Source: Acidimicrobiia bacterium (GTDB lineage Bacteria > Acidobacteriota > Vicinamibacteria > Vicinamibacterales > UBA2999). Taken from it: a DNA stretch of 64,000 nucleotides. The stretch lies in assembly GCA_016871375.1 (NCBI GenBank), contig VFYY01000002.1:1749-65748 (forward strand), given 5' to 3'. Under the pieces are notes generated by a model, which was given only the letters and a program-made list of their open reading frames with translations, was not told where the DNA came from and did no database searches. A program made the translations under genes and the position numbers. Positions within the stretch are counted from its first letter, which is position 1. The number at the start of each line of letters is the position of its first letter. Positions 1 to 64,000 of this stretch are shown here, in pieces.

Positions 1-17
1 GATTTGCGACCGCTGCC

Positions 18-1376
18 TCAGACAGCAGCAGGCGTCGCGCCGAAGTTCAGCTTCAGCCTGAACTCCCGCCGCAGCAGGAACAGGTTCAGCCCGAGGTGAA
101 TCCACACGCCGGCGACTGACAGGTACCACACCCACGCGAGCTGGAAGCCGGGCAGGCGCGCGAGCAGGAACAGCGGCACCGCGATGAGCACGATGCGCGT
201 GGCGGAGCTGACGAGCGGCGGAATCGTGTTGCCCACCGCCTGGAACATGCTCGAGGTCACGAACACGATCCCCGACGCCACGAAGCTGAAGGCGATGATC
301 GTCAGGTACTCGGTGCCGACGCTGATCGCCTGCGGGTCGGCGGAGAAGACCCGGATGATCGGCCCGGGGAAGAGCCAGAAGCACATGGCGGTCAGCATCA
401 TCACGCTGCCCGCCATCAGCGCCGCGGTGCGGAAGGTGTCCTTCACGCGCTGCGCCTGGCGCGCGCCGAAGTTCTGGCCCGCCACCGGCGCCGCCGAGAA
501 GCCGAGCGCCACGGCCGGCATGAAGCACGCCTGCAGCACGCGCCCGCCGATGCCGAAGCCCGCCTGCGCCGCCGCGCCGAACGGGCGGCTGACGACGTAG
601 ACCATGAAGAGGTAGACGGCCATGAGCGCGAACTCCGCGCCGGCGGGGAGACCGATCTTCAGCAGGTCGCGCCAGAGATCGAGCTGCGGCTTCCACTGCC
701 TCCACGCCAGCGTGAGGTACGACTCGCGCGGGATGAAGTAGACGACCAGCCACAGGATGCCCGCCACGATCGCCACGAGCGACGCGATCGCCGCGCCGGC
801 GATCCCCAGCGGCCGCCCGGTCAGCCAGCCGAACATGAGAAACGGCGCGAGCACGAGGTTGATGAGGATGGTGACCGCCCCGACCACCGAGCCCACCTTG
901 AAGTTGCCGACGCCGCGCAGGGCCGCGCCGATCGCCACGAGCGCGAACTGCAGCGCCATCGCGGGAATGAACCAGAACAGGTAGTCGGCGGCCAGCTGCG
1001 CCGTCTCCGCATCCGCGCTCATCTGCGTGGCGTACGGGACGCGGAACGCCATCACGACGACGAGGAAGACGACGCCGACGACCATCGACAGCGCCTGTGC
1101 CTGGTTGAAGACGAGCACGGCGCGGACGTGATCCTTGCGGCCCACCGCGTGCGAGACGAGCGTCGTGGTGCCGACGCCGAGCATCTGCGTCGCCGCCAGC
1201 ACGATGAACATCAGGTTGCCGCTGATGGCCACGGCGGCAATCGCCTGCGTGCCGATGCGGCCGACCCAGTAGAGGTCCACCAGCACGTACAGCGTCTGCA
1301 GCACCATCGTCACGAGCATGAAGCCCGATGTCTTCAGCAGATGGCGCGGAAGCGGGCCGGTCGTGAAGTCCTGCAT
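18..1376 (-). CDS. MATE family efflux transporter
   Basis: 452-aa polytopic ORF. The N-terminus LLKTSGFMLVTMVLQTLYVLVDLYWVGRIG and the two-fold repeat architecture are typical of NorM/DinF-like MATE exporters. It lies 10 nt downstream of the M28 gene on the same strand. Confidence 0.85.
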   Translation of the reverse strand: MQDFTTGPLPRHLLKTSGFMLVTMVLQTLYVLVDLYWVGRIGTQAIAAVAISGNLMFIVLAATQMLGVGTTTLVSHAVGRKDHVRAVLVFNQAQALSMVVGVVFLVVVMAFRVPYATQMSADAETAQLAADYLFWFIPAMALQFALVAIGAALRGVGNFKVGSVVGAVTILINLVLAPFLMFGWLTGRPLGIAGAAIASLVAIVAGILWLVVYFIPRESYLTLAWRQWKPQLDLWRDLLKIGLPAGAEFALMAVYLFMVYVVSRPFGAAAQAGFGIGGRVLQACFMPAVALGFSAAPVAGQNFGARQAQRVKDTFRTAALMAGSVMMLTAMCFWLFPGPIIRVFSADPQAISVGTEYLTIIAFSFVASGIVFVTSSMFQAVGNTIPPLVSSATRIVLIAVPLFLLARLPGFQLAWVWYLSVAGVWIHLGLNLFLLRREFRLKLNFGATPAAV

Positions 1377-1386
1377 GGGTCGGTTG

Positions 1387-2304
1387 TCAGGGAATGCGCG
1401 CGTCGAAGGTGCGCAGCGCGGCGACGATCATATCCGCTACGTCACCGAAAAACGTCACGTTGATCTTGTCCGCCGTGTCGGTCGGCTGGTGGTAATCCGG
1501 ATGGTTCTCCACGCCGAAATAGACCCAGGGCAGCCCCGCCTTGTGGAACTCACCGTGATCGGACTGCGTCGTCCAGTCGTCCGCGCCGCCGCCGGTATCG
1601 TGACCGAAGCGGACCGTGACCTTCGATGGCCTGGCGGCCTCCTCGACGATCGGCCGGATCCACGGGTGGTGCGACGTCCCCGCCGCATAGATCTCGTTCC
1701 GGTCGCTGCGCGACAGCATGTCGAGGTTGACGTTCAGCGCGATGGCGTCCCGCGGGATCAGCCCCGACTCGAGCAGCGCCGCGGCGCCGCGCTGGCCCAT
1801 CTCCTCCGCATCGAGCGCGGCGAACACGATCGGGTGCCGCGGCCGCTGCATCGAGAAATGGCGTGCAGCCGCGAGCAGGACGACCACGCCGGACGCGTTG
1901 TCATCCGCCCCGTGATAGAGGGCGCCGCCGCGGATGCCGTCGTGATCGTAATGAGCGGTGACGACGATCGTCCGCGCGCGGGGATCGGTGCCGGCCACGC
2001 GTCCGATCACGTTCGCGGCGGCTGCGCGCCCGTTGCGCCCAACTGCCGTGAACGGTTGCAGATACCCCGACGTGCCGGCCGGCGTGAGCCCGATCTCGCC
2101 GAACCGCTCGACGAGCCACGCGCGCGCCTTCATCCCCCCAGCGGTTCCGGCGCGGCGTCCTTCCATCGCGGGCGCGGCCAGCGTCGCCACCTCGCGCATG
2201 AGCCGATCGCGGTCGACGGCCGTGCCCGACTGACCCGCGAGTGTCGCAACCGCACAGGCCGCGCAGAGCAGGACCCCGAGCACCGGAGCGGTCCGCAGCC
2301 GCAT
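1387..2304 (-). CDS. M28 family metallopeptidase (aminopeptidase), secreted
   Basis: Zinc-ligand motifs VTAHYDHDG and GADDNASGVVVLLAAARHF. Start is placed at the internal ATG (2304) that gives the signal peptide MRLRTAPVLGVLLCAACAVA. The track ORF extends to 2382. Confidence 0.8.
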   Translation of the reverse strand: MRLRTAPVLGVLLCAACAVATLAGQSGTAVDRDRLMREVATLAAPAMEGRRAGTAGGMKARAWLVERFGEIGLTPAGTSGYLQPFTAVGRNGRAAAANVIGRVAGTDPRARTIVVTAHYDHDGIRGGALYHGADDNASGVVVLLAAARHFSMQRPRHPIVFAALDAEEMGQRGAAALLESGLIPRDAIALNVNLDMLSRSDRNEIYAAGTSHHPWIRPIVEEAARPSKVTVRFGHDTGGGADDWTTQSDHGEFHKAGLPWVYFGVENHPDYHQPTDTADKINVTFFGDVADMIVAALRTFDARIP

Positions 2305-2373
2305 GTCAGAGTGTAGCCCGCCTCGGCTGAAGCCACGGAGCGCACGCCTGCTGAGCACGCGTCGAAGGGCGGT

Positions 2374-5300
2374 ATGATGCACCGCGCAATGCGCCGACCG
2401 TCAGCGCTGATTGCACTTCTGGCATTTGCCCACTTTGCGTCGACGGCTGACGCGCAGACCCCTGCACGCGCCGCGGCGCTGAGTCCCGAGCGGACGCTGT
2501 CGCAGTACGTGCGCTCGGTGTGGCAGCGCGCCCAAGGGCTGCCGCAGAACTCCGTCTTCGACATCGCGCAGACGCGCGACGGCTACCTGTGGGCGGCCAC
2601 GCAGGGCGGCCTCGTGCGATTCGACGGCGTTCGCTTCACGGTGTTCTCCACGCGCACCGAGCCGTCGGTGCGGAGCGACTACTTCACGACGCTCCACGAG
2701 GATCGCAGCGGCGTGCTCTGGGCCGGCACCGCGGGCAGCGGTCTCTTCACGGTGCGCAACGGACGGCTGCAGCCGTTCGCCGCCGCGCCCGCCGGCGCGG
2801 ACTTCATCAACGCGCTGTACGAAGACGCCGACGGCACGCTGTGGATTGCAATGACCGGTGGCCTGTCGCGCCTCGCCGGCGGGAAGCTGACGACGTTCAC
2901 GACTGCCGACGGATTGCCGAGCGCCGCGGTGCGGTCGGTGACGCGCGACACGCAGGGCACTGTCTGGGTTGCGACCGAAGGCGGCATCGCGCGGTTCACG
3001 GCCGGGAAATTCGTCGCCCAGGCAACGCCGCAGCTTCCGTCGCCTGACGTCCGCGTGCTCTACGCCTCTCGCGACGGCACGGTCTGGATCGGCACCGCGC
3101 GAGGACTGGTCCGCGTGCGCGGCGGGACCACGACGACGCTGACGGCGCGCGAGGGGCTCGCGGGCGATTTCATCCGCGCCATCTTCGAGGACGCGGCCGG
3201 GTCCATGTGGATCGGGACGCAGGAGGGCGGCGTCAGCCGCATCGCCGGCGGCCGCATCGACAACTTCAGGTCGTCGGATGGCCTCCCGACCGATGACGTG
3301 CGCGCGTTTGCCACCGACGCCGACGGCGACCTGTGGATCGGGTTGAACATCGGCGGGCTCGTGCGGTTGAAGGAGCCGCGCGCGGTGACCTACGGCCAGC
3401 CGGAGGGCCTTCCGCACGACATCGTGCTGCCCGTGGCCGCGGACCGCGACGGGACGCTGTGGGCGGGCACCTACGGCGGCGGCGTGGCGCGGCTGACGAG
3501 CGGCGCCTGGACGCACCTCTCGACGCGCGACGGCCTGCTGAACGACGTCGTGCTCTCGCTGGCGCCGTCGGCGCGCGGCGGCATGTGGGTGGGCACGCGC
3601 TTCGGCATCAACCGGATCGAGGGCGGACGCGTGACGCGGCTCGGGAGCGAGGCGAACGCGCCGGACGCTGCGGTCACTGCGCTGCTCGAAGACCGGACCG
3701 GCACGCTCTGGATTGGGACGCGCGCCGGCGTGCTGCGCTACGACGGGTCGCGCGTCGGCCCCTTGCCCGCCGCGATCGACCCGGGGCCGAACCCGGTGGT
3801 GGCGATGATGGAAGCGCGCGACGGCGCGCTCTGGTTCGGCAGCGAAGGCGGCGGCGCGGCGCGCGTGTTCGAGGGCAGGCTCACGCGCTTCGGCACCGGC
3901 GACGGGCTGCCGAACCTCGCCGTGCTGACGATCTCGGAGGACTCCGACGGCGCCGTGTGGCTCGGCACCAACGGCGGCGCCGTGCGCTACCGCGACGGCC
4001 GGCTGACGACCTATCGCGCGCGCGACGGCCTCATCGACGACACCATCTACCGCATCCTCGACGACGGCGCCGGCAGCCTGTGGTTCACCTCGAACGTCGG
4101 CATCCAGCGGGTGGGCCGGGATCAATTCGCGGCCTTCGACGAGAAGCGGACGCCGCGGCTGTCGGGCGAGCAGCTCGGCGAGGCCGACGGCATGCGCAGC
4201 AGCGAGTGCAACGGCAGCGTGCAGCCGGCCGGCTGGCGGACCGCGGACGGCGTGCTCTGGTTCCCCACGATCAAAGGGCTCGTCCGCATCGATCCGGCTG
4301 CACTGGCGCTGGCGCGGAGGCCGCCGCCGGTCGTGCTGGAGGCGATCGTCGCTGACGGGCGCGAGCAGGCCGCATCCGCCCCATCCGGCAAGTCGGCAGG
4401 CGGCGGGGTCCGGCTCGAGCCGGGCGTGCGCACGCTGGAGTTCCGCTACACGGCGTTGAACCTCGGCTCCCCCGAGAGCGTGCGCTTCCGCTACCGGCTG
4501 GACGGCTTCGACGGGGACTGGATCGACGGCGGCAACCGGCGCGTGGCCTACTACACCAACCTGCCGCCGGATACGTACACGTTCCGGGTGAGCGGCGCGA
4601 ATGCCGACGGCGTCTGGAGCGACAGGGGCGCGACGGCGGTCGTCACGCTCGAGCCGTTCTTCTCGCAGACGCCCGCGTTCTATCTGCTCTCGATCGCGAC
4701 GCTCTTCCTGGTGATCTTCGGGCTGCACCGCGCGCGGGTCGGCGGCCTGCAGGCGCGCGGGCGCGAGATCGCGCGCGTGGCCGAGGAGCGCCGCTGGGCG
4801 CTCGAGGCCCTGCAGGACAGCGAGGCGCAGTTCCGGACGCTCTTCGACAACGTCAGCGAAGGCGTCTACCGCTCGACGCCGGACGGCCGCATCGTGCTCG
4901 CCAACAGATCGATGGCCACGCTGCTCGGCTACGACTCGGTCGAGGAGCTGCTGAAGGTGCCGGCGCGCGAGCTCTACGTGGACGCCGGGGAGCACGCGCG
5001 GCTGATCACGCTGGCGCGCGAGACCGGCGAGGCCCGCGCCGTCGAGGTGCACCTGCGGCGGCGCGACGGCCGGCAGGTGACGTGCCTCGAGAGCACCCGC
5101 CTCATGCGCGGCCAGGGCGAGCAGCCCGCGTATTTCGAGGGGACGCTCGTCGACATCACCGACCGCAAGCAGCTCGAGGAGCAGCTCCTGCAGCTGCAGC
5201 GCATCGAAAGCATCGGCCGGCTGGCCGGCAGCGTGGCGCACGACTTCAACAACCTGCTGACGCCGATCCTCGGGCACACCGATCTCATCGCCGAGGAGCT

Positions 5301-6306
5301 GCCCGCCGGCGATCCGCGCCGCGCGCGCATCGACCAGATCCGCAAGATGGCCCTGAGCGCGCGGTCGCTCACCCGGCAGCTCCTCGCGTTCAGCCGCCGC
5401 CAGATTCTCCACAAGCGCGTGCTCGACCTGAACGAGTCGGCGGGGCAGCTCGAGGACATGCTGCGCCGGCTCATCGGCGAGCACATCGACCTGCGCCTGC
5501 GGCTGGCCGACGGCCTGGCGCCGGTGCGCGTGGACTCGGGCCAGCTCGAGCAGGTGCTGATGAACCTGGCGGTGAACGCGCGGGACGCGATGCCGCTGGG
5601 CGGCACGCTGACGATCGAAACCGCGAACGTGACGCTCGACGAGCACACCGCCGCGCAACGGCCCGGCGTCACGGCCGGCGATTACGTGATGCTCTCGGTG
5701 ACCGACACCGGCCAGGGCATCAGTCCCGAGGTGCGCGACCACCTGTTCGAGCCGTTCGTCACCACCAAGCGCCACGGCACCGGCCTCGGCCTTTCCACCG
5801 TCTACGGCATCGTCACGCAGAGCGGCGGCCACATCACGGTCGAGAGCGAGCCGGGGCAGGGCGCGTCGTTCCGCGTCTTTCTGCCGGCGCTCCATGAAGC
5901 CGTCGCGGGACACGAAGCCGCAGCGAAGCCGGCGGTGGACACCGCGGGACGGACGATCCTGCTGGTCGAGGACGACGATGACGTACGCGGCATCGCGCGC
6001 GAGGTGCTGGAGCGCGCGGGCTACGTGGTGCTGGCGGCCGAGGATGCCGAAGACGCGCAGCGCGTCGAGGAAGCGCACGCCGGCGCCATCGACCTGCTGC
6101 TCACCGACGTCGTCATGCCGGGCCTCGGCGGCCCGGCGCTGGCCGAGCGGCTGCTCGCGCGGCGGCCCGACATGAAGGTGCTGTACACGACCGGCTACAT
6201 CGACGACGACGTCGCGCACCACGGCGTGCTGCAGCCGGGCGTGGCCGTGCTGGAGAAGCCGCTCACGCTCGAGGCGCTGCTCGAGGCTGTGCAGGAGCGC
6301 CTGTAA
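2374..6306 (+). CDS. Hybrid sensor histidine kinase/response regulator with beta-propeller and Y_Y_Y sensor region
   Basis: 1310 aa with a signal-like N-terminus and about 10 two-component-regulator-propeller type repeats (G.LW.GT..GL). Further elements: Y_Y_Y-like segment (FRYRLDGFDGDW..YTFRV), TM FYLLSIATLFLVIFGL, PAS (FRTLFDNVSEGVYRSTPDGRI), H-box SVAHDFNNLLTPILGH, HATPase boxes (NLAVNARDAM, DTGQGI, GTGLGLS) and a C-terminal receiver (LLVEDDDDVR..DLLLTDVVMPGLGG). Confidence 0.9.
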   Translation: MMHRAMRRPSALIALLAFAHFASTADAQTPARAAALSPERTLSQYVRSVWQRAQGLPQNSVFDIAQTRDGYLWAATQGGLVRFDGVRFTVFSTRTEPSVRSDYFTTLHEDRSGVLWAGTAGSGLFTVRNGRLQPFAAAPAGADFINALYEDADGTLWIAMTGGLSRLAGGKLTTFTTADGLPSAAVRSVTRDTQGTVWVATEGGIARFTAGKFVAQATPQLPSPDVRVLYASRDGTVWIGTARGLVRVRGGTTTTLTAREGLAGDFIRAIFEDAAGSMWIGTQEGGVSRIAGGRIDNFRSSDGLPTDDVRAFATDADGDLWIGLNIGGLVRLKEPRAVTYGQPEGLPHDIVLPVAADRDGTLWAGTYGGGVARLTSGAWTHLSTRDGLLNDVVLSLAPSARGGMWVGTRFGINRIEGGRVTRLGSEANAPDAAVTALLEDRTGTLWIGTRAGVLRYDGSRVGPLPAAIDPGPNPVVAMMEARDGALWFGSEGGGAARVFEGRLTRFGTGDGLPNLAVLTISEDSDGAVWLGTNGGAVRYRDGRLTTYRARDGLIDDTIYRILDDGAGSLWFTSNVGIQRVGRDQFAAFDEKRTPRLSGEQLGEADGMRSSECNGSVQPAGWRTADGVLWFPTIKGLVRIDPAALALARRPPPVVLEAIVADGREQAASAPSGKSAGGGVRLEPGVRTLEFRYTALNLGSPESVRFRYRLDGFDGDWIDGGNRRVAYYTNLPPDTYTFRVSGANADGVWSDRGATAVVTLEPFFSQTPAFYLLSIATLFLVIFGLHRARVGGLQARGREIARVAEERRWALEALQDSEAQFRTLFDNVSEGVYRSTPDGRIVLANRSMATLLGYDSVEELLKVPARELYVDAGEHARLITLARETGEARAVEVHLRRRDGRQVTCLESTRLMRGQGEQPAYFEGTLVDITDRKQLEEQLLQLQRIESIGRLAGSVAHDFNNLLTPILGHTDLIAEELPAGDPRRARIDQIRKMALSARSLTRQLLAFSRRQILHKRVLDLNESAGQLEDMLRRLIGEHIDLRLRLADGLAPVRVDSGQLEQVLMNLAVNARDAMPLGGTLTIETANVTLDEHTAAQRPGVTAGDYVMLSVTDTGQGISPEVRDHLFEPFVTTKRHGTGLGLSTVYGIVTQSGGHITVESEPGQGASFRVFLPALHEAVAGHEAAAKPAVDTAGRTILLVEDDDDVRGIAREVLERAGYVVLAAEDAEDAQRVEEAHAGAIDLLLTDVVMPGLGGPALAERLLARRPDMKVLYTTGYIDDDVAHHGVLQPGVAVLEKPLTLEALLEAVQERL

Positions 6307-6342
6307 TGTGGCATCCTTCCGGTTCTCTGATGGAGGAGTGAT

Positions 6343-7602
6343 ATGCGCCCGATGAAGATGCTTTCCGTGACCGTTGCGATCGTCGCTGCCGTGGTCGTTC
6401 TACGGGCGACGCTTGCGTCGCCCCTACAGGCGCAGGCCGGCGCACGCGTCTTCGAGGGGGCGCGTCTCATCGTCGGCGACGGCAGCGCGCCGATCGAAGA
6501 CTCCGCGTTCGTCGTGCAGGGGAACCGCATCACCGCCGTCGGCCGGCGGGGCCAGGTGAACGCGCCGGCGGGCGCGCAGCGCGTCGATCTCACCGGCAAG
6601 ACCGTGATGCCGGCGATCGTCGACACGCACACGCACCTCAGCCAGGCGAAGGATGCGCTCAGCAGCGACCTGCGGCGGCGTCCGTACTACGGCGTCAGCG
6701 CGGCGATGAGCCTCGGCCAGGATCTGGCGGACGCGATGTCGATGCGCGGGCAGCCGCAGCCCGGCCTGGCGCGCTTCTTCAGCGCCGGCCTGGGCATCAC
6801 CGGGCTGGAGAAGGGGCGCATGACGTCGGCCATCCAGGTCACCACGCCCGCTGAAGCGCGGGCGGCCGTGCAGAAGGTGGCGGCGACCAAGCCCGACGTC
6901 ATCAAGATCTGGATCGACGACCGCATGGGCACGGTCGTCAAGCTCGCTCCGGATCTGTATGCCGCGGTGATCGACGAGGCGCATCGCAGCAAGCTCCGCG
7001 TCACGGCGCACATCTTCGCGCTCGAGGACGCCAAGGGCGCCACCAAGGCGGGCCTCGACGCCTACGCCCACGTGCCGGCGCGCGACAAGGACGTGGACGA
7101 CGAGTTCATGGCCATTCTCAAGGCGCGCAACCCGTCCACGGTGTGGCTGGTGCCGAACCTGCCCAACCGCGGCGTGCGCATGGATCTGAGCTGGCTGAAG
7201 GACAGCCTGCCCGCCGCGGAGCTGCAGAAGCTCGAGATGGGCAACACCGACAACGCCCAGGCGCAGCAGGCGTTCGGCATCCAGGCGCGCAACCTGAAGA
7301 AGATGAGCGACGCCGGCGTGCGCGTCATCCTCGGCACCGACGGCAACACGGCCTGGCAGCCGCACGTGGAGATGGCGGACATGGTGGCGTCCGGGCTGAC
7401 GCCGATGCAGGTGATCGTCGCCTCGACGCGCAACGGCGCCGAGTTCCTGCGCATGGCCGACGCGGGCACGATCGCCGCCGACAAGAGCGCGGACTTCATC
7501 GTGCTCGACGCCAACCCGCTCGACGACATCACGAACACGCGCAAGATCAATCGCGTGTTCCTGCGCGGCGACGAGGTCAATCGCGCGGTCTCGACACAGT
7601 AG
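6343..7602 (+). CDS. Amidohydrolase family protein, secreted (paralog 1 of 3)
   Basis: Signal peptide MRPMKMLSVTVAIVAAVVVLRA. Metal-binding motif VMPAIVDTHTHL and C-terminal ADFIVLDANPLDDI typical of metal-dependent amidohydrolases. The stop TAG lies inside a REP hairpin. Confidence 0.8.
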   Translation: MRPMKMLSVTVAIVAAVVVLRATLASPLQAQAGARVFEGARLIVGDGSAPIEDSAFVVQGNRITAVGRRGQVNAPAGAQRVDLTGKTVMPAIVDTHTHLSQAKDALSSDLRRRPYYGVSAAMSLGQDLADAMSMRGQPQPGLARFFSAGLGITGLEKGRMTSAIQVTTPAEARAAVQKVAATKPDVIKIWIDDRMGTVVKLAPDLYAAVIDEAHRSKLRVTAHIFALEDAKGATKAGLDAYAHVPARDKDVDDEFMAILKARNPSTVWLVPNLPNRGVRMDLSWLKDSLPAAELQKLEMGNTDNAQAQQAFGIQARNLKKMSDAGVRVILGTDGNTAWQPHVEMADMVASGLTPMQVIVASTRNGAEFLRMADAGTIAADKSADFIVLDANPLDDITNTRKINRVFLRGDEVNRAVSTQ

Positions 7603-7624
7603 GGGCGGGGCACGCCCCGCCCGT
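7599..7624. repeat. REP-A hairpin (GTAG + GGGCGGGGC-AC-GCCCCGCCC) between convergent genes
   Basis: Read directly as GTAGGGGCGGGGCACGCCCCGCCCGT. The GTAG head contains the stop codon of the 6343..7602 gene. It probably also acts as a bidirectional terminator-like structure. Confidence 0.8.
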
Positions 7625-8841
7625 CACCGGATCGGCTGTCCGACGATGAGGGCCCGGTTGGCTCCCGCCCGCGGGCGGAACTTCTGGGCCCTCCCGTTGT
7701 TCACCTCGGCGAGATAGAGATTTCCCTCCGGGTCCACGCTCATGCCGTGGACGTTCCACATCGCGCCGGGCCACTCGCCCTGGCTGCCCCACGAGTAGAG
7801 ATAGTGGCCGTCGATGTCGTACTTGACGATCTTCGACGTCGAGTTGTCGGCGACCCACAGGCTGCGATCCGCGGACAGGTAGAGCACCTGCGGCGTTGAC
7901 GGGCGGCCGGTGCCGAACTGATCGAGGAACGTGCCGTTCTCGTCGAACACCTGGATGCGCGCGCTGGAACGGTCGGTCACGTACACGCGCCGGCTGCGTG
8001 GATCGACCTGCACGCCGTGCACCGCGTCGAAGGTGCCCGGCCGCGTGTCGTTCGGCGGCGTGCCCTTCTGCCCCCATGCCCTCAGGAACGTGCCGTCCTT
8101 GTCGAACTTCACCACGCGCGTGTTGGCGTAGCCGTCGGAGACAAAGAGCGTGGAGTCGGGCAGCCACGCCAGGAACGTCGGCCTGTTGAAGTGTGTCGCG
8201 TCTTCGCCGGGCACGCCGCGGACGCCGAGCGTCTGCACCAGCGTCTTGCCGTCGTTGGTGAACTTGTAGACGGCGTGCTGCCGGTCGTCCACGACCCAGA
8301 CGTGCTTCTGCGGGTCGTACGGGTTGATCGCCACCGAATGCGGACGCCGGAAGATCGAGTCCCACTGGGTCCACGACTCGACGATGTTGCCCGCCGCGTC
8401 GACGACGACGAGGCAGTGCTCCCAGCGCGCGTCCACGCCGAGGGTCCCCTTCCAGCCGTTCCAGCCGTCGCTGCCCGAGTTGCCCGGGCTGCTGAGGGGA
8501 CCGACCGACGCGTTGCGGAACGGCGTCTGCGAGACGGGGAAGGAGAGACTGGGCCCGACGCCGGGGTACGGCACTTCCGCCGGCCGCTCGAGCAGCGGCA
8601 GCTCGCCGCGCTGCAGCACGTACACGCGGTTGGCGCTTTCCGCGAAGATCCCCTGCACGGCGCCCCACGTCCACGTCTCGTGGCCGGCGAGCTGCGACAG
8701 CGGCCTGGGCCAGTTCGCCACCACCTCGTACGGCCCGGTCTGATCCTGGCCGCCCTTCTGGCCGGGCACAGCCGCGAACTGCGCGTGGACGGCGACGCCG
8801 GCGGCGACGGCGAAGGCGATGGCCAGGACGTGTCTCATCAT
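7624..8841 (-). CDS. NHL-repeat beta-propeller protein, secreted (peptidylglycine-amidating-lyase-like fold)
   Basis: Start is placed at ATGATG (8841) giving signal peptide MMRHVLAIAFAVAAGVAVHA. The upstream 196 codons of the track ORF are Arg/Gly-rich junk. NHL-like repeats are present (YVTDRSSARIQVFDENGTFLDQFG, LYLAEVNNGRAQKF). ATGA overlap with the stop of the upstream DsbA gene. Confidence 0.7.
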   Translation of the reverse strand: MMRHVLAIAFAVAAGVAVHAQFAAVPGQKGGQDQTGPYEVVANWPRPLSQLAGHETWTWGAVQGIFAESANRVYVLQRGELPLLERPAEVPYPGVGPSLSFPVSQTPFRNASVGPLSSPGNSGSDGWNGWKGTLGVDARWEHCLVVVDAAGNIVESWTQWDSIFRRPHSVAINPYDPQKHVWVVDDRQHAVYKFTNDGKTLVQTLGVRGVPGEDATHFNRPTFLAWLPDSTLFVSDGYANTRVVKFDKDGTFLRAWGQKGTPPNDTRPGTFDAVHGVQVDPRSRRVYVTDRSSARIQVFDENGTFLDQFGTGRPSTPQVLYLSADRSLWVADNSTSKIVKYDIDGHYLYSWGSQGEWPGAMWNVHGMSVDPEGNLYLAEVNNGRAQKFRPRAGANRALIVGQPIR

Positions 8842-9464
8842 CGAGCTCTCCTCAGCGCCTCGGCGAAGATGTCGGCCGACTGCGCGCCTGAAATGGCGAA
8901 GCGGTTGTCGATCACGAAGAACGGGACGCCGCTCACCTGGAGCGCGGCGGCGTCCTGCCGATCGACCCGCACCGCGTCGGCGAAGCCGTCGCCCGCGAGC
9001 ATCCGCGCCGTCTCCTCGCGGTCGAGTCCCGCATCCACCGCGAGCGCCGTCAGCGACTCGTGGTCGAAGATCGACCGCTGTTCCGTGAAGTAGGCGCGAT
9101 AGAGCCGCTCGAGCGCGGCATCCTCGAGCCCCTTGCCCCGGGCGAGGTGAATCACGCGGTGGGCGTCGAACGTGTTGCCGGTGCTGGTGCCCGCCAGATG
9201 GTAGTCGAGTCCTTCGGCAGCCGCCACCTGCTGCATCCGCGCGTCCATGGCGTCGGCCTGCGGCGCCGACCAGCCGTACTTCGACATCAGGTGCGCGCGC
9301 CGGCTCGACGCCCCGTCCTTCGGCGCGCCGGGGTTGAGCTGGAACGCGCGGTGCACCACCTCGACGGCGGGCGGACCGTCGAGCAGCGCGATCGCCCGCT
9401 CGAACCGCCGCTTGCCGATGTAGCACCACGGACAGACGATGTCGGACCAGACGTCGACGCGCAA
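8838..9464 (-). CDS. DsbA-family thiol oxidoreductase (FrnE-like)
   Basis: CPWC active site in VDVWSDIVCPWCYIGKRRFE. Start is placed at the in-frame TTG at 9464, which has GAGGA 6 nt upstream. The track ORF start at 9653 adds 63 non-protein-like residues. Confidence 0.78.
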   Translation of the reverse strand: MRVDVWSDIVCPWCYIGKRRFERAIALLDGPPAVEVVHRAFQLNPGAPKDGASSRRAHLMSKYGWSAPQADAMDARMQQVAAAEGLDYHLAGTSTGNTFDAHRVIHLARGKGLEDAALERLYRAYFTEQRSIFDHESLTALAVDAGLDREETARMLAGDGFADAVRVDRQDAAALQVSGVPFFVIDNRFAISGAQSADIFAEALRRAR

Positions 9465-9528
9465 CGGTATCCTCGTGCGGGGGTAGGTACAGTCTACGAA
9501 CGAACCCCCGGAAGCAGGACCGTTGACG

Positions 9529-10194
9529 TCAGCGCACCTCGAACTCGACGGCGTGAGCGGCCGTGCCCGCGACCGTCCGCAGCGTGTGGCCGCCAGCCGG
9601 TGTGTAGATCCATCGGCCGGGCTCCTGTATCCGGAACGGCTCGGTTCCACCATCCCCCTGGTTCTCGACGCTGCCGCTGACGAGCACCGTGACCGTCGGG
9701 CGCTGGTGGTTGTGGTCGCTTTCCGGCGTGGCCGCGTCGAGCTTGACGTCGTACAGGATGAACGCCCGCGTCTGCTGCGCGATCGTCGTGCCCGCCGCCT
9801 TCATCGGTGTGAGCGTGGACCAGCCGCTCTCGCGCTCGTTGGTCACGGCGATGAGGCGGTAGGGGATCTTGTCCAGGTTCTGGATCGTGTGCGCGCCCGG
9901 CGTCCCCGTGTACTGGGTGGCGTTGAGCGACCCGATGGCGCGCTCGCGCGGCGGACCCCACTCCGCGCCCGGCGTCCTCACGCGGGTCTGCGCGTTCATG
10001 ATGGCCACGGTCGCGACGTCCCGCTCGTGGGCGTGCTCGTGTCCCATCTCGCCGGCGGGGATGTTCACGTCGAGAATCCTGAACCAGTTCGTGTACAGCA
10101 CCTGCCGATGATGCGGATCTTTATAGACGGGCGGCGCCTGCGCCGACGCCACGCACGACCCGAGTACGAACACGATAGTCAGCAGTCGCTTCAT
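9529..10194 (-). CDS. Secreted hypothetical protein, cupin-like
   Basis: Signal peptide MKRLLTIVFVLGSCVASAQA. His-rich metal-site-like segment GEMGHEHAHERD. All-beta composition. It starts 2 nt after the stop of the upstream amidohydrolase. The function call is weak. Confidence 0.55.
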   Translation of the reverse strand: MKRLLTIVFVLGSCVASAQAPPVYKDPHHRQVLYTNWFRILDVNIPAGEMGHEHAHERDVATVAIMNAQTRVRTPGAEWGPPRERAIGSLNATQYTGTPGAHTIQNLDKIPYRLIAVTNERESGWSTLTPMKAAGTTIAQQTRAFILYDVKLDAATPESDHNHQRPTVTVLVSGSVENQGDGGTEPFRIQEPGRWIYTPAGGHTLRTVAGTAAHAVEFEVR

Positions 10195-10196
10195 GG

Positions 10197-11414
10197 TTAG
10201 CTTCCTTGACGCGTGTCCACCACGACGTCGCCGCCCTTGATGACGACGCGGGCGTCGAGCAGGTGCCAGTAGCCCTCGAGCGGGTTGCCGCCGAGCAGCA
10301 CGATATCCGCCAGCTTGCCGGTCTCGAGCGTGCCGAGATCCTTCTGTCGATCGATGAACGCCGCGGAGTTCGGTCCCATCACCCTGATGATGTCGATCGG
10401 CGAGAACATCAGGTTCAGCGTGCGGAGCTCGTGGGCGAGCCCGTGACGCGGCAGGTAGCCGGTGTCGGTGCCGTATCCGTAGACCACGCCGTTGTCGAAG
10501 AGCGTCCGCGCGTTCACGGCCTTGTAGCCCGCCTCGCGCCCGCGGCCTTCGCCGTCGATGATGGCGTCAGGCCAGGGCTTGCCGTCGCGGAACGTGCCGA
10601 CGTTGTTCTGGTTGAAGACGCCGAAGACCGGCACGCCGAACCCCGCGCAGGAGAGCACCTCGACGCCCGCCGCCGCCACGGCCTTCGCGTCGGCGTCCGA
10701 CAGCCAGCCGAAGTGCGGCGTGTGCACCAGCTTCTGCGCGCCGACCTTCACGGCCGCCAGCATCGCCTGCGGGCTCACGGCGTGCACCATGGTCTGCAGG
10801 TTGTGCTTCTTGCCTTCCTCCACGACGACACGGAGGATCTCCACCTCCTCGGCGGTCGCCTGGGGCGAGATGCTGGCTTTGATGTAGTCGATCTTCGCGT
10901 TGGCGAGCGCCTGGACCTGCGCGCGCGCGGCGTCGGCGGTCTTGAATCGCCCGGGGTCCGCGCGGCCCGAGGTGAGGATGCGCGGGCCCTTGATCTTCCC
11001 GGAGTCGATCATGTCGCGGAGCTGCGCGCCGCTTGGCGGCGCGCCGCCGCCCTCCAGCAGCGTCGTGTAGCCGGCCTCGAGGAACTCCCGCATGTGGGCG
11101 GCCGCGCGCGTGTCGAAGTACTCGCCGGCGTTGCCCGGGATGACGTGGCGGTGGCCGTCGATGAAGCCGGGCACCGCGGTCATGCCGCGGCCGTCGATGA
11201 CGCGGGCGCCCCGCGCGGCGCCGGCCGCGGCGCCCACCGACGCGATGCGCCCGCCCGTGACGACGATCGAGCCGGACTCGATGACCTGACCGGTACCGGT
11301 GATGACGCGAACGTTGTTGATCACGAGGTCCTGGGCCGCGAGCGTCTGCGCGGCGCCCAGCATCAGCGCCAGGACGAGGAAGGAAACCGCGAACCGTCTT
11401 TTCATGGCGGCCAT
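10197..11414 (-). CDS. Amidohydrolase family protein, secreted (paralog 2 of 3)
   Basis: Signal peptide MAAMKRRFAVSFLVLALMLGAAQTLAA. Motifs MTAVPGFIDGHRHV and LADIVLLGGNPL. Confidence 0.8.
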   Translation of the reverse strand: MAAMKRRFAVSFLVLALMLGAAQTLAAQDLVINNVRVITGTGQVIESGSIVVTGGRIASVGAAAGAARGARVIDGRGMTAVPGFIDGHRHVIPGNAGEYFDTRAAAHMREFLEAGYTTLLEGGGAPPSGAQLRDMIDSGKIKGPRILTSGRADPGRFKTADAARAQVQALANAKIDYIKASISPQATAEEVEILRVVVEEGKKHNLQTMVHAVSPQAMLAAVKVGAQKLVHTPHFGWLSDADAKAVAAAGVEVLSCAGFGVPVFGVFNQNNVGTFRDGKPWPDAIIDGEGRGREAGYKAVNARTLFDNGVVYGYGTDTGYLPRHGLAHELRTLNLMFSPIDIIRVMGPNSAAFIDRQKDLGTLETGKLADIVLLGGNPLEGYWHLLDARVVIKGGDVVVDTRQGS

Positions 11415-11504
11415 ATCTTAGCTGAGGAGCCTGGAGCTCGGCATCGTCGCCGGGTTCCGAGCTCGTCGGGCCGCGGTGCACAGCGTGCACCGGGAGTCAG
11501 GTCC

Positions 11505-12053
11505 TCACGATACCTCAGCACGCGCACAAGCAGTCAGGTCCTCCAGCGTCCACACCGGCTTCATCAACCCGGCGTCGGTGTGGACGCTTCCGCGTACGAG
11601 GTGGCTGATCTCGTGCGCGATCACGCGGCCCGTCACCAGCGACCGATCGGCGTTCACGTCGGCCGCGATCCGCTCGATGCGATCGATGAAGACCGTGGCG
11701 AGCGTGCCGTGGCTCCGTGCGGGGTCCACGTAGGCGTGGCCGAGCACCTGCCGGTTGGCGGGTCCCGGCGCGCGCACCAGCCGGACGATGAGCTCACGGG
11801 GCGCGGGCGCGTCCGCGCACCAGCCGTGCAGGCTGCCGGCGCGGCCGTCGCAGTCGTGCCACACGACGTCCATGTGCTCCGCCGCCAGCGCCAGCCGCGC
11901 ATCGTCCATCATGCGCGCGCGTTCGCGCGCGTCCAGTCCCGCGGCGTCGTAGATTCGTACCACCAGCGAGTGACGAACCGCGGCTGCCGTGGTGACCAAC
12001 GGCAGGCACACCGAGTACACAACCACCGCAAGAATGCTCGTGGCAACGCGCAC
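11505..12053 (-). CDS. Hypothetical protein with HExxH zinc-metallopeptidase motif
   Basis: 182 aa with an N-terminal hydrophobic anchor and the motif VIAHEISHLV. I do not recognise a family beyond this motif. Confidence 0.5.
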   Translation of the reverse strand: MRVATSILAVVVYSVCLPLVTTAAAVRHSLVVRIYDAAGLDARERARMMDDARLALAAEHMDVVWHDCDGRAGSLHGWCADAPAPRELIVRLVRAPGPANRQVLGHAYVDPARSHGTLATVFIDRIERIAADVNADRSLVTGRVIAHEISHLVRGSVHTDAGLMKPVWTLEDLTACARAEVS

Positions 12054-12132
12054 GATGTGGGAGTGGACGGAGGAGCGCGGGCTGGAGTTCCAGTCTCTGC
12101 GCCTGCGGCGCCGGCATGATAGAAGATGGGGC

Positions 12133-13470
12133 GTGAAGAACGCGCTGCTCGTCTCGCTGCTTGCCGCCTCCTGCGTCGTCCTGTCAGTCCAGGCGCAGAA
12201 TCCCGGCGCCGTGCTCTACGAAGGGGCGCAGCTCATTACCGGCGAGGGCGGCGCGCCCGTCGAGCGCTCGGCGTTTCTCGTCGCGAACGGCCGTTTCTCG
12301 CGCGTCGGCCGCGCCGGCGAGGTGCAGGCGCCGCCGGGCGCGTCGCGCGTCAACCTCACCGGCACGACGGTGATTCCGGCGCTGGTCGATGCGCACTCGC
12401 ACATCGGCTACATGAAGGACCTCACCAGCGGTCCGCAGAACTACACGCGCGAGAACATCCTCGACCACATGCGGCGCTTCGCGTATTTCGGCGTCGCGGC
12501 CAGCCAGGCCATGGGCAGCGATTTCGGTGAGCTGCCGTTTCTGTTGCGCGAGGAATTCGCGGCAGGCGGGCACCCCGGCCTGGCGCGGTTCCTCACCGCG
12601 GGCAAAGGGTTGGCGCCGCTCGTCGAGATCGGCCCCGCGAACATGCGGCATGCCGCCTACGCGATCACGACGGTCGAAGGCGCGCGCGCGGCCGTGGAGG
12701 AGCTCTCACGCCGCCGGGTCACCCTGATCAAGACGTGGGTGGACGATCGCGGCGGCGCGATCGCGCCGCTGGCGCCGGAGCTGTACCGCGCCATCATCGC
12801 CGAGGCGCACGCGCGCGGCATGCGTGTGGCGGTCCACGCGACCGCCGCCGCACACGCGAAGGCGCTGCTCCGCGCCGGCGTCGACGTGTTCGCGCACATG
12901 ATCGTGGACGTGGACGAGGAGCTCGTCACGCTCTTCAAACAGCACCCGGACGTCGTCGTCCTTACGGCGCTGGGCGGGCCGCGCCGCATCGTGTCGGCGC
13001 CGTGGATCAGTCCGCCGCATCCGCTCATTCGTGAGACCGTGTCGCCGGCGCAAATCAGGCGGCTGCAGGATCGACTCGCGAACCAGAGCGCGCAGGCGGT
13101 GGAGCAGGGACGGAAGGAATGGGAGCGCCTGGTGCGATCGATCCGGACGCTCGCGGCCGCCGGCGTGAAGATCGGGATCGGCACGGACGGCGGAGGCCAG
13201 ACCGGGGATCAGTTCGTCGGCTGGACCATGCACACGGAGCTCGAGAACCTGGTCGATGCGGGGCTCACGCCGGCGCAGGCGCTGACGGCGGGCACGCGCG
13301 TGTCGGCCGAGGTGCTCGGCCTCCTCGACCTGGGCACGGTCGCGGCGGGCAAGAGCGCCGACTTCGTCGTCCTCGAGGCCAGTCCCCTGAGCGACATCAC
13401 CAACACGCGGCGTATTGCGCGCGTGGTCCTGCGCGGGCACGAGGTCAACCGAACGCCTGTTCAGCGATAA
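12133..13470 (+). CDS. Amidohydrolase family protein, secreted (paralog 3 of 3)
   Basis: Start is placed at the in-frame GTG (12133), giving VKNALLVSLLAASCVVLSVQA as signal peptide. Motifs VIPALVDAHSHI and ADFVVLEASPLSDITNTRRI parallel paralog 1. Confidence 0.78.
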   Translation: MKNALLVSLLAASCVVLSVQAQNPGAVLYEGAQLITGEGGAPVERSAFLVANGRFSRVGRAGEVQAPPGASRVNLTGTTVIPALVDAHSHIGYMKDLTSGPQNYTRENILDHMRRFAYFGVAASQAMGSDFGELPFLLREEFAAGGHPGLARFLTAGKGLAPLVEIGPANMRHAAYAITTVEGARAAVEELSRRRVTLIKTWVDDRGGAIAPLAPELYRAIIAEAHARGMRVAVHATAAAHAKALLRAGVDVFAHMIVDVDEELVTLFKQHPDVVVLTALGGPRRIVSAPWISPPHPLIRETVSPAQIRRLQDRLANQSAQAVEQGRKEWERLVRSIRTLAAAGVKIGIGTDGGGQTGDQFVGWTMHTELENLVDAGLTPAQALTAGTRVSAEVLGLLDLGTVAAGKSADFVVLEASPLSDITNTRRIARVVLRGHEVNRTPVQR

Positions 13471-13482
13471 ACCCGGGCTGAC

Positions 13483-13588
13483 GCGGTTTCGACTTCTTCG
13501 TAGTGTCCGGCTTTAGCCGGACCACACACGGCGGTGCCGATCAACGTGGTCCGGCTGAAGCCGGACACTACGACGTTTCAGAAACCGC
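13483..13588. repeat. 106-bp nested palindromic element (REP-B doublet inside asymmetric outer flanks), copy 1
   Basis: Layout: GCGGTTTCGACTTCTTC, then GTAGTGTCCGGCTTTAGCCGGACCAC, then ACACGGCGGTGCCGATCAAC, then GTGGTCCGGCTGAAGCCGGACACTAC, then GACGTTTCAGAAACCGC. A second copy lies at 31865..31970. Confidence 0.9.
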
Positions 13589-13589
13589 T

Positions 13590-14021
13590 CTAACGCGCCG
13601 GGCAGCTGTCGGGGAGGAGCTGGAACGACTCGACGTCGATGACGACCTGGTTGTACATCGGGTCGTTGCGGTCGCGCGGCGGCGCGCCGCCGATGCGGAC
13701 GCGGCCGCCGAAGAGGCGCACGCCGCCGGGCCCGGCGAGATCGGATTTCCGCACCAGGCCCGTGATCTCCACCATCGAGCCCTCGCGGCGCCTGATGTTC
13801 CCCAGCACGCTGCGCGGTCCTGACAACCGGAAGCGGCGGCCCGGCGCGATGCCGTTGCTGGATCTCTCGCGTCCCTGCGGTACGTCCACGATGAAGGCGC
13901 GGTCGTGCGCGCAGCCGGCAATGCGAACGCGGCTGGAATCGGAGGGGACGGGACGCTCCTCCTGCGCGTGCGGGAGCGTGGGGACGGCGACGAGCACGAG
14001 CACGGGCAGCAGCCGCCGCAT
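13590..14021 (-). CDS. Secreted hypothetical protein
   Basis: 143 aa with signal peptide MRRLLPVLVLVAVPTLPHAQ. Codon usage is consistent with neighbouring genes. No recognisable motif. Confidence 0.5.
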   Translation of the reverse strand: MRRLLPVLVLVAVPTLPHAQEERPVPSDSSRVRIAGCAHDRAFIVDVPQGRERSSNGIAPGRRFRLSGPRSVLGNIRRREGSMVEITGLVRKSDLAGPGGVRLFGGRVRIGGAPPRDRNDPMYNQVVIDVESFQLLPDSCPAR

Positions 14022-14044
14022 CGCGCAAGTGTATCCTTTCTCGC

Positions 14045-15034
14045 GTGTCCGCGCTGCCGCTCACGATCGCCACCACCGACTACGACCATTTCCGCGACTT
14101 CCGCTTCGGCCTGGTGAAGGCCGAGGGGATCGACCACACGTGGCTGACCCTCGGGCACCACGAGTGCTTCGCGCGCTTCACCGCGAACCGCGAATTCGAC
14201 CTCTCCGAGCTGTCGTTCGCCAAGTTCTGCACGCAGGTGAGCCGGCCCGACGCCGACATCGTCGGCCTGCCGGTGGTCTGCTCGCGGCTGTTCCGCTTCT
14301 CCTCGTTCTATGTGAACCGCAGGAGCGGCATCCGGACCGTGGCCGACCTGAAGGGAAGGCGGGTCGGATCGCCTGAGTGGGCGCACTCGGCTGCCGTCTA
14401 CATGCGCGGCTGGATGCAGAACGAGATGGGCGTCGCGCTCACCGACGTCGAGTGGTACCAGGCCGGCGCCAACGCGCCCGGGCGCGAGGAGAAGGTGGAG
14501 GTGAACCTGCCGAAAGGCGTGCGCCTCACGCGCGTGGCCGATCGCAGCCTCAGCGACATGCTGGCCGCGCACGAGATCGACTGCGCGATCATCGCCCGGC
14601 CACCGACGTGCTTCCTCGATGGCCACGCCGATGTCGTCCGGCTGTTTCCGAATCACGTGGAGATGGAGGAGGAGTACTACACGCGGACGAAGGTCTGGCC
14701 GATCATGCACATCATCGCCATGAAGCGGTCGATCGCCGAGCAGCACCCGTGGGCGCCGCGGAACCTGTTCAACGCGTTTCTCGAGTCCAGGCGCCGCTCG
14801 CTCGAGCGGATCCTCGATCCGGCGGTCTCACGGTATCCCGTGCCGTGGCTGACGCAGTACGCGCGCCGCATGCGCGACACGTTCGGCGGCGATCTCTTTC
14901 CGTACGGGATCGAAGAGAACCGGCCGACGCTCGAGCAGATGGCGCTCTACACGCACCAGCAGGGCATCGCCCACCGGCAGCTCAGGCCAGAGGAGATGTT
15001 CCCGGCCGGGATAATGACGAAGGTTGTGATCTGA
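14045..15034 (+). CDS. NMT1/SsuA-like periplasmic-binding-fold protein resembling 4,5-dihydroxyphthalate decarboxylase family
   Basis: 329 aa. The N-terminus LTIATTDYDHFRDFRFGLVKAEGIDHTWLTL..FDLSELSFAKF matches my recollection of proteins annotated as 4,5-dihydroxyphthalate decarboxylase. No signal peptide. Confidence 0.55.
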   Translation: MSALPLTIATTDYDHFRDFRFGLVKAEGIDHTWLTLGHHECFARFTANREFDLSELSFAKFCTQVSRPDADIVGLPVVCSRLFRFSSFYVNRRSGIRTVADLKGRRVGSPEWAHSAAVYMRGWMQNEMGVALTDVEWYQAGANAPGREEKVEVNLPKGVRLTRVADRSLSDMLAAHEIDCAIIARPPTCFLDGHADVVRLFPNHVEMEEEYYTRTKVWPIMHIIAMKRSIAEQHPWAPRNLFNAFLESRRRSLERILDPAVSRYPVPWLTQYARRMRDTFGGDLFPYGIEENRPTLEQMALYTHQQGIAHRQLRPEEMFPAGIMTKVVI

Positions 15035-16274
15035 GGACCCACGCCGTCCACCCGGCTGCCGCCACTGCGGCGGTCATCAACAGCTCCGCCGGGCTCGTCG
15101 TCGTGATCAGCCAGGTGCTCACGGCCGCCGACGCGAGCGCGATCGCCACGCCGCCGCGCAGGCGGAAGAGCGCCGCGGGGGCACTCCCGCGGCGCAGCAC
15201 CGGCAGCGACAGGCAGACGACGATGTAGGTGAGCACGCGGGCGGTCACGGTGATGGCTGCAGCGGTGGCGAACTCGGCGAAGAGCGACGCGACGAACGCC
15301 GCGGTGACCATGACGCCGATGGCGAGCATCGGCGTTCGAAAGTCCGGGTGCAGCCGGGCGAAGCGCGCGGGGATCTGGCCGCGCTCGGCCATCGCCAGCA
15401 GCAGGCGTGTCGAGCCGACCAGCACGGCCAGCATCGTCCCCACCATGAGCACGATGGCCGCGATGGCGACGATCCACGCCGCACGCGCGCCGAACAGCCG
15501 CTCGACGGCGTCCGCCACTGGACGGTCGGAGACGGCGAGGTCCGGGACGGCGGCGATGCAGACGACCTGCACGCCCAGGTACAGCAACGCCGCCATGCTG
15601 ACGCTGGCGAGGATGGCGATCGGCATGTTGCGCTGGGGGCTGACCGTTTCGCCGGCCGCATAGGTGCCGTTCTCGAAGCCGAAGAACGCGAACAGCAGAA
15701 TCACCACCGCGGCCGAGACGTCAGTGACGGTGGGGAGCGGACCGGCGATGGCTGGCAGCGGCGCGGTCAGCAGGCCGATGGCGACGAAGCCGACGATCAG
15801 CCCGAGCTTCGTCAGCGTCAGCAGGGAGCTCGCCCACGCGGTCGGGCGGATGCCGCGGACGAGGACCGTCGCCATCGCGCCGTACAGAACCGCGAAGATG
15901 CCGATGCGCAGCGCACTGCCGACCGTGCCGCCCGTCAGCGCGCCGACGTACGACATGAGCAGGCTGGCGACGGTCGCGATGGCGACGACGCGCGAGGTCA
16001 GCGTCAGCCAGCCGGTCAGGAAGCCGGCGGTGGGACCGAACGCCTCGAGCGCATAGAGGTAGGGCCCTCCCGAATCGCGGTAGCGGCTGCTGACTTCGGC
16101 GAAGCAGAGCGCGATGCCGGCGACCAGGATGCCGGAGGCGACCCAGACGAGGGGGCTGTACGGGCCGGCGAGCGCGTACGCCCGCGCGGGCAGGCCAAGG
16201 ATGCCTGCGCCGATGATGCCGTTGATCAGGAGCGCGACGAGATGCGGGAGCGACAGCCCGCGGACGAGCGACAC
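14982..16274 (-). CDS. APC superfamily amino acid permease
   Basis: 430 aa, about 12 TM helices. N-terminal LINGIIGAGILGLPARAY is typical of amino-acid permeases. Its 3' end overlaps the convergent 14045..15034 gene by 53 nt. Confidence 0.85.
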   Translation of the reverse strand: MSLVRGLSLPHLVALLINGIIGAGILGLPARAYALAGPYSPLVWVASGILVAGIALCFAEVSSRYRDSGGPYLYALEAFGPTAGFLTGWLTLTSRVVAIATVASLLMSYVGALTGGTVGSALRIGIFAVLYGAMATVLVRGIRPTAWASSLLTLTKLGLIVGFVAIGLLTAPLPAIAGPLPTVTDVSAAVVILLFAFFGFENGTYAAGETVSPQRNMPIAILASVSMAALLYLGVQVVCIAAVPDLAVSDRPVADAVERLFGARAAWIVAIAAIVLMVGTMLAVLVGSTRLLLAMAERGQIPARFARLHPDFRTPMLAIGVMVTAAFVASLFAEFATAAAITVTARVLTYIVVCLSLPVLRRGSAPAALFRLRGGVAIALASAAVSTWLITTTSPAELLMTAAVAAAGWTAWVLRSQPSSLSRPGTSPLA

Positions 16275-16437
16275 AGCCGGGCTGCGAAGGTATCACCTTT
16301 CGGCCCGGCCGGCGGGGTTTACGATTGGATCTTCGCGGCGAGCGCGTTCCGAATCAGGTCCCCGGCTTGCGCGCTGCTCAGCCGGGCTGAGAACCTGGCG
16401 TCGATGTACAGCGCGCCGCTGCGGCTCTGAAACAACG

Positions 16438-17643
16438 TCACCCGTCGGGTCTCGACTCTTTGTCAGCGCGTCGCCACCACAGCGCGCACGCAATGAGCCC
16501 TCCGAGAGCGATCAGGACGCGAACTCTCCAGATGCCGTTGAAAACCGTGTCGTCGACCGTGATGCCGCTCACCCGGGCGGCGTGCACGGAGTACGGCCAC
16601 CAGTCGACGAAATAGGCCGCGTCGTCCATTCCCGCCCAGGGATGCTGGGTCAGCACGGTCAGCAACCCGGCGAGCATGACCGGCGCCAGCAGCGATGACT
16701 TCTGTTCGTGTGCCCACGTTCCAACCGCGAGCAACCAGAAGGGAATCAGAAACGGCACGAGCGTCTGGGCTTCGACGCCCCCGGTCAGGGTGAACACCAG
16801 CGGCACGGCGACGAGCGCCCACATCTCGGGCTGCCGGCCGAGGAACTGGCCGATCCAACGTGGCCGCGAACAGAGGAGGATGGTTAGGCCGCCGACGACG
16901 GTGACCAGAAAATAGGCGCCGAACATCATGAACACGGGTTCGGTCCAGAGGACGACGTCCGACCGCACGCGTGAGAACCGAAGGAGGTCCCGTAAGCCGG
17001 ATGGGCCGCCGCGGGCCCACGTTTGGATCAACAGCCACACGAGCAGGCCGGGAGCAAACACGAACAACTCAGACAGGCGTCGCCGGTTCAGCCTCCAGCT
17101 CCGCCAGGTACCGAACACGGGTGAGGCGACGCCGACCGGAGACCCGAAGACCGAGGCGATCTGCGCGGCCGCAATGAACCGCGAACCTCCCGTTTCGCAT
17201 GCCGCAACTCCGAGTGTGGTCAGCGCGACGCCGAACAAGTACGGCTGCGCGGCACTGTACGCCGCAGTGCCGACAGGCCATCCAGCCAGAGTCAAGGTCA
17301 TCAGGGCGCACACCTTGACGCTGAGGGGCGCGCGTCGCGCATCGAGAATCAGAGCGGCGGCAAGAATCAGAACGAGAAATCCGACGAAGTTCACGGCCTG
17401 GAAGCTGCTGACGAGGTTCCCGGTCACGAGATAGATCGCTGTCGCCGCGAGCGGAAACGCCGGCCACAGCCGCTCGCCCAGCGTTTCTCCCCGCAGGGTG
17501 TGAGCGGTCACCATACTGGTATACATCGGTCCCCGAGGTCCGAGGCCCTCATGAAGGGGCGTGGCACCCGAATACAGCCTCAACGCGACATAGAGACTCC
17601 CTGCCGCGATGAGAAGGAGCGCGTTGGTCGCCGACCGAGTCAT
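16438..17643 (-). CDS. Polytopic membrane protein (unknown; last gene of GT2 operon)
   Basis: 401 aa with at least 10 hydrophobic helices. 4-nt start/stop overlap with the upstream ankyrin-like gene. Confidence 0.6.
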   Translation of the reverse strand: MTRSATNALLLIAAGSLYVALRLYSGATPLHEGLGPRGPMYTSMVTAHTLRGETLGERLWPAFPLAATAIYLVTGNLVSSFQAVNFVGFLVLILAAALILDARRAPLSVKVCALMTLTLAGWPVGTAAYSAAQPYLFGVALTTLGVAACETGGSRFIAAAQIASVFGSPVGVASPVFGTWRSWRLNRRRLSELFVFAPGLLVWLLIQTWARGGPSGLRDLLRFSRVRSDVVLWTEPVFMMFGAYFLVTVVGGLTILLCSRPRWIGQFLGRQPEMWALVAVPLVFTLTGGVEAQTLVPFLIPFWLLAVGTWAHEQKSSLLAPVMLAGLLTVLTQHPWAGMDDAAYFVDWWPYSVHAARVSGITVDDTVFNGIWRVRVLIALGGLIACALWWRRADKESRPDG

Positions 17644-18110
17644 CGCAAGGGTTCCTTCGGCGTGCAGGTCCGGATGGTAGTCTCGATGTCCGAGTCCTTG
17701 TCGGCCGGGGCGGCGGACGATCCCAGATCGGAAAGCACCTCCGGAAGTCGCATCCTAGCGAAACATGCCGTCCGGTCGGTGTTACGTTGGACGACTCCCG
17801 AACGCTGAAGGAGCCGTACGATCTCGGCGTGCCTGCCCAGGATCGCCGCATCGATCGGGAGCAGCTCGTGACTGGCCTGGTCGAGGAGCCCTTCGCGCAC
17901 GCGCTGAGGCTGGTTGGCGTCCTGGCCTTCGGCCATGAGCTGCAGCGCGCGCGCCGCCCGTCCCATCGCGGCGGCCTCGGACACGGTGCCGGCCTCGGGC
18001 ACGGTGAGCGCTCCGCACCCGAGCGATTCGGCGACGACATAGCCGACGACAAGAACGAAGCCCGCCAGCGGCGGCAGCACGACACGCGCGGCTACGTCCG
18101 TCGACATCAC
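17640..18110 (-). CDS. Membrane-anchored protein with two ankyrin-like repeats
   Basis: 156 aa with N-terminal TM LPPLAGFVLVVGYVVA. Segments AAAMGRAARALQLMAEGQDAN and LPIDAAILGRHAEIVRLLQRSG fit the ANK consensus. Overlaps both neighbours by 4 nt. Confidence 0.5.
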   Translation of the reverse strand: MMSTDVAARVVLPPLAGFVLVVGYVVAESLGCGALTVPEAGTVSEAAAMGRAARALQLMAEGQDANQPQRVREGLLDQASHELLPIDAAILGRHAEIVRLLQRSGVVQRNTDRTACFARMRLPEVLSDLGSSAAPADKDSDIETTIRTCTPKEPLR

Positions 18111-19567
18111 TGGGTCCGATCGAACAGCGCGCCGATCGCTCCGAGCGACAGCTGCGGAACGCGCGGCGCGCGCAAGACGGCATCCTCGAAGAGCTGTTGC
18201 TTGATGGCGGCCTGTGGCGCATCCAGCGAAGTGTCCGTCGGCTGTTCACGAGCCCAGTCGTCGTAGTACGCCCACTCGTCGCGGACGCTCATCGCCCGCG
18301 CGCGCAGGCTGTCGTGAATCCCGACGAACCTGACCGTCCAGCCAACGGCGATCACGAGAACGAGCACCGGCGCCACGATCAGAGGCGTCACACGCGGCGA
18401 CGCCTCCGCGGCGGTCATCTCGCGCACGACCATGTACGCCGCGGCGGCATAGAAGAGGCCGGCCGGACTCATGATTACGTCCTTTTCATAGGCGGCGGCG
18501 AACAGCGCATTGGCCGGGAGCATGACGAGGAACAACACCACGAACCGGTCGGCGTCGTTGAACGCTCCAGCGCGCCACGACGAGAACCGGAGCGCGGTGT
18601 AGCGGCCGATCAGCAGGGTCGTCGCGGTGCTCGTGATGACGTTGACGACTTGCCAGGCTTCGGGAATGCCGCTCGTGAGGTTTCTGACGAACGCCCAGAC
18701 ACCGCCGCGCGGTTCGGCGAACAAGACGCAACTGATCGCGCTCACGAAATTGTACAGATGGAACGGCGCAGGATTGGACCCGAAGCGTGCCACGAGCTCG
18801 TCGGGATCGAGGGCCGAAAAACCGAAGCCGGCGCTCCGCTCGGTGAGTCCCGGCGCGCTGCCTCCGAGTACGACGAAACGTCCGACGAAATACAGCGCGA
18901 CGCAGGCCGTCAGCACGATCAGTCCATGACGCGAGACGCCTCGACAGCCGACCGCGCGGGCAGCGACAAAGAGCACCCAGACCAGCAGACCACTCTCGAT
19001 CGTCAACATTGCCGCGACGAGCACGACCGCAGCGGCGGCATCGACCAGCGCTCGCGGCCGCGCCTGGGCGAGGTTCACGGCTGCGGCGCAGCAGACGAGA
19101 ACGGTCAGGAAGTGATTGATGGGAAACCCTTCGAGTACCACGCCGGCGAAGGTGTGGATGCCAACGAGAATCGCCAGTGCCAGGGGAAGCGCGACGATGC
19201 CGGCACGGCTTTGCACGCGCAGCATTCGCACCGCGAGCAGCAGCAGCACGACGACCTGCGCCGCCTGGAAACCGCGAAACGCCAGGTGATAGTTGCCGCC
19301 CGACAGGTCGACAACGACTTTGATCAACCCGCGCCGCAGGGGGCGAAAATAGCTGCCGTTCTGGAACTCGGCGCTGACGACTTCGAGCAGCGAGCGCCCC
19401 GCGATGTTCGTGAACTCGGTGAAGGAGTCACTGAGCTGGACGGGAATCTGCAGCAGGAAGATGCTCATCAATCCTCCGACTGCCAGAGCGGACGCGTAGC
19501 CGAGTCGGCGCGGGCCCGCGGCTGGTGCGCTCTGCTTCGAATCGATGCCGGCCGGGGGCAATGGCAA
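18107..19567 (-). CDS. Large polytopic membrane protein, possible GT-C-type glycosyltransferase
   Basis: 486 aa with at least 11 TM helices. It lies directly downstream of a GT2 polyprenol-phosphate glycosyltransferase. The GT-C assignment rests on context only. Confidence 0.55.
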   Translation of the reverse strand: MPLPPAGIDSKQSAPAAGPRRLGYASALAVGGLMSIFLLQIPVQLSDSFTEFTNIAGRSLLEVVSAEFQNGSYFRPLRRGLIKVVVDLSGGNYHLAFRGFQAAQVVVLLLLAVRMLRVQSRAGIVALPLALAILVGIHTFAGVVLEGFPINHFLTVLVCCAAAVNLAQARPRALVDAAAAVVLVAAMLTIESGLLVWVLFVAARAVGCRGVSRHGLIVLTACVALYFVGRFVVLGGSAPGLTERSAGFGFSALDPDELVARFGSNPAPFHLYNFVSAISCVLFAEPRGGVWAFVRNLTSGIPEAWQVVNVITSTATTLLIGRYTALRFSSWRAGAFNDADRFVVLFLVMLPANALFAAAYEKDVIMSPAGLFYAAAAYMVVREMTAAEASPRVTPLIVAPVLVLVIAVGWTVRFVGIHDSLRARAMSVRDEWAYYDDWAREQPTDTSLDAPQAAIKQQLFEDAVLRAPRVPQLSLGAIGALFDRTQ

Positions 19568-19649
19568 CGGAGTGGGAGATTACCACCATCCGCCCGTGAC
19601 CGCCTGGCATTGACGCACGGTCGTGCGATTCGCCTTCAACATCGCGTCG

Positions 19650-20426
19650 TCATCGTGCCTCGGACCTCGGCGATCCTCGCCGTGACGGGACCTCTGCATA
19701 ACGGCCCAGCCACGCGTTCCAGCGAATTCGCGCCACATCTCGCAGCATGAGAAGACCATCGCGCAACGGCCTGACGCGCGAGCGTTGCTGGAATCGCCAT
19801 TCGATGGGAACTTCGTGGACACGCAGGCCGCGCAAGCGCGCGACGAACAGGACTTCGACGTCGAACGCCCATCCCTCGATCATCAGCCATGGCACGATGC
19901 GTTCGACTGCCACCGCGCTGAACAGCTTGAACCCGCATTGCGTGTCATTCACGGCGGCCAACGCCACGGTGCGGACCACACGGTTGAAGAGGCGGCCGAT
20001 GAAGTGCCGGATCCACGGCTCGTCTATGCGCCTGGCCGTCGTGCCTTCGCGGGTGGCGATGGCGATGTCACATCGGCCCGGGACCTCGTCGAGAAAACGC
20101 GGCAGCTCGAACACCGGCATCGACAGATCCGCGTCGCACATGAATCTGAGCTGCCCTCTCGCGGCCATCAAGCCGTGGCGCACTGCGCCTCCCTTGCCGC
20201 GGTGGGGCTCGCGCCGCAACACAACCCGCGGGTCTGCCTCGCCAATCTGTTCGACGATGCGGGCGGTGTCGTCCGTCGAGCCGTCATCGACCACGAGGAT
20301 TTCCCACGTATCGGCCACGGCGGCGAGTCTCGATTGAAGCGCGAGAACGCTCTCCGCAATCCGCGTGCCTTCGTTGAAAGCGGGAATAACGACCGACAGG
20401 GCGACGGCAGGCTCATCGTGTGTCAT
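19650..20426 (-). CDS. Family 2 glycosyltransferase (polyprenol/dolichol-phosphate sugar synthase-like)
   Basis: LSVVIPAFNEGTRIAESV..EILVVDDGSTDDT and a DAD-type motif (FMCDADLS) are typical of DPM1/ArnC-like GT2 enzymes. Confidence 0.85.
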   Translation of the reverse strand: MTHDEPAVALSVVIPAFNEGTRIAESVLALQSRLAAVADTWEILVVDDGSTDDTARIVEQIGEADPRVVLRREPHRGKGGAVRHGLMAARGQLRFMCDADLSMPVFELPRFLDEVPGRCDIAIATREGTTARRIDEPWIRHFIGRLFNRVVRTVALAAVNDTQCGFKLFSAVAVERIVPWLMIEGWAFDVEVLFVARLRGLRVHEVPIEWRFQQRSRVRPLRDGLLMLRDVARIRWNAWLGRYAEVPSRRGSPRSEAR

Positions 20427-20525
20427 GCGACGGTGCGGACGATGGATAGATCGAAGCCGTCGTTCCTCGGATTAGGCTGAAACCGGGAACGTCACCAGCG
20501 TCGTGGGAACTCACAACTGAAGATG

Positions 20526-20601
20526 TGGAGCCGGCGGTCGGACTTGAACCGACGACCTGCTGATTACGAATCAGCTGCTCTACCAACTGAGCTACGCCGG
20601 C
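20526..20601 (-). tRNA. tRNA-Thr (anticodon CGT)
   Basis: The reverse complement folds as a 76-nt cloverleaf: GCCGGCG-TA-GCTC AGTTGGTA GAGC-A-GCTGA TTCGTAA TCAGC-AGGTC-GTCGG TTCAAGT CCGAC-CGCCGGC-T-CCA. The anticodon loop gives CGT, and CCA is encoded. Confidence 0.92.
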
Positions 20602-20714
20602 AAGGCGGGTCGAACGATCGATCTTAGCATGCCGAAGGGCCGGCTGAAGCCGGCCCCCACGACTGAGGCGTGGTGAGCCGGCCGGCAGGACGAGCAGCGG
20701 TCGGCGCGAAACGA

Positions 20715-20736
20715 GGCGGACCTGACAAGGTCCGCC
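20715..20736 (-). terminator. Hairpin GGCGGACC-N6-GGTCCGCC downstream of small ORF/peroxiredoxin unit
   Basis: 8-bp GC stem read directly. On the minus strand it is followed by TCGTTTCG, a weak T tract. Confidence 0.45.
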
Positions 20737-20752
20737 CCACATGAATCCAGAG

Positions 20753-20878
20753 TTATTCGTGGCGGTGGATCTCGTGGACGTAGTGGGCGCAGGCTTCGAC
20801 CTCGCGGATGTAGTCGTCGAGCAGCCGGCGCTCCAGTTCGGCCAGCGGTTCTTCCATCGGCGGCACGTCAGGACTCAT
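20753..20878 (-). CDS. Small hypothetical protein (41 aa), not in ORF track
   Basis: ATG is preceded by GAGGTG at -5..-10. Translation is MSPDVPPMEEPLAELERRLLDDYIREVEACAHYVHEIHRHE with GC3-rich codons like neighbouring genes. Confidence 0.4.
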   Translation of the reverse strand: MSPDVPPMEEPLAELERRLLDDYIREVEACAHYVHEIHRHE

Positions 20879-20972
20879 AGGCACCTCAGCGGGAACGCCG
20901 GACACGCACTCGGGGCGTCCGGATCTCCATGATCCAGACGCCCCGAGCGGATTGCACGCCCGATGCGGCGCG

Positions 20973-21542
20973 CTAGTTGCGCGCGGCGACCTTGATCTCG
21001 GTCAGCTTCGCGATCATGTCCTCGGCGGAGGTCGCCGGCCGGACGGCCTTGTCGATCGCCGCGATGCGGCCGTTCCTGTCGATGTAGAACGTCCACCGGT
21101 TGGCGAAGCCGCGCTGCGGGTTCAGCACGCCGTACTTCGTGGCGACTTCCCTGGTCGGATCCGCCAGCATCGGGAAGTCTGCTTCCTTCTTCTCGACGAC
21201 CTGCTCGCCGAGCTTCACCGACGTCGCCTTCGCGAACGCGATGTTGTCCGCGAGCGTGTCCACGCTCGCCATGAAGTACGCCACCTCGAACTTCTTGATC
21301 CGGTCGCCGTTCTCCGCCAGCGACTTGCACTCGATCGTGCAGCCCTGCGTGAACGCCCTCGGGAACCAGGCCACGACGACGGCCTGCTTGCCCCGGTACT
21401 CCGACAGCCGGTGGGCCTTGCCGTCGGTGCCCTGCAGGGTGAAGTCGGGCGCCATGTCGCCGACCTTCAGCTCCACGGGCGCCTGCGCCCCGAGCCCCAC
21501 CACGACCGCCGCCGCCACCGCCATCGTCATCCATGCGCGCAT
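20973..21542 (-). CDS. Secreted peroxiredoxin (AhpC/TSA, Bcp/PrxQ-like)
   Basis: Signal peptide [19 protein letters not shown]. Peroxidatic Cys motif [17 protein letters not shown]. Confidence 0.8.
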
Positions 21543-21573
21543 CCATCAACCTCCGAGGGGGCCGAGTATATTC

Positions 21574-23343
21574 CTAAAACTGCAGGCCGCCGGTGTCGGC
21601 GTCCTGCGCGGCCGGTGCCGGGCGATCGATGCCGAGGAGCTCGCCGTGCACGCGCTGCCGCTCGCGGTCGATCTGGTCCGGCGTCGCGCCGAGCCGCCGC
21701 AGGACGGCCTCGGTCATCGCCAGCGCGACCTCGCCTTCACCGGAAAAGACCTGCTCGGCGCCCGCGTTCCTCAGCTTGGGCACGTCGCGCAGGTACGCGC
21801 CGCGGGCGAACGTGTGGATGACGGGGTTGAGCTCGCGCGCCGCACGGATGGCCTCCGGCGCTCCCGCGTCCGCACCGCTGACGATGAGCGTCGAGGCGTG
21901 GCGCACGCCGGCCGTGCGCAGCGTGTCCGGATCGCGGGCGTCACCGTAGACCGCCGAGATGCCGTCCTGCCGCAGCTGGCGCACGGTATCGATGTTCATC
22001 TCGATCACCGTGGGCGCGATGCCGTTCTCGCGCAGCAGCCGCGTGACCGTCCTCCCGGTGGGGCCGTAGCCAATGACGATCGCGCGATCCTCGGCCTGCA
22101 GCGACGAGGCGGCGCCGCGGTCTTCCAGGTGATCCGTGAAGCGTCCGCGCGTGAACAGCCGGCGGTGCGCCAGCCACCGCTCGGCGGGACCGATGATCTT
22201 CGCCACCACGGGATTGATCAGGATCGACGCGATCGAGACGGCCACGACAATGTTCATCGCCGTCGCCGGCAGCACGCCGAGGTCGGTGGCGAGCGCGGCG
22301 AGGATGAACGAGAACTCGCCGGTCTGCGCGAGCGACGAGGGCACGGTGAGCACGGTCCGGATCGGGTACTTCATCAGCGCGACGATCAAGGCGGCGACGA
22401 GCGGCTTCGCGAAGACCACGATCAGGAACGCGGCGAGCGCCAGCCACGGCGCCTCCAACAGCCGGCCGGGATTGAGCAGCATGCCGACGGAGACGAAGAA
22501 GATCACCGCGAACGCATCGCGCATCGGCAGCTCGTCGGTCGCGGCCCGCAGGCTGTACTCCGAGCGCCCCACCGCCAGGCCGGCGACGAAGGCGCCCAGC
22601 GCCATCGACACGCCGAATACCGTCGTCGCCAGCACGGCGATGCCGAGCGCGAGCACGAGCACGGTGAGCGTGAACAGCTCGCGCGACCGGGTCGCAGCGA
22701 CGCGGTCGAGCAGCTGCGGGATGATGCGCGTGCCGGCGAACGCCGCCGAGGCCAGCAGCGCGATGATCTTGGCCAGCGACACGCCGACGGCGGCCAGAAC
22801 CCCTTCCGCGTCCGCGCCGCGCGCGACGATCGTCGGCATCAGGACCAGCACGAGCACGGTGAACAGGTCCTCGACGACGAGCCAGCCGACCGCGATGTGA
22901 CCGCTGGACGTGTGGAGCTGGCGCGAGTCCGACAGCACGCGCACGAGCACGACCGTGCTGGCGACCGACAGCGTCAGGCCGAAGACGACTGACGACGTCC
23001 AGCTCCAGTCCATTGCCTGCGCCGCAAGCGCGCCGAGGAGGGTGGCGGTCGCGATGCCCGCCGCCGCGCCCGGCACCGCGACGCGCCGGACCGCCAGCAG
23101 CTCTTCCACGTGAAACTGCAGGCCGACGCCGAACATGAGCAGGATCACGCCCACTTCGGCGAGCTGCTCGGCCAGCTCCGCGTTGGCGACGAGCCCCGGC
23201 GTATACGGCCCGATCGCCACGCCGGCGAGCAGATACCCGACGATGGGCGAGAGGCCGATCCGGTGCGTGACGTAGCCCAAGATCAGCGCCGCGCTGAGTC
23301 CGCCGGCCAGCGTCAGGATCAGTTCGAGTTCCTGCACGGCCAC
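21574..23343 (-). CDS. CPA2 cation:proton antiporter with C-terminal RCK/TrkA-N domain (KefB/YbaL-like)
   Basis: 589 aa. N-terminal Na+/H+ exchanger-type TM domain (GLSPIVGYLLAGVAIGP). C-terminal Rossmann segment AIVIGYGPTGRTVTRLL. Confidence 0.85.
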   Translation of the reverse strand: MAVQELELILTLAGGLSAALILGYVTHRIGLSPIVGYLLAGVAIGPYTPGLVANAELAEQLAEVGVILLMFGVGLQFHVEELLAVRRVAVPGAAAGIATATLLGALAAQAMDWSWTSSVVFGLTLSVASTVVLVRVLSDSRQLHTSSGHIAVGWLVVEDLFTVLVLVLMPTIVARGADAEGVLAAVGVSLAKIIALLASAAFAGTRIIPQLLDRVAATRSRELFTLTVLVLALGIAVLATTVFGVSMALGAFVAGLAVGRSEYSLRAATDELPMRDAFAVIFFVSVGMLLNPGRLLEAPWLALAAFLIVVFAKPLVAALIVALMKYPIRTVLTVPSSLAQTGEFSFILAALATDLGVLPATAMNIVVAVSIASILINPVVAKIIGPAERWLAHRRLFTRGRFTDHLEDRGAASSLQAEDRAIVIGYGPTGRTVTRLLRENGIAPTVIEMNIDTVRQLRQDGISAVYGDARDPDTLRTAGVRHASTLIVSGADAGAPEAIRAARELNPVIHTFARGAYLRDVPKLRNAGAEQVFSGEGEVALAMTEAVLRRLGATPDQIDRERQRVHGELLGIDRPAPAAQDADTGGLQF

Positions 23344-23411
23344 GATGGTACCCCGTGACGCACATCCGATCTCCCGGCCCGTCCGTAATGGACAGCGGAG
23401 GGTTAGAAGCG

Positions 23412-23834
23412 ATGTCTGAAGCCGGGAATACGCAGATCGTGAAAGACGCCTATGCCGCCTTCGGGCGCGGCGACGTCAACGCCATCCTCGCCCTGGTGGA
23501 CGAGCAGGTCGAGTGGGAGGGCGTGAAGGGGAGCGAGGGTGTGGCGCCGCACGCCGGCCTGAAGCGCGGCCGCGCGGCCGTCGGCGAGTTCTTCGCCACG
23601 GTCGGCACGACGCTGGATTTTCATCAGTTCGAGCCGCGCGAGTTCGTGGCCCAGGGCGACACCGTGGTGTCGGTGGGCACGTACAAGGCGACGGTGAAGG
23701 CGACCAGGAAGACGATTGCGGCCGACTGGGTGATGGTCTTCACGATCCGGAACGGGAAGGTCGTGCGGTTCCGCGAGTGGAGCGACAGTGCGGCGGTGAA
23801 TCGCGCCTTTCTCGGCGCGGCCGTTACGGCGTGA
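23412..23834 (+). CDS. SnoaL-like / NTF2-fold protein
   Basis: Start is at the internal ATG with GGAGGG upstream. MSEAGNTQIVKDAYAAFGRGDVNAILALVDEQVEWEG is typical of ketosteroid-isomerase-like SnoaL proteins. Confidence 0.72.
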   Translation: MSEAGNTQIVKDAYAAFGRGDVNAILALVDEQVEWEGVKGSEGVAPHAGLKRGRAAVGEFFATVGTTLDFHQFEPREFVAQGDTVVSVGTYKATVKATRKTIAADWVMVFTIRNGKVVRFREWSDSAAVNRAFLGAAVTA

Positions 23835-23858
23835 TCCGGCGGGCCGTAAAGGCCAGCC

Positions 23859-24185
23859 CTACGACCTCGACGACCTCGGCTCCAGCCGCGCCAGCGCCAG
23901 CGTATCGCTGACCACCGCCACCGCCAGGGCGACGACCAGCCCGGCCATCAGCAACGTGATGCCGACGATGTCGAGGACGTGGTCTACGTAGAAGCCGTAG
24001 CGCGACCGCTCGACGCGGCGTACGCGCGCGAGCGTGCCATCGAGGCTGTCGCCCAGCCAGTTGAGCGCGAGCGCGATGATGACGAGCCACAGGCCGCGCG
24101 TGTCCCAGCGGGCGAGGGCGTAGCCCGCGCCGGCGATGCGGACGAGCAGGCGCTTTTCAGCAGAGGCCGTCAGGGCGCGAGTCAC
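23859..24185 (-). pseudogene. Truncated CDP-alcohol phosphatidyltransferase (108 aa; catalytic motif present, C-terminal half missing)
   Basis: Contains DSLDGTLARVRRVERSRYGFYVDHVLD, matching D-x2-D-G-x2-A-R..G-x3-D-x3-D. Only about 3 TM helices are present, against about 6 in full-length enzymes such as the paralog at 44636. Confidence 0.5.
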
Positions 24186-24221
24186 GGGCGTGATTGAGGA
24201 TGCTCATGTCCGGAGACGTGT

Positions 24222-24296
24222 CGCGTGCCCCGCTTCCGGCTCATGGCGCGTGCCGTGGTTCCGGCTCATGGCGCGTGCCCCGCTTCCGGCTCATGG
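24222..24296. repeat. 3 x 25-bp tandem repeat upstream of uvrA
   Basis: The unit CGCGTGCC[CCGC/GTGG]TTCCGGCTCATGG occurs at 24222, 24247 and 24272. Units 1 and 3 are identical. Unit 2 differs only in the central tetranucleotide. Confidence 0.9.
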
Positions 24297-24319
24297 TAGG
24301 GGCGCGGCATGCCGCGCCC
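24296..24319. repeat. REP-A hairpin GTAG+GGGCGCGGCATGCCGCGCCC
   Basis: Read directly. The sequence is identical to the copy at 30077. Confidence 0.85.
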
Positions 24320-24366
24320 GTGTGTAGTAACATTCTCTCCTTACCGTTCTGGGGAAATCGCTCGCA

Positions 24367-27322
<2,956 letters not shown>

Positions 27323-27342
<20 letters not shown>

Positions 27343-28057
27343 CAAGCCGGGTCCGCGACGCGATGCGAGCGGAACCCGGCCTACGTACGTAGGGCGGGTC
27401 CGCGCCACGAACACGAGTGGACCCGCCGTCCTGCCGCGATCGTTCTACAGCCGCCCGACGCTGAAGGTCGCTGAAGATCTCCTCGGGAAGGTCCTCGTCC
27501 ACCGCACGCCGGACGGCGTCGCGGCCGGGATGATTGTCGAGGCCGAGGCCTACATCGGCGAGGACGATCCGGCGTGTCACGCCGCGCCGGGCCCGACGCG
27601 CCGCAACGCGCCGCTCTACGGACCGCCCGGCATCGCCTACGTCTACCTGAACTACGGGATCCATCACCTCGTGAACGCGGTCACCGAGTCCGAGGGAGAT
27701 CCAGCCGCGGTGCTGATTCGTGCGCTCGATCCGGTTGAAGGGCTGGCGCTGATGCGCAGGCGCCGCGCAACGGACGGACGGCACATCGAGGAACACGACC
27801 TGTGCCGCGGGCCGGGGAACCTCACGCGGGCGCTCGGCATCACGCTCACGGACAACCTGCTCGACCTGACCCTTCGACCAGGCTCAGGGCAGGCGTCGGG
27901 CCGTCTCACGATCGAGGATCGCCGCTTGAGGCGCGGCAGCGTGGCGTGGGGTCCACGCATCGGAATTAGGGTTGGCGTCGATAAGCGCTGGAGATGCTGG
28001 ATTGCCGGACACCCGAGCGTTTCCGCGCCGAGAGCGAGTGGTACAGTTAAGAGATAA
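27323..28057 (+). CDS. mpg: DNA-3-methyladenine glycosylase (Mpg/AAG family)
   Basis: FYSRPTLKVAEDLLGKVLVH..IVEAEAYIGEDDPACHA..PGIAYVYLNYGIHHLVN is diagnostic. The start is uncertain: the only in-frame ATG (27323) overlaps uvrA by 20 nt, and the first 35 or so codons run through two hairpin repeats. Confidence 0.8.
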
Positions 28058-29458
28058 ATGGGCACGACGCTCCTCCAGAAGGTGTGGGACCTCCATTCAG
28101 TGCGCGCGCTGCCGACGGGCCAGACGCAGCTCTTCATCGGCCTGCACCTGATCCACGAAGTGACCACGCCGCAGGCGTTCGACACGCTGCGCGCGCGCGG
28201 CTGGACGGTGGCGCGGCCCGACCGCACGTTCGCCACCGTGGACCACATCGTCCCGACCAGCCAGCGCACGCGGCCGTTCCTCGACGTGCTGGCCGAGGAC
28301 ATGATCGCGTCGCTCGAGCGCAACTGCCGCGACTTCGGCGTGCGCCTCGCCGGCCTCGACGACGAACGGCAGGGCATCGTGCACGTCATCGGGCCGGAGC
28401 TCGGGCTCACGCAGCCGGGCATGACGATCGCCTGTGGCGACAGCCACACGTCCACGCACGGCGCCTTCGGGGCGGTGGCGTTCGGTATCGGCACCTCGCA
28501 GGTGCGCGACGTGCTCGCGTCGCAGTGCCTGGCGATGGAACCGTTGAAGGTGCGGCGCATCCGCGTGACGGGGACGCTGCCGCCCGGCGTCTACGCGAAG
28601 GACGTCGTGCTCACGATCATCCAGCGCCTCGGCGTCGCCGGCGGCGTCGGCTACGCGTACGAGTACGCGGGCGAGGTCATCGAGCGGATGTCGATGGACG
28701 AGCGGATGACCATCTGCAACATGTCCATCGAGGGCGGCGCGCGTGTCGGCTACGTCAATCCCGATCAGACGACGTTCGACTACATCAAGGGGCGGCCGTT
28801 CGCACCGGCCGGCGAGGCATTCGATCGCGCGTGCGCCTGGTGGCGCTCGCTCGCCTCGGATCCCGACGCTGTCTATGACGATGACGTGGAGATCAGGGCG
28901 GAGGAGCTGACGCCCGTGGTGACGTGGGGCGTGAACCCGGGCCAGTCGATTGGCGTCGCCGAGGTCGTGCCGTCGGGGCGCGAGCCCGGCACCGACCCGG
29001 CGGCGGTCAGGGACGCGCTCGAGTACATGCAGCTGCAGCCGGGAAGGCCCATCGCCGGGCTGAAGGTGGACGTCGCGTTCATCGGCTCGTGCACGAACTC
29101 GCGGCTGTCGGACCTGCGCGAGGCCGCCCGCGTGGTGAAGGGGCGGCGCGTGGCGCCGCACGTCAAGGCGCTCGTCGTCCCCGGTTCGGCATCCGTGAAG
29201 GAGGCGGCCGAGCGCGAAGGCCTCGACGAAATCTTCCGATCGGCGGGGTTCGAGTGGCGCGCCGCCGGCTGCTCGATGTGCCTGGGCATGAACCCCGACA
29301 AGCTCTCGGGCGATCAGGTCTGCGCCGCCTCGTCCAACCGGAATTTCAAGGGCCGCCAGGGAAGTCCCACCGGCCGCACGCTGCTCATGAGCCCGGCGAT
29401 GGTGGCCGCGGCCGCGGTGGCCGGGCAGGTCACGGACGTGCGCGAGATGGTGAATTGA
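28058..29458 (+). CDS. leuC: 3-isopropylmalate dehydratase large subunit
   Basis: 466 aa. Aconitase-family motifs ([34 protein letters not shown]). Starts 1 nt after mpg. Confidence 0.95.
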
Positions 29459-30072
29459 TGCAGGCCGAGCGCATCACGTCCGTCAGGGGCCGCGCGCTGC
29501 CGATGCGCGGCGACGACATCGACACCGATCGCATCATGCCCGCGCGCTTCCTCAAGGCGGTCACCTTCGACGGCCTGGAGCAGCACATCTTCGAGGACGA
29601 GCGCGCCGGATCGAAGGCGGCCAGCCACGGGCACGGCATCCACCCGTTCGACAACCCGCACTACGCGGGCGCCTCCGTCCTGCTCGTCAACAGCAACTTC
29701 GGCTGCGGCTCGTCGCGCGAGCATGCGCCGCAGGCGCTCCGCCGCTGGGGCATCCGCGCCGTCGTCGGCGAATCGTTCTCGGAGATCTTCTTCGGCAACT
29801 CGCTGATGATCGGCATGCCGTGCGTCACCGCGACGGCGCTCGAGATCCGCGAGCTGATGGACCGTGTCGAAGAGCGCCCGGACACGATCATCGCGGTCGA
29901 TCTCGCGCGTGGTGTCTGCGAAACCGACGGCTACAGCTGCGCGGTCTCGATCCCCGCCGCGGCGCGCGACGCGTTCGTGACGGGCGCCTGGGACACGACG
30001 GGCCTGCTCCTCGAGCGCTACGGCGAGGTGGATGCCGTGGCCGCGCGTCTTCCGTACATCAAGGGTTTCTGA
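29458..30072 (+). CDS. leuD: 3-isopropylmalate dehydratase small subunit
   Basis: TGATG overlap with leu[49 protein letters not shown]. Confidence 0.92.
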   Translation: MQAERITSVRGRALPMRGDDIDTDRIMPARFLKAVTFDGLEQHIFEDERAGSKAASHGHGIHPFDNPHYAGASVLLVNSNFGCGSSREHAPQALRRWGIRAVVGESFSEIFFGNSLMIGMPCVTATALEIRELMDRVEERPDTIIAVDLARGVCETDGYSCAVSIPAAARDAFVTGAWDTTGLLLERYGEVDAVAARLPYIKGF

Positions 30073-30076
30073 CACG

Positions 30077-30100
30077 GTAGGGGCGCGGCATGCCGCGCCC
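30077..30100. repeat. REP-A hairpin GTAG+GGGCGCGGCATGCCGCGCCC
   Basis: Read directly, 5 nt after the leuD stop. Confidence 0.85.
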
Positions 30101-30117
30101 GTTATAGGATTGCGCCC

Positions 30118-31863
30118 ATGAAATTGAAGGGTGCACTCGCGGTTTCCTGCCTGCTTTGCGTCGCCCTGTCCGGCCAGGGCCGTGAGCTCGTCGCGCCGCC
30201 AACCACCGGGTGGCCGACCAACGGCGGCGACCTCTATAACCGCCGGTATTCACCGCTCACGCAGATCACGCGCGACAACGTCTCCGGGCTGAAGGCCGCG
30301 TGGCGTGCGCGCCTGAACGGATCCGGCCTGGCCGCCAAGTATTCCGGCGAAGCCACGCCCATCGTTGCCGACGGCGTGATGTACGTGGTTACCGGCGCGG
30401 ATGACGTCTTTGCGCTGAGCGTCGACACGGGCGCCACGCTGTGGACCTACACGGCGAACCTCGATCAGACGATCGACGTCGTCTGCTGCGGGTGGACGAG
30501 CCGGGGCGTGGGCCTCGGCGACGGCAGGGTGTACGTCGGCCAGCTCGACGGCAAGCTGGTCGCGCTCGATCAGCGGACGGGCACGCCGGTCTGGTCGGTG
30601 CAGGCCGAGCGGTGGGAGGAAGGCTTCAGCATCACGAGCGCGCCGCTCTATTACGACGGCCTGGTGATCACCGGCTTCGCGGGCGCCGAATACGGCATCC
30701 GCGGCCGCGTGAAGGCGTACCACGCGAAGGACGGCTCGCTGGCCTGGACGTTCTACACGGTTCCGGGACCCGGCGAGTTCGGCCACGACACGTGGCCGCG
30801 TACCAACACCGTCTGGCAGAAGGGCGGCGCGTCCGTCTGGCAGACGCCGGCCGTCGATCCCGAGCTCGGTCTCCTCTATTTCTCCACCGGCAACCCCGGC
30901 CCGGACTTCAACGGCGCCGTGCGCGCCGGCGACAACCTGTTCTCGGCGTCGATGGTGGCGGTGGACGCGAAGACCGGCAAGTACCGCTGGCACTTCCAGC
31001 AGGTGCACCACGACATCTGGGACTACGACGCGCCGAGCCCCGTGGTCCTCTTCGACATCGAGCTGAACGGCCGCCCGCGCAAGGCCATCGCGCAGCCGGG
31101 AAAGACCGGCTGGGTCTACATCCTCGACCGCACGAACGGCCGTCCGCTCATCGGCATCGAGGAGCGTCCCGTCCCGCAGGAGCCGCGCCAGCTCACCGCG
31201 CGCACGCAGCCGTACCCGGTGGGCGACGCGTTCGTGCCGCAGGCAGTCGCCATCCCGCCCGAGGGGTTCCGCGTCGTCAACCACGGACGGATCTTCACGC
31301 CGTTCTGGACCGAGCCGATTGCCGCGAAGCCGGGCCAGGGCGGCGGGGCGAACTGGCCGCCGAGCTCGTACGACCCGGGCAGCGGCTTTCTCTACGTGTG
31401 CGCGGCCGACCGTGCGGGCGTGTTCCGTGCGGACGACATCGGCCCCGAGCTGCCGCCAGAGGGTGAGCGGTATCTCGGCGGCGCGTTCGGGACGGTGCCG
31501 TTCGGCGTCACCGGCATCTTTGCGGCGCTCGACATGCGCACCAACAAGCTGGTGTGGCAGCAGCAGTGGCCGGACCGGTGTTACAGCGGCTCGACGGCGA
31601 CCGCCGGCGGCCTCGTCTTCGTCGGCCGCAGCGACGGCCGTTTCACGGCGCTCGATTCGCGGAACGGGCGGATGCTGTGGGAGTTCCAGACAGGCGCCGG
31701 CGTGAACGCGCCGGCCAGCGTCTTCGAGCACCGCGGACAGCAGTACGTCGCGGTGTACTCCGGCGGCAATCTCTTCGCTGGATCGCCGCGTGGCGACAGC
31801 GTGTGGCTGTTCTCGCTGAACGGCACGCTCGGTCCGGTCGACCGAGCGGTGCCGACGAATTAG
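30118..31863 (+). CDS. PQQ-dependent dehydrogenase, methanol/ethanol family, secreted; D-x-D (lanthanide-type) signature
   Basis: Signal peptide MKLKGALAVSCLLCVALSG. GWPTNGGDLYNRRYSPLTQITRDNVSGLKAAW. Vicinal Cys pair VCCGW. HDIWDYDAPSP. Confidence 0.85.
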   Translation: MKLKGALAVSCLLCVALSGQGRELVAPPTTGWPTNGGDLYNRRYSPLTQITRDNVSGLKAAWRARLNGSGLAAKYSGEATPIVADGVMYVVTGADDVFALSVDTGATLWTYTANLDQTIDVVCCGWTSRGVGLGDGRVYVGQLDGKLVALDQRTGTPVWSVQAERWEEGFSITSAPLYYDGLVITGFAGAEYGIRGRVKAYHAKDGSLAWTFYTVPGPGEFGHDTWPRTNTVWQKGGASVWQTPAVDPELGLLYFSTGNPGPDFNGAVRAGDNLFSASMVAVDAKTGKYRWHFQQVHHDIWDYDAPSPVVLFDIELNGRPRKAIAQPGKTGWVYILDRTNGRPLIGIEERPVPQEPRQLTARTQPYPVGDAFVPQAVAIPPEGFRVVNHGRIFTPFWTEPIAAKPGQGGGANWPPSSYDPGSGFLYVCAADRAGVFRADDIGPELPPEGERYLGGAFGTVPFGVTGIFAALDMRTNKLVWQQQWPDRCYSGSTATAGGLVFVGRSDGRFTALDSRNGRMLWEFQTGAGVNAPASVFEHRGQQYVAVYSGGNLFAGSPRGDSVWLFSLNGTLGPVDRAVPTN

Positions 31864-31864
31864 C

Positions 31865-31970
31865 GCGGTTTCGACTTCTTCGTAGTGTCCGGCTTTAGCC
31901 GGACCAAGTTGATCGGCACCGCCGTGTGTGGTCCGGCTAAAGCCGGACACTACGACGTTTCAGAAACCGC
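31865..31970. repeat. 106-bp nested palindromic element, copy 2 (core inverted relative to copy 1)
   Basis: The outer flanks are the same as in copy 1 and in the same orientation. The central 20-21 bp (AGTTGATCGGCACCGCCGTGT) is the reverse complement of the copy-1 centre. Confidence 0.9.
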
Positions 31971-31976
31971 TCTCGT

Positions 31977-32050
31977 GTGGTCCGGCTCAAGCCGGACACT
32001 ACGTATGCCGGGATGCTACGGGACGTAGTGTCCGCCTTTAGGCGGACCAC
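31977..32050. repeat. REP-B doublet, tail-to-tail, with compensatory stem change
   Basis: GTGGTCCGGCTCAAGCCGGACACTAC, then 22 nt, then GTAGTGTCCGCCTTTAGGCGGACCAC. In the second unit CCGGC/GCCGG has become CCGCC/GGCGG, which preserves pairing. Confidence 0.88.
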
Positions 32051-32052
32051 AA

Positions 32053-32949
32053 TCAGGCACGCTTCTTCTCTTCTTTCTTCTCCTCGACGATGGCGAGGAA
32101 GGCGGCGGACGCGTGAGAGCGCTCGCCGCTCTTTCGGTACACCATTCGCACGTGGCGGCGCAGGCGGATCTCCGGCATGGCGAGGGCCACGAGATCGCCG
32201 CGTGAGATCTCGGGCTCCGCGCAGCGGCGCGGCAGGAGCGCCACCCCCATCTGCAGCGCCACCGCGCGCTTGATGCCCTCGAGGCTCGGCAGCGAGATCA
32301 GGATGTTCGCGGGGATGTGATGCTGCTCGAAGAGCCGCAGCACGCGCTCGCGCACGTGCGACGGGTCGTTGTGGGCGATGACCGTCTGCCGGGCGCACTC
32401 CGACAACGTCACCTCCCGCGTGTGCGCCAGCGGGTGCGCGGGGTGCACGAGCATCACGAGCTCGTCCTGGCCAAGGACGACGGAGCCGAGCTTCGGCTCC
32501 GCCGGCTGGAACGTCAGCACGCCGAAGTCGAGGCTGCCGTGCGCGACCTCGGCGCCGATCTGCCGCGCGGGGATGCGCCGCACGTCCACGTGCACCAGCG
32601 GGTGCGCTTCGCGGAAGCGCTGGATGAGCGGCAGCACGGCGTGGACCGACGCTTCGTTGGCGCCAATCAGCACGCGCCCGCGGCGCAGGTCGCGCAGATC
32701 CTTGACGGCGGTCTCGGCCTCCTCCGAGAGGCGCAGCAGGCGGTCGGCGTAGTCGCGGAGGAGACGCCCCGCGTCGGTGAGCGTCGCGTCCTTGGTCGCG
32801 CGGTCGAACAGGCGCTCTCCGACGCTTTCCTCGAGCCGCTTGACGGCCTGGCTCACGGCCGGCTGCGTCCGGTGCAGCTTCATGGCCGCCCGGGAGAAGC
32901 TCCGCTCCGAGGCCACCTTCAGGAAGACGCGCAGCTCGCTCAATTCCAC
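32053..32949 (-). CDS. LysR family transcriptional regulator
   Basis: N-terminal wHTH MELSELRVFLKVASERSFSRAAMKLHRTQPAVSQAVKRLE followed by a LysR substrate-binding domain. Divergent from the leuA-like gene. Confidence 0.9.
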   Translation of the reverse strand: MELSELRVFLKVASERSFSRAAMKLHRTQPAVSQAVKRLEESVGERLFDRATKDATLTDAGRLLRDYADRLLRLSEEAETAVKDLRDLRRGRVLIGANEASVHAVLPLIQRFREAHPLVHVDVRRIPARQIGAEVAHGSLDFGVLTFQPAEPKLGSVVLGQDELVMLVHPAHPLAHTREVTLSECARQTVIAHNDPSHVRERVLRLFEQHHIPANILISLPSLEGIKRAVALQMGVALLPRRCAEPEISRGDLVALAMPEIRLRRHVRMVYRKSGERSHASAAFLAIVEEKKEEKKRA

Positions 32950-32976
32950 GGTTCAGCTCCGGTCTTTCGCCCCATC

Positions 32977-33048
32977 GGGCCACGGAGACACAGAGACACA
33001 GAGAAACATTAGGAAATCAACCTCTGTGACTCCGTGTCCCTGTGGCCC
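32977..33048. repeat. Imperfect 27-bp-arm hairpin built from CACAGAG/GGAGACA units
   Basis: GGGCCACGGAGACACAGAGACACAGAG, then an 18-nt loop, then CTCTGTGACTCCGTGTCCCTGTGGCCC. Lies in the lysR-leuA divergent region. Confidence 0.8.
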
Positions 33049-33063
33049 GTCTCGATAACGACC

Positions 33064-33101
33064 GATAATCCAAGCAGAATAATTATCATTTTGACATTAT
33101 C
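33064..33101. promoter_or_regulatory. Candidate LysR-type operator: GATAAT-N12-ATTATC-N8-ATTATC (T-N11-A core) plus TTGACA
   Basis: This is the only AT-rich stretch in the divergent region. GATAAT (33064-69) and ATTATC (33082-87) form a perfect dyad with T33069-N11-A33081. A third half-site lies at 33096-33101. TTGACA is at 33091-96. Confidence 0.4.
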
Positions 33102-33140
33102 CCGGCCGGTCGCGTCTACTGGGCAAGCGGGAGGTCCCGA

Positions 33141-34394
33141 GTGGCACAGGAACAGGTTCTGATCTTCGATACGACGCTGCGCGACGGCGAGCAGGCGCCC
33201 GGCTTTTCGCTTCGTCCGGCGGAAAAGCTGCTGCTGGCGCGCCAGCTCGACGCCCTCGGCGTGGACATCATCGAAGCCGGGTTCCCGATCGCCTCGCCCG
33301 CGGACGCGGAGGCCGTGCGCCGCATTGCCGCCGAGATCCGCCGCCCCGCGATCGCCTGCCTCGCGCGCTGCCACCGCGCCGACCTGGAGAAGGCCGCGTG
33401 GTCGATCCAGCCGGCCGAGAAGGGGCGCATCCACACGTTCATCGCGACCTCCGACCTGCACCTGCAGGCGAAGCTGCGCATCAGCCGCGAGCAGTGTCTC
33501 GAGGCGGCCGTCGATGCCGTCCGCTTCGCGCGGCACCACACGTTCGACGTCGAGTTCTCGGCGGAAGACGCCACCCGCAGCGACTTCGACTTCCTCTGCC
33601 GCGTCGTCGAAGCAGTGATCAAGGCGGGGGCGAGCACGATCAACCTGCCGGACACGGTCGGCTATTCGACGCCCGACGAGCTGCGTGACTTCTTCGCCCG
33701 CGTGCGCGAGCGCGTGCCCAACACCGACAAGGTGGTCTTCAGCGCGCACTGCCACGACGACCTGGGCCTGGCGGTCGCCAACACGCTGGCCGCGATCCAG
33801 GGCGGCGCGCGCCAGGTCGAGTGCACGGTCAACGGCATCGGCGAGCGCGCGGGCAACACGGCGCTCGAGGAGCTGGTGATGGCGTTCCGCGTGCGCGCGG
33901 ACCGCATGCCGTATCACGTCGGCATCGACGCGAAGCAGATCTACCCGTCGAGCGAGCTGCTCACCAGGCTGACCGGCCAGCCGGTGCAGGTGAACAAGGC
34001 CATCGTCGGGCGGAACGCGTTCTCACACGAGGCGGGGATTCACCAGGACGGCATCCTCAAGGACCGCCGCACCTACGAGATCATGCGCGCCGAGGACGTC
34101 GGCGCGCCGTGGAACCCGCTCATCCTCGGCAAGCACTCGGGGCGCCACGCGGTGCAGCGTCGCTGCAGCGAGCTCGGCTTCGAGCTCGAGGGCGCCGAGC
34201 TCGTGGAGGTCTACCGCGCGCTGATGGCGATTGCCGACGATCGCAAGATCCTCACCGACAACGACATCGTCGCCGTCGTCAGCGGCGTCCGGACCAAGCA
34301 GCCGACGGGGCAGGAGCCGATCGACCCGTTCGACACGCCCGCCGCCGCCGGGCACCACGCGCTGCACGAGTCCGGCTACGGACACGGCGTGTAA
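33141..34394 (+). CDS. 2-isopropylmalate synthase/homocitrate synthase family protein (short form, no obvious C-terminal regulatory domain)
   Basis: [49 protein letters not shown] (DRE-TIM metallolyase). At 417 aa it is shorter than a classical LeuA of about 515 aa. Confidence 0.82.
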
Positions 34395-34403
34395 TCAGGG
34401 CTA

Positions 34404-34508
34404 GTAAGGCGGGTAGGGCGGGTAGGGCGGGTAGGGCGGGTAGGGCGAGTGGGGGCTAGGAAGGTCTAGTTTTTGCCCGCCTTACCCGCCTCACCCGCCT
34501 CACTCGCC
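34404..34508. repeat. 9-bp tandem array (GTAGGGCGG x5) plus inverted partner forming a long hairpin across the mscS stop
   Basis: 34404-34448 holds GTAAGGCGG GTAGGGCGG x3 GTAGGGCGA. 34476-34508 holds CCCGCCTTACCCGCCTCACCCGCCTCACTCGCC, which encodes the mscS C-terminus EAGEAGKAGK. Confidence 0.85.
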
Positions 34509-35572
34509 AGCACCATCATCGTTGGCACCGGCAGCTTGATTCCCCGTTCCGCGAACGTCCTCGCAATCCGCTTCCGCAGCTCGCGCCCCACCAGCCACTG
34601 CTTCAACGGCACGGTCTTGATGCGCGCCTTGATCACGAGCTGACCCGGCTCGAAATTGTCCACCCCGTACACGTCCAGCGGCTCGAGGATGTGCGGCTTG
34701 AACTGCTCGTCGTCCATCAGCGTCGCCGCCGCGGCGCGCATCGCGTCCATGGCGCGATCGACGTCGCCTTCGAAGGGGACGGCCACGGTGATCACGTAAT
34801 ACGAGAAGTCCTTTGACATGTTGGCGAGCGTCTTCACCTCGCCGTTGGGGAAGATGTGCACCGCGCCCTGCTCGTCGCGGAGCACGATCGTGCGGAGGTT
34901 GACCTCCTCCACGAGCCCGCCCTGGCCGTTCACCTGCGCCACGTCGCCGACGCGCACCTGGTCCTCGAGAATCAGGAAGAAACCGGAGATCACGTCGCGG
35001 ACCAGTGTCTGCGCGCCGAAGCCGACCGCCAGGCCGGCAATGCCCGCACCCGTCAGCACCGGCGTGATGTCCACGTCGAGCTCGCGCAGGATCATGAGGC
35101 CCGCCATGGCGGTGACGACGATCGCGAGCATCTTCTGCAGGAGCCGGCCGAGCGTCTGGGCGCGCTTGGTGCGCTCGATGACGTCGAGCCCGGTCCCCTG
35201 ACTCATCTCGCGCTCGAAGCGCCGCGCCGCCGCCGAACCGATGCGGATGACCAGGTAGGCGCCGATGGCGATGACGGCGATGCGCAGGCCGCGGTCCAGC
35301 AGCCAGTCGGCGACCGCGCGCGGGTTCCCGCCGACCGGGCTCTCGACGCCTGCCAGCCGCATGGCCGGGAACGACAGGGCGATGGCCGTGATCAGGAAGA
35401 TGACGATGCGGACGACGCGGCGGGGACGGTCGACGAAGATCTTCTCGAGCTCCGGGTCGCCGATGACGCCGCGCAGCATCGACTGCGCCACGCGCGCGCC
35501 CATGTCCGCCACCAGGTAGGCGACGACGAGCGCCAGCGCCAGGGCGAGCATGAGTGTGGGGTCGGGAGTCAT
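34466..35572 (-). CDS. Small-conductance mechanosensitive channel (MscS family)
   Basis: 368 aa with N-terminal TM helices. The conserved pore/beta-domain region GAGIAGLAVGFGAQTLVRDVISGFFLILEDQVRVGDVAQV is typical of MscS. Confidence 0.85.
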   Translation of the reverse strand: MTPDPTLMLALALALVVAYLVADMGARVAQSMLRGVIGDPELEKIFVDRPRRVVRIVIFLITAIALSFPAMRLAGVESPVGGNPRAVADWLLDRGLRIAVIAIGAYLVIRIGSAAARRFEREMSQGTGLDVIERTKRAQTLGRLLQKMLAIVVTAMAGLMILRELDVDITPVLTGAGIAGLAVGFGAQTLVRDVISGFFLILEDQVRVGDVAQVNGQGGLVEEVNLRTIVLRDEQGAVHIFPNGEVKTLANMSKDFSYYVITVAVPFEGDVDRAMDAMRAAAATLMDDEQFKPHILEPLDVYGVDNFEPGQLVIKARIKTVPLKQWLVGRELRKRIARTFAERGIKLPVPTMMVLASEAGEAGKAGKN

Positions 35573-35608
35573 TTTTTCGAGTGTCCTCTAAAAATGACTC
35601 CCGACCCC
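35558..35608 (-). promoter_or_regulatory. Perfect 19-bp-stem hairpin enclosing the mscS start codon
   Basis: GGGGTCGGGAGTCATTTTT, then a 13-nt loop, then AAAAATGACTCCCGACCCC. On the minus-strand RNA the mscS AUG and first four codons form the 3' arm, and the loop carries AGAGGA. Confidence 0.7.
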
Positions 35609-35609
35609 A

Positions 35610-36788
35610 TTACTGTTCTGTACTGCTGCGGATGGGGATCTTCAGCTCGAGCGTCCGGCCGTCCCGGAGGACGGTGACGACGGCCGTGCTGCCGATTCTG
35701 GCGTCGCGAATCAGGCGAATGAGCTGTCCGCCGTCCTCGACCGCCGCGCCGTTGATGGCGAGCACGATGTCGAGCGGACGGAGGCCGCCGCTGTAGGCCG
35801 CCGAGTCCCGGCGCATGCGGCCGACGAGCACGCCGTCGGTATCGGGCGCGCCGAGCTCCGCGGCCGCCTGCGTCGTCAGCGGGGCGAACTCGACGTAGCC
35901 GATCGACCCGCGGCGGACCTCGCCGTGCTGCTGCAGCTCCGACACGATGCGGCGGGCCAGGTTGCTGGGCACGGCGAAGCCGATGCCCTGGTAGCCGCCA
36001 CTCTGGCTGAAGATCGCGGTGTTGATCCCGATCAGCTCGCCACGCGCGTTGACGAGCGCGCCGCCGGAGTTGCCAGGATTGATCGCGGCGTCCGTCTGGA
36101 TGAAGTCCTCGTACTCGGTGATGCCGACGCGCCGGCCGAGCGCGGACACGATGCCGAGCGTCACCGTCTGATTGAGCTGGAACGGGTTGCCGATCGCCAT
36201 CACCCACTCGGCCACCTTGAGCTGGTCGGAGTTGCCCCACGGGATCGTCGGCAGGTTCGTCGCGTTCACCTTGACCAGCGCGAGGTCGGTCTCCGGATCC
36301 ACGCCGATGATGCGCGCCTCGATCTCGCGACGGTCTTCGAGCGCCACCGTAATGGCGGGGAGCTGCCGGAGCTGCTGGCCCGACTCGCCGACGATGACGT
36401 GGTGGTTGGTGAGGATGTAGCCGTCGGAGCTGACGACGACGCCCGAGCCCAGGCTGCGCTCCACGCGGTTGCGCGGCCCGAAGACGTCGTCGGGGTCGCC
36501 GAAGAACTGGAAGAACGGGTCGTTCTGGAACGGGGAGTTGCGCCGCCGGATCACCTGTACCGACGAGATGTTGGCCACCGCCGGAATCGCGCGCTCGGCG
36601 ACGCGCGTGAAGTCAGGCGTCGGGACGGCGCCGCCGCCCGCGCCTGGCGCCTGTGCGGCGGCGGCCGGGGGCACCGGGTTCTGCGCGCCGACGTCGGTCG
36701 TCCCGCGCATCCGCGCCGTGATGACCAGGCCCGCGGCAAACCCGCACGCCAGCAGGAGCACCGACAGGATCAGGCGTCGTGCGCTCAT
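35610..36788 (-). CDS. HtrA/DegP-family periplasmic serine protease with PDZ domain
   Basis: Signal/anchor MSARRLILSVLLLACGFAAG. Catalytic segments TNHHVI, DLALVKV and GNSGGALVN. C-terminal PDZ domain. Confidence 0.9.
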   Translation of the reverse strand: MSARRLILSVLLLACGFAAGLVITARMRGTTDVGAQNPVPPAAAAQAPGAGGGAVPTPDFTRVAERAIPAVANISSVQVIRRRNSPFQNDPFFQFFGDPDDVFGPRNRVERSLGSGVVVSSDGYILTNHHVIVGESGQQLRQLPAITVALEDRREIEARIIGVDPETDLALVKVNATNLPTIPWGNSDQLKVAEWVMAIGNPFQLNQTVTLGIVSALGRRVGITEYEDFIQTDAAINPGNSGGALVNARGELIGINTAIFSQSGGYQGIGFAVPSNLARRIVSELQQHGEVRRGSIGYVEFAPLTTQAAAELGAPDTDGVLVGRMRRDSAAYSGGLRPLDIVLAINGAAVEDGGQLIRLIRDARIGSTAVVTVLRDGRTLELKIPIRSSTEQ

Positions 36789-36801
36789 CTCAGCGCCCCT
36801 C

Positions 36802-37203
36802 TCAACCGATGGAAATGCGGCGCGCCGCGGGCTCTCCCGTCTTCGGGCACGTCACCGTCAGCACGCCGTCGCGCAGGTCCGCGCTGATGGCGTCGACGTC
36901 GACGGGCACGGGCAGGTGAAACGTGCGGCTGAAGGACCCGTGGCCGCGCTCGACGCGGTGATACTGCTCGCAGACGGCCTCGCGCTCGCGGCGGACGCCG
37001 GAGATGGTGATCTGGCCGTCGTGCATCTGGATGTCGAGGTCCTCGCGGCGCAGGCCGGGGAGCTCCGCCGTGATTACGTAGCGATCGGGGGTCTCGTGCA
37101 GATCGACGGGCGGGACCCAGCCGGCGGGGCCCGGCGCGAAGCGGTCCAGCCGCTGCTGGATCGCCAGCAGATCGCGGATCGGATCCCAACGGGTGAAGGC
37201 CAT
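36802..37203 (-). CDS. Hsp20/alpha-crystallin small heat-shock protein
   Basis: MAFTRWDPIRDLLAIQQRLDRF..PPVDLHETPDRYVITAELPGL..FSRTFHLPVPVD..GVLTVTCPK. Lies 13 nt upstream of htrA on the same strand. Confidence 0.85.
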   Translation of the reverse strand: MAFTRWDPIRDLLAIQQRLDRFAPGPAGWVPPVDLHETPDRYVITAELPGLRREDLDIQMHDGQITISGVRREREAVCEQYHRVERGHGSFSRTFHLPVPVDVDAISADLRDGVLTVTCPKTGEPAARRISIG

Positions 37204-37241
37204 AAAAGATGCTAACATGGCGAGGATCTAACGATTACAAG

Positions 37242-37805
37242 ATGGCTTCCATACAGGCAACGCGTCTCAAGAAGGGCATGCTCATCAAGCAGGACCAGGA
37301 TCTGTTCCGGGTCCTCGAGCTGCAGCACGTCACCCCCGGCAACCTGCGCGGCTTCGTCCGCGTCAAGCTGCGCAACATCCGCAGCGGCACGCTGTCGGAC
37401 CAGAAGCTGCGCTCGGAAGACACGCTGGAGCGCGCCACGCTCGAACAGAAGGACATGCAGTTCCTCTACAAGGACGGCGAGGACTTCTACTTCATGGACA
37501 CGGCGTCCTACGACCAGATCCACATCTCCGGCGAGGCGCTCGGCGACTCGGTGAACTACCTGAAGCCGGAGATGACGATCGAGGTGGAGTTCTACGGCGA
37601 GGAGCCCGTCGGGATCGAGCTGCCGCAGACGGTGGACCTGAAGGTGACCGAGACCGTGCCCGGCATCAAGGGCGCGACCGCGAGCAACCAGGTGAAGCCG
37701 GCGACGCTCGAGACCGGGCTGGTCGTGCAGGTGCCCCCGTTCATCAACGAGGGCGACGTCGTTCGCGTCAGCACGGAATCCGGCGAATACCTCTCACGCG
37801 CGTAA
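37242..37805 (+). CDS. efp: Translation elongation factor P
   Basis: 187 aa from the internal ATG (MASIQATRLKKG). Colinear with E. coli EF-P through all three domains (..VKPATLETGLVVQVPPFINEGDVVRVSTESGEYLSRA). Confidence 0.9.
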   Translation: MASIQATRLKKGMLIKQDQDLFRVLELQHVTPGNLRGFVRVKLRNIRSGTLSDQKLRSEDTLERATLEQKDMQFLYKDGEDFYFMDTASYDQIHISGEALGDSVNYLKPEMTIEVEFYGEEPVGIELPQTVDLKVTETVPGIKGATASNQVKPATLETGLVVQVPPFINEGDVVRVSTESGEYLSRA

Positions 37806-37877
37806 TTAAGAATTAGGAATTACGAATTAGGAATTCGTGTCACGCATTCTTAATTCTTAATTCCGAATTTCTAATTA
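37803..37877. repeat. AT-rich hairpin built from 7-bp GAATTAN units between convergent efp and PQQ-dehydrogenase genes
   Basis: TAATTAA GAATTAG GAATTAC GAATTAG GAATTCG, then gtgtca, then the inverted partner CGCATTC TTAATTC TTAATTC CGAATTT CTAATTA. Confidence 0.8.
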
Positions 37878-39617
37878 CGGCAGCGCAAACACATACAGCG
37901 TATTGCCCGCGGACGGACGAATCTCCGGCGTGAGGCGATTGGTGCCGCCGGTGGCCAGTGACGTCCCGGTACTCACCGCCACATACTGCTTCCCGCCGAC
38001 CGCGTAGGTGACTGGATAGCCGGTCACCGCCGATCCGAGATTGACCTCCCACAGCACCTTGCCGGTGTTCTGATCGAAGGCGCGGAAGCGTCCGCTGACG
38101 TCGCCGCCGAAGAGCAGCCCGCCGCCGGTCGCGACCAGCGACGTCGTGCCCGCGCGCTGCTCGTACTTCCACGCCGTGGTGCCCTTGTCCACCGAGATCG
38201 CGTGGATCGCGCCGACCTTGTCGGTGCCCGGCGCAATCTGCGCGCTGGTGCGGATGGCGTAGAGCGAGTCGAGGCTCGGCTTCTCGGCGATGGCCGAGAG
38301 CTGCATGCAGCTGTTCTGCAGCGGGAAGTACATCGTGTTGGTCAGCGGGCTGTAGGCGCCCGCCTGCCAGTTCTTGCCGCCGTTGGTGCTCGGGCACACG
38401 AGCATCGAGTCGCCCGGCTTGTGCAGGATCATCGCCGGGTTGACCGTCGCGGCCCCCGTCGCGCCGTCGATCGAGGCGACGACGGTCTGGTGGATCGTGG
38501 GACGGGCCCACAGGAACTCGCCGGTGACGCGGTCGAGGGTGTAGACCACGCCGGTCTTGCCGGGGATGCCGGTGAGCACGCGGCGTCGCTCGCCGGGCTT
38601 CACCCGCGGGTTGATCCAGCTCACGTCACTGGCCGCGGGCGCGACGACGGTGTCCACGAGCAGGCGCTCGAAGGGGTGATCGAGGTCCCAGTGGTCGACG
38701 ATGTGCTGGTAGTACCACACGATCCTGCCGGTATCGGCGTTCAGCGCGAGCGTCGAGTTGTGATAGAGGTGCTGCTTCTCGTTGCCGCCCAGCATGTACT
38801 TCGGCGCCGGCGACGACACCGACGTGCCGATGTAGATCAGGTTCAGCTCCGGGTCGTAGCTCGGCACCATCCAGGTGCCCACGTGCCACCGGCCGTCGTC
38901 AGGGACGTTGCCCCAGCTCTCGCTCCCCGGCTCGCCGGGGCGCGGAATCGTGCGCGTCCGCCACAGCTCCTTGCCGGTCTTCGCGTCGTGCGCGGTGATG
39001 ATGCACGCGTCGGGGCCGCCCTCGGGCTCGCAGCCGCGGCCGGAGACGATCTTGCCGTTGGCGATGATCGGCCCCGAGGTCTGCTGCGCGCCCCGCTTGT
39101 AGTCGAGGATCTTCGTCTCCCAGGTGAGCGTGCCGGTCTGCGCGTCGAGCGCGATGACGTAGTCGTCGGCGCTGTTGTCGATGATCGTGTTGCCGTAGAT
39201 GGCGAGGTTGCGGTTGATCGAGGGGAACGGAATGAACGTGTTCAGGTCCTCGGGCAGCTCGCGCCGGTACTCCCACAGGAGGTCGCCGCTGCGCGCATCG
39301 AGCGCCTGGATCAGGTCCAGCGGGTTGGGGAAGTACATCACGCCGTTGTAGACCAGCGGCGTCCCTTCCTGCACGCCGGGGCCGAGGCCGCGCGACCACG
39401 CCAGCGCCAGCCCGCGCACGTTGTTGCGGGTGATCTGGTCGAGCGGGCTGTAGCCCCACGAGTCCAGCGTCCGCCGCCACATGAGCCAGTCGCCCGGCGC
39501 GGGCTTCTGCAGCATGGCGTCGGTGACCGGGACATACGGACGCGTCTGCGCGGCGGGATGGCTTCCGGCGGCCAGCGCGGTCGCGAGCAGGGCGGCGGCG
39601 AACAGGGACTGTCTCAT
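37875..39617 (-). CDS. PQQ-dependent dehydrogenase, methanol/ethanol family, secreted; D-x-D signature
   Basis: Signal peptide MRQSLFAAALLATALAAG. WLMWRRTLDSWGYSPLDQITRNNVRGLALAW. Eight-bladed propeller W-motifs. HWDLDHP. Confidence 0.85.
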   Translation of the reverse strand: MRQSLFAAALLATALAAGSHPAAQTRPYVPVTDAMLQKPAPGDWLMWRRTLDSWGYSPLDQITRNNVRGLALAWSRGLGPGVQEGTPLVYNGVMYFPNPLDLIQALDARSGDLLWEYRRELPEDLNTFIPFPSINRNLAIYGNTIIDNSADDYVIALDAQTGTLTWETKILDYKRGAQQTSGPIIANGKIVSGRGCEPEGGPDACIITAHDAKTGKELWRTRTIPRPGEPGSESWGNVPDDGRWHVGTWMVPSYDPELNLIYIGTSVSSPAPKYMLGGNEKQHLYHNSTLALNADTGRIVWYYQHIVDHWDLDHPFERLLVDTVVAPAASDVSWINPRVKPGERRRVLTGIPGKTGVVYTLDRVTGEFLWARPTIHQTVVASIDGATGAATVNPAMILHKPGDSMLVCPSTNGGKNWQAGAYSPLTNTMYFPLQNSCMQLSAIAEKPSLDSLYAIRTSAQIAPGTDKVGAIHAISVDKGTTAWKYEQRAGTTSLVATGGGLLFGGDVSGRFRAFDQNTGKVLWEVNLGSAVTGYPVTYAVGGKQYVAVSTGTSLATGGTNRLTPEIRPSAGNTLYVFALP

Positions 39618-39645
39618 GGGGTGCTATATTCGCACACTAAGGGCA

Positions 39646-39679
39646 AAGGACGAGGGCCCAAGGACGAGGGCCCAAGGAC
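39646..39679 (+). repeat. 14-bp tandem repeat (AAGGACGAGGGCCC x2.4) abutting the tdk start
   Basis: Read directly. The last partial unit AAGGAC ends 3 nt before the tdk ATG (39683) and supplies an AAGGA Shine-Dalgarno. Confidence 0.85.
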
Positions 39680-39682
39680 TCT

Positions 39683-40300
39683 ATGGAAGTCGTCAGACAC
39701 GCGGTCAATCAGGGCTGGATCGAAGTCATCGTCGGCAGCATGTTCAGCGGCAAGAGCGAGGAGCTCATCCGCCGCCTGCGGCGCGCGCAGATTGCGCGGC
39801 AGAAGGTCCAGATCTTCAAGCCGGCGCTGGACACGCGCTACGCGGACGATCAGATCGTCTCGCACAGCGAGATGCGCATCGACTCGCGCCCGGTCGCCAG
39901 CTCGCGGGCGCTCCTCGATTTGGTGGAGCCCGACACGGAGGTCGTCGGCATCGACGAAGGGCAGTTCTTCGACCCGGAGCTGCCGATGATCTGCAACACG
40001 CTCGCCGACCAGGGCAAGCGCGTCATCGTCGCCGGCCTCGATCAGGACTACCTCGGCAAGCCGTTCGAGCCGATGCCGCAGCTGCTCGCGATTGCGGAGT
40101 ACATCACCAAGACGCTCGCGATCTGCATGGTGTGCGGCAACCCCGCGAATCACACCCAGCGCCTCGTCGCCAGCGACGACCGGGTGCTCATCGGCGCGAC
40201 GGGCAAGTACGAGGCGCGCTGCCGGCGGTGCTTCGATCCCCGCCTGGCGGAAAACCCCAAATCCCAAACCCCCAAACCCAACTCACACGCCGAAGTCTGA
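39683..40300 (+). CDS. tdk: Thymidine kinase
   Basis: P-loop [23 protein letters not shown], and the zinc-ribbon Cys pairs CMVCG..CRRC of type II TK. Confidence 0.9.
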
Positions 40301-40849
40301 TTGGGATCTCGAATCCTCTTCCTCTTCGGCATCGGCTTCCTCGTCGCGAACGCCAAGGTCATCACCGACCTGCTCCGCTTCCGCCGGCGGAAGCGCGCCG
40401 CGCTCCTGATCTGGCAGAACCCGAAGCCGCGCTACTACGGGTTCACGCTCGCGCTGGGCGTGGTGCTCGGGCTGCTCGTCGCGTTCAAGATGTTCTACCA
40501 GCGCCGCCCGCCGACCCAGATGTTCGGCGAGCTGATGATGTTCGTCTACTACGGCTACGCGCTGCCGCTCAGCACCCGCATCGCGCGGGGGTTCTACGAG
40601 GACGGCGTGTGGTCGGACGGCGGGTTCATGCGCTGGGGGCAGATCTCGGCCGTCTCCTGGAAGGAAGAGGGGAGCGTCACGCTCATCCTGATTTCCCATT
40701 TCCGCAACATTGCCAGGCGGTTGCAGGTGCCGGGACCGCTCTACGGGCAGGCCCGGCGGGTGCTGCGGGACAAGGTGAAAGCCCACGACATCCACATCGG
40801 CGGATCCGGCCTCGACCTCGGCAGCCGGGACGATCAGGATGCAGTCTGA
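40301..40849 (+). CDS. Membrane protein with C-terminal PH-like/DUF domain (unknown function)
   Basis: TTG start immediately after the tdk stop. Three hydrophobic helices. The C-terminal soluble segment GFYEDGVWSDGGFMRWGQISAVSWKEEGSVTLIL resembles bacterial PH-like domains. Confidence 0.55.
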   Translation: MGSRILFLFGIGFLVANAKVITDLLRFRRRKRAALLIWQNPKPRYYGFTLALGVVLGLLVAFKMFYQRRPPTQMFGELMMFVYYGYALPLSTRIARGFYEDGVWSDGGFMRWGQISAVSWKEEGSVTLILISHFRNIARRLQVPGPLYGQARRVLRDKVKAHDIHIGGSGLDLGSRDDQDAV

Positions 40850-40876
40850 GGGCGTCTGCACCGATAATTCCCCCGT

Positions 40877-41740
40877 ATGCCTCCGCGACCGACCTGGAAG
40901 GGCTTCCTCAAAGTCAGCCTGGTGAACATCCCGGTGAAGGTGTTCCCGGCGACTGAATCGGCGGCGACGCTGTCGTTCAACCAGCTCCACGCCGAGTGCC
41001 AGACCCGCATCCAGCAGAAGCGCTGGTGCCCGACCTGCGAGCGCGAGGTCGCCAACACCGAGCTCGCCAAGGGCTACGAGTTCGAGAAGGGCCGCTACGT
41101 CATCGTCAGCGACGAGGACATCCAGAAGGTGCGCGTCGAGTCCACGCGCGTCATCAACCTGGTGCAGTTTGCCGACGACACGGAGATCGATCCGATCTAC
41201 GTGGACCGCGCCTATTACCTGGCGCCCGACGGCCCGATGGCCGCAGAGGCGTTCGCGGTGATGCGGGAAGGGATGGCGGGGAAGGCCGGCATCGGCAAGG
41301 TCGCGCTCTACGGCCGCGAGTACCTCGTCGCCATTCGCCCGCAGAAGAAGGGGCTCGTGATGTACACGCTGCATCACGACGCGGAGATCCGCAGCATCGA
41401 CCAGATCGAGGAGCTGAACTCGGTGCCCTCGAAGGTGAAGCCGGAGGAGATGAAGCTGGCGAAGCAGGTCATCTCGACCTTCGACGCCGAGCTGAACCTG
41501 AAGGACTACAAGGACGAATACACCGAGGGCCTGCGCCAGATCATCGACGCGAAGATCGCGGGCGAGGAGTACGTGGCGCCGGCGGTGGAAGAGCCGTCGA
41601 AGGTCGTGGACCTGATGGAGGCGCTGCGGCGCAGCCTCGACTCGGTCAGCACCGAGAAGAAGAAGCCCGCGAAGGCAGCCCTGGCCAAGCCGGCCAGGGC
41701 CAGGGCCGCCAACGGGGCCAGAAAGCGCAAGGCCGGGTAG
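40877..41740 (+). CDS. ku: Ku protein (bacterial NHEJ DNA-end-binding protein)
   Basis: WKGFLKVSLVNIPVKVFPAT..KGYEFEKGRYVIVSDEDI..IDRAYYLAPDG..ALYGREYLVAIRP is the diagnostic Ku core. Lys-rich C-terminal tail. Confidence 0.9.
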   Translation: MPPRPTWKGFLKVSLVNIPVKVFPATESAATLSFNQLHAECQTRIQQKRWCPTCEREVANTELAKGYEFEKGRYVIVSDEDIQKVRVESTRVINLVQFADDTEIDPIYVDRAYYLAPDGPMAAEAFAVMREGMAGKAGIGKVALYGREYLVAIRPQKKGLVMYTLHHDAEIRSIDQIEELNSVPSKVKPEEMKLAKQVISTFDAELNLKDYKDEYTEGLRQIIDAKIAGEEYVAPAVEEPSKVVDLMEALRRSLDSVSTEKKKPAKAALAKPARARAANGARKRKAG

Positions 41741-42469
41741 CTACGTCTTCGCGACCTGCGCTACCGCGCCGAGCACCTGCTTCCACGCGCGACGGCTCTT
41801 CTCGACGGCCCCCGCGTCGAGCAGCTTCATGTGCGTCACGACGAACGACACCTTGCTGCCCGGCTTCGGCTGCAGGTAGAACTGCACGGTCGTGGCGCCC
41901 CACTTGAAGCGGAATCGTCCGAGCCCGTCCGGCCGCACGACGAAGCCCTTTGAGCGTTTGTCTTTGACCGCTGCCGTCAACGCGGCGGCGAGGTCCGGAT
42001 CGACGCCCTCGATCCACTGCTTCCGCACCGGCGCGCTCGTGAACGCCTTGATCACCGTCGTGACCGTGCCGGGCAGCACCTTCGACACCGAGACCTCGAA
42101 CTCACCGTCGCAGCGCTGATTCACCACGCGCACGCCACGCGCGCGCTCGTAGGCGGTGGTGATGCCCTGCGCGTGCCACCCGGGCACGTGATGGTCGTCG
42201 TAGAGATGCCGGGCGAGTGCGGTGTGGCCTTTCGCGGGTCCGCCGAAGCGATCGAGCACGACGAACCAGTGGTCGAGGCCGTGGCCGGTCTTCTCGACGA
42301 TCTTCGCATCCGAGATCGGGCTTCGTCTGTCGCTGGGGACTGCCGGCGGCCTGGGCGGCGTGGGAACGGCCATCGCCGCGAGCACGTGGCGGCGGGCGGT
42401 CGTGTAGCGCTCGCCGGTTTTCGCGGCGCGGGCGCGGATGATTTTCTTGAGGGCGCGTTCGCGGGTCAT
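41741..42469 (-). CDS. DUF4287-like N-terminal domain fused to SRPBCC/AHSA1-like domain protein
   Basis: Start at the internal ATG (MTRERALKK). KTGHGLDHWFVVLDRFGGPAKGHTALARHLYDDHHVPGWHAQGITTAY recalls DUF4287. The C-terminal half has an SRPBCC-like pattern. Its stop abuts the ku stop with 0 nt spacing. Confidence 0.62.
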   Translation of the reverse strand: MTRERALKKIIRARAAKTGERYTTARRHVLAAMAVPTPPRPPAVPSDRRSPISDAKIVEKTGHGLDHWFVVLDRFGGPAKGHTALARHLYDDHHVPGWHAQGITTAYERARGVRVVNQRCDGEFEVSVSKVLPGTVTTVIKAFTSAPVRKQWIEGVDPDLAAALTAAVKDKRSKGFVVRPDGLGRFRFKWGATTVQFYLQPKPGSKVSFVVTHMKLLDAGAVEKSRRAWKQVLGAVAQVAKT

Positions 42470-42715
42470 GACTGGTCCTTCATCTGGCCACACGACCTCC
42501 AGCCCCCGCCTGAAGCCGCATGACCGAGAAGAACCACGTCCATAGCCCGGGGCGTGACCCCTTTGCCTCGATTGCAGCCCCGCGGGGGGAGGCCGTCTCG
42601 AGGTGAGGCGCCAGGCCAGCGCCGACGGCAATCTTATAACGAGAGGCGCTTGCGTTCCTGCAGAATCAGGGTGTACTCGGCCGCCCGCCCTTGCAGGGAC
42701 TCGGGGGCCCCCGTA

Positions 42716-42864
42716 CCCGTGCTCGACGGCACACGAATCGCACTCGACATCCGCGACCAGCAGTCGAGAATCGAACCTACGATATCTCCGCGGACGGGAA
42801 ACGATTCCTGATGATCAAGGACGCGGCATGCAACGCGGACGGTGCGGCGGGTCCGAATTCCTAA
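42716..42864 (+). pseudogene. Fragment of a PD40/TolB-like beta-propeller C-terminus (frameshifted)
   Basis: Two frames read PVLDGTRIALDIRDQQSRI and ISADGKRFLMIKDAACNADGAAGPNS*, resembling the last blades of kinase-PD40 proteins. No start codon and no N-terminal part. Confidence 0.35.
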
Positions 42865-42965
42865 TTGCGCGATCGCCCAAGCCGCCGGCGTTCCGCGAGG
42901 TTCGCCGCGAAGGCCAGGACCGCCACTGGCGCCAGGAAGAGGAAGGTCTCCTGATCGCGAGATCG

Positions 42966-43388
42966 CTACGACGGCTCCCAGGGGTTGACCACGGGGACGG
43001 CGAGATCCTCGAAGTGGCGCGTGTTGCGCGTCGCCAGCGTGGCTCGGTGGGCGAGGACAATGCCCGCGAGCAGCGTATCCCGGAGATCGCCTGGCTTGCC
43101 CTTCCGATGGCGGACGGCCATCAGCGTGGCGGCCTCGTGCGCCGCGGCGAGATCGAACGGCACGATCCGCTCGTCGATTTTCTCCCGCAGCACCGTGTCG
43201 AACGCCCGCAGCAGCGCGGCCCGGCGTGTGCCGGCCGGCAGAATCTGCAGTCCGTACCTGACCTCGAGCACGGTCACCGCCGTCGTCCAGATGGACGTGC
43301 GAGGCTGCCCGTCGAGCCACGAGACGACGTCACGATCCTGGGCCTGGCGCATGAGCGCCGACAACACATTGGTATCGAGGATGATCAC
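42966..43388 (-). CDS. vapC: PIN-domain toxin VapC
   Basis: GTG start with a GTGA overlap onto vapB. VIILDTNVLSAL..(D)..TVLEV..ATRNTRHFEDL carries the acidic PIN residues. Confidence 0.85.
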   Translation of the reverse strand: MIILDTNVLSALMRQAQDRDVVSWLDGQPRTSIWTTAVTVLEVRYGLQILPAGTRRAALLRAFDTVLREKIDERIVPFDLAAAHEAATLMAVRHRKGKPGDLRDTLLAGIVLAHRATLATRNTRHFEDLAVPVVNPWEPS

Positions 43389-43633
43389 GGCTCGAACGAG
43401 GCGGGGTCGACGCGATGCCCGCGCAGTTCCCGAATGTCGTCGTCGAGGCCGGCCCTGGCGAACAGCGCGGCAATCTCGCTGCCGAGCCCGCCCCCGGCAT
43501 CGTGATCCCTGCGCACCGCGTTCCGCAGGATTTCCCGGGCTTCCTCCTCCATGCTCCGGCCGTGGCGGCGCGCCCGCCGCTGCAGGCGCGCCTTGACCGC
43601 GTGCTCGAGATTCCTGACCACGAACTGCGCCAT
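43385..43633 (-). CDS. vapB: VapB antitoxin (ribbon-helix-helix, FitA/Arc-like)
   Basis: MAQFVVRNLEHAVKARLQRRARRHGRSMEEEAREILRNAV is a classical RHH N-terminus. 4-nt overlap with vapC. Confidence 0.78.
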   Translation of the reverse strand: MAQFVVRNLEHAVKARLQRRARRHGRSMEEEAREILRNAVRRDHDAGGGLGSEIAALFARAGLDDDIRELRGHRVDPASFEP

Positions 43634-43713
43634 GCCGGCCTCCGGGCGCGATGATATCATGATATCTCAGCGGGGTGGCTGCGGCTCCATAATCCGACCG
43701 GCTCACGGAATCC

Positions 43714-43858
43714 ATGCCGCTCGTGGTCGGTACCCGCATCGGTCCATACGACATCACCGGAACTCCTGGTGCCCGCCGACACGCCAAGGGCGGCCCCATG
43801 GATCGTGCTGATGGAGAACTGGACGGACGAACTGCGACGCCTCGTGCCAGTGGATTGA
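43714..43858 (+). pseudogene. Collapsed Ser/Thr-kinase-PD40 remnant (N-terminal ~25 aa fused out of frame to last ~19 aa)
   Basis: MPLVVGTRIGPYDITG.. resembles the start of a kinase domain just before the glycine loop. One frame over, WIVLMENWTDELRRLVPVD* resembles the conserved C-terminal tail of the same protein class. Confidence 0.35.
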
Positions 43859-43901
43859 CACCTTCGTGTCCTTCGTGGCGATCGGCTTCGTGTAGTCGTG
43901 G

Positions 43902-44654
43902 TTACCGTGATTGCAGCCGCCGGCGTTCCGCGAGGATCAGGCTGTACTCGGCGGCGCGCTTCCACACGCGGTTCGCCATGCCCGTGAGCTGGACGGCCTT
44001 GAGGCCGTAGTAGAGGAACGCCGCGCCGAGCAGCCCCACCAGGAGGTACCGCAGCGCGGTGACGCCGCTCGCGCCAATCACATCCAGCGATCCAAGCGCC
44101 AGGAACGTGAGCACGCCTGCTGCCGCGAGGACCGGGCCGGTCACGGTCCGCACGCCCCACGACGCGACGCGCGACTCTTTCTCCATCAGCGTCCCGACCG
44201 TCGTCAGGCGATCGACCGCCGCCTTGACCTTCTCGATGTTCTCGTCGAGCAGCACGGCGCGCAGCGCCACCTGCGCGCGGCACGCCTCGGCGACCCGCCG
44301 CTCGCCGCGCCAGCCGGACGGCCCTTTCACGGCCACGCGGTAGCCGGGCAGACGCTCCGCAAGCATCGCCAGCAGCCGTGCGCGTGATTCAGGCGAGTGC
44401 TCCTGCCACGTGGACACCGTGTCCACCTCGATCCGCCGCTCGTCGGGAATGAGCGTGAGCTCGTGGAGGTCACCGGTCGCGCGCTCCTGCAGGTAGGCGG
44501 CCGCATGCGGCGCCACGCGCTGGTGCAGCATCGCCTCATGGTCGAGGCACGGGATGATCGGGACCGCCGGGGCCGGATCGAGCGTCAGACGATAGAGCTT
44601 GACGGCCAGCACGCGCCCGAAGCTGTCGAGCGCGTCTAGTTCAGCCAGCCCCAC
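43902..44654 (-). CDS. Hypothetical protein: ~170-aa soluble N-domain + 2 TM helices + basic amphipathic tail
   Basis: The start (GTG 44654) is uncertain. TM helices GPVLAAAGVLTFLALGSL and YLLVGLLGAAFLYYGL. Tail RVWKRAAEYSLILAERRRLQSR. I do not recognise a family. Confidence 0.5.
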   Translation of the reverse strand: MGLAELDALDSFGRVLAVKLYRLTLDPAPAVPIIPCLDHEAMLHQRVAPHAAAYLQERATGDLHELTLIPDERRIEVDTVSTWQEHSPESRARLLAMLAERLPGYRVAVKGPSGWRGERRVAEACRAQVALRAVLLDENIEKVKAAVDRLTTVGTLMEKESRVASWGVRTVTGPVLAAAGVLTFLALGSLDVIGASGVTALRYLLVGLLGAAFLYYGLKAVQLTGMANRVWKRAAEYSLILAERRRLQSR

Positions 44655-45406
44655 AGTCCGATTCCAGACGCCGTGGGGTCGCGCAGCCAGTCGGGCGGCG
44701 TCAGCCACGTGAACGCCAGGATGGCGATCACCCAGACGTCGTAGTACAGCGTGGCGCGCTCGTCGCGCCAGAAGAAGGCGTGCACGAAGACGCGGCTGAT
44801 CGGATTGCCGCCGGTCGGCATCGGCTTGCCGTTCAGCGCCAGATACGTGTAGTGGATGCGGTTGGCGACGGTCACGATCGACAGCACGAGGATGACCCAC
44901 AGCACCGCCGCCATCCGGTCCGTGAACGCGCCGATCATGAAGAGGACGATGCGCTCGGGGCGCTCCATGAAGCCGACCTTGCACTTGTCGATGAGCGACT
45001 CGGCGCGGGCCCGCGCGTAGCTCGTCATGATCGAGAACATCATGGCCAGCGCGGCGATCATCACGTAGTCGGTGCGCCGCAGGTCGGCGTACAGGTAGAT
45101 GAGCCCGAGGAAGAGCGCGATGTCCGAGAAACGGTCGAGCGTCGAGTCCCAGAAGGCGCCGAAGCGCGAGACGGTGTTGGTCAGGTGCGCGACCTTGCCG
45201 TCGATGAAGTCGAAGATGTTGGCGACGATCATGATCACGCCGGCGAGGAGGAACCGGTCCATGCCCAGCGCCCAGGCGGCCGCGACGTTGATCAGCACCC
45301 CGATCAGCGTCAGCGTGTTCGGGTGGACGCCCAGCGCCACGCTCGCGGCAATGATCGCGCGCAGCGGGAACATGCAAACGGTTCCCACCAGGCCCGTCAA
45401 GGTCAT
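44636..45406 (-). CDS. CDP-alcohol phosphatidyltransferase (PgsA-like)
   Basis: DFIDGKVAHLTNTVSRFGAFWDSTLDRFSD motif with 6 TM helices. Start is uncertain; ATGs at 45406, 45454 and 45472 are all possible. Confidence 0.78.
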   Translation of the reverse strand: MTLTGLVGTVCMFPLRAIIAASVALGVHPNTLTLIGVLINVAAAWALGMDRFLLAGVIMIVANIFDFIDGKVAHLTNTVSRFGAFWDSTLDRFSDIALFLGLIYLYADLRRTDYVMIAALAMMFSIMTSYARARAESLIDKCKVGFMERPERIVLFMIGAFTDRMAAVLWVILVLSIVTVANRIHYTYLALNGKPMPTGGNPISRVFVHAFFWRDERATLYYDVWVIAILAFTWLTPPDWLRDPTASGIGLWGWLN

Positions 45407-45464
45407 TCGTTTGTTATAATTAGGGGTTTCGGCAGTTGCGGTCAGAGGCGTCATAGTAACACCA

Positions 45465-47312
45465 ATGCCCATTCACGACCTCAAGGAGCAGATCGCGCGG
45501 CTGCCCGAGCAGCCCGGCGTGTACCTGTGGCGCAACGCCGCCGGCGAGACGATCTACGTCGGCAAGGCGCGCGCGTTGAGGGATCGCGTGCGCAGCTACC
45601 TCGCGGCGGCGGGCATGAGCCCGCGCCACGACGCGCTGCTCGACGAGATCGCCTCGGTCGAGGTGATCGTCACCGACTCGGTCATGGAGGCGCTGGCGCT
45701 CGAGAACAACCTGATCAAGCAGCGGTCGCCGAAGTACAACATCCTGCTGCGCGACGACAAGAACTACCCGTTCCTGCAGCTCACGACGAGCGAGTCGTTT
45801 CCGCGGCTGCTGGTGGCGCGGCACGTCGAGAACGGCGCGGACTTCTACGCGGGCCCGTTCCTGCCGGCCAGGATCGCGCGGCGGTCGATGTCGCTGGCGC
45901 ACAAGCTGTTCGGCATCCGCTCGTGCAACGAGGTGATCACGGGCGAGCGCGGCCGGCCGTGTCTCGAATACGACATCAAGCGGTGCATCGCGCCGTGCGT
46001 GCGGGAGATCTGCACGGAGGAACAGTACGGGGTGGCCGTGGCCAGCACGAGGCTCCTGCTCGAGGGAAGGAACGACGAGTTGATCGACACGCTGCGCGAG
46101 CGGATGACGGACGCCGCGGGCGCGGAGCGGTTCGAGGAGGCGGCGCAGCTGCGCGACGCGCTGCGCACGGTCCAGATTCTGCGCGACCGGCAGCAGAAGG
46201 TGGCCACCGCGCAGCTCGGCGACCGCGACGTCTTCGGCCTGAAGGTCGGGCCGAGCGGGAGCGCGATCCAGGTGTTCGCGATGCGCGGCGGGCGCGTGGT
46301 CGAGCGCGTGGAGCTGGCGACCGGGCCCTTCGACTGCGCTCAGGGCACGCCCGGAATGGCCGACCCCGACGCAGAGGTCCTCGAGGCGGCGCTGCAGCAG
46401 TTCTACGAGCTGCGCGTGCCGCCGTCGGAGATTCACCTGCCGACCGGGATCGAGGACACGGAAGACGTCGAGGCGTGGCTGTCGGCGAAGGCCGGACGGA
46501 AGGTGCGGATCGTCGTGCCGCAGCGCGGCGACAAGAAGGCGCTCGTCGAGCTCGCCACGCGCAACGCGGAGCTGTCCTACCGCACGCGCTTCAACGAGAT
46601 CACGGCGGCGCACTTCGACGCGCTCGAAACGCTGCGCAGCGTCCTCGGCCTGGCCGCGATTCCGCGGCGGATCGAGTGCTTCGACATCTCGACGATCCAG
46701 GGCAGCGAGACCGTGGCGTCGATGGTCGTCTGCGAGGACGGCCGCATGAAGAAGAGCGAGTACCGCACGTTCCGCATTCGTTCCGCCGGCAGCCGGCAGC
46801 CGGCTGCCGGCAGTGACGACTTCGCCGCCATGCGTGAGGTCGTGGGGCGCCGCTACCGGACGATCATGGAGGACGGCGGCCCGTTCCCGGATCTCGTCCT
46901 CATCGACGGCGGCAAGGGTCAGTTGTCGGCGGCCTACGAGGCGCTCGAGCACATCGGGCTCGCGAACCTCGTCGCGGCCGGCATCGCCAAGAAGGAAGAA
47001 GTGATCGTGCTGCGCGACCGGCCGGAGCCGATTGTGTTCGCCGAGCACGATCCGGCGCTCCTGCTCATGCAGCGGATCAGGGACGAGGCGCACCGCTTCG
47101 CGGTGACGTTCCACCGCAAGGCGCGCTCGATGCGCGACCTCCGTTCCGAGCTCGACGCGGTGCCCGGCATCGGCCCGCGGCGGCGGCGCGCGCTGCTGAC
47201 CGCGTTCGGCAGCCTGGCCGGCGTCCGCCGCGCCACGCGCGAGGAGCTCGCCTCGGTGGTCGGCGCGAAGGCGGCGGCGGCGGTTATCGATTATTTCGCC
47301 AGGACCGTGTGA
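45465..47312 (+). CDS. uvrC: Excinuclease ABC subunit C
   Basis: GIY-YIG N-terminus (PGVYLWRNAAGETIYVGKARALRDRVRSY). UVR domain (ERFEEAAQLRDALR). Endonuclease and C-terminal HhH2 (LDAVPGIGPRRRRALLTAFGS). Confidence 0.95.
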   Translation: MPIHDLKEQIARLPEQPGVYLWRNAAGETIYVGKARALRDRVRSYLAAAGMSPRHDALLDEIASVEVIVTDSVMEALALENNLIKQRSPKYNILLRDDKNYPFLQLTTSESFPRLLVARHVENGADFYAGPFLPARIARRSMSLAHKLFGIRSCNEVITGERGRPCLEYDIKRCIAPCVREICTEEQYGVAVASTRLLLEGRNDELIDTLRERMTDAAGAERFEEAAQLRDALRTVQILRDRQQKVATAQLGDRDVFGLKVGPSGSAIQVFAMRGGRVVERVELATGPFDCAQGTPGMADPDAEVLEAALQQFYELRVPPSEIHLPTGIEDTEDVEAWLSAKAGRKVRIVVPQRGDKKALVELATRNAELSYRTRFNEITAAHFDALETLRSVLGLAAIPRRIECFDISTIQGSETVASMVVCEDGRMKKSEYRTFRIRSAGSRQPAAGSDDFAAMREVVGRRYRTIMEDGGPFPDLVLIDGGKGQLSAAYEALEHIGLANLVAAGIAKKEEVIVLRDRPEPIVFAEHDPALLLMQRIRDEAHRFAVTFHRKARSMRDLRSELDAVPGIGPRRRRALLTAFGSLAGVRRATREELASVVGAKAAAAVIDYFARTV

Positions 47313-47313
47313 C

Positions 47314-47368
47314 GGGCGATGCATGCATCGCCCCTGCCATGACGTAGGGGCGACGCATGCGTCGCCCG
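47314..47368. repeat. REP-A doublet in inverted orientation (REPIN-like)
   Basis: GGGCGATGCATGCATCGCCCCTGC is a minus-orientation unit with head GCAG. It is followed by CATGAC and then GTAGGGGCGACGCATGCGTCGCCC, a plus-orientation unit. Confidence 0.85.
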
Positions 47369-47392
47369 CACATCTAGTACACTGTCAGCCCG

Positions 47393-48016
47393 TTGGCCGG
47401 CATCGACTTCACCCAGCTCCTCATCAGCTTCTCGGTCCTCCTGCTTTCCCTGACGGTGCACGAAGCGGCGCACGCCTGGTCGGCCGACCGGCTGGGCGAC
47501 CAGACGGCGCGATACCTCGGCCGCGTCTCGCTGAACCCCGCGGTGCACATCGATCCGATCGGGACGATCCTGTTTCCCTTGATTGCGATGGTGACCGGGT
47601 TCCCGATCATCGGCTGGGCGAAGCCGGTCCCCGTGAACACGCAGAACCTGGGCCGGCACTGGAAGCGCAAGTTCATGGCGATTGCGGCCGCCGGGCCCGC
47701 GAGCAACGTGGTGATGGCGGTGATCGCCGCGGTGGGCGTGCGCCTGATCGGATTCGAGAACGCCGGCAGCGCCGTGTTCCTGTTCCTGCTGTTGATGGTC
47801 AGCATCAACATCCTGCTGGCGGTGTTCAACATGCTGCCGGTGCCGCCGCTCGACGGGGGCAACGTGCTGTCGGGGTTGCTGCACGGCCGCGCGTCCGATG
47901 TCTTCGACCGTCTCCGCCCGTACGGCTTTCTCATCCTCTACGGGCTCATCTTCACCGGGGTCTTCCACCGTCTGATCGTCCCCGTGTACGAGCGCGTGCA
48001 ATCGTGGCTGCTGTGA
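47393..48016 (+). CDS. Site-2 protease family (peptidase M50-like) membrane metalloprotease
   Basis: TTG start. HEAAHAW motif in the first TM region. The later NLLPVPPLDGG-type motif appears as FNMLPVPPLDGGNV. Confidence 0.8.
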   Translation: MAGIDFTQLLISFSVLLLSLTVHEAAHAWSADRLGDQTARYLGRVSLNPAVHIDPIGTILFPLIAMVTGFPIIGWAKPVPVNTQNLGRHWKRKFMAIAAAGPASNVVMAVIAAVGVRLIGFENAGSAVFLFLLLMVSINILLAVFNMLPVPPLDGGNVLSGLLHGRASDVFDRLRPYGFLILYGLIFTGVFHRLIVPVYERVQSWLL

Positions 48017-49005
48017 CGAAGCCCCGCGTGGTGTCCGGCATGCGGCCGACAGGGCAGCTGCACCTTGGGCATCTGGTGGGCGCGCTGAAGAACTGGGCGG
48101 CGCTGCAGGAGCGGTACGACTGCTTCTACTTCGTGGCGGACTGGCACGCGCTCACCAGCGAGTACGCCAGCACGGGCGCGATCACCGGCTACGCGCTCGA
48201 CAACGTGGCGGACTGGATTGCCGCCGGCGTGGACCCGGAGCGCAGCACGATCTTCGTCCAGTCGCTCGTGCCCGAGCATGCCGAGCTCTACCTGCTGCTC
48301 TCGATGGTCGTGCCCGTTCCGTGGCTCGAGCGGGTGCCGACGTACAAGGAACAGCAGGAACAGCTCACCGAGAAGGATCTCTCGACGCTCGGCTTCCTCG
48401 GGTATCCGCTGCTGCAGACCGCTGACGTCGCCATCTACGACGGCCGGTTCGTGCCGGTCGGCGAGGACCAGGTGCCGCATCTCGAGCTGTCGCGCGAGGT
48501 CGTGCGCCGCTTCAACCAGTTCTACGGCGACGTGCTCGTCGAGGCGCAGCCGCTGCTCACGCCGGTGCCGCGCCTGCCGGGGCTCGACAACCGCAAGATG
48601 AGCAAGAGCTACGGCAACACCATCGACCTGGCCGACGATGCGGATGCCGTGCTGAAGAAGGTCAAGCAGATGTACACGGACCCGAAGCGGATCCGCGCGG
48701 ACATCCCCGGCACCGTCGAGGGCAATCCGGTCTTCGTGTACCATGACGCCTTCAATCCCGACACGGCCGAGGTCGACGACCTGAAGACGCGCTACCGCGC
48801 GGGCACGGTCGGCGACGTCGAGGTCAAGACAAAGCTCGCCAGGGCGATGAACGCCATGCTCGAGCCGATGCGCGAGCGCCGGCGCGAGGTGATGGCGAAG
48901 CCCGATCGCCTGCGCGAGATGGCGATCGAGGGATCGCGGAAGGCGCGGACGATCGCGCACGCCACGATGGAACGGGTCCGGGACGGTGTGAGACTGCGCT
49001 ACTGA
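48013..49005 (+). CDS. trpS: Tryptophan--tRNA ligase
   Basis: GTG start with a GTGA overlap onto the upstream gene. HIGH-type motif PTGQLHLGHLVG. KMSKS present (RKMSKSYG). FVADWHALT. Confidence 0.95.
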   Translation: MTKPRVVSGMRPTGQLHLGHLVGALKNWAALQERYDCFYFVADWHALTSEYASTGAITGYALDNVADWIAAGVDPERSTIFVQSLVPEHAELYLLLSMVVPVPWLERVPTYKEQQEQLTEKDLSTLGFLGYPLLQTADVAIYDGRFVPVGEDQVPHLELSREVVRRFNQFYGDVLVEAQPLLTPVPRLPGLDNRKMSKSYGNTIDLADDADAVLKKVKQMYTDPKRIRADIPGTVEGNPVFVYHDAFNPDTAEVDDLKTRYRAGTVGDVEVKTKLARAMNAMLEPMRERRREVMAKPDRLREMAIEGSRKARTIAHATMERVRDGVRLRY

Positions 49006-49805
49006 TGGTGAACGAGCATCCCGACTTCGAGTCGTCGCCCGACGCGTACCACGTCCAGCTCGCGTCCTTCGAGGGACCGCTCGACCTGCTGCTCTACCTC
49101 ATTCGCAAGCATGAGATGAACATCTACGACATCCAGATCTCGCGCATCACCGAGCAGTACCTCGGCTACCTCGAGCTGATGCAGGAGCTGAACCTGGACG
49201 TCGCGGGCGAGTTTCTCGTCATGGCCTCCACGCTCATTCACATCAAGTCGCGCACGCTGCTGCCGCGTCCCGATCCGTCGCAGGAAGACGGCGGGCCGGA
49301 GGACGATCCGCGCGAGGCGCTGGTGCGCCGCCTCCTCGAGCACCAGAAATACAAGGCCGCGGCGGAGCTGCTGCACGAGAAGGAGACGCTGCGCAGCGCC
49401 CAGTTCATGCGCCCCGATGCGCGCGTGGCCGACGCCGCCGGCGACGAGTACGAGCCGGAGCTCGAGGTCGATCTCTTCAGCCTGCTGGCCGCCTTCCGCG
49501 GCGTGCTCGAGCGCGCCAACCGCCGGCCGCCGATGGTCATCCCGCCGGAGCAGATCTCGATCGAGGACCGCATCCAGCAGCTCCTCGGCCGGCTGTCGGA
49601 GACCGAGGCGTGCGGGTTCGAGGACCTGTTCAACGACGGCGACGGGTCGCGCCCGTTCATGATCGTCACCTTCCTCGCGCTGCTCGAGATGATCCGGCTC
49701 AAGCTGATTCGCGTCTTCCAGTCGGGCGGCTTCGGGCCGATCCGCGTCTACAAGCGCGCGCGCCCCGCGGACGCGCCTCACCCCATTGGCGATCCCCAGA
49801 ACTGA
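49005..49805 (+). CDS. scpA: Segregation and condensation protein A
   Basis: FEGPLDLLLYLIRKHEMNIYDIQISRITEQYL is the diagnostic ScpA N-terminus. TGATG overlap with trpS. Confidence 0.9.
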   Translation: MVNEHPDFESSPDAYHVQLASFEGPLDLLLYLIRKHEMNIYDIQISRITEQYLGYLELMQELNLDVAGEFLVMASTLIHIKSRTLLPRPDPSQEDGGPEDDPREALVRRLLEHQKYKAAAELLHEKETLRSAQFMRPDARVADAAGDEYEPELEVDLFSLLAAFRGVLERANRRPPMVIPPEQISIEDRIQQLLGRLSETEACGFEDLFNDGDGSRPFMIVTFLALLEMIRLKLIRVFQSGGFGPIRVYKRARPADAPHPIGDPQN

Positions 49806-49806
49806 G

Positions 49807-50445
49807 ATGACCGAACACTCCCAACTCCCAACGCCCAACGCCCAAGGCGTCGTGTCCGCGGAGTTGAAGGCCATCGTCGAGGCGCTGATCTTCGCGTCGC
49901 CCGAGCCCATCACGCCGAAGATGCTGTTCCGGCTGCTGTCGGACGAGCCGAAGGAAGACGTCACCGCCGCCATCGCGGCGCTGCGCGCCGACTACGAGCA
50001 GCGTCCGGGCCTGCAGTTCGTCGAGGTGGCCGGCGGGTACCAGATCGTCACGCGCCCGGAGCTGCACGAATGGGTGCGGCGGCTGTTCCACGAGCGCTCG
50101 ACGCAGAAGCTCACCGTGCAGGGGCTGGAGACGCTGGCGGTCATCGCCTACAAGCAGCCGGTGACCGCGCTCGAGATCTCGGAGATCCGCGGCGTCAACA
50201 CCTCCGGCGTCCTCTCCACGCTCCTCGAGCGCCACCTGATCAAGATCGTCGGCCGCAAGAACGTCGTCGGCCGCCCGTTCCTCTACGCGACGACGAAGGA
50301 GTTCCTGATCCGGTTCGGCCTCAACGACCTGACCGACCTGCCGAAGGTCGAGGACATGGCCGCCGCGCTCGGCTTCGACCCGCCCGCGGGGCTCACCGAG
50401 CAGACGTTGCGCGAGGAGATGCTCCCGCTCGACGAACCCGAATAG
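49807..50445 (+). CDS. scpB: Segregation and condensation protein B
   Basis: LKAIVEALIFASPEPIT..LETLAVIAYKQPVTALEISEIRGV..GRPFLYATTKEFLIRFGL. Start at the ATG 1 nt after the scpA stop; 49786 is an alternative. Confidence 0.87.
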   Translation: MTEHSQLPTPNAQGVVSAELKAIVEALIFASPEPITPKMLFRLLSDEPKEDVTAAIAALRADYEQRPGLQFVEVAGGYQIVTRPELHEWVRRLFHERSTQKLTVQGLETLAVIAYKQPVTALEISEIRGVNTSGVLSTLLERHLIKIVGRKNVVGRPFLYATTKEFLIRFGLNDLTDLPKVEDMAAALGFDPPAGLTEQTLREEMLPLDEPE

Positions 50446-51220
50446 TTCCCGGTTCCGGGTTCCGGGTTCCGAGTTCGGCAGCTTTCTTCAACGCTCTCAC
50501 TTCATCCGCCTTCAGGTCGCGCCACTCGCCGCGCTTCAGCATCCGGTCGCTCAGCGGGCCGATCTTCACGCGCTTCAGCTTGTCCACCGGATGCCCGACG
50601 GCTTCGAGCATCCGGCGTACCTGCCGGTTGCGCCCTTCGCGAATTGTAATCAGCAGGACGCTGTCGCGCTTCTCGCGTACGTAGTGTCCGGCTTTAGCCG
50701 GACCCTTTGCGAGCAAGACCACCTGCGCCGGCAGCGTGCGCTTCCCGTCCAGCGGGATGCCCTTGCGCAGGCGTTCGAGCGCCTCGTGGTCCGGCATGCC
50801 GGCGACGCGCGCCTCGTAGGTGCGTTCAACGCCGTGGCGAGGGTGGGTGAGCGCGGCGGCAAGATCGCCGTCGTTGGTCAAGAGCAGCAGCCCCTCGGTG
50901 TCATAGTCGAGACGTCCCACCGGGTAGACGTACTCGCGCACGCCGGCCAGCAGATCGATGACCGTCGGCCGCCGCTGCGGATCCGATCGCGTGGTGACGA
51001 CGCCGGCGGGCTTGTTCAGCAGGATGTAGCGGAGGCGCTCGGCGGCCTTGATGCGGCGCCCGTCCACGCGGATGTCGTCGGCCGCGGGGTCGGCCTTCGT
51101 GCCCATTTCGCGCACCGTCGCGCCGTTGACGGAGACGCGGCCTTCGGCGATCAGCTTCTCGGCCGCGCGGCGCGAGGCCACACCGGCCTGCGACAGCGCT
51201 TTCTGGAGTCTTACGCGCAT
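50393..51220 (-). CDS. rluB: 23S rRNA pseudouridine synthase (RluB/RsuA family) with S4 domain
   Basis: MRVRLQKALSQAGVASRRAAEKLIAEGRVSVNG (S4). YPVGRLDYDTEGLLLLTNDG (catalytic Asp). The C-terminal ~30 aa run through a repeat and 53 nt of antisense scpB, so they are probably non-conserved. Confidence 0.85.
   Translation of the reverse strand: MRVRLQKALSQAGVASRRAAEKLIAEGRVSVNGATVREMGTKADPAADDIRVDGRRIKAAERLRYILLNKPAGVVTTRSDPQRRPTVIDLLAGVREYVYPVGRLDYDTEGLLLLTNDGDLAAALTHPRHGVERTYEARVAGMPDHEALERLRKGIPLDGKRTLPAQVVLLAKGPAKAGHYVREKRDSVLLITIREGRNRQVRRMLEAVGHPVDKLKRVKIGPLSDRMLKRGEWRDLKADEVRALKKAAELGTRNPEPGTIRVRRAGASPRATSAR
50445..50478. repeat. 7-bp tandem array GTTCCSG x5
   Basis: GTTCCCG GTTCCGG GTTCCGG GTTCCGA GTTCGG, read directly. 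An inverse-orientation array lies at 56193-56227. Confidence 0.8.
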
Positions 51221-51248
51221 TGCAGCAGGATGAGGGCTGATTGCAGAT

Positions 51249-51386
51249 TCAACGCACGGCAGTACCGGAATCCGCGAGCTGGCTTCGGATCTTGCGCGCC
51301 TCAGTGTTGTCGGGCAGCGTCTTGCAGAAAGAGATCACGGCTAATCCGAATTCGTAGGTGCGCTGGCTCAAGTCGTTTGGCTTCAT
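51249..51386 (-). pseudogene. Truncated four-helix-bundle protein (23S rRNA-IVS protein family) fragment, 45 aa
   Basis: MKPNDLSQRTYEFGLAVISFCKTLPDNTEARKIRSQLADSGTAVR* matches the first ~1.5 helices of this ~120-aa family. The remainder is absent. Confidence 0.5.
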
Positions 51387-51535
51387 GGCCGCCCTATGGA
51401 GCACGGGGCATGCCGCTGAGCCGGACTCAACACCGCGCGTGTTTATTCAGCGTTCTGAAATCAGCCCTCGAAAGTATTCGAAATTCTGCAACACGCCGTT
51501 CTCTGAATGATTGCAATTTCTGCAATCCTCATTCT

Positions 51536-52708
51536 TCACTTCCCGAGAACGTCTGCCCAGAACGAGATGAGCTTCCAGCTCTCCGACGCGGCGGCGGCGC
51601 GATCGAGCTCCGCGTGCGTGATGATGTGGCTGATCAGGACGCGGACGTCCGCGCTCTTCTCGCGCAGGTCGTTCGCGAGCACGATGGACTCGGCGGTCGG
51701 GATGACGGTGTCCTCGTCGCCGTGCAGCAGGAAGATCGGCGCGGCGGGCGCCATCGGCGCGAGCTCGGGCGAGGCGGCCGCGTCGGACTGACTGCCAAGG
51801 TGCGGCAGCAGCAGGGGACCCATCTCCTTCACGTTCCGCTCGTTCACCCACTTCAGATACGTCGCCGAAGGCTCGGGCAGTCCCTTTTCCATGTCACGCG
51901 CCTTCTGGAACGTCTCGTTGGCCTGGTTCATGTCCACCAGCGTGAGCTGCGACGCGTACAGGAACGTGCGGATGCCGTCGCGCAGTCCTTCGACCTGCGC
52001 CGGCGGGACGACGCGATCGGCGGCGGAGTAGAGGATGACGGCAACGCCGTAGTCGTGCGGCGGGTGCGTCTCGACGCCGGGCGCTTCGACGGCTTCGCCG
52101 GTGGCGAGGTACTTGAGCACCCGGCCAAGGTTGCCATGGCCGCCGAACGAGACGACGAATGCCACCTTGTCGCGGATGGAGTCGCGCCCCGCGGCGACGA
52201 TGGAGAGGCCGCCGGCGAAGCTGATGCCGACCATGCCCACCTTGCCGTCGGGCGCGAGATCCTCGCGCGCGGCCATCCACGCCACCGCGTCCTCGAGGAC
52301 GTCGGCCGAGCGCGCGGTGATCTGGTAGCCGATGAGATCGGGCAGCGCCATGGTCATCACGGTCACGCCGCTGCCGGCCAGATCGCGGGCGAGACCCATG
52401 AGCCGCGGTTCCCGCACGCCGAAGGAGTGGACGCCTGGCACGAGGAGCACCGCCCGCCGCGAACCGCCGCGCGGCCGGTAGAACTGCGCGGTGACCTCGC
52501 CCTGCCGCGTCGGCACGAGGTGCGGCTCCTCGACGTCCACGATGCTGGCGCGCGAGTCCGCGAACGCTTCCACGCGGCCGCCGAGATTCGCGGAGCGGAC
52601 GAAGAGCGACGCCGCACGGACGTACGGCACCGCCGCCGAGTAGCCGGCGATGACGATCAGGACGAGGGTGATGGCGATCCAGGCAAGGGCGCGACGCATC
52701 GGAGGCAT
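51536..52708 (-). CDS. Alpha/beta hydrolase, membrane-anchored
   Basis: Start at the internal ATG (MPPMRRALAWIAITLVLIVIAGY anchor). Nucleophile elbow GISFAGG. C-terminal His region LLHGDEDTVIP. Confidence 0.72.
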   Translation of the reverse strand: MPPMRRALAWIAITLVLIVIAGYSAAVPYVRAASLFVRSANLGGRVEAFADSRASIVDVEEPHLVPTRQGEVTAQFYRPRGGSRRAVLLVPGVHSFGVREPRLMGLARDLAGSGVTVMTMALPDLIGYQITARSADVLEDAVAWMAAREDLAPDGKVGMVGISFAGGLSIVAAGRDSIRDKVAFVVSFGGHGNLGRVLKYLATGEAVEAPGVETHPPHDYGVAVILYSAADRVVPPAQVEGLRDGIRTFLYASQLTLVDMNQANETFQKARDMEKGLPEPSATYLKWVNERNVKEMGPLLLPHLGSQSDAAASPELAPMAPAAPIFLLHGDEDTVIPTAESIVLANDLREKSADVRVLISHIITHAELDRAAAASESWKLISFWADVLGK

Positions 52709-52713
52709 GGTAC

Positions 52714-52807
52714 CATTTGTGATTTGTGATTTGTGATTTGTGATTTGCGATTTGCGATTTGTGATGTGAGACAACGGAGATCGCAAATCGCAAATCAGAA
52801 ATCACAA
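52714..52807. repeat. Hairpin built from 7-bp units (TTTGYGA x7 / inverted ATCRSAA x4) filling the whole divergent intergenic region
   Basis: TTTGTGA x4, TTTGCGA x2, TTTGTGA, then tgtgagacaacggag, then ATCGCAA ATCGCAA ATCAGAA ATCACAA. The cmk ATG follows directly. Confidence 0.88.
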
Positions 52808-53473
52808 ATGAAGAAGCTGATCATCGCGATCGATGGGCCGTCGGGAGCGGGGAAGGGCACCGTCGCGCGGACGCTGTCGGAGCACCTGGGCTACCGGCAC
52901 GTGGACACCGGCGCGATGTACCGCGCGGTCGCGTGGAAGGCGACGCAGGAGGGGCTGCCGCTCGACAACGAGGACGCCGTGGCGGCTCTCTCGCGTCGCG
53001 CCGACATCGTCGTCGAAGGCGGTATCGTCTCGATTGACGGCCACGATGTCAGCCGGACGATCCGCACGCCGGAGATGGACAAGGCGGCCGCCGCCGTCGC
53101 GCGGCTGCCGCGCGTCCGCGAGACGCTGGTCGCGCGCCAGCGCACGCTGGGCGAGGGCGGCGGCGTCGTCATGGAAGGGCGCGACATCGGGACCGTCGTG
53201 TTCCCGCAGGCGGACGTCAAGATCTATCTGGACGCGTCGGAGGAAGAACGCGCGCGGCGGCGCTTGAACGACGCGGCGCACACCGGCGGCAAGGCCGGCC
53301 AGGCGGCGGTCGCGGAGTCGATTGCGGCGCGCGATCGATCGGATAAAACGCGAACGGCGTCGCCGCTGACGCTCGCGGCCGACGCCGAATACATCGACAC
53401 GACCGGCATGCCCATTGAACAGGTCGTTCAGACCGTGCTGGAAGCCGTACAGCGCAAGCTGCTACACCCCTGA
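52808..53473 (+). CDS. cmk: Cytidylate kinase
   Basis: MKKLIIAIDGPSGAGKGTVARTLSEHLGYRHVDTGAMYRAVAW is diagnostic. Confidence 0.92.
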   Translation: MKKLIIAIDGPSGAGKGTVARTLSEHLGYRHVDTGAMYRAVAWKATQEGLPLDNEDAVAALSRRADIVVEGGIVSIDGHDVSRTIRTPEMDKAAAAVARLPRVRETLVARQRTLGEGGGVVMEGRDIGTVVFPQADVKIYLDASEEERARRRLNDAAHTGGKAGQAAVAESIAARDRSDKTRTASPLTLAADAEYIDTTGMPIEQVVQTVLEAVQRKLLHP

Positions 53474-53596
53474 CGCGTCACTTGCACGGAAAATCTGATC
53501 CCGTCGGCGCCTGAAGCGCCACGGCGCCTGCGACAGGACCATATCCTTCGCCGCACCGATTTCGTCCCCCGTCTGACATCCCTCCCGGAGGTTGGA

Positions 53597-54076
53597 ATGA
53601 GATTCGTGTGCGCTCCTGCGCTCGCGCCCTTCGTGCTGGCCCTCGGCACGGCAACGGCCGCTGCCCAACAGACTCCGTTGACGGTCGCGCCAACGGGAAA
53701 CGTCGGCATCGGCACGGCGGCGCCGGCGCACAAGCTGGATGTGCAGGGCGGCGAGATCAACGCCTCCGGTGGCCTGTGCATCGCCGGCGACTGCAAGACG
53801 TCGTGGAGCCAGGTGACCTTCGGGCCAGGCCTGACGCTGACCGGCGGGAACCTTGGAGTCGGTACGACGACGCCGGCGTACCGCCTCGACGTGCAGGGCG
53901 GGCAGATCAACGCGTCTGGCGGCCTGTGCATCGCGGGTGACTGCAAGACGTCGTGGAGCCGGTCTGTCACAGGCAGCCTGCGCCGCGGCGACAGTCCTTC
54001 CGGGCATCAGCAACAACTCGCAGTACTGTTCGAACGCCGGCGCACAGGTCTTATGACTTTGCGGCCCGGGCGCTGA
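53597..54076 (+). pseudogene. Secreted protein with two 44-aa tail-fibre-like repeats; probable frameshift after repeat 2
   Basis: GGAGG Shine-Dalgarno and signal peptide MRFVCAPALAPFVLALGTATAAA. The repeat GN[VL]G[IV]GT..PA.[KR]LDVQGG.INASGGLCIAGDCKTSWS occurs twice. After 53960 the protein-like reading (GLSQAACAAATVLPGISNNSQYCSNAGAQVL*) is in another frame. Confidence 0.5.
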
Positions 54077-54142
54077 CGAAACAACCGGTCGCGTTTGCCG
54101 ACAGCCCGGATGTCCCGTGCAACTGAGAACCGCGGAGTACTA

Positions 54143-54605
54143 ATGCGCCGCATCTTGCTGTCCGATTCGTACTGGTGGATCGCACTGTTTTGTGTTCGTC
54201 ACCGCGCAGTTCATGGTTGAGGCGGCGCAGAGTAGTTCCCTTGTGACACTTAACCAGCGGATCGGGCAGATTATCTACGTGCTCGATACATCAGGAGTTG
54301 AAACATTGGCGCGGTGCGTTCGCGCTACGGATCGAGAACTTGTCGCGACAGTCGGAGGCGCCGAAACGACGATTCCGGTGGACAGAATCCGTCGAGTCTC
54401 TGTCGCGGGTGATACCGTCAAGGACGGGGCGCTATGGGGTGCCGTATCCGGCGTCTTGCCTGGCGTATTTGGGTGCCAGGGTTCGAGTGACAACGATTGT
54501 TCGGTTGCCGCCTCACTCGTAGCCGGCGTCGGCGCGTTTGCGGCAATCGGTGCGTGGATGGATCACCGAAAGTCCGGACGGACGGTCATCTATCAGCGGC
54601 CATAG
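54143..54605 (+). pseudogene. Hypothetical membrane protein, apparently split by a 1-nt frameshift in a T4 run
   Basis: ATG at 54143 with GGAG 6 nt upstream encodes MRRILLSDSYWWIALFC.., then stops. The 137-aa ORF (54192..54605) continues the hydrophobic helix one frame over. Lower GC and atypical codons. C-terminal TM VAGVGAFAAIGAWM. Confidence 0.45.
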
Positions 54606-54699
54606 CGCGACGCCCTCTGCACGTGAGCTGGCTGAGCCGATTCCATTCAGCTGGCACCTTGCGATCGTTCGAGTTCAAGAATCAAGACCGACAGCACTT

Positions 54700-55110
54700 T
54701 CATCTCAGGCGAGCGCGGACTGACGCGACGAACCGCAGGAGATCGTCGAGGCGATGCTCGACGATGTCCCGCACGATGACGAGATCGACCGACTGGTAGC
54801 CGTGCACCAGCACGTTGCGGAACCCGGCCATCTGCTTCATCGTTACCACCAGATCGGCGGCCAGCCAGCCGCCGCGGGCCAGCAGGTCGAACAGGTGCCG
54901 CTGCGTGTCCGGTTCGCCGAGCCGCTCGTCGGAGACGATGTGCGAGGCGACGTCGAGCACCGCCTGGATCGCCACCTGCAGCGTGTGCTCGACGAAGCGC
55001 TCCTCCTTGATATCGTGCGCCAGCGCGGCAGGCCTGGCCAGCCGCCGCAGGTCGGCGACGCATGTCTCGATGAGCGCCAGCTTCTTGGCGACCAGGTCCG
55101 GATCGGTCAT
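54700..55110 (-). CDS. hepT: HepT-like toxin (DUF86, RNase of MNT/HEPN type II TA)
   Basis: R-x4-H-x-Y motif in GFRNVLVHGYQSV. 136 aa. ATGA overlap with the upstream mntA. Confidence 0.85.
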   Translation of the reverse strand: MTDPDLVAKKLALIETCVADLRRLARPAALAHDIKEERFVEHTLQVAIQAVLDVASHIVSDERLGEPDTQRHLFDLLARGGWLAADLVVTMKQMAGFRNVLVHGYQSVDLVIVRDIVEHRLDDLLRFVASVRARLR

Positions 55111-55514
55111 CGGGATGGGCGCCGCGGCGTGCGGTACAGACGGCGGACGGGCTCCAGGTCGAAGTACTCGTTGCGCGACCGTACCTCGAAGGCGATCCGC
55201 CGGCCGCGATCGCGATCGAGGAGCAGGACCCCGTCGCGCAGGACGCGATGGACGAGATCGGGCGGCGCTGTCTCGAGCGCCACGACATCCACGTTCCGCC
55301 GGCTCGCCGCCTCGAGCCTGTTGCGGAGATCCTCCAGCGGAAGCGACAGCGGCGCGAGCGGGCCACTCCGTCCCACGACGCCGATGTCAAGGTCGCTGTC
55401 AGGAGCCGCCTCGTCCCGCGACACGCTGCCATACAGGTAGATGGCTGCGATGGCCTCAGAGGCGCCCTGACAGGCTATGCGCACTCGTTCGACGAGATCG
55501 GCCGGGCTCATCAA
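55107..55514 (-). CDS. mntA: MntA-like nucleotidyltransferase antitoxin
   Basis: Minimal NTase motif YLYGSVSRDEAAPDSDLDIGVV (G-S-x9-11-D-x-D). 135 aa. Confidence 0.85.
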   Translation of the reverse strand: MMSPADLVERVRIACQGASEAIAAIYLYGSVSRDEAAPDSDLDIGVVGRSGPLAPLSLPLEDLRNRLEAASRRNVDVVALETAPPDLVHRVLRDGVLLLDRDRGRRIAFEVRSRNEYFDLEPVRRLYRTPRRPSR

Positions 55515-55546
55515 TCGATTCTACCGGCGTTCGCGTGCGTGAGGCG

Positions 55547-56179
55547 TCAGCGATCCTCGTAGTCGTCCGACGAGGCCGGATCCAGCTCCCACCGCTTCCT
55601 GTCGCGGTCGCTGATCTTCTTTTCGCCTTTCAGTTCCTCGTTGTCCTCGTAGACGACGCCGATCGCCTTGCCGATGTCGTCCACGATGTCCTGGTCGGGC
55701 GTGGGGTTGTCGCCGCCCGGCGCTTCGTCGCCCACGCTGTAGGCCGACTCCCAGTCCGCGTCGATGTCGCCGCCGGTGAGCGCGGGGCTGGTCTCGGTGT
55801 GTTGGCGGAACTTTTCGCTGAGCTCGCGGCGTCCGGAGCGGGCGGCCGAGGCCGTACGGTCGAGGTCGAGCGAGGAGGGCGGCGACGGCACGAGATCCTC
55901 GTCCACGACGGTGCGGCGCTGGCGCTCGAGCGACGGGGCTTTCCGGGCCACGACTTTCGCGGGCGCCTTCCGGGCCTGCACCAGGGGGCGCCGAGGCGCC
56001 GCCTTCTTTTTCGGAGCGGCCTTGCGGGCCTGGCCCGAGCGACGGCGAGGAGCTGGAGCCTTCTTCTTCGGCGCCTTGCGGGCCGCCTTCCGGACGGCCG
56101 CTGTTCTGGCTTTCCTGGCGCCTTTCGCGGCCCGCTTGCGGCCGGTCTTCCGTGCGGGCTTGGCCTTCCGCTTCGCCAT
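55547..56179 (-). CDS. Histone-H1-like Lys/Ala/Pro-rich N-terminus fused to a conserved acidic C-terminal domain (unknown function)
   Basis: N-terminal 95 aa is MAKRKAKPARKTGRKRAAKGARKARTAAVRKAARKAPKKKAP... The C-terminus is TGGDIDADWESAYSVGDEAPGGDNPTPDQDIVDDIGKAIGVVYEDNEEL..RDRKRWELDP. I recall this C-terminal pattern from a DUF family (possibly DUF6335), unverified. Confidence 0.65.
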   Translation of the reverse strand: MAKRKAKPARKTGRKRAAKGARKARTAAVRKAARKAPKKKAPAPRRRSGQARKAAPKKKAAPRRPLVQARKAPAKVVARKAPSLERQRRTVVDEDLVPSPPSSLDLDRTASAARSGRRELSEKFRQHTETSPALTGGDIDADWESAYSVGDEAPGGDNPTPDQDIVDDIGKAIGVVYEDNEELKGEKKISDRDRKRWELDPASSDDYEDR

Positions 56180-56192
56180 CGCGCGATCCTTT

Positions 56193-56227
56193 CCGAACCC
56201 GGAACGTGGAACCCGGAACCGGGAACC
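56193..56227. repeat. 7-bp tandem array CSGGAAC x5 (inverse of 50445 array)
   Basis: CCGAACC CGGAACG TGGAACC CGGAACC GGGAACC, read directly. Confidence 0.8.
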
Positions 56228-56242
56228 TAAGTCGTTGTTACC

Positions 56243-56271
56243 TTGACAGTTACCGATAAGTGACCTAATAT
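56243..56271 (+). promoter_or_regulatory. Near-consensus sigma-70-type promoter for rpsA (TTGACA-17 nt-TAATAT)
   Basis: TTGACA at 56243-48, exactly 17 nt of spacer, TAATAT at 56266-71. Implies a leader of about 250 nt before the rpsA ATG. Confidence 0.55.
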
Positions 56272-56528
56272 CTACGTCTTATCGGCGAGGCACAACTGCT
56301 CACAGTGGGTGGCTGAGTTGCTTGGTAGCCAGGTAGCTCGGGCGACGCTTGTCCCAGTCCACCCAGCTACCCAGCAACTTCGCTACCAGGTGCATCGCCG
56401 TTATAGCCGCGGGGGGCCGGTCCCCGCAACAGAAACCGGCATGCCCTGAGCACAGTCGAAGGGCGAGAGCCCGCAGCGAGCCCGCGCACGCAGCGTTCGC
56501 AGGGCCACGAGGAGGACGCGCGACACAC

Positions 56529-58307
<1,779 letters not shown>

Positions 58308-58316
58308 GGAGCACCT

Positions 58317-58676
58317 GTGAACACACCGGGCGGCAGCATGACGAAGGCGGAGCTCGTCGAGGAAGTCTCGCGGGTCTCCGACCTCACGAAGAAGCACTCG
58401 GAAGTCATCGTCGACACGGTCTTCAAGAGCATCATCGATGCGCTGCACCGGGGCGAGAAGATCGAGCTGCGCGGATTCGGGAGCTTCAGGCTGCGCAAGC
58501 GCGAGCCGCGCAAGGGCCGCAACCCGAAGACGGGCGACAAGGTCGACGTGCCGCCCAAGAAGGTGCCCTACTTCAAGCCCGGCAAGGAGCTGAAGGACCT
58601 CATCAACCGCGAGCCCGCTGACCAGTCGATGGACGGCGGCGCCGCGGCCGCCGCGCCCGACGCCGCCGCCGTCTAA
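58317..58676 (+). CDS. Integration host factor / HU family DNA-binding protein (IHF-beta-like)
   Basis: MTKAELVEEV..GEKIELRGFGSFRLRKREPRKGRNPKTGDKVDVPPKKVPYFKPGKELK. GTG 58317 has AAGGAG 5 nt upstream; ATG 58338 is the alternative. Ala-rich C-terminal tail. Confidence 0.85.
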   Translation: MNTPGGSMTKAELVEEVSRVSDLTKKHSEVIVDTVFKSIIDALHRGEKIELRGFGSFRLRKREPRKGRNPKTGDKVDVPPKKVPYFKPGKELKDLINREPADQSMDGGAAAAAPDAAAV

Positions 58677-59153
58677 GTGGAACGGCTGTGGTCGCCGTGG
58701 CGGCTTGAATATGTGACGAGCGCCGATCGCACGACCGGCTGCATCTTCTGCCTCAAAGAGGAAAAGGCCCTCATCGTTCATGAGGGCCTTACTTCGTACG
58801 TCATCCTCAACCTGTACCCCTATAACAACGGTCACCTCATGGTGGTCCCGTACCGTCACGTCGGCTCGCTCGCTGCGCTCACGCCAGAGGAGCTGCAGGA
58901 GATTGGCGTGCTCACGCAGCGGTGCGAGGCGGCGATCGCCGAAGCGTACGACGCGCACGGAATGAACATCGGCATCAATCTCGGCAAGCCGGCGGGCGCC
59001 GGCGTCCTCGATCATCTGCACGTGCACGTCGTGCCGCGCTGGAACGGCGACACCAACTTCATCACCGTCATCGGCGAGATGCGCGTGCTGCCGGAAGAGC
59101 TCGGTGCGTCCGCCGCACGGCTGAGGCCCATCTTCGAGCGCCTGTCGCGGTAG
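58677..59153 (+). CDS. HIT family protein (Ap4A phosphorylase/GalT-like branch)
   Basis: LWSPWRLEYV..CIFC..YVILNLYPYNNGHLMVVP..histidine triad HLHVHVVPRW. The stop TAG lies in a REP-A head. Confidence 0.85.
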   Translation: MERLWSPWRLEYVTSADRTTGCIFCLKEEKALIVHEGLTSYVILNLYPYNNGHLMVVPYRHVGSLAALTPEELQEIGVLTQRCEAAIAEAYDAHGMNIGINLGKPAGAGVLDHLHVHVVPRWNGDTNFITVIGEMRVLPEELGASAARLRPIFERLSR

Positions 59154-59186
59154 GGGCGACGCAAGCGTCGCACGTAGAATGTCCCA

Positions 59187-60194
59187 ATGGACTTCGATCT
59201 GTCCGACGTCCAGGCCGCCTGGCGCGACAAGGGCGCGGCGTTGGGCCGCGACCTCGCCGCGGATCCGGCGGCTGCCGGCGCGATCATGGGCGCCGCGCGT
59301 GTCGGCCTGCTCGATCCTGCGGCCGACCTGCTCGCCGTCACGGTCGCCACCGAGGCGATGGCCTTCGAATCGTCCGCGGCCGCGGCGATTTTCGGGCTGC
59401 ATACCGGGACGGCGCTCGCGGTTGCGGGCGACGACCGCTTCACGTCGTTCTTTCGCGGCGAAGCCGTGGCCGCGGTCGGCCTGTCGTCGGACGACGTGCC
59501 GGTGGAGAGCGGCGGGACCGTCTCGGGGCGCGCAGCCTGGGTGGCGCCGATCACTGAGCGAGGCGTGGTCGTGGTCGGGCCGCGTCCCTCGGCAAGCTCG
59601 GGACGCCCTGAGCGTGTCGAAGGGAGGCGCGGTGAGGATCGGGCGGCGTACGCGGTGTCCTTCGAGGCGCCCGGCGTCAGCATCGAGCCCGTGGAGACCG
59701 CCGCGCTGCAGGGGCTCGTCTGCGGTCACGTGACGTTCACCGCCGCCCGTTGCACGCCCCTCGGCGCCACCATCCCAATCATGACGCGCATCCGCGTGCT
59801 GATGGCCGCCGCCGGCCTCGGCATCGGGAGGCGCGCGCTTCGTGAGGCGCTGACCGCCGCGCGCGCCGCGCATACCGCCGCCGCAGGCGAGCAGACAGTG
59901 CAGGGACTGCTGGCGGATGCGGCCACCGAGCTCGACGCGGCCATGCTCATGACCTGGAAGGCGGCGGCCGCCGCCACGCCGTCCCTGGCGGATGCGTCGC
60001 TCGCCAAGCTCGCCGTCACCGCCGCGGCGCAGCGGGCCGTCGAGCGCGCCACGCAGGTTGTCGGCGCGGACAGCTTCCAGCGTGGCCACATCATCGAGCG
60101 CCTGGCGCAGGACGTCCGCGCACTGGAGCTCTTTGCCGGCCGCACCGAGGCGCTGCGCGCTGCCGCCGCCGAAGACCTGCTTCCTCACCGGTAG
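59187..60194 (+). CDS. Acyl-CoA dehydrogenase-like protein (divergent)
   Basis: 335 aa. The C-terminal helical domain pattern (AKLAVTAAAQRAVERATQVVGADSFQRGHIIERLAQDVRALELFAG) is ACAD-like. The N-terminal and middle parts are degenerate and contain a repeat-derived insert. Confidence 0.6.
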   Translation: MDFDLSDVQAAWRDKGAALGRDLAADPAAAGAIMGAARVGLLDPAADLLAVTVATEAMAFESSAAAAIFGLHTGTALAVAGDDRFTSFFRGEAVAAVGLSSDDVPVESGGTVSGRAAWVAPITERGVVVVGPRPSASSGRPERVEGRRGEDRAAYAVSFEAPGVSIEPVETAALQGLVCGHVTFTAARCTPLGATIPIMTRIRVLMAAAGLGIGRRALREALTAARAAHTAAAGEQTVQGLLADAATELDAAMLMTWKAAAAATPSLADASLAKLAVTAAAQRAVERATQVVGADSFQRGHIIERLAQDVRALELFAGRTEALRAAAAEDLLPHR

Positions 60195-61051
60195 GGGCGA
60201 GGTATTGCCTCGCCCGTAACGAAGCACCTGGCATCACGTCTGCGTTCGCCCCGTGAATGCAGGTCGATCCGGATTTCCCCGTGCGTCGGCGCGTCCGCCT
60301 GCCACAACGCGTCTATTCGGAACCCGGCGCCTTCTTCGTCACGATTTGCACGTGGCGGCGCGCCTGTGTGCTCGGAGAGATCGTCGATTACACCGTGCGT
60401 CCGGGTGCCTACGGGGCGGTGGTGGACGCCTGCTGGCGGGAGATTCCGGCGCACTTCGCCGGCGTGCAGCTCGATGCCTGCGTCGTCATGCCGAATCACC
60501 TTCACGGTATCGTCAAGATCGTCGGCGGCGGTTTGCGGGCGACGCATGCGTCGCCCCTACGACGCATGCGTGGGTCGCTCCTACCCGTGCCGATGCTGGA
60601 ACGCGGGTCGATGCTACCCGCAGCACCCCTGCGGCGGCCGCCGTCTCTCGGGACCATCGTCGGGTCGTTCAAATCGGCTGTGACCCGGCGTGTTCACGAC
60701 GGATTGCGGGCGACGCCTGCGTCGCCCCTACCACGCATAGATACGCCGGCCCGACCGCGCAGGCCGCCTCCGTTCTGGCAGCGCGGGTACTACGACCATG
60801 TCATTCGCGATGAGGCCGCGCTGCTGCGCCTGCGGCAGTACATTCTGGATAACCCCGCGCGATGGGCAGAGGATCCTGACAACGTCACGCGGTAGGGGCG
60901 AGGCATTGCCTCGCCCGTAAGGAAACGGCCTGTTTACAAAGCGATCCAGAGGTGTACGGGCGACGCCTGCGTCGCCCCTACCACGCATAGATACGCCGGG
61001 GCGGAGGATCCCGACAACGTCACGCGGTAGGGGCGAGGCATTGCCTCGCCC
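60191..61051. mobile_element. REPtron-like locus: RAYT gene bracketed by REP-A hairpins, with downstream partial duplication
   Basis: REP-A(+) units at 60191, 60892 and 61027. REP-A(-) units at 60537, 60708 (both inside the ORF) and 60958. Segment 60871-60955 is repeated at 61006-61090, and segment 60705-60749 is repeated at 60955-60999. Confidence 0.8.
60257..60895 (+). CDS. REP-associated tyrosine transposase (RAYT; IS200/IS605 TnpA-like Y1 HUH enzyme)
   Basis: HUH motif VVMPNHLHGIV. Catalytic Tyr region WQRGYYDHVIRDEAALLRLRQYILDNPARW. LGTIVGSFKSAVTRRV helix. 212 aa. Confidence 0.82.
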   Translation: MQVDPDFPVRRRVRLPQRVYSEPGAFFVTICTWRRACVLGEIVDYTVRPGAYGAVVDACWREIPAHFAGVQLDACVVMPNHLHGIVKIVGGGLRATHASPLRRMRGSLLPVPMLERGSMLPAAPLRRPPSLGTIVGSFKSAVTRRVHDGLRATPASPLPRIDTPARPRRPPPFWQRGYYDHVIRDEAALLRLRQYILDNPARWAEDPDNVTR

Positions 61052-61100
61052 GTAAGGAAACGGCCTGTTTACAAAGCGGTCCAGAGGTGGACGCAGCGGG

Positions 61101-61610
61101 TTACCGTCTCGCCAGCATCAGCGCGGCGAACCCGGGGAGGAAGGCGACCGTCCAGGCGCCGAAGTGGACGGCGTAGTCCAGCCCCTGCGGGTTGAACGGC
61201 CGCCAGATGCCGGAGATCAGGTAGAAGGCGAGGCCGGAGGCGAGGGCGGCGACCACTCCGCGGGCGGCGACGCCGCGAACGGTGCCGTGCAGCCACCCGT
61301 ACAGCGCGGCGAGCCCCAGCCAGATGCCGAGCCACGCGACGACCATCGCCGAGAAGCCGATGAACGGCGAGATCACGTAGAACGCCGCGGCGCCGAGGAC
61401 GCCGACCGCCGCGCCGCCGATCGCGCCGTGCACCGGGCGCCCGGCGACGACACCCAGGACGAGGCCGAGGGCGAGGAACAGCACGGTGCCGTGGATCAGG
61501 CCGTAGACCGTCTGGTGCTCGGTGATCCAGGTCGCCCAGATGAAGTCGGCGAGCGTGCTGAGCGCGGCCAGCGCCAGCGATCCCGCGACGGCCGGCCCGA
61601 TGCCCGTCAA
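61101..61610 (-). CDS. Small polytopic membrane protein (unknown), translationally coupled to MFS transporter
   Basis: TTG start overlapping the MFS stop (TTGA). 169 aa, about 5 TM helices, Gly/Ala-rich. Confidence 0.5.
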   Translation of the reverse strand: MTGIGPAVAGSLALAALSTLADFIWATWITEHQTVYGLIHGTVLFLALGLVLGVVAGRPVHGAIGGAAVGVLGAAAFYVISPFIGFSAMVVAWLGIWLGLAALYGWLHGTVRGVAARGVVAALASGLAFYLISGIWRPFNPQGLDYAVHFGAWTVAFLPGFAALMLARR

Positions 61611-62953
61611 TCCGGCAGGTCCTGCTGTTTGGGCTCCGGCAGCCAGCGGCTCGCGACGACGTTGACGATGTACGCCGAGGTGCCGACGAGCGCCGCCGCG
61701 TACGCCAGCCGGATGGGCACGGGTCCGGGCGGCATCGAGGTGACGAGCGACGTGGTGGCCAGCGCGCCCATCGTGCCGATCATGCGGCCGCCGACGTTTG
61801 CCGCGAAGCTCTCGCCCGTGCCGCGCAGGTGCGTGGGGTAGACGCGCGGCAGATAGTTGCCCCAGAAGCTCATCTGCGCAATCGTCGCCAGGCCGACGAA
61901 GAAGATCCCCCACTGCGCGAGCGTGAGGCCGACCGTCGGCGTGAGCAGGAAGACCACAGGCACGAAGACGAGGCCGGGAATCTGGAACAGCCAGAGCAGC
62001 CTGCGGCGGCTGATGATCACCGCCGCGAGCGCGGCCAGCAGGAGGCGGCCGGTCAGCCCGCCGAACTCCTGGAACGACTGCACGCCGCTGATCGTCTGCT
62101 CCTGCGCCGTGCGATCCATCGACTGCACTTCGGCGAGACCCGGCACGATGCGCGGCATCTGCTGGATGGCGCCGAAGGCGGTCGCATAGACGGCGGCCAT
62201 CATCACCGTCGTGACGATGGTGGTGCGGCGGAACTCGGGCGTGAAGAGCGCGCCAAAGCTCGGACGCTGCAGCGTGCCGGCCAGCTTCTTCTGGCGCCAG
62301 ACGGGCGACTCCGGCAGGAACGGGCGGATCAGGATCAGCGGAATGGCCGGCATGACGCCGGAGATCAGCGTGTAGCGCCACGCCTCGTGCCCGCCGCGCA
62401 CCTCGGGCAGCGCGGTGCCGTAGGTGACGATCAGGTAATAGGCGCCGGTGACCATCAGCCCCCCGATCGAGCCGAACGCCTGCGTGTAGCCGACCACGCG
62501 CTCGCGCTGCTTCGGATCCGCGAAGAGCTCCGACAGCCAGGCGACGGCGGCGACGAACTCCACGCACACGCCGACGAACGTGCAGCAGCGCCAGAACAGC
62601 AGCCACCCGACCGTCGTCGCATAGCCGGCAAAGAATGCGGAGAACGCGTAGAGGAGGATGCTCCAGACGAGCACGCGCCGGCGTCCGAAGAGGTCGGTGA
62701 GATAGCCGCCCAGCAGGCCGAAGATCCCGCCGGCGACCGCCGGCACGTACTGCATCGTGCCGACCCACTCGTTCACGGTGAGGCTGTTCGGCGCCACGCC
62801 GAGCAGGTCGGCGAGCGCCGGCCGCACGATGAGCGGCAGCATCAGCAGCTCGTACGAGTCGAACGCAAAGCCGATGGCCGCAATGGCGCAGATCAGCCAC
62901 TGAACCGGGGTCAGGGGTGGCGGCGCCACGTCGGTGCGGACAGCGGTGCTCAT
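61607..62953 (-). CDS. MFS transporter
   Basis: Start at the internal ATG (MSTAVRTDV..). 12 TM helices. The MFS loop motif GYLTDLFGRRRVL lies between TM2 and TM3. Confidence 0.85.
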   Translation of the reverse strand: MSTAVRTDVAPPPLTPVQWLICAIAAIGFAFDSYELLMLPLIVRPALADLLGVAPNSLTVNEWVGTMQYVPAVAGGIFGLLGGYLTDLFGRRRVLVWSILLYAFSAFFAGYATTVGWLLFWRCCTFVGVCVEFVAAVAWLSELFADPKQRERVVGYTQAFGSIGGLMVTGAYYLIVTYGTALPEVRGGHEAWRYTLISGVMPAIPLILIRPFLPESPVWRQKKLAGTLQRPSFGALFTPEFRRTTIVTTVMMAAVYATAFGAIQQMPRIVPGLAEVQSMDRTAQEQTISGVQSFQEFGGLTGRLLLAALAAVIISRRRLLWLFQIPGLVFVPVVFLLTPTVGLTLAQWGIFFVGLATIAQMSFWGNYLPRVYPTHLRGTGESFAANVGGRMIGTMGALATTSLVTSMPPGPVPIRLAYAAALVGTSAYIVNVVASRWLPEPKQQDLPD

Positions 62954-63093
62954 GTCTTCAACCGCGCGCGCAGAGCGCGCGCAAAGCCGGGGCCCCCAAC
63001 GCGCGGACTGTGCGCGTTGGGGTGGAAAGTGATACTGCCAACCAGCCATGGGCAATCAGGAGCCATGCCCGTGGCTGGTTATACTACGGGGCC

Positions 63094-64000
63094 ATGTCTT
63101 CTGTTTCCCTGGAAGTGCCCGCGGCGCGCGTCGCAGCCGCGCGCGAGGCACTCGATGCCTGGGTGCGCGAAGTCGTCGACTGGCATTTCGATCCCGCCAC
63201 CGGCTGTCCCTTCTGGCTCGAGCGTGCGAAGACGCTGGGCTGGGACCCGCGGCGCGAGGTGAAGGGCTTCGACGACCTGCGCCGCTTCGGCGAGTTCGAC
63301 GACGAGTGGCTGCGCGGCGGCCCGGTGCAGCGCTGGGTGCCGCGCGGCATGGCGGGCAAGCCCGTCTACGTGTTCGAGACCGGCGGCACGACCGGCACGC
63401 CGAAGACGCGCATCAACTGCGAGGACTTCCGCATCGACTACGAGATCTTCGCGGACACGATGTCCGAGGAACACTTTCCGAAGGGGGCCAACTGGCTGAT
63501 GCTGGGGCCGTCGGGCCCGCGCCGGCTGCGGCTCGCGGTGGAGCACCTCGCGCAGTACCGCGGCGGCATCTGCTTCTGCGTGGACCTCGATCCCCGCTGG
63601 GTGATCAAGCTCATCAAGAAGGGGTGGAGCGAGCACCTGCAGGCCTACAAGGATCACGTGATCGACCAGGGCATCACGATCCTGCAGGCGAACCACGACA
63701 TCCGCTGCATGTTCACGACGCCGAAGCTGCTCGAGGCGCTGGCGCTGCGGCTCGAGTCGATGGGCACGAGCATCCGCAAGATCGGGATCCAGGGCGTCTT
63801 CTGCGGCGGCACCGAGTTCACGCCGCAGTGGAACCGCTTCGCCCACGAGGAGCTGCTCGACGGCGCGTACATGATCCCGATGTACGGCAACACGCTGATG
63901 GGCCTCGCGCCGAGCGCGCCGACCGGCCCACACAACAACTACAAGATCGCCTACTACCCGCCGCAGCCGCGCGCGGCCATCGAGGTCGTCGATTTCGACG
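63094..64000 (+). CDS. Adenylate-forming enzyme (phenylacetate-CoA-ligase-like/ANL superfamily), 5' partial, continues beyond window
   Basis: This open frame is absent from the ORF track because it has no stop within the window. MSSVSLEVP..; the AMP-binding P-loop appears as YVFETGGTTGTPK. Codon usage is coherent through to position 64000. Confidence 0.72.
   Translation, partial: MSSVSLEVPAARVAAAREALDAWVREVVDWHFDPATGCPFWLERAKTLGWDPRREVKGFDDLRRFGEFDDEWLRGGPVQRWVPRGMAGKPVYVFETGGTTGTPKTRINCEDFRIDYEIFADTMSEEHFPKGANWLMLGPSGPRRLRLAVEHLAQYRGGICFCVDLDPRWVIKLIKKGWSEHLQAYKDHVIDQGITILQANHDIRCMFTTPKLLEALALRLESMGTSIRKIGIQGVFCGGTEFTPQWNRFAHEELLDGAYMIPMYGNTLMGLAPSAPTGPHNNYKIAYYPPQPRAAIEVVDFD

What the first reader, a model, noticed from the sequence alone, without database searches (positions are those of the whole stretch)
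60191..61090. RAYT gene invaded by its own REP hairpins and followed by a deleted pseudo-copy of its 3' end
The RAYT ORF (HUH NHLHGIV, catalytic YYDHVIR) is bracketed by REP-A(+) hairpins at 60191 and 60892.

Unusually, two REP-A units in minus orientation lie inside the reading frame:
- 60537-60560, GGGCGACGCATGCGTCGCCCCTAC, followed by a degenerate half copy.
- 60708-60731.
They are translated as GLRATHASPL and GLRATPASPL, between the HUH motif and the catalytic Tyr.

Downstream, segment Y (60705-60749) and segment X (60871-60955, which includes the stop and a REP) recur as Y' (60955-60999) and X' (61006-61090). The roughly 120 bp encoding the catalytic Tyr are missing between Y' and X'.

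This could be a footprint of RAYT activity on its own locus, or it could mean that the REP sequence derives from, or is homogenised with, the transposase gene.
Basis: partly seen in the sequence, partly recalled or inferred. Interest (0 to 1): 0.7.

Follow-up and report, generated by a model that had tools for sequence, protein, structure and literature searches.

The report
REP-transposase gene carrying its own REPs
This is an intact REP-associated tyrosine transposase (RAYT) gene with copies of its own target hairpin written in-frame inside it, which is real but is already the published hallmark of this RAYT subclass, so it is a new member of a known kind.

Summary
ORF 60257-60895 (212 aa) is an intact HUH/Tyr RAYT from an Acidimicrobiia MAG. 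GTAG-footed REP hairpins bracket it at 60191 and 60892. Two minus-oriented REPs lie in-frame inside it (60533-60560 and 60704-60731). A 139-bp pseudo-copy of its 3' end follows, lacking 115 bp.

The feature is not unusual for this family. Quentin et al. 2018 (PMC6006769) describe in-frame REP insertions between the HuH and Tyr motifs as the unique hallmark of TnpA-REP subclass 2.4 (Bertels RAYT group 4).

I reproduced this in 72 homologous genes from many phyla. 83% carry a perfect hairpin of at least 8 bp right after HUH, against about 6% of control windows. The typical form is GTAGGGGC...GCCCCTAC, with compensated inner stems, read in either of its two open frames.

Three details are specific to this locus:
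- The second REP site (alphaC-beta4 loop) is shared only with the three closest relatives.
- The pseudo-copy is identical in three assemblies and absent from a syntenic orthologue. It is a microhomology-joined tandem duplication plus a deletion.

Verdict: new member of a known kind, modest interest.

The parts
60191..60218 (+). Upstream flanking REP, GTAG foot plus hairpin (GTAGGGGCGAGGTATTGCCTCGCCCGTA). Its TAG is the stop codon of the upstream acyl-CoA-dehydrogenase-like ORF 59187..60194.
   Evidence: D3; dG -14 kcal/mol, z -4.9; Pfam of neighbour
60257..60895 (+). Intact RAYT / TnpA-REP gene, 212 aa. It is the only copy in the window.
   Evidence: NF047646, E 1e-15; Foldseek top hit 4er8_A
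60491..60508 (+). HUH motif, PNHLHG (aa 79-84).
   Evidence: (invariant P79 N80 H81 H83 G84)
60533..60560 (-). Intragenic REP site 1. On the minus strand it reads GTAGGGGCGACGCATGCGTCGCCCGCAA. It is translated as (L)RATHASPL and lies in the beta3-alphaC loop at the family-wide REP position.
60561..60584 (-). Degenerate half copy of the REP (GACGCATGCGTGGGTCGCTCCTAC), translated as RRMRGSLL. It can form an alternative 13-bp hairpin with the 3' arm of site 1.
   Evidence: (I9); comparable REP-arm expansions in L006 and L040 and a decayed half copy at the same place in L083
60704..60731 (-). Intragenic REP site 2. On the minus strand it reads GTAGGGGCGACGCAGGCGTCGCCCGCAA. It is translated as (L)RATPASPL and lies in the alphaC-beta4 loop. 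This is a lineage-specific second insertion.
60707..60749 (+). Segment Y: the site-2 REP plus an 18-nt tail (CACGCATAGATACGCCGG). It is 43/43 identical to Y'.
   Evidence: (D2)
60750..60863 (+). Stretch present in the gene but missing from the pseudo-copy. It encodes aa 165-202, including WQRGYYDHVIR and the catalytic Y195.
60773..60808 (+). FWQRGYYDHVIR. This is the homologue of the E. coli TnpA-REP W94/Q95/E100/H101/R104 stretch that recognises the GTAG foot. It is not the catalytic Tyr.
   Evidence: alignment to 4er8; PMC6006769
60836..60856 (+). QYILDNP, the Y motif. Y195 (60839-60841) aligns with the catalytic Y115 of 4ER8, and N199 aligns with N119.
60864..60958 (+). Segment X: the last 32 nt of the ORF, the downstream REP (60892-60919, whose TAG is the RAYT stop codon) and 39 nt of spacer.
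   Evidence: (D1, D3)
60954..60999 (+). Y', a copy of Y. Its REP has nearly two feet (GTACGGGCGACGCCTGCGTCGCCCCTAC). The left junction with X has CG microhomology, 1 nt from the base of the hairpin.
60999..61093 (+). X', a 96% copy of X that includes a third plus-oriented REP at 61027-61054. Y' and X' together form the deleted pseudo-copy of the gene's 3' end.
   Evidence: tblastn fragment

Best explanation
The ORF is an intact, single-copy RAYT (TnpA-REP, a HUH/Y1 single-strand DNA endonuclease). It belongs to the clade described as subclass 2.4 by Quentin et al. 2018, which equals RAYT group 4 of Bertels et al. 2017. It sits in an Acidimicrobiia genome at a locus kept in synteny with a related genome.

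Its presumed substrates are the genome's GTAG-footed REP hairpins (GTAG + GGGCG-stem-loop-CGCCC). These flank the gene and are scattered through the window.

As is typical for this subclass, REP DNA also lies in-frame inside the gene:
- Site 1 is in the beta3-alphaC loop just after HUH. This is the family-wide position.
- Site 2 is in the alphaC-beta4 loop. It is restricted to this gene and its two or three nearest relatives.

Such insertions survive for three reasons. (i) A GTAG...CTAC REP has two stop-free reading frames (VGA..PL and RG..APT); the third contains TAG. (ii) The loops are disordered surface extensions away from the active site. (iii) The copies are kept hairpin-competent by exchange with extragenic REPs or by selection on the DNA (inferred).

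The 139 bp downstream (Y'X') is a local rearrangement. A 250-bp tandem duplication of 60709-60958 was joined at a CG microhomology at the foot of the site-2 hairpin. A 115-bp internal deletion with G/GG microhomology accompanied or followed it. The most likely cause is hairpin-promoted replication slippage or template switching (inferred, not shown).
For: Identity of the protein:
- NCBIfam REP_Tyr_transpos gives E 1.1e-15.
- A profile of homologues hits E. coli TnpA-REP 4er8, aligning HUH and Y115 with Y195.
- The AF2 model has pLDDT 79.7 with a core above 90. The Foldseek top hit is 4er8_A (E 1.4e-5, TMt 0.60), followed by ISDra2 and IS608 TnpA.
- All 21 invariant columns of the 28-sequence alignment are by construction residues of this protein, and they include HUH, WQR, Y195 and N199/P200.

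Published precedent:
- PMC6006769 states that REPs inserted within tnpAREP, in frame and between HuH and Y, are a unique and predominant feature of subclass 2.4. It also describes 'double foot' REPs and long REPs with 3 G-C pairs at the stem bottom.

Reproduced here:
- 60 of 72 linkers have a perfect hairpin of at least 8 bp, and 29 of 72 have one of at least 14 bp. Random windows give 6.1% and 0.7%; the N-terminal halves of the same genes give 4.2% and 1.4%.
- Of 25 double-foot REPs, 14 are read in frame 1, 11 in frame 3 and none in the TAG frame.
- The four inner stem pairs vary only by double (compensated) changes.

The internal REP is the genome's own type:
- Density of the internal type is 0.113 per kb in its own locus against 0.0015 per kb in other loci. 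30 of 51 loci hold extra copies, 23 of them within 1 kb.
- The window has extragenic copies of the site-1 type at 6427, 47344 and 59150.

Loops:
- Residues 91-130 and 151-170 have pLDDT 46-68 and no secondary structure.
- Pfam Y1_Tnp becomes detectable only after both peptides are removed.

Site 2 is lineage-specific:
- The alphaC-to-W spacing is 20 aa in 102 of 114 homologues. It is longer only in P0001, P0002 and P0003.
- The syntenic orthologue L083 has a decayed REP there, 18/23 identical.

Duplication:
- It is identical in three assemblies and absent from L083, where the next gene starts 20 nt after the stop.
Against: - The protein scores below the curated cut-offs of both NCBIfam NF047646 (57.7 vs 80 bits) and Pfam PF01797 (no hit; 22 vs 23 bits after trimming).
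- Its HuH (NHLH) and Y motif (YILDNP) differ by one residue each from the published subclass 2.4 consensus (NH[IFV]H, YIxNNP). Assignment to 2.4 rests on features, not on the authors' own HMMs or tree.
- No activity data exist for any subclass 2.4 member.
- The REPs that flank the gene have a different inner stem (GAGGCATTGCCTC) from the internal ones.
- Site 2 lies near the region that, by homology, contacts the REP, so the protein could be impaired.
- The order and mechanism of the duplication and deletion are inferred from junction sequences only.
- The three assemblies may derive from the same or related samples.
Confidence: 0.85

Rival explanations
1. The intragenic REPs are not passively tolerated. 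They are a maintained cis element: a 'seed' or master copy that guarantees co-inheritance of the transposase and its substrate, or a site through which the protein or the mRNA/ssDNA hairpin autoregulates the gene.
For: - A perfect hairpin is present at the same loop in 83% of homologues from many phyla.
- The site-1 REP is 24/24 nt identical between the window and the syntenic orthologue, although third-codon positions are near saturation at 39% identity.
- The internal type matches the locus's extragenic type with 77-fold enrichment.
- Stretches of 43-49 nt at 100% identity link intragenic and flanking copies in WIN, L009 and L063.
Against: - The same facts fit frequent gene conversion or re-insertion from abundant extragenic REPs.
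- 12 of 72 genes lack a perfect hairpin of at least 8 bp, and several close homologues (P0069, P0117) have no insert.
- The position and spacing of the hairpin after HUH vary from 11 to 125 nt.
- Site 2 decayed in L083.
- No functional data exist.
Confidence: 0.2
2. The 'REP-encoded' peptides are a conserved protein linker (VGATHASPL motif) selected at the amino-acid level, and the DNA palindrome is incidental.
For: VGATHASPL-like peptides recur after HUH in most of the 28 aligned homologues and in 58 of 114 of the top hits.
Against: - The same DNA palindrome is read in two different frames, for example GTAGGGGCACGGCATGCCGTGCCCCTAC as VGARHAVPL in L003/L029 and as RGTACRAPT in L011/L055.
- Inner stems differ between loci with full compensation.
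- Rare codons CAT and CTA are used in a 68% GC gene exactly where the palindrome needs them.
- The segment has low pLDDT.
- Identical sequences occur extragenically.
Confidence: 0.03
3. The Y'X' pseudo-copy, and possibly site 2, are direct footprints of RAYT cleavage and rejoining at its own locus.
For: - The left breakpoint of the duplication lies 1 nt from the base of the site-2 hairpin.
- The copied unit is the REP plus an 18-nt tail. In L009 the REP plus a 19-nt tail is shared between the gene and its flank.
- HUH enzymes of the IS200/IS605 type cut at fixed distances from hairpins (established knowledge, not tested here).
Against: - The Y'/X' junction is not at a REP, and X' carries 32 nt of coding sequence, so this is a segmental copy rather than a REP-bounded unit.
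- The 18-nt tail occurs only in Y and Y' in the window.
- No comparable 3'-end pseudo-copies were found in the other loci scanned (72 genes in all).
- Junction microhomologies of 1-2 nt fit slippage.
- No CT dinucleotide lies at the junctions.
Confidence: 0.1
4. The duplication and/or the intragenic REPs are assembly artefacts (collapse or expansion of short repeats).
For: The source is short-read metagenome assemblies, and the repeats are 28-135 nt long.
Against: - Three assemblies (the NCBI MAG window, an ENA megahit contig and a JGI contig) are 100% identical over 1.1 kb or more, including Y'X'.
- The ORF stays open through both REPs.
- X and X' differ at 4 positions.
- Intragenic REPs are seen in dozens of independent genomes, including complete chromosomes.
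Confidence: 0.02

Closest known systems
TnpA-REP subclass 2.4 (Quentin, Siguier, Chandler & Fichant 2018, BMC Genomics 19:475, PMC6006769), equal to RAYT group 4 (Bertels et al. 2017, PMC5581495)
   Same: - About 200 aa, with no C-terminal tail domain.
- NHxH, WQ and YIxxNP motifs.
- A variable beta3-alphaC insertion made of in-frame REP DNA.
- Flanking long GTAG REPs with 3 G-C pairs at the stem foot, and 'double foot' REPs.
- A patchy distribution across phyla.
   Different: - The host class (Acidimicrobiia) is not among the phyla named in the parts of the paper I read.
- HuH is NHLH and the Y motif is YILDNP, each one residue off the consensus.
- There is a second REP in the alphaC-beta4 loop, where Table 1 lists no insertion for subclass 2.4.
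- The internal REPs here have lost the plus-strand foot, making them single-foot and minus-oriented.
- A deleted tandem pseudo-copy of the 3' end follows the gene.
E. coli TnpA-REP / RAYT (subclass 2.2, PDB 4ER8; Messing et al. 2012, PMC3479197; Ton-Hoang et al. 2012, PMC3333891)
   Same: - HUH plus a single catalytic Tyr on alphaD.
- The W-Q...[ED]-H..R stretch for the GTAG foot.
- The same fold (Foldseek top hit).
- GTAG-footed REP hairpins flanking the gene.
   Different: - Only about 16% identity.
- E. coli REPs have bulged imperfect stems and no intragenic copies.
- The E. coli protein has an inhibitory C-terminal tail (E161) that is absent here.
- The metal ligand H123 is W203 here.
IS200/IS605 TnpA (IS608, ISDra2)
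   Same: - HUH/Y1 fold.
- Recognition of subterminal DNA hairpins on single-stranded DNA.
   Different: - These are mobile, multicopy insertion sequences.
- Their motifs are DH[VI]H and Y[IV]ENQ.
- Their hairpins mark the element ends and are not dispersed REPs.
- No hairpins lie inside the tnpA coding sequence.
In-frame palindromic repeats in other genes (GTAG/CGTC REPs inside genes, Di Nocera et al. 2013, PMC3733652; Rickettsia RPEs cited there)
   Same: Short palindromic repeats are tolerated in-frame in protein loops.
   Different: Those cases are scattered in unrelated genes. Here the host gene is the REP's own cognate enzyme, and the insertion site is shared by the whole subclass.

Membership tests
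RAYT / TnpA-REP (HUH Y1 endonuclease) | HUH metal-binding motif on beta3 | tested here: met
   PNHLHG at aa 79-84. The residues are invariant in the 28-sequence alignment and align to H59-M60-H61 of 4er8.
RAYT / TnpA-REP (HUH Y1 endonuclease) | Single catalytic Tyr on alphaD (Y115 in E. coli) followed by N..P | tested here: met
   Y195 in QYILDNP aligns with Y115 of DYIYINP in 4er8. Y115 is stated to be catalytic in PMC3479197.
RAYT / TnpA-REP (HUH Y1 endonuclease) | TnpA-REP / IS200-like fold | tested here: met
   AF2 model with pLDDT 79.7. Foldseek top hit 4er8_A, prob 1.00, E 1.4e-5, TMt 0.60, followed by ISDra2 and IS608 TnpA.
RAYT / TnpA-REP (HUH Y1 endonuclease) | Curated profile thresholds (NCBIfam NF047646 cut-off 80 bits; Pfam PF01797 cut-off 23 bits) | tested here: not met
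   57.7 bits in two stretches for NF047646. No Pfam hit at E<=0.1. 22.0 bits after both REP peptides are removed. The shortfall is explained by the inserts and by divergence; close homologues pass PF01797.
RAYT / TnpA-REP (HUH Y1 endonuclease) | GT[AG]G-footed REP hairpins within +/-1 kb of the gene and dispersed in the genome | tested here: met
   REPs at 60191, 60892 and 61027, plus 59150. Dispersed copies at 6427, 7599, 24296, 30077, 47337 and 47344. The genome-wide census is limited to 64 kb.
RAYT / TnpA-REP (HUH Y1 endonuclease) | Single copy, vertically inherited (domesticated) | tested here: inconclusive
   One copy in the window. There is a syntenic orthologue at 53% identity in L083. 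The whole genome was not available.
RAYT / TnpA-REP (HUH Y1 endonuclease) | Binds and cleaves single-stranded REP DNA | not testable with these tools
   Biochemistry is needed.
TnpA-REP subclass 2.4 / RAYT group 4 | Key motifs: HuH NH[IFV]H, W motif WQ, Y motif YIxNNP (Table 1, PMC6006769) | tested here: inconclusive
   The window has NHLH, WQ and YILDNP. WQ matches exactly; the other two differ by one residue each. The homologue consensus here is NH[VIL]H and YIxxNP.
TnpA-REP subclass 2.4 / RAYT group 4 | Variable-length beta3-alphaC insertion made of in-frame REP sequence | tested here: met
   Site 1 at 60533-60584. HuH-to-Y distance: H83 to Y195 is 112 aa, against the published median of 88 for subclass 2.4 and 58-67 for most subclasses.
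TnpA-REP subclass 2.4 / RAYT group 4 | REP type: long REP with three G-C pairs at the stem foot and/or 'double foot' GT[AG]G...C[TC]AC | tested here: met
   GTAG|GGGCG...CGCCC in the window. Perfect double-foot REPs occur in the orthologue L083 and in 25 homologous loci. Y' is nearly double-footed.
TnpA-REP subclass 2.4 / RAYT group 4 | No conserved C-terminal extension domain; median length about 194 aa | tested here: met
   212 aa. The protein ends 12 aa after the YILDNP motif.
TnpA-REP subclass 2.4 / RAYT group 4 | Placement by the authors' HMM profiles or phylogeny | not tested

The most novel reading that the evidence does not exclude
The intragenic REP is a selected part of the system rather than tolerated junk. 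The RAYT gene carries a hairpin-competent copy of its own substrate, kept identical to the extragenic population by ongoing exchange. In this reading enzyme and target are inherited as one unit and can reseed a REP family, or the enzyme or hairpin feeds back on its own gene. The Y = Y' identity here, and the 49-nt identities between gene and flank in L009 and L063, would be traces of that exchange.
Probability: 0.2. Interest if true: 0.6.

Novelty: new member of a known kind. Interest (0 to 1): 0.3.

Why it matters
As it stands, this matters little. It adds an Acidimicrobiia example to a published hallmark of RAYT subclass 2.4. It also shows why such genes end up annotated as 'hypothetical': the REP peptides break the Pfam and NCBIfam matches.

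There are three modest additions:
- A second tolerated REP site in the alphaC-beta4 loop.
- Quantitative evidence from about 70 genomes that the intragenic hairpin is conserved as DNA. It is read in two frames, its stems are compensated, and it is identical between orthologues whose synonymous sites are near saturation.
- Evidence that it matches each genome's own REP type.

If the intragenic copy turned out to be functional (a seed, a co-inheritance device or an autoregulator), it would bear on the open question of how RAYT and REP specificities stay matched over long times.

Tried and rejected
- Pfam on the native protein gave no family at E<=0.1. PDB phmmer with the single sequence gave nothing. 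Both worked only with a profile or after trimming.
- A literature search for the peptides and DNA words (GATHASP, VGATHASPL, GDACVAP, GTAGGGGC and others) returned only irrelevant primer hits.
- PMC8266576 does not mention intragenic REPs.
- DNA for the closest homologue P0002 (66% identity, shares site 2) could not be fetched because the sample file is too large. Its site-2 hairpin is therefore inferred from the peptide only.
- I looked for recurrent 3'-end pseudo-copies downstream of the other 71 homologous genes and found none. The search turned up only tandem paralogues (L060), REP arrays (L067) and identities of REP plus tail (L009, L063).
- I looked for the 18-nt tail of Y elsewhere in the window. 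It occurs only in Y and Y', so Y' is a local copy and not a dispersed REP-plus-tail unit.
- I considered CT-dinucleotide cleavage of the E. coli type at the duplication junctions. No CT is present there (reading).
- I rejected the protein-level linker hypothesis and the assembly-artefact hypothesis (see the rival explanations).
- The covariation count was made on hairpins pre-selected as perfect. Its 'percent paired' figure is therefore circular; only the diversity of compensated inner pairs is informative.
Full report
**1. What is in the sequence**

The window has 68% GC. ORF 60257..60895 on the plus strand encodes 212 aa. It contains PNHLHG at aa 79-84, FWQRGYYDHVIR at aa 173-184 and QYILDNP at aa 194-200.

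Plus-oriented REP hairpins with a 5' GTAG foot start at 60191, 60892 and 61027. Minus-oriented ones start at 60560 and 60731, both inside the ORF, and at 60981. The flanking REPs, site 1 and Y' fold as DNA hairpins of -12.6 to -20.4 kcal/mol with z-scores of -3.4 to -4.9. Site 2 gives -10.4 kcal/mol and z -1.9.

The two intragenic REPs are translated as (G)LRATHASPL and (G)LRATPASPL. The first is followed by a degenerate half copy at 60561-60584.

Downstream, 60957-60999 is 43/43 identical to 60707-60749. Also, 60999-61093 is 91/95 identical to 60864-60958. The second unit lacks 60750-60863.

The core GTAGGGGCGA with up to one mismatch occurs 16 times in the window against 4.2 expected; 0 of 100 shuffles reach that count.

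Two other assemblies of the same locus, an ENA megahit contig and a JGI contig, are 100% identical over at least 2.4 kb, including the duplication.

**2. What the protein is**

The exact protein is in NCBI as 'hypothetical protein FJW14_00680 [Acidimicrobiia bacterium]'.

- Pfam finds nothing at E<=0.1.
- NCBIfam finds REP_Tyr_transpos at E 1.1e-15, but below its cut-off (57.7 against 80 bits).
- After both REP-encoded peptides are removed, Pfam Y1_Tnp appears at 22 bits.
- A profile of 28 homologues hits E. coli TnpA-REP (4er8). It aligns HUH, and it aligns 'vWQRnYyehviRdeaelerireYiaenP' with 'IWQPRFWEHAIRNTKDYRHHVDYIYINP'.
- In 4ER8 the catalytic Tyr is Y115, acting with H59/H61, N119 and H123 (PMC3479197).

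The catalytic residue here is therefore Y195 in QYILDNP.

An AlphaFold2 model has pLDDT 79.7 with a core above 90. Its best PDB match is 4er8_A (E 1.4e-5, TMt 0.60), followed by ISDra2 and IS608 transposases. Residues 91-130 and 151-170, which are the two REP-encoded stretches and their surroundings, are low-confidence coils.

Only one copy of the gene is in the window.

**3. Is the 'invasion' special?**

It is not. In an alignment of 28 homologues from many phyla, the site-1 peptide falls on a family-wide segment with consensus VGATHASPL, directly after HUH. That peptide is the frame-1 translation of the 28-nt perfect palindrome GTAGGGGCGACGCATGCGTCGCCCCTAC. Frame 3 gives RGDACVAPT, and frame 2 contains a TAG stop.

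I fetched 80 homologous loci from named genomes: Chloroflexota, Nitrospirota, Cyanobacteria, Desulfuromonas, Planctomycetota, Nitrosomonas, Zixibacteria, Bacillota and others. The results were as follows.

- **Hairpin frequency.** In 72 genes with HUH and WQ motifs in one frame, 60 (83%) have a perfect hairpin of at least 8 bp between them, and 29 (40%) have one of at least 14 bp. Random same-length windows of the same loci give 6.1% and 0.7%. The N-terminal part of the same genes gives 4.2% and 1.4%.
- **Form.** The typical element is GTAGGGGC-(variable, fully compensated inner stem)-GCCCCTAC.
- **Reading frame.** The same DNA is read in different frames in different genomes. GTAGGGGCACGGCATGCCGTGCCCCTAC is VGARHAVPL in L003 and L029 but RGTACRAPT in L011 and L055. 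Of 25 double-foot REPs, 14 are in frame 1, 11 in frame 3 and none in the TAG frame.
- **Paired REPs.** Eight loci carry an inverted pair of single-foot REPs instead of one double-foot REP.
- **Own type.** The internal REP type is the locus's own type: 0.113 copies per kb in the same locus against 0.0015 per kb in loci with another type. 30 of 51 loci hold extra copies, 23 of them within 1 kb.

So the hairpin is a DNA-level feature of the whole clade and not a conserved peptide.

**4. It is published**

[quoted passage not shown]'

They also describe the 'double foot' REP, the long REP with three G-C pairs at the stem foot, the variable beta3-alphaC insertion, and a model in which that region is a peripheral extension.

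[quoted passage not shown] The window protein fits all of these except for one residue in each of two motifs (NHLH, YILDNP).

No other paper in the library mentions the feature.

**5. What is specific to this locus**

(a) A second REP site.
- The spacing from the alphaC Lys to the WQ Trp is 20 aa in 102 of 114 homologues. It is longer only in this protein and its two nearest relatives, P0002 (66% identity; peptide VRATHASPLP) and P0003 (53% identity).
- None of the 70 genome loci has a REP-like hairpin there.
- The P0003 locus, L083, is syntenic with the window. The window order is HU, HIT, acyl-CoA dehydrogenase, RAYT, small membrane protein, MFS; L083 has three extra genes between the dehydrogenase and the RAYT.
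- L083 has a perfect double-foot REP at site 1, the same REP on both sides of the gene, at least five more copies in 10.6 kb, and only a decayed REP (18/23 identical) at site 2.
- The site-2 insertion is therefore old. In the window lineage it is hairpin-competent and 100% identical to Y'.

(b) Evidence for homogenisation or DNA-level constraint.
- Between the window and L083, third-codon positions of the core are 39% identical.
- The site-1 REP is 24/24 nt identical.

(c) The pseudo-copy.
- Alignment shows that unit 2 equals unit 1 (60707-60958) minus 115 bp.
- The X/Y' junction has CG microhomology, 1 nt from the base of the site-2 hairpin.
- The internal junction has G/GG microhomology.
- L083 has only 20 nt between the RAYT stop and the next gene, so the duplication is lineage-specific.
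- The other loci scanned showed no analogous 3'-end pseudo-copy.

The simplest reading is a hairpin-promoted tandem duplication followed by a deletion, or a single complex template switch. A RAYT-catalysed origin is possible but has no specific support.

**6. Mechanism (shown versus inferred)**

Shown:
- The protein has the HUH/Y1 architecture and fold.
- GTAG-footed REPs flank the gene and are dispersed in the window.
- Intragenic REPs of the genome's own type sit in two predicted disordered loops.
- The family-wide DNA palindrome is used in two reading frames.

Inferred:
- The protein binds the GTAG foot through WQ..DH..R and cuts single-stranded REP DNA with Y195.
- Insertions persist because only stop-free frames in permissive loops survive.
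- Internal copies are refreshed by exchange with extragenic copies.
- The pseudo-copy arose by replication slippage.

**7. Verdict**

The finding is a correct and careful reading of the sequence. Its central 'unusual' feature is the documented hallmark of RAYT subclass 2.4 / group 4. This is a new member of a known kind, with a second insertion site and a local rearrangement as minor novelties. Interest is 0.3.

The most novel reading still open, at about 20% probability, is that the intragenic REP is a maintained cis element: a co-inherited substrate seed or an autoregulatory site.

Noticed in passing
window 7599-7602, 30077-30080, 47344-47347, 59150-59153, 60191-60194, 60892-60895: The TAG inside the REP's GTAG foot serves as the stop codon of the ORF ending there. 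This holds for three consecutive genes: the HIT-family gene (58677..59153), the acyl-CoA-dehydrogenase-like gene (59187..60194) and the RAYT. REPs here abut or overlap gene 3' ends very precisely.
   Followed up: partly
window 47313-47371: A head-to-head pair of REPs with feet 6 nt apart: a minus-strand REP from 47337 (GCAGGGGCGATGCATGCATCGCCCGT) and a plus-strand REP from 47344 (GTAGGGGCGACGCATGCGTCGCCCGCA). This is a REPIN/BIME-like dimer with different inner stems.
   Followed up: no
window 6427, 7599, 24296, 30077, 47337, 47344, 59150, 60191, 60892: The window holds at least five REP inner-stem variants sharing GTAGGGGCG...CGCCCGT: GACGCA(A/T)GCGTC, GGGGCACGCCCC, GCGGCATGCCGC, GATGCATGCATC and GAGGCATTGCCTC. 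The REPs flanking the RAYT are of a different variant from the ones inside it.
   Followed up: partly
L009 9879-9927 and 10290-10338; L063 163-211 and 648-696: In a Desulfuromonas MAG (L009), 49 nt are 100% identical between the intragenic site and an inverted copy about 60 nt upstream of the start. The stretch is a double-foot REP plus the 19-nt tail ATGTCAAATCAACCCCGCA. A third REP at 8676 has a related tail, so the REP unit extends beyond the hairpin. L063 shows a similar 49-nt identity between gene and flank.
   Followed up: partly
L067 about 9600-11500 (Deferrisomatales MAG): The RAYT homologue is embedded in arrays of at least 25 copies of GGGGCGACGCATGCGTCGCCCC on both sides. This is the same REP core as in the window.
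   Followed up: no
L060 about 9250-10500 (Anaerolineaceae MAG): Two RAYT paralogues lie in tandem (HUH at 9480 and 10223), sharing 100%-identical 132-nt and 98%-identical 115-nt stretches. The locus holds two different intragenic REPs (GCGGTTCGCGAACCGC read as RGGSRTAPT; GCGCACGGCCGTGCGC read as VGAHGRAPL).
   Followed up: no
L001, L014, L015, L027, L038, L049, L062, L063 (linker after HUH): Instead of one double-foot palindrome, these genes carry an inverted pair of two different single-foot REPs in frame, which is REPIN-like. One example is VGATPRGRP...GQAQGPAPT.
   Followed up: partly
window 60257-60895; P0005, P0010, P0017, P0071: Two annotation side-effects. The window protein is deposited as 'hypothetical' and escapes Pfam because of the REP peptides. 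Several homologues have over-extended N-termini reading 'RGDACVAP', which is the upstream REP translated in frame 3.
   Followed up: partly
window 60530-60588 (minus strand): At site 1 the minimum-energy fold is not the REP hairpin itself. It is an alternative 13-bp hairpin between the degenerate half copy and one REP arm, and its loop holds most of the GTAG foot (AGGG). Two mutually exclusive structures are therefore possible.
   Followed up: no
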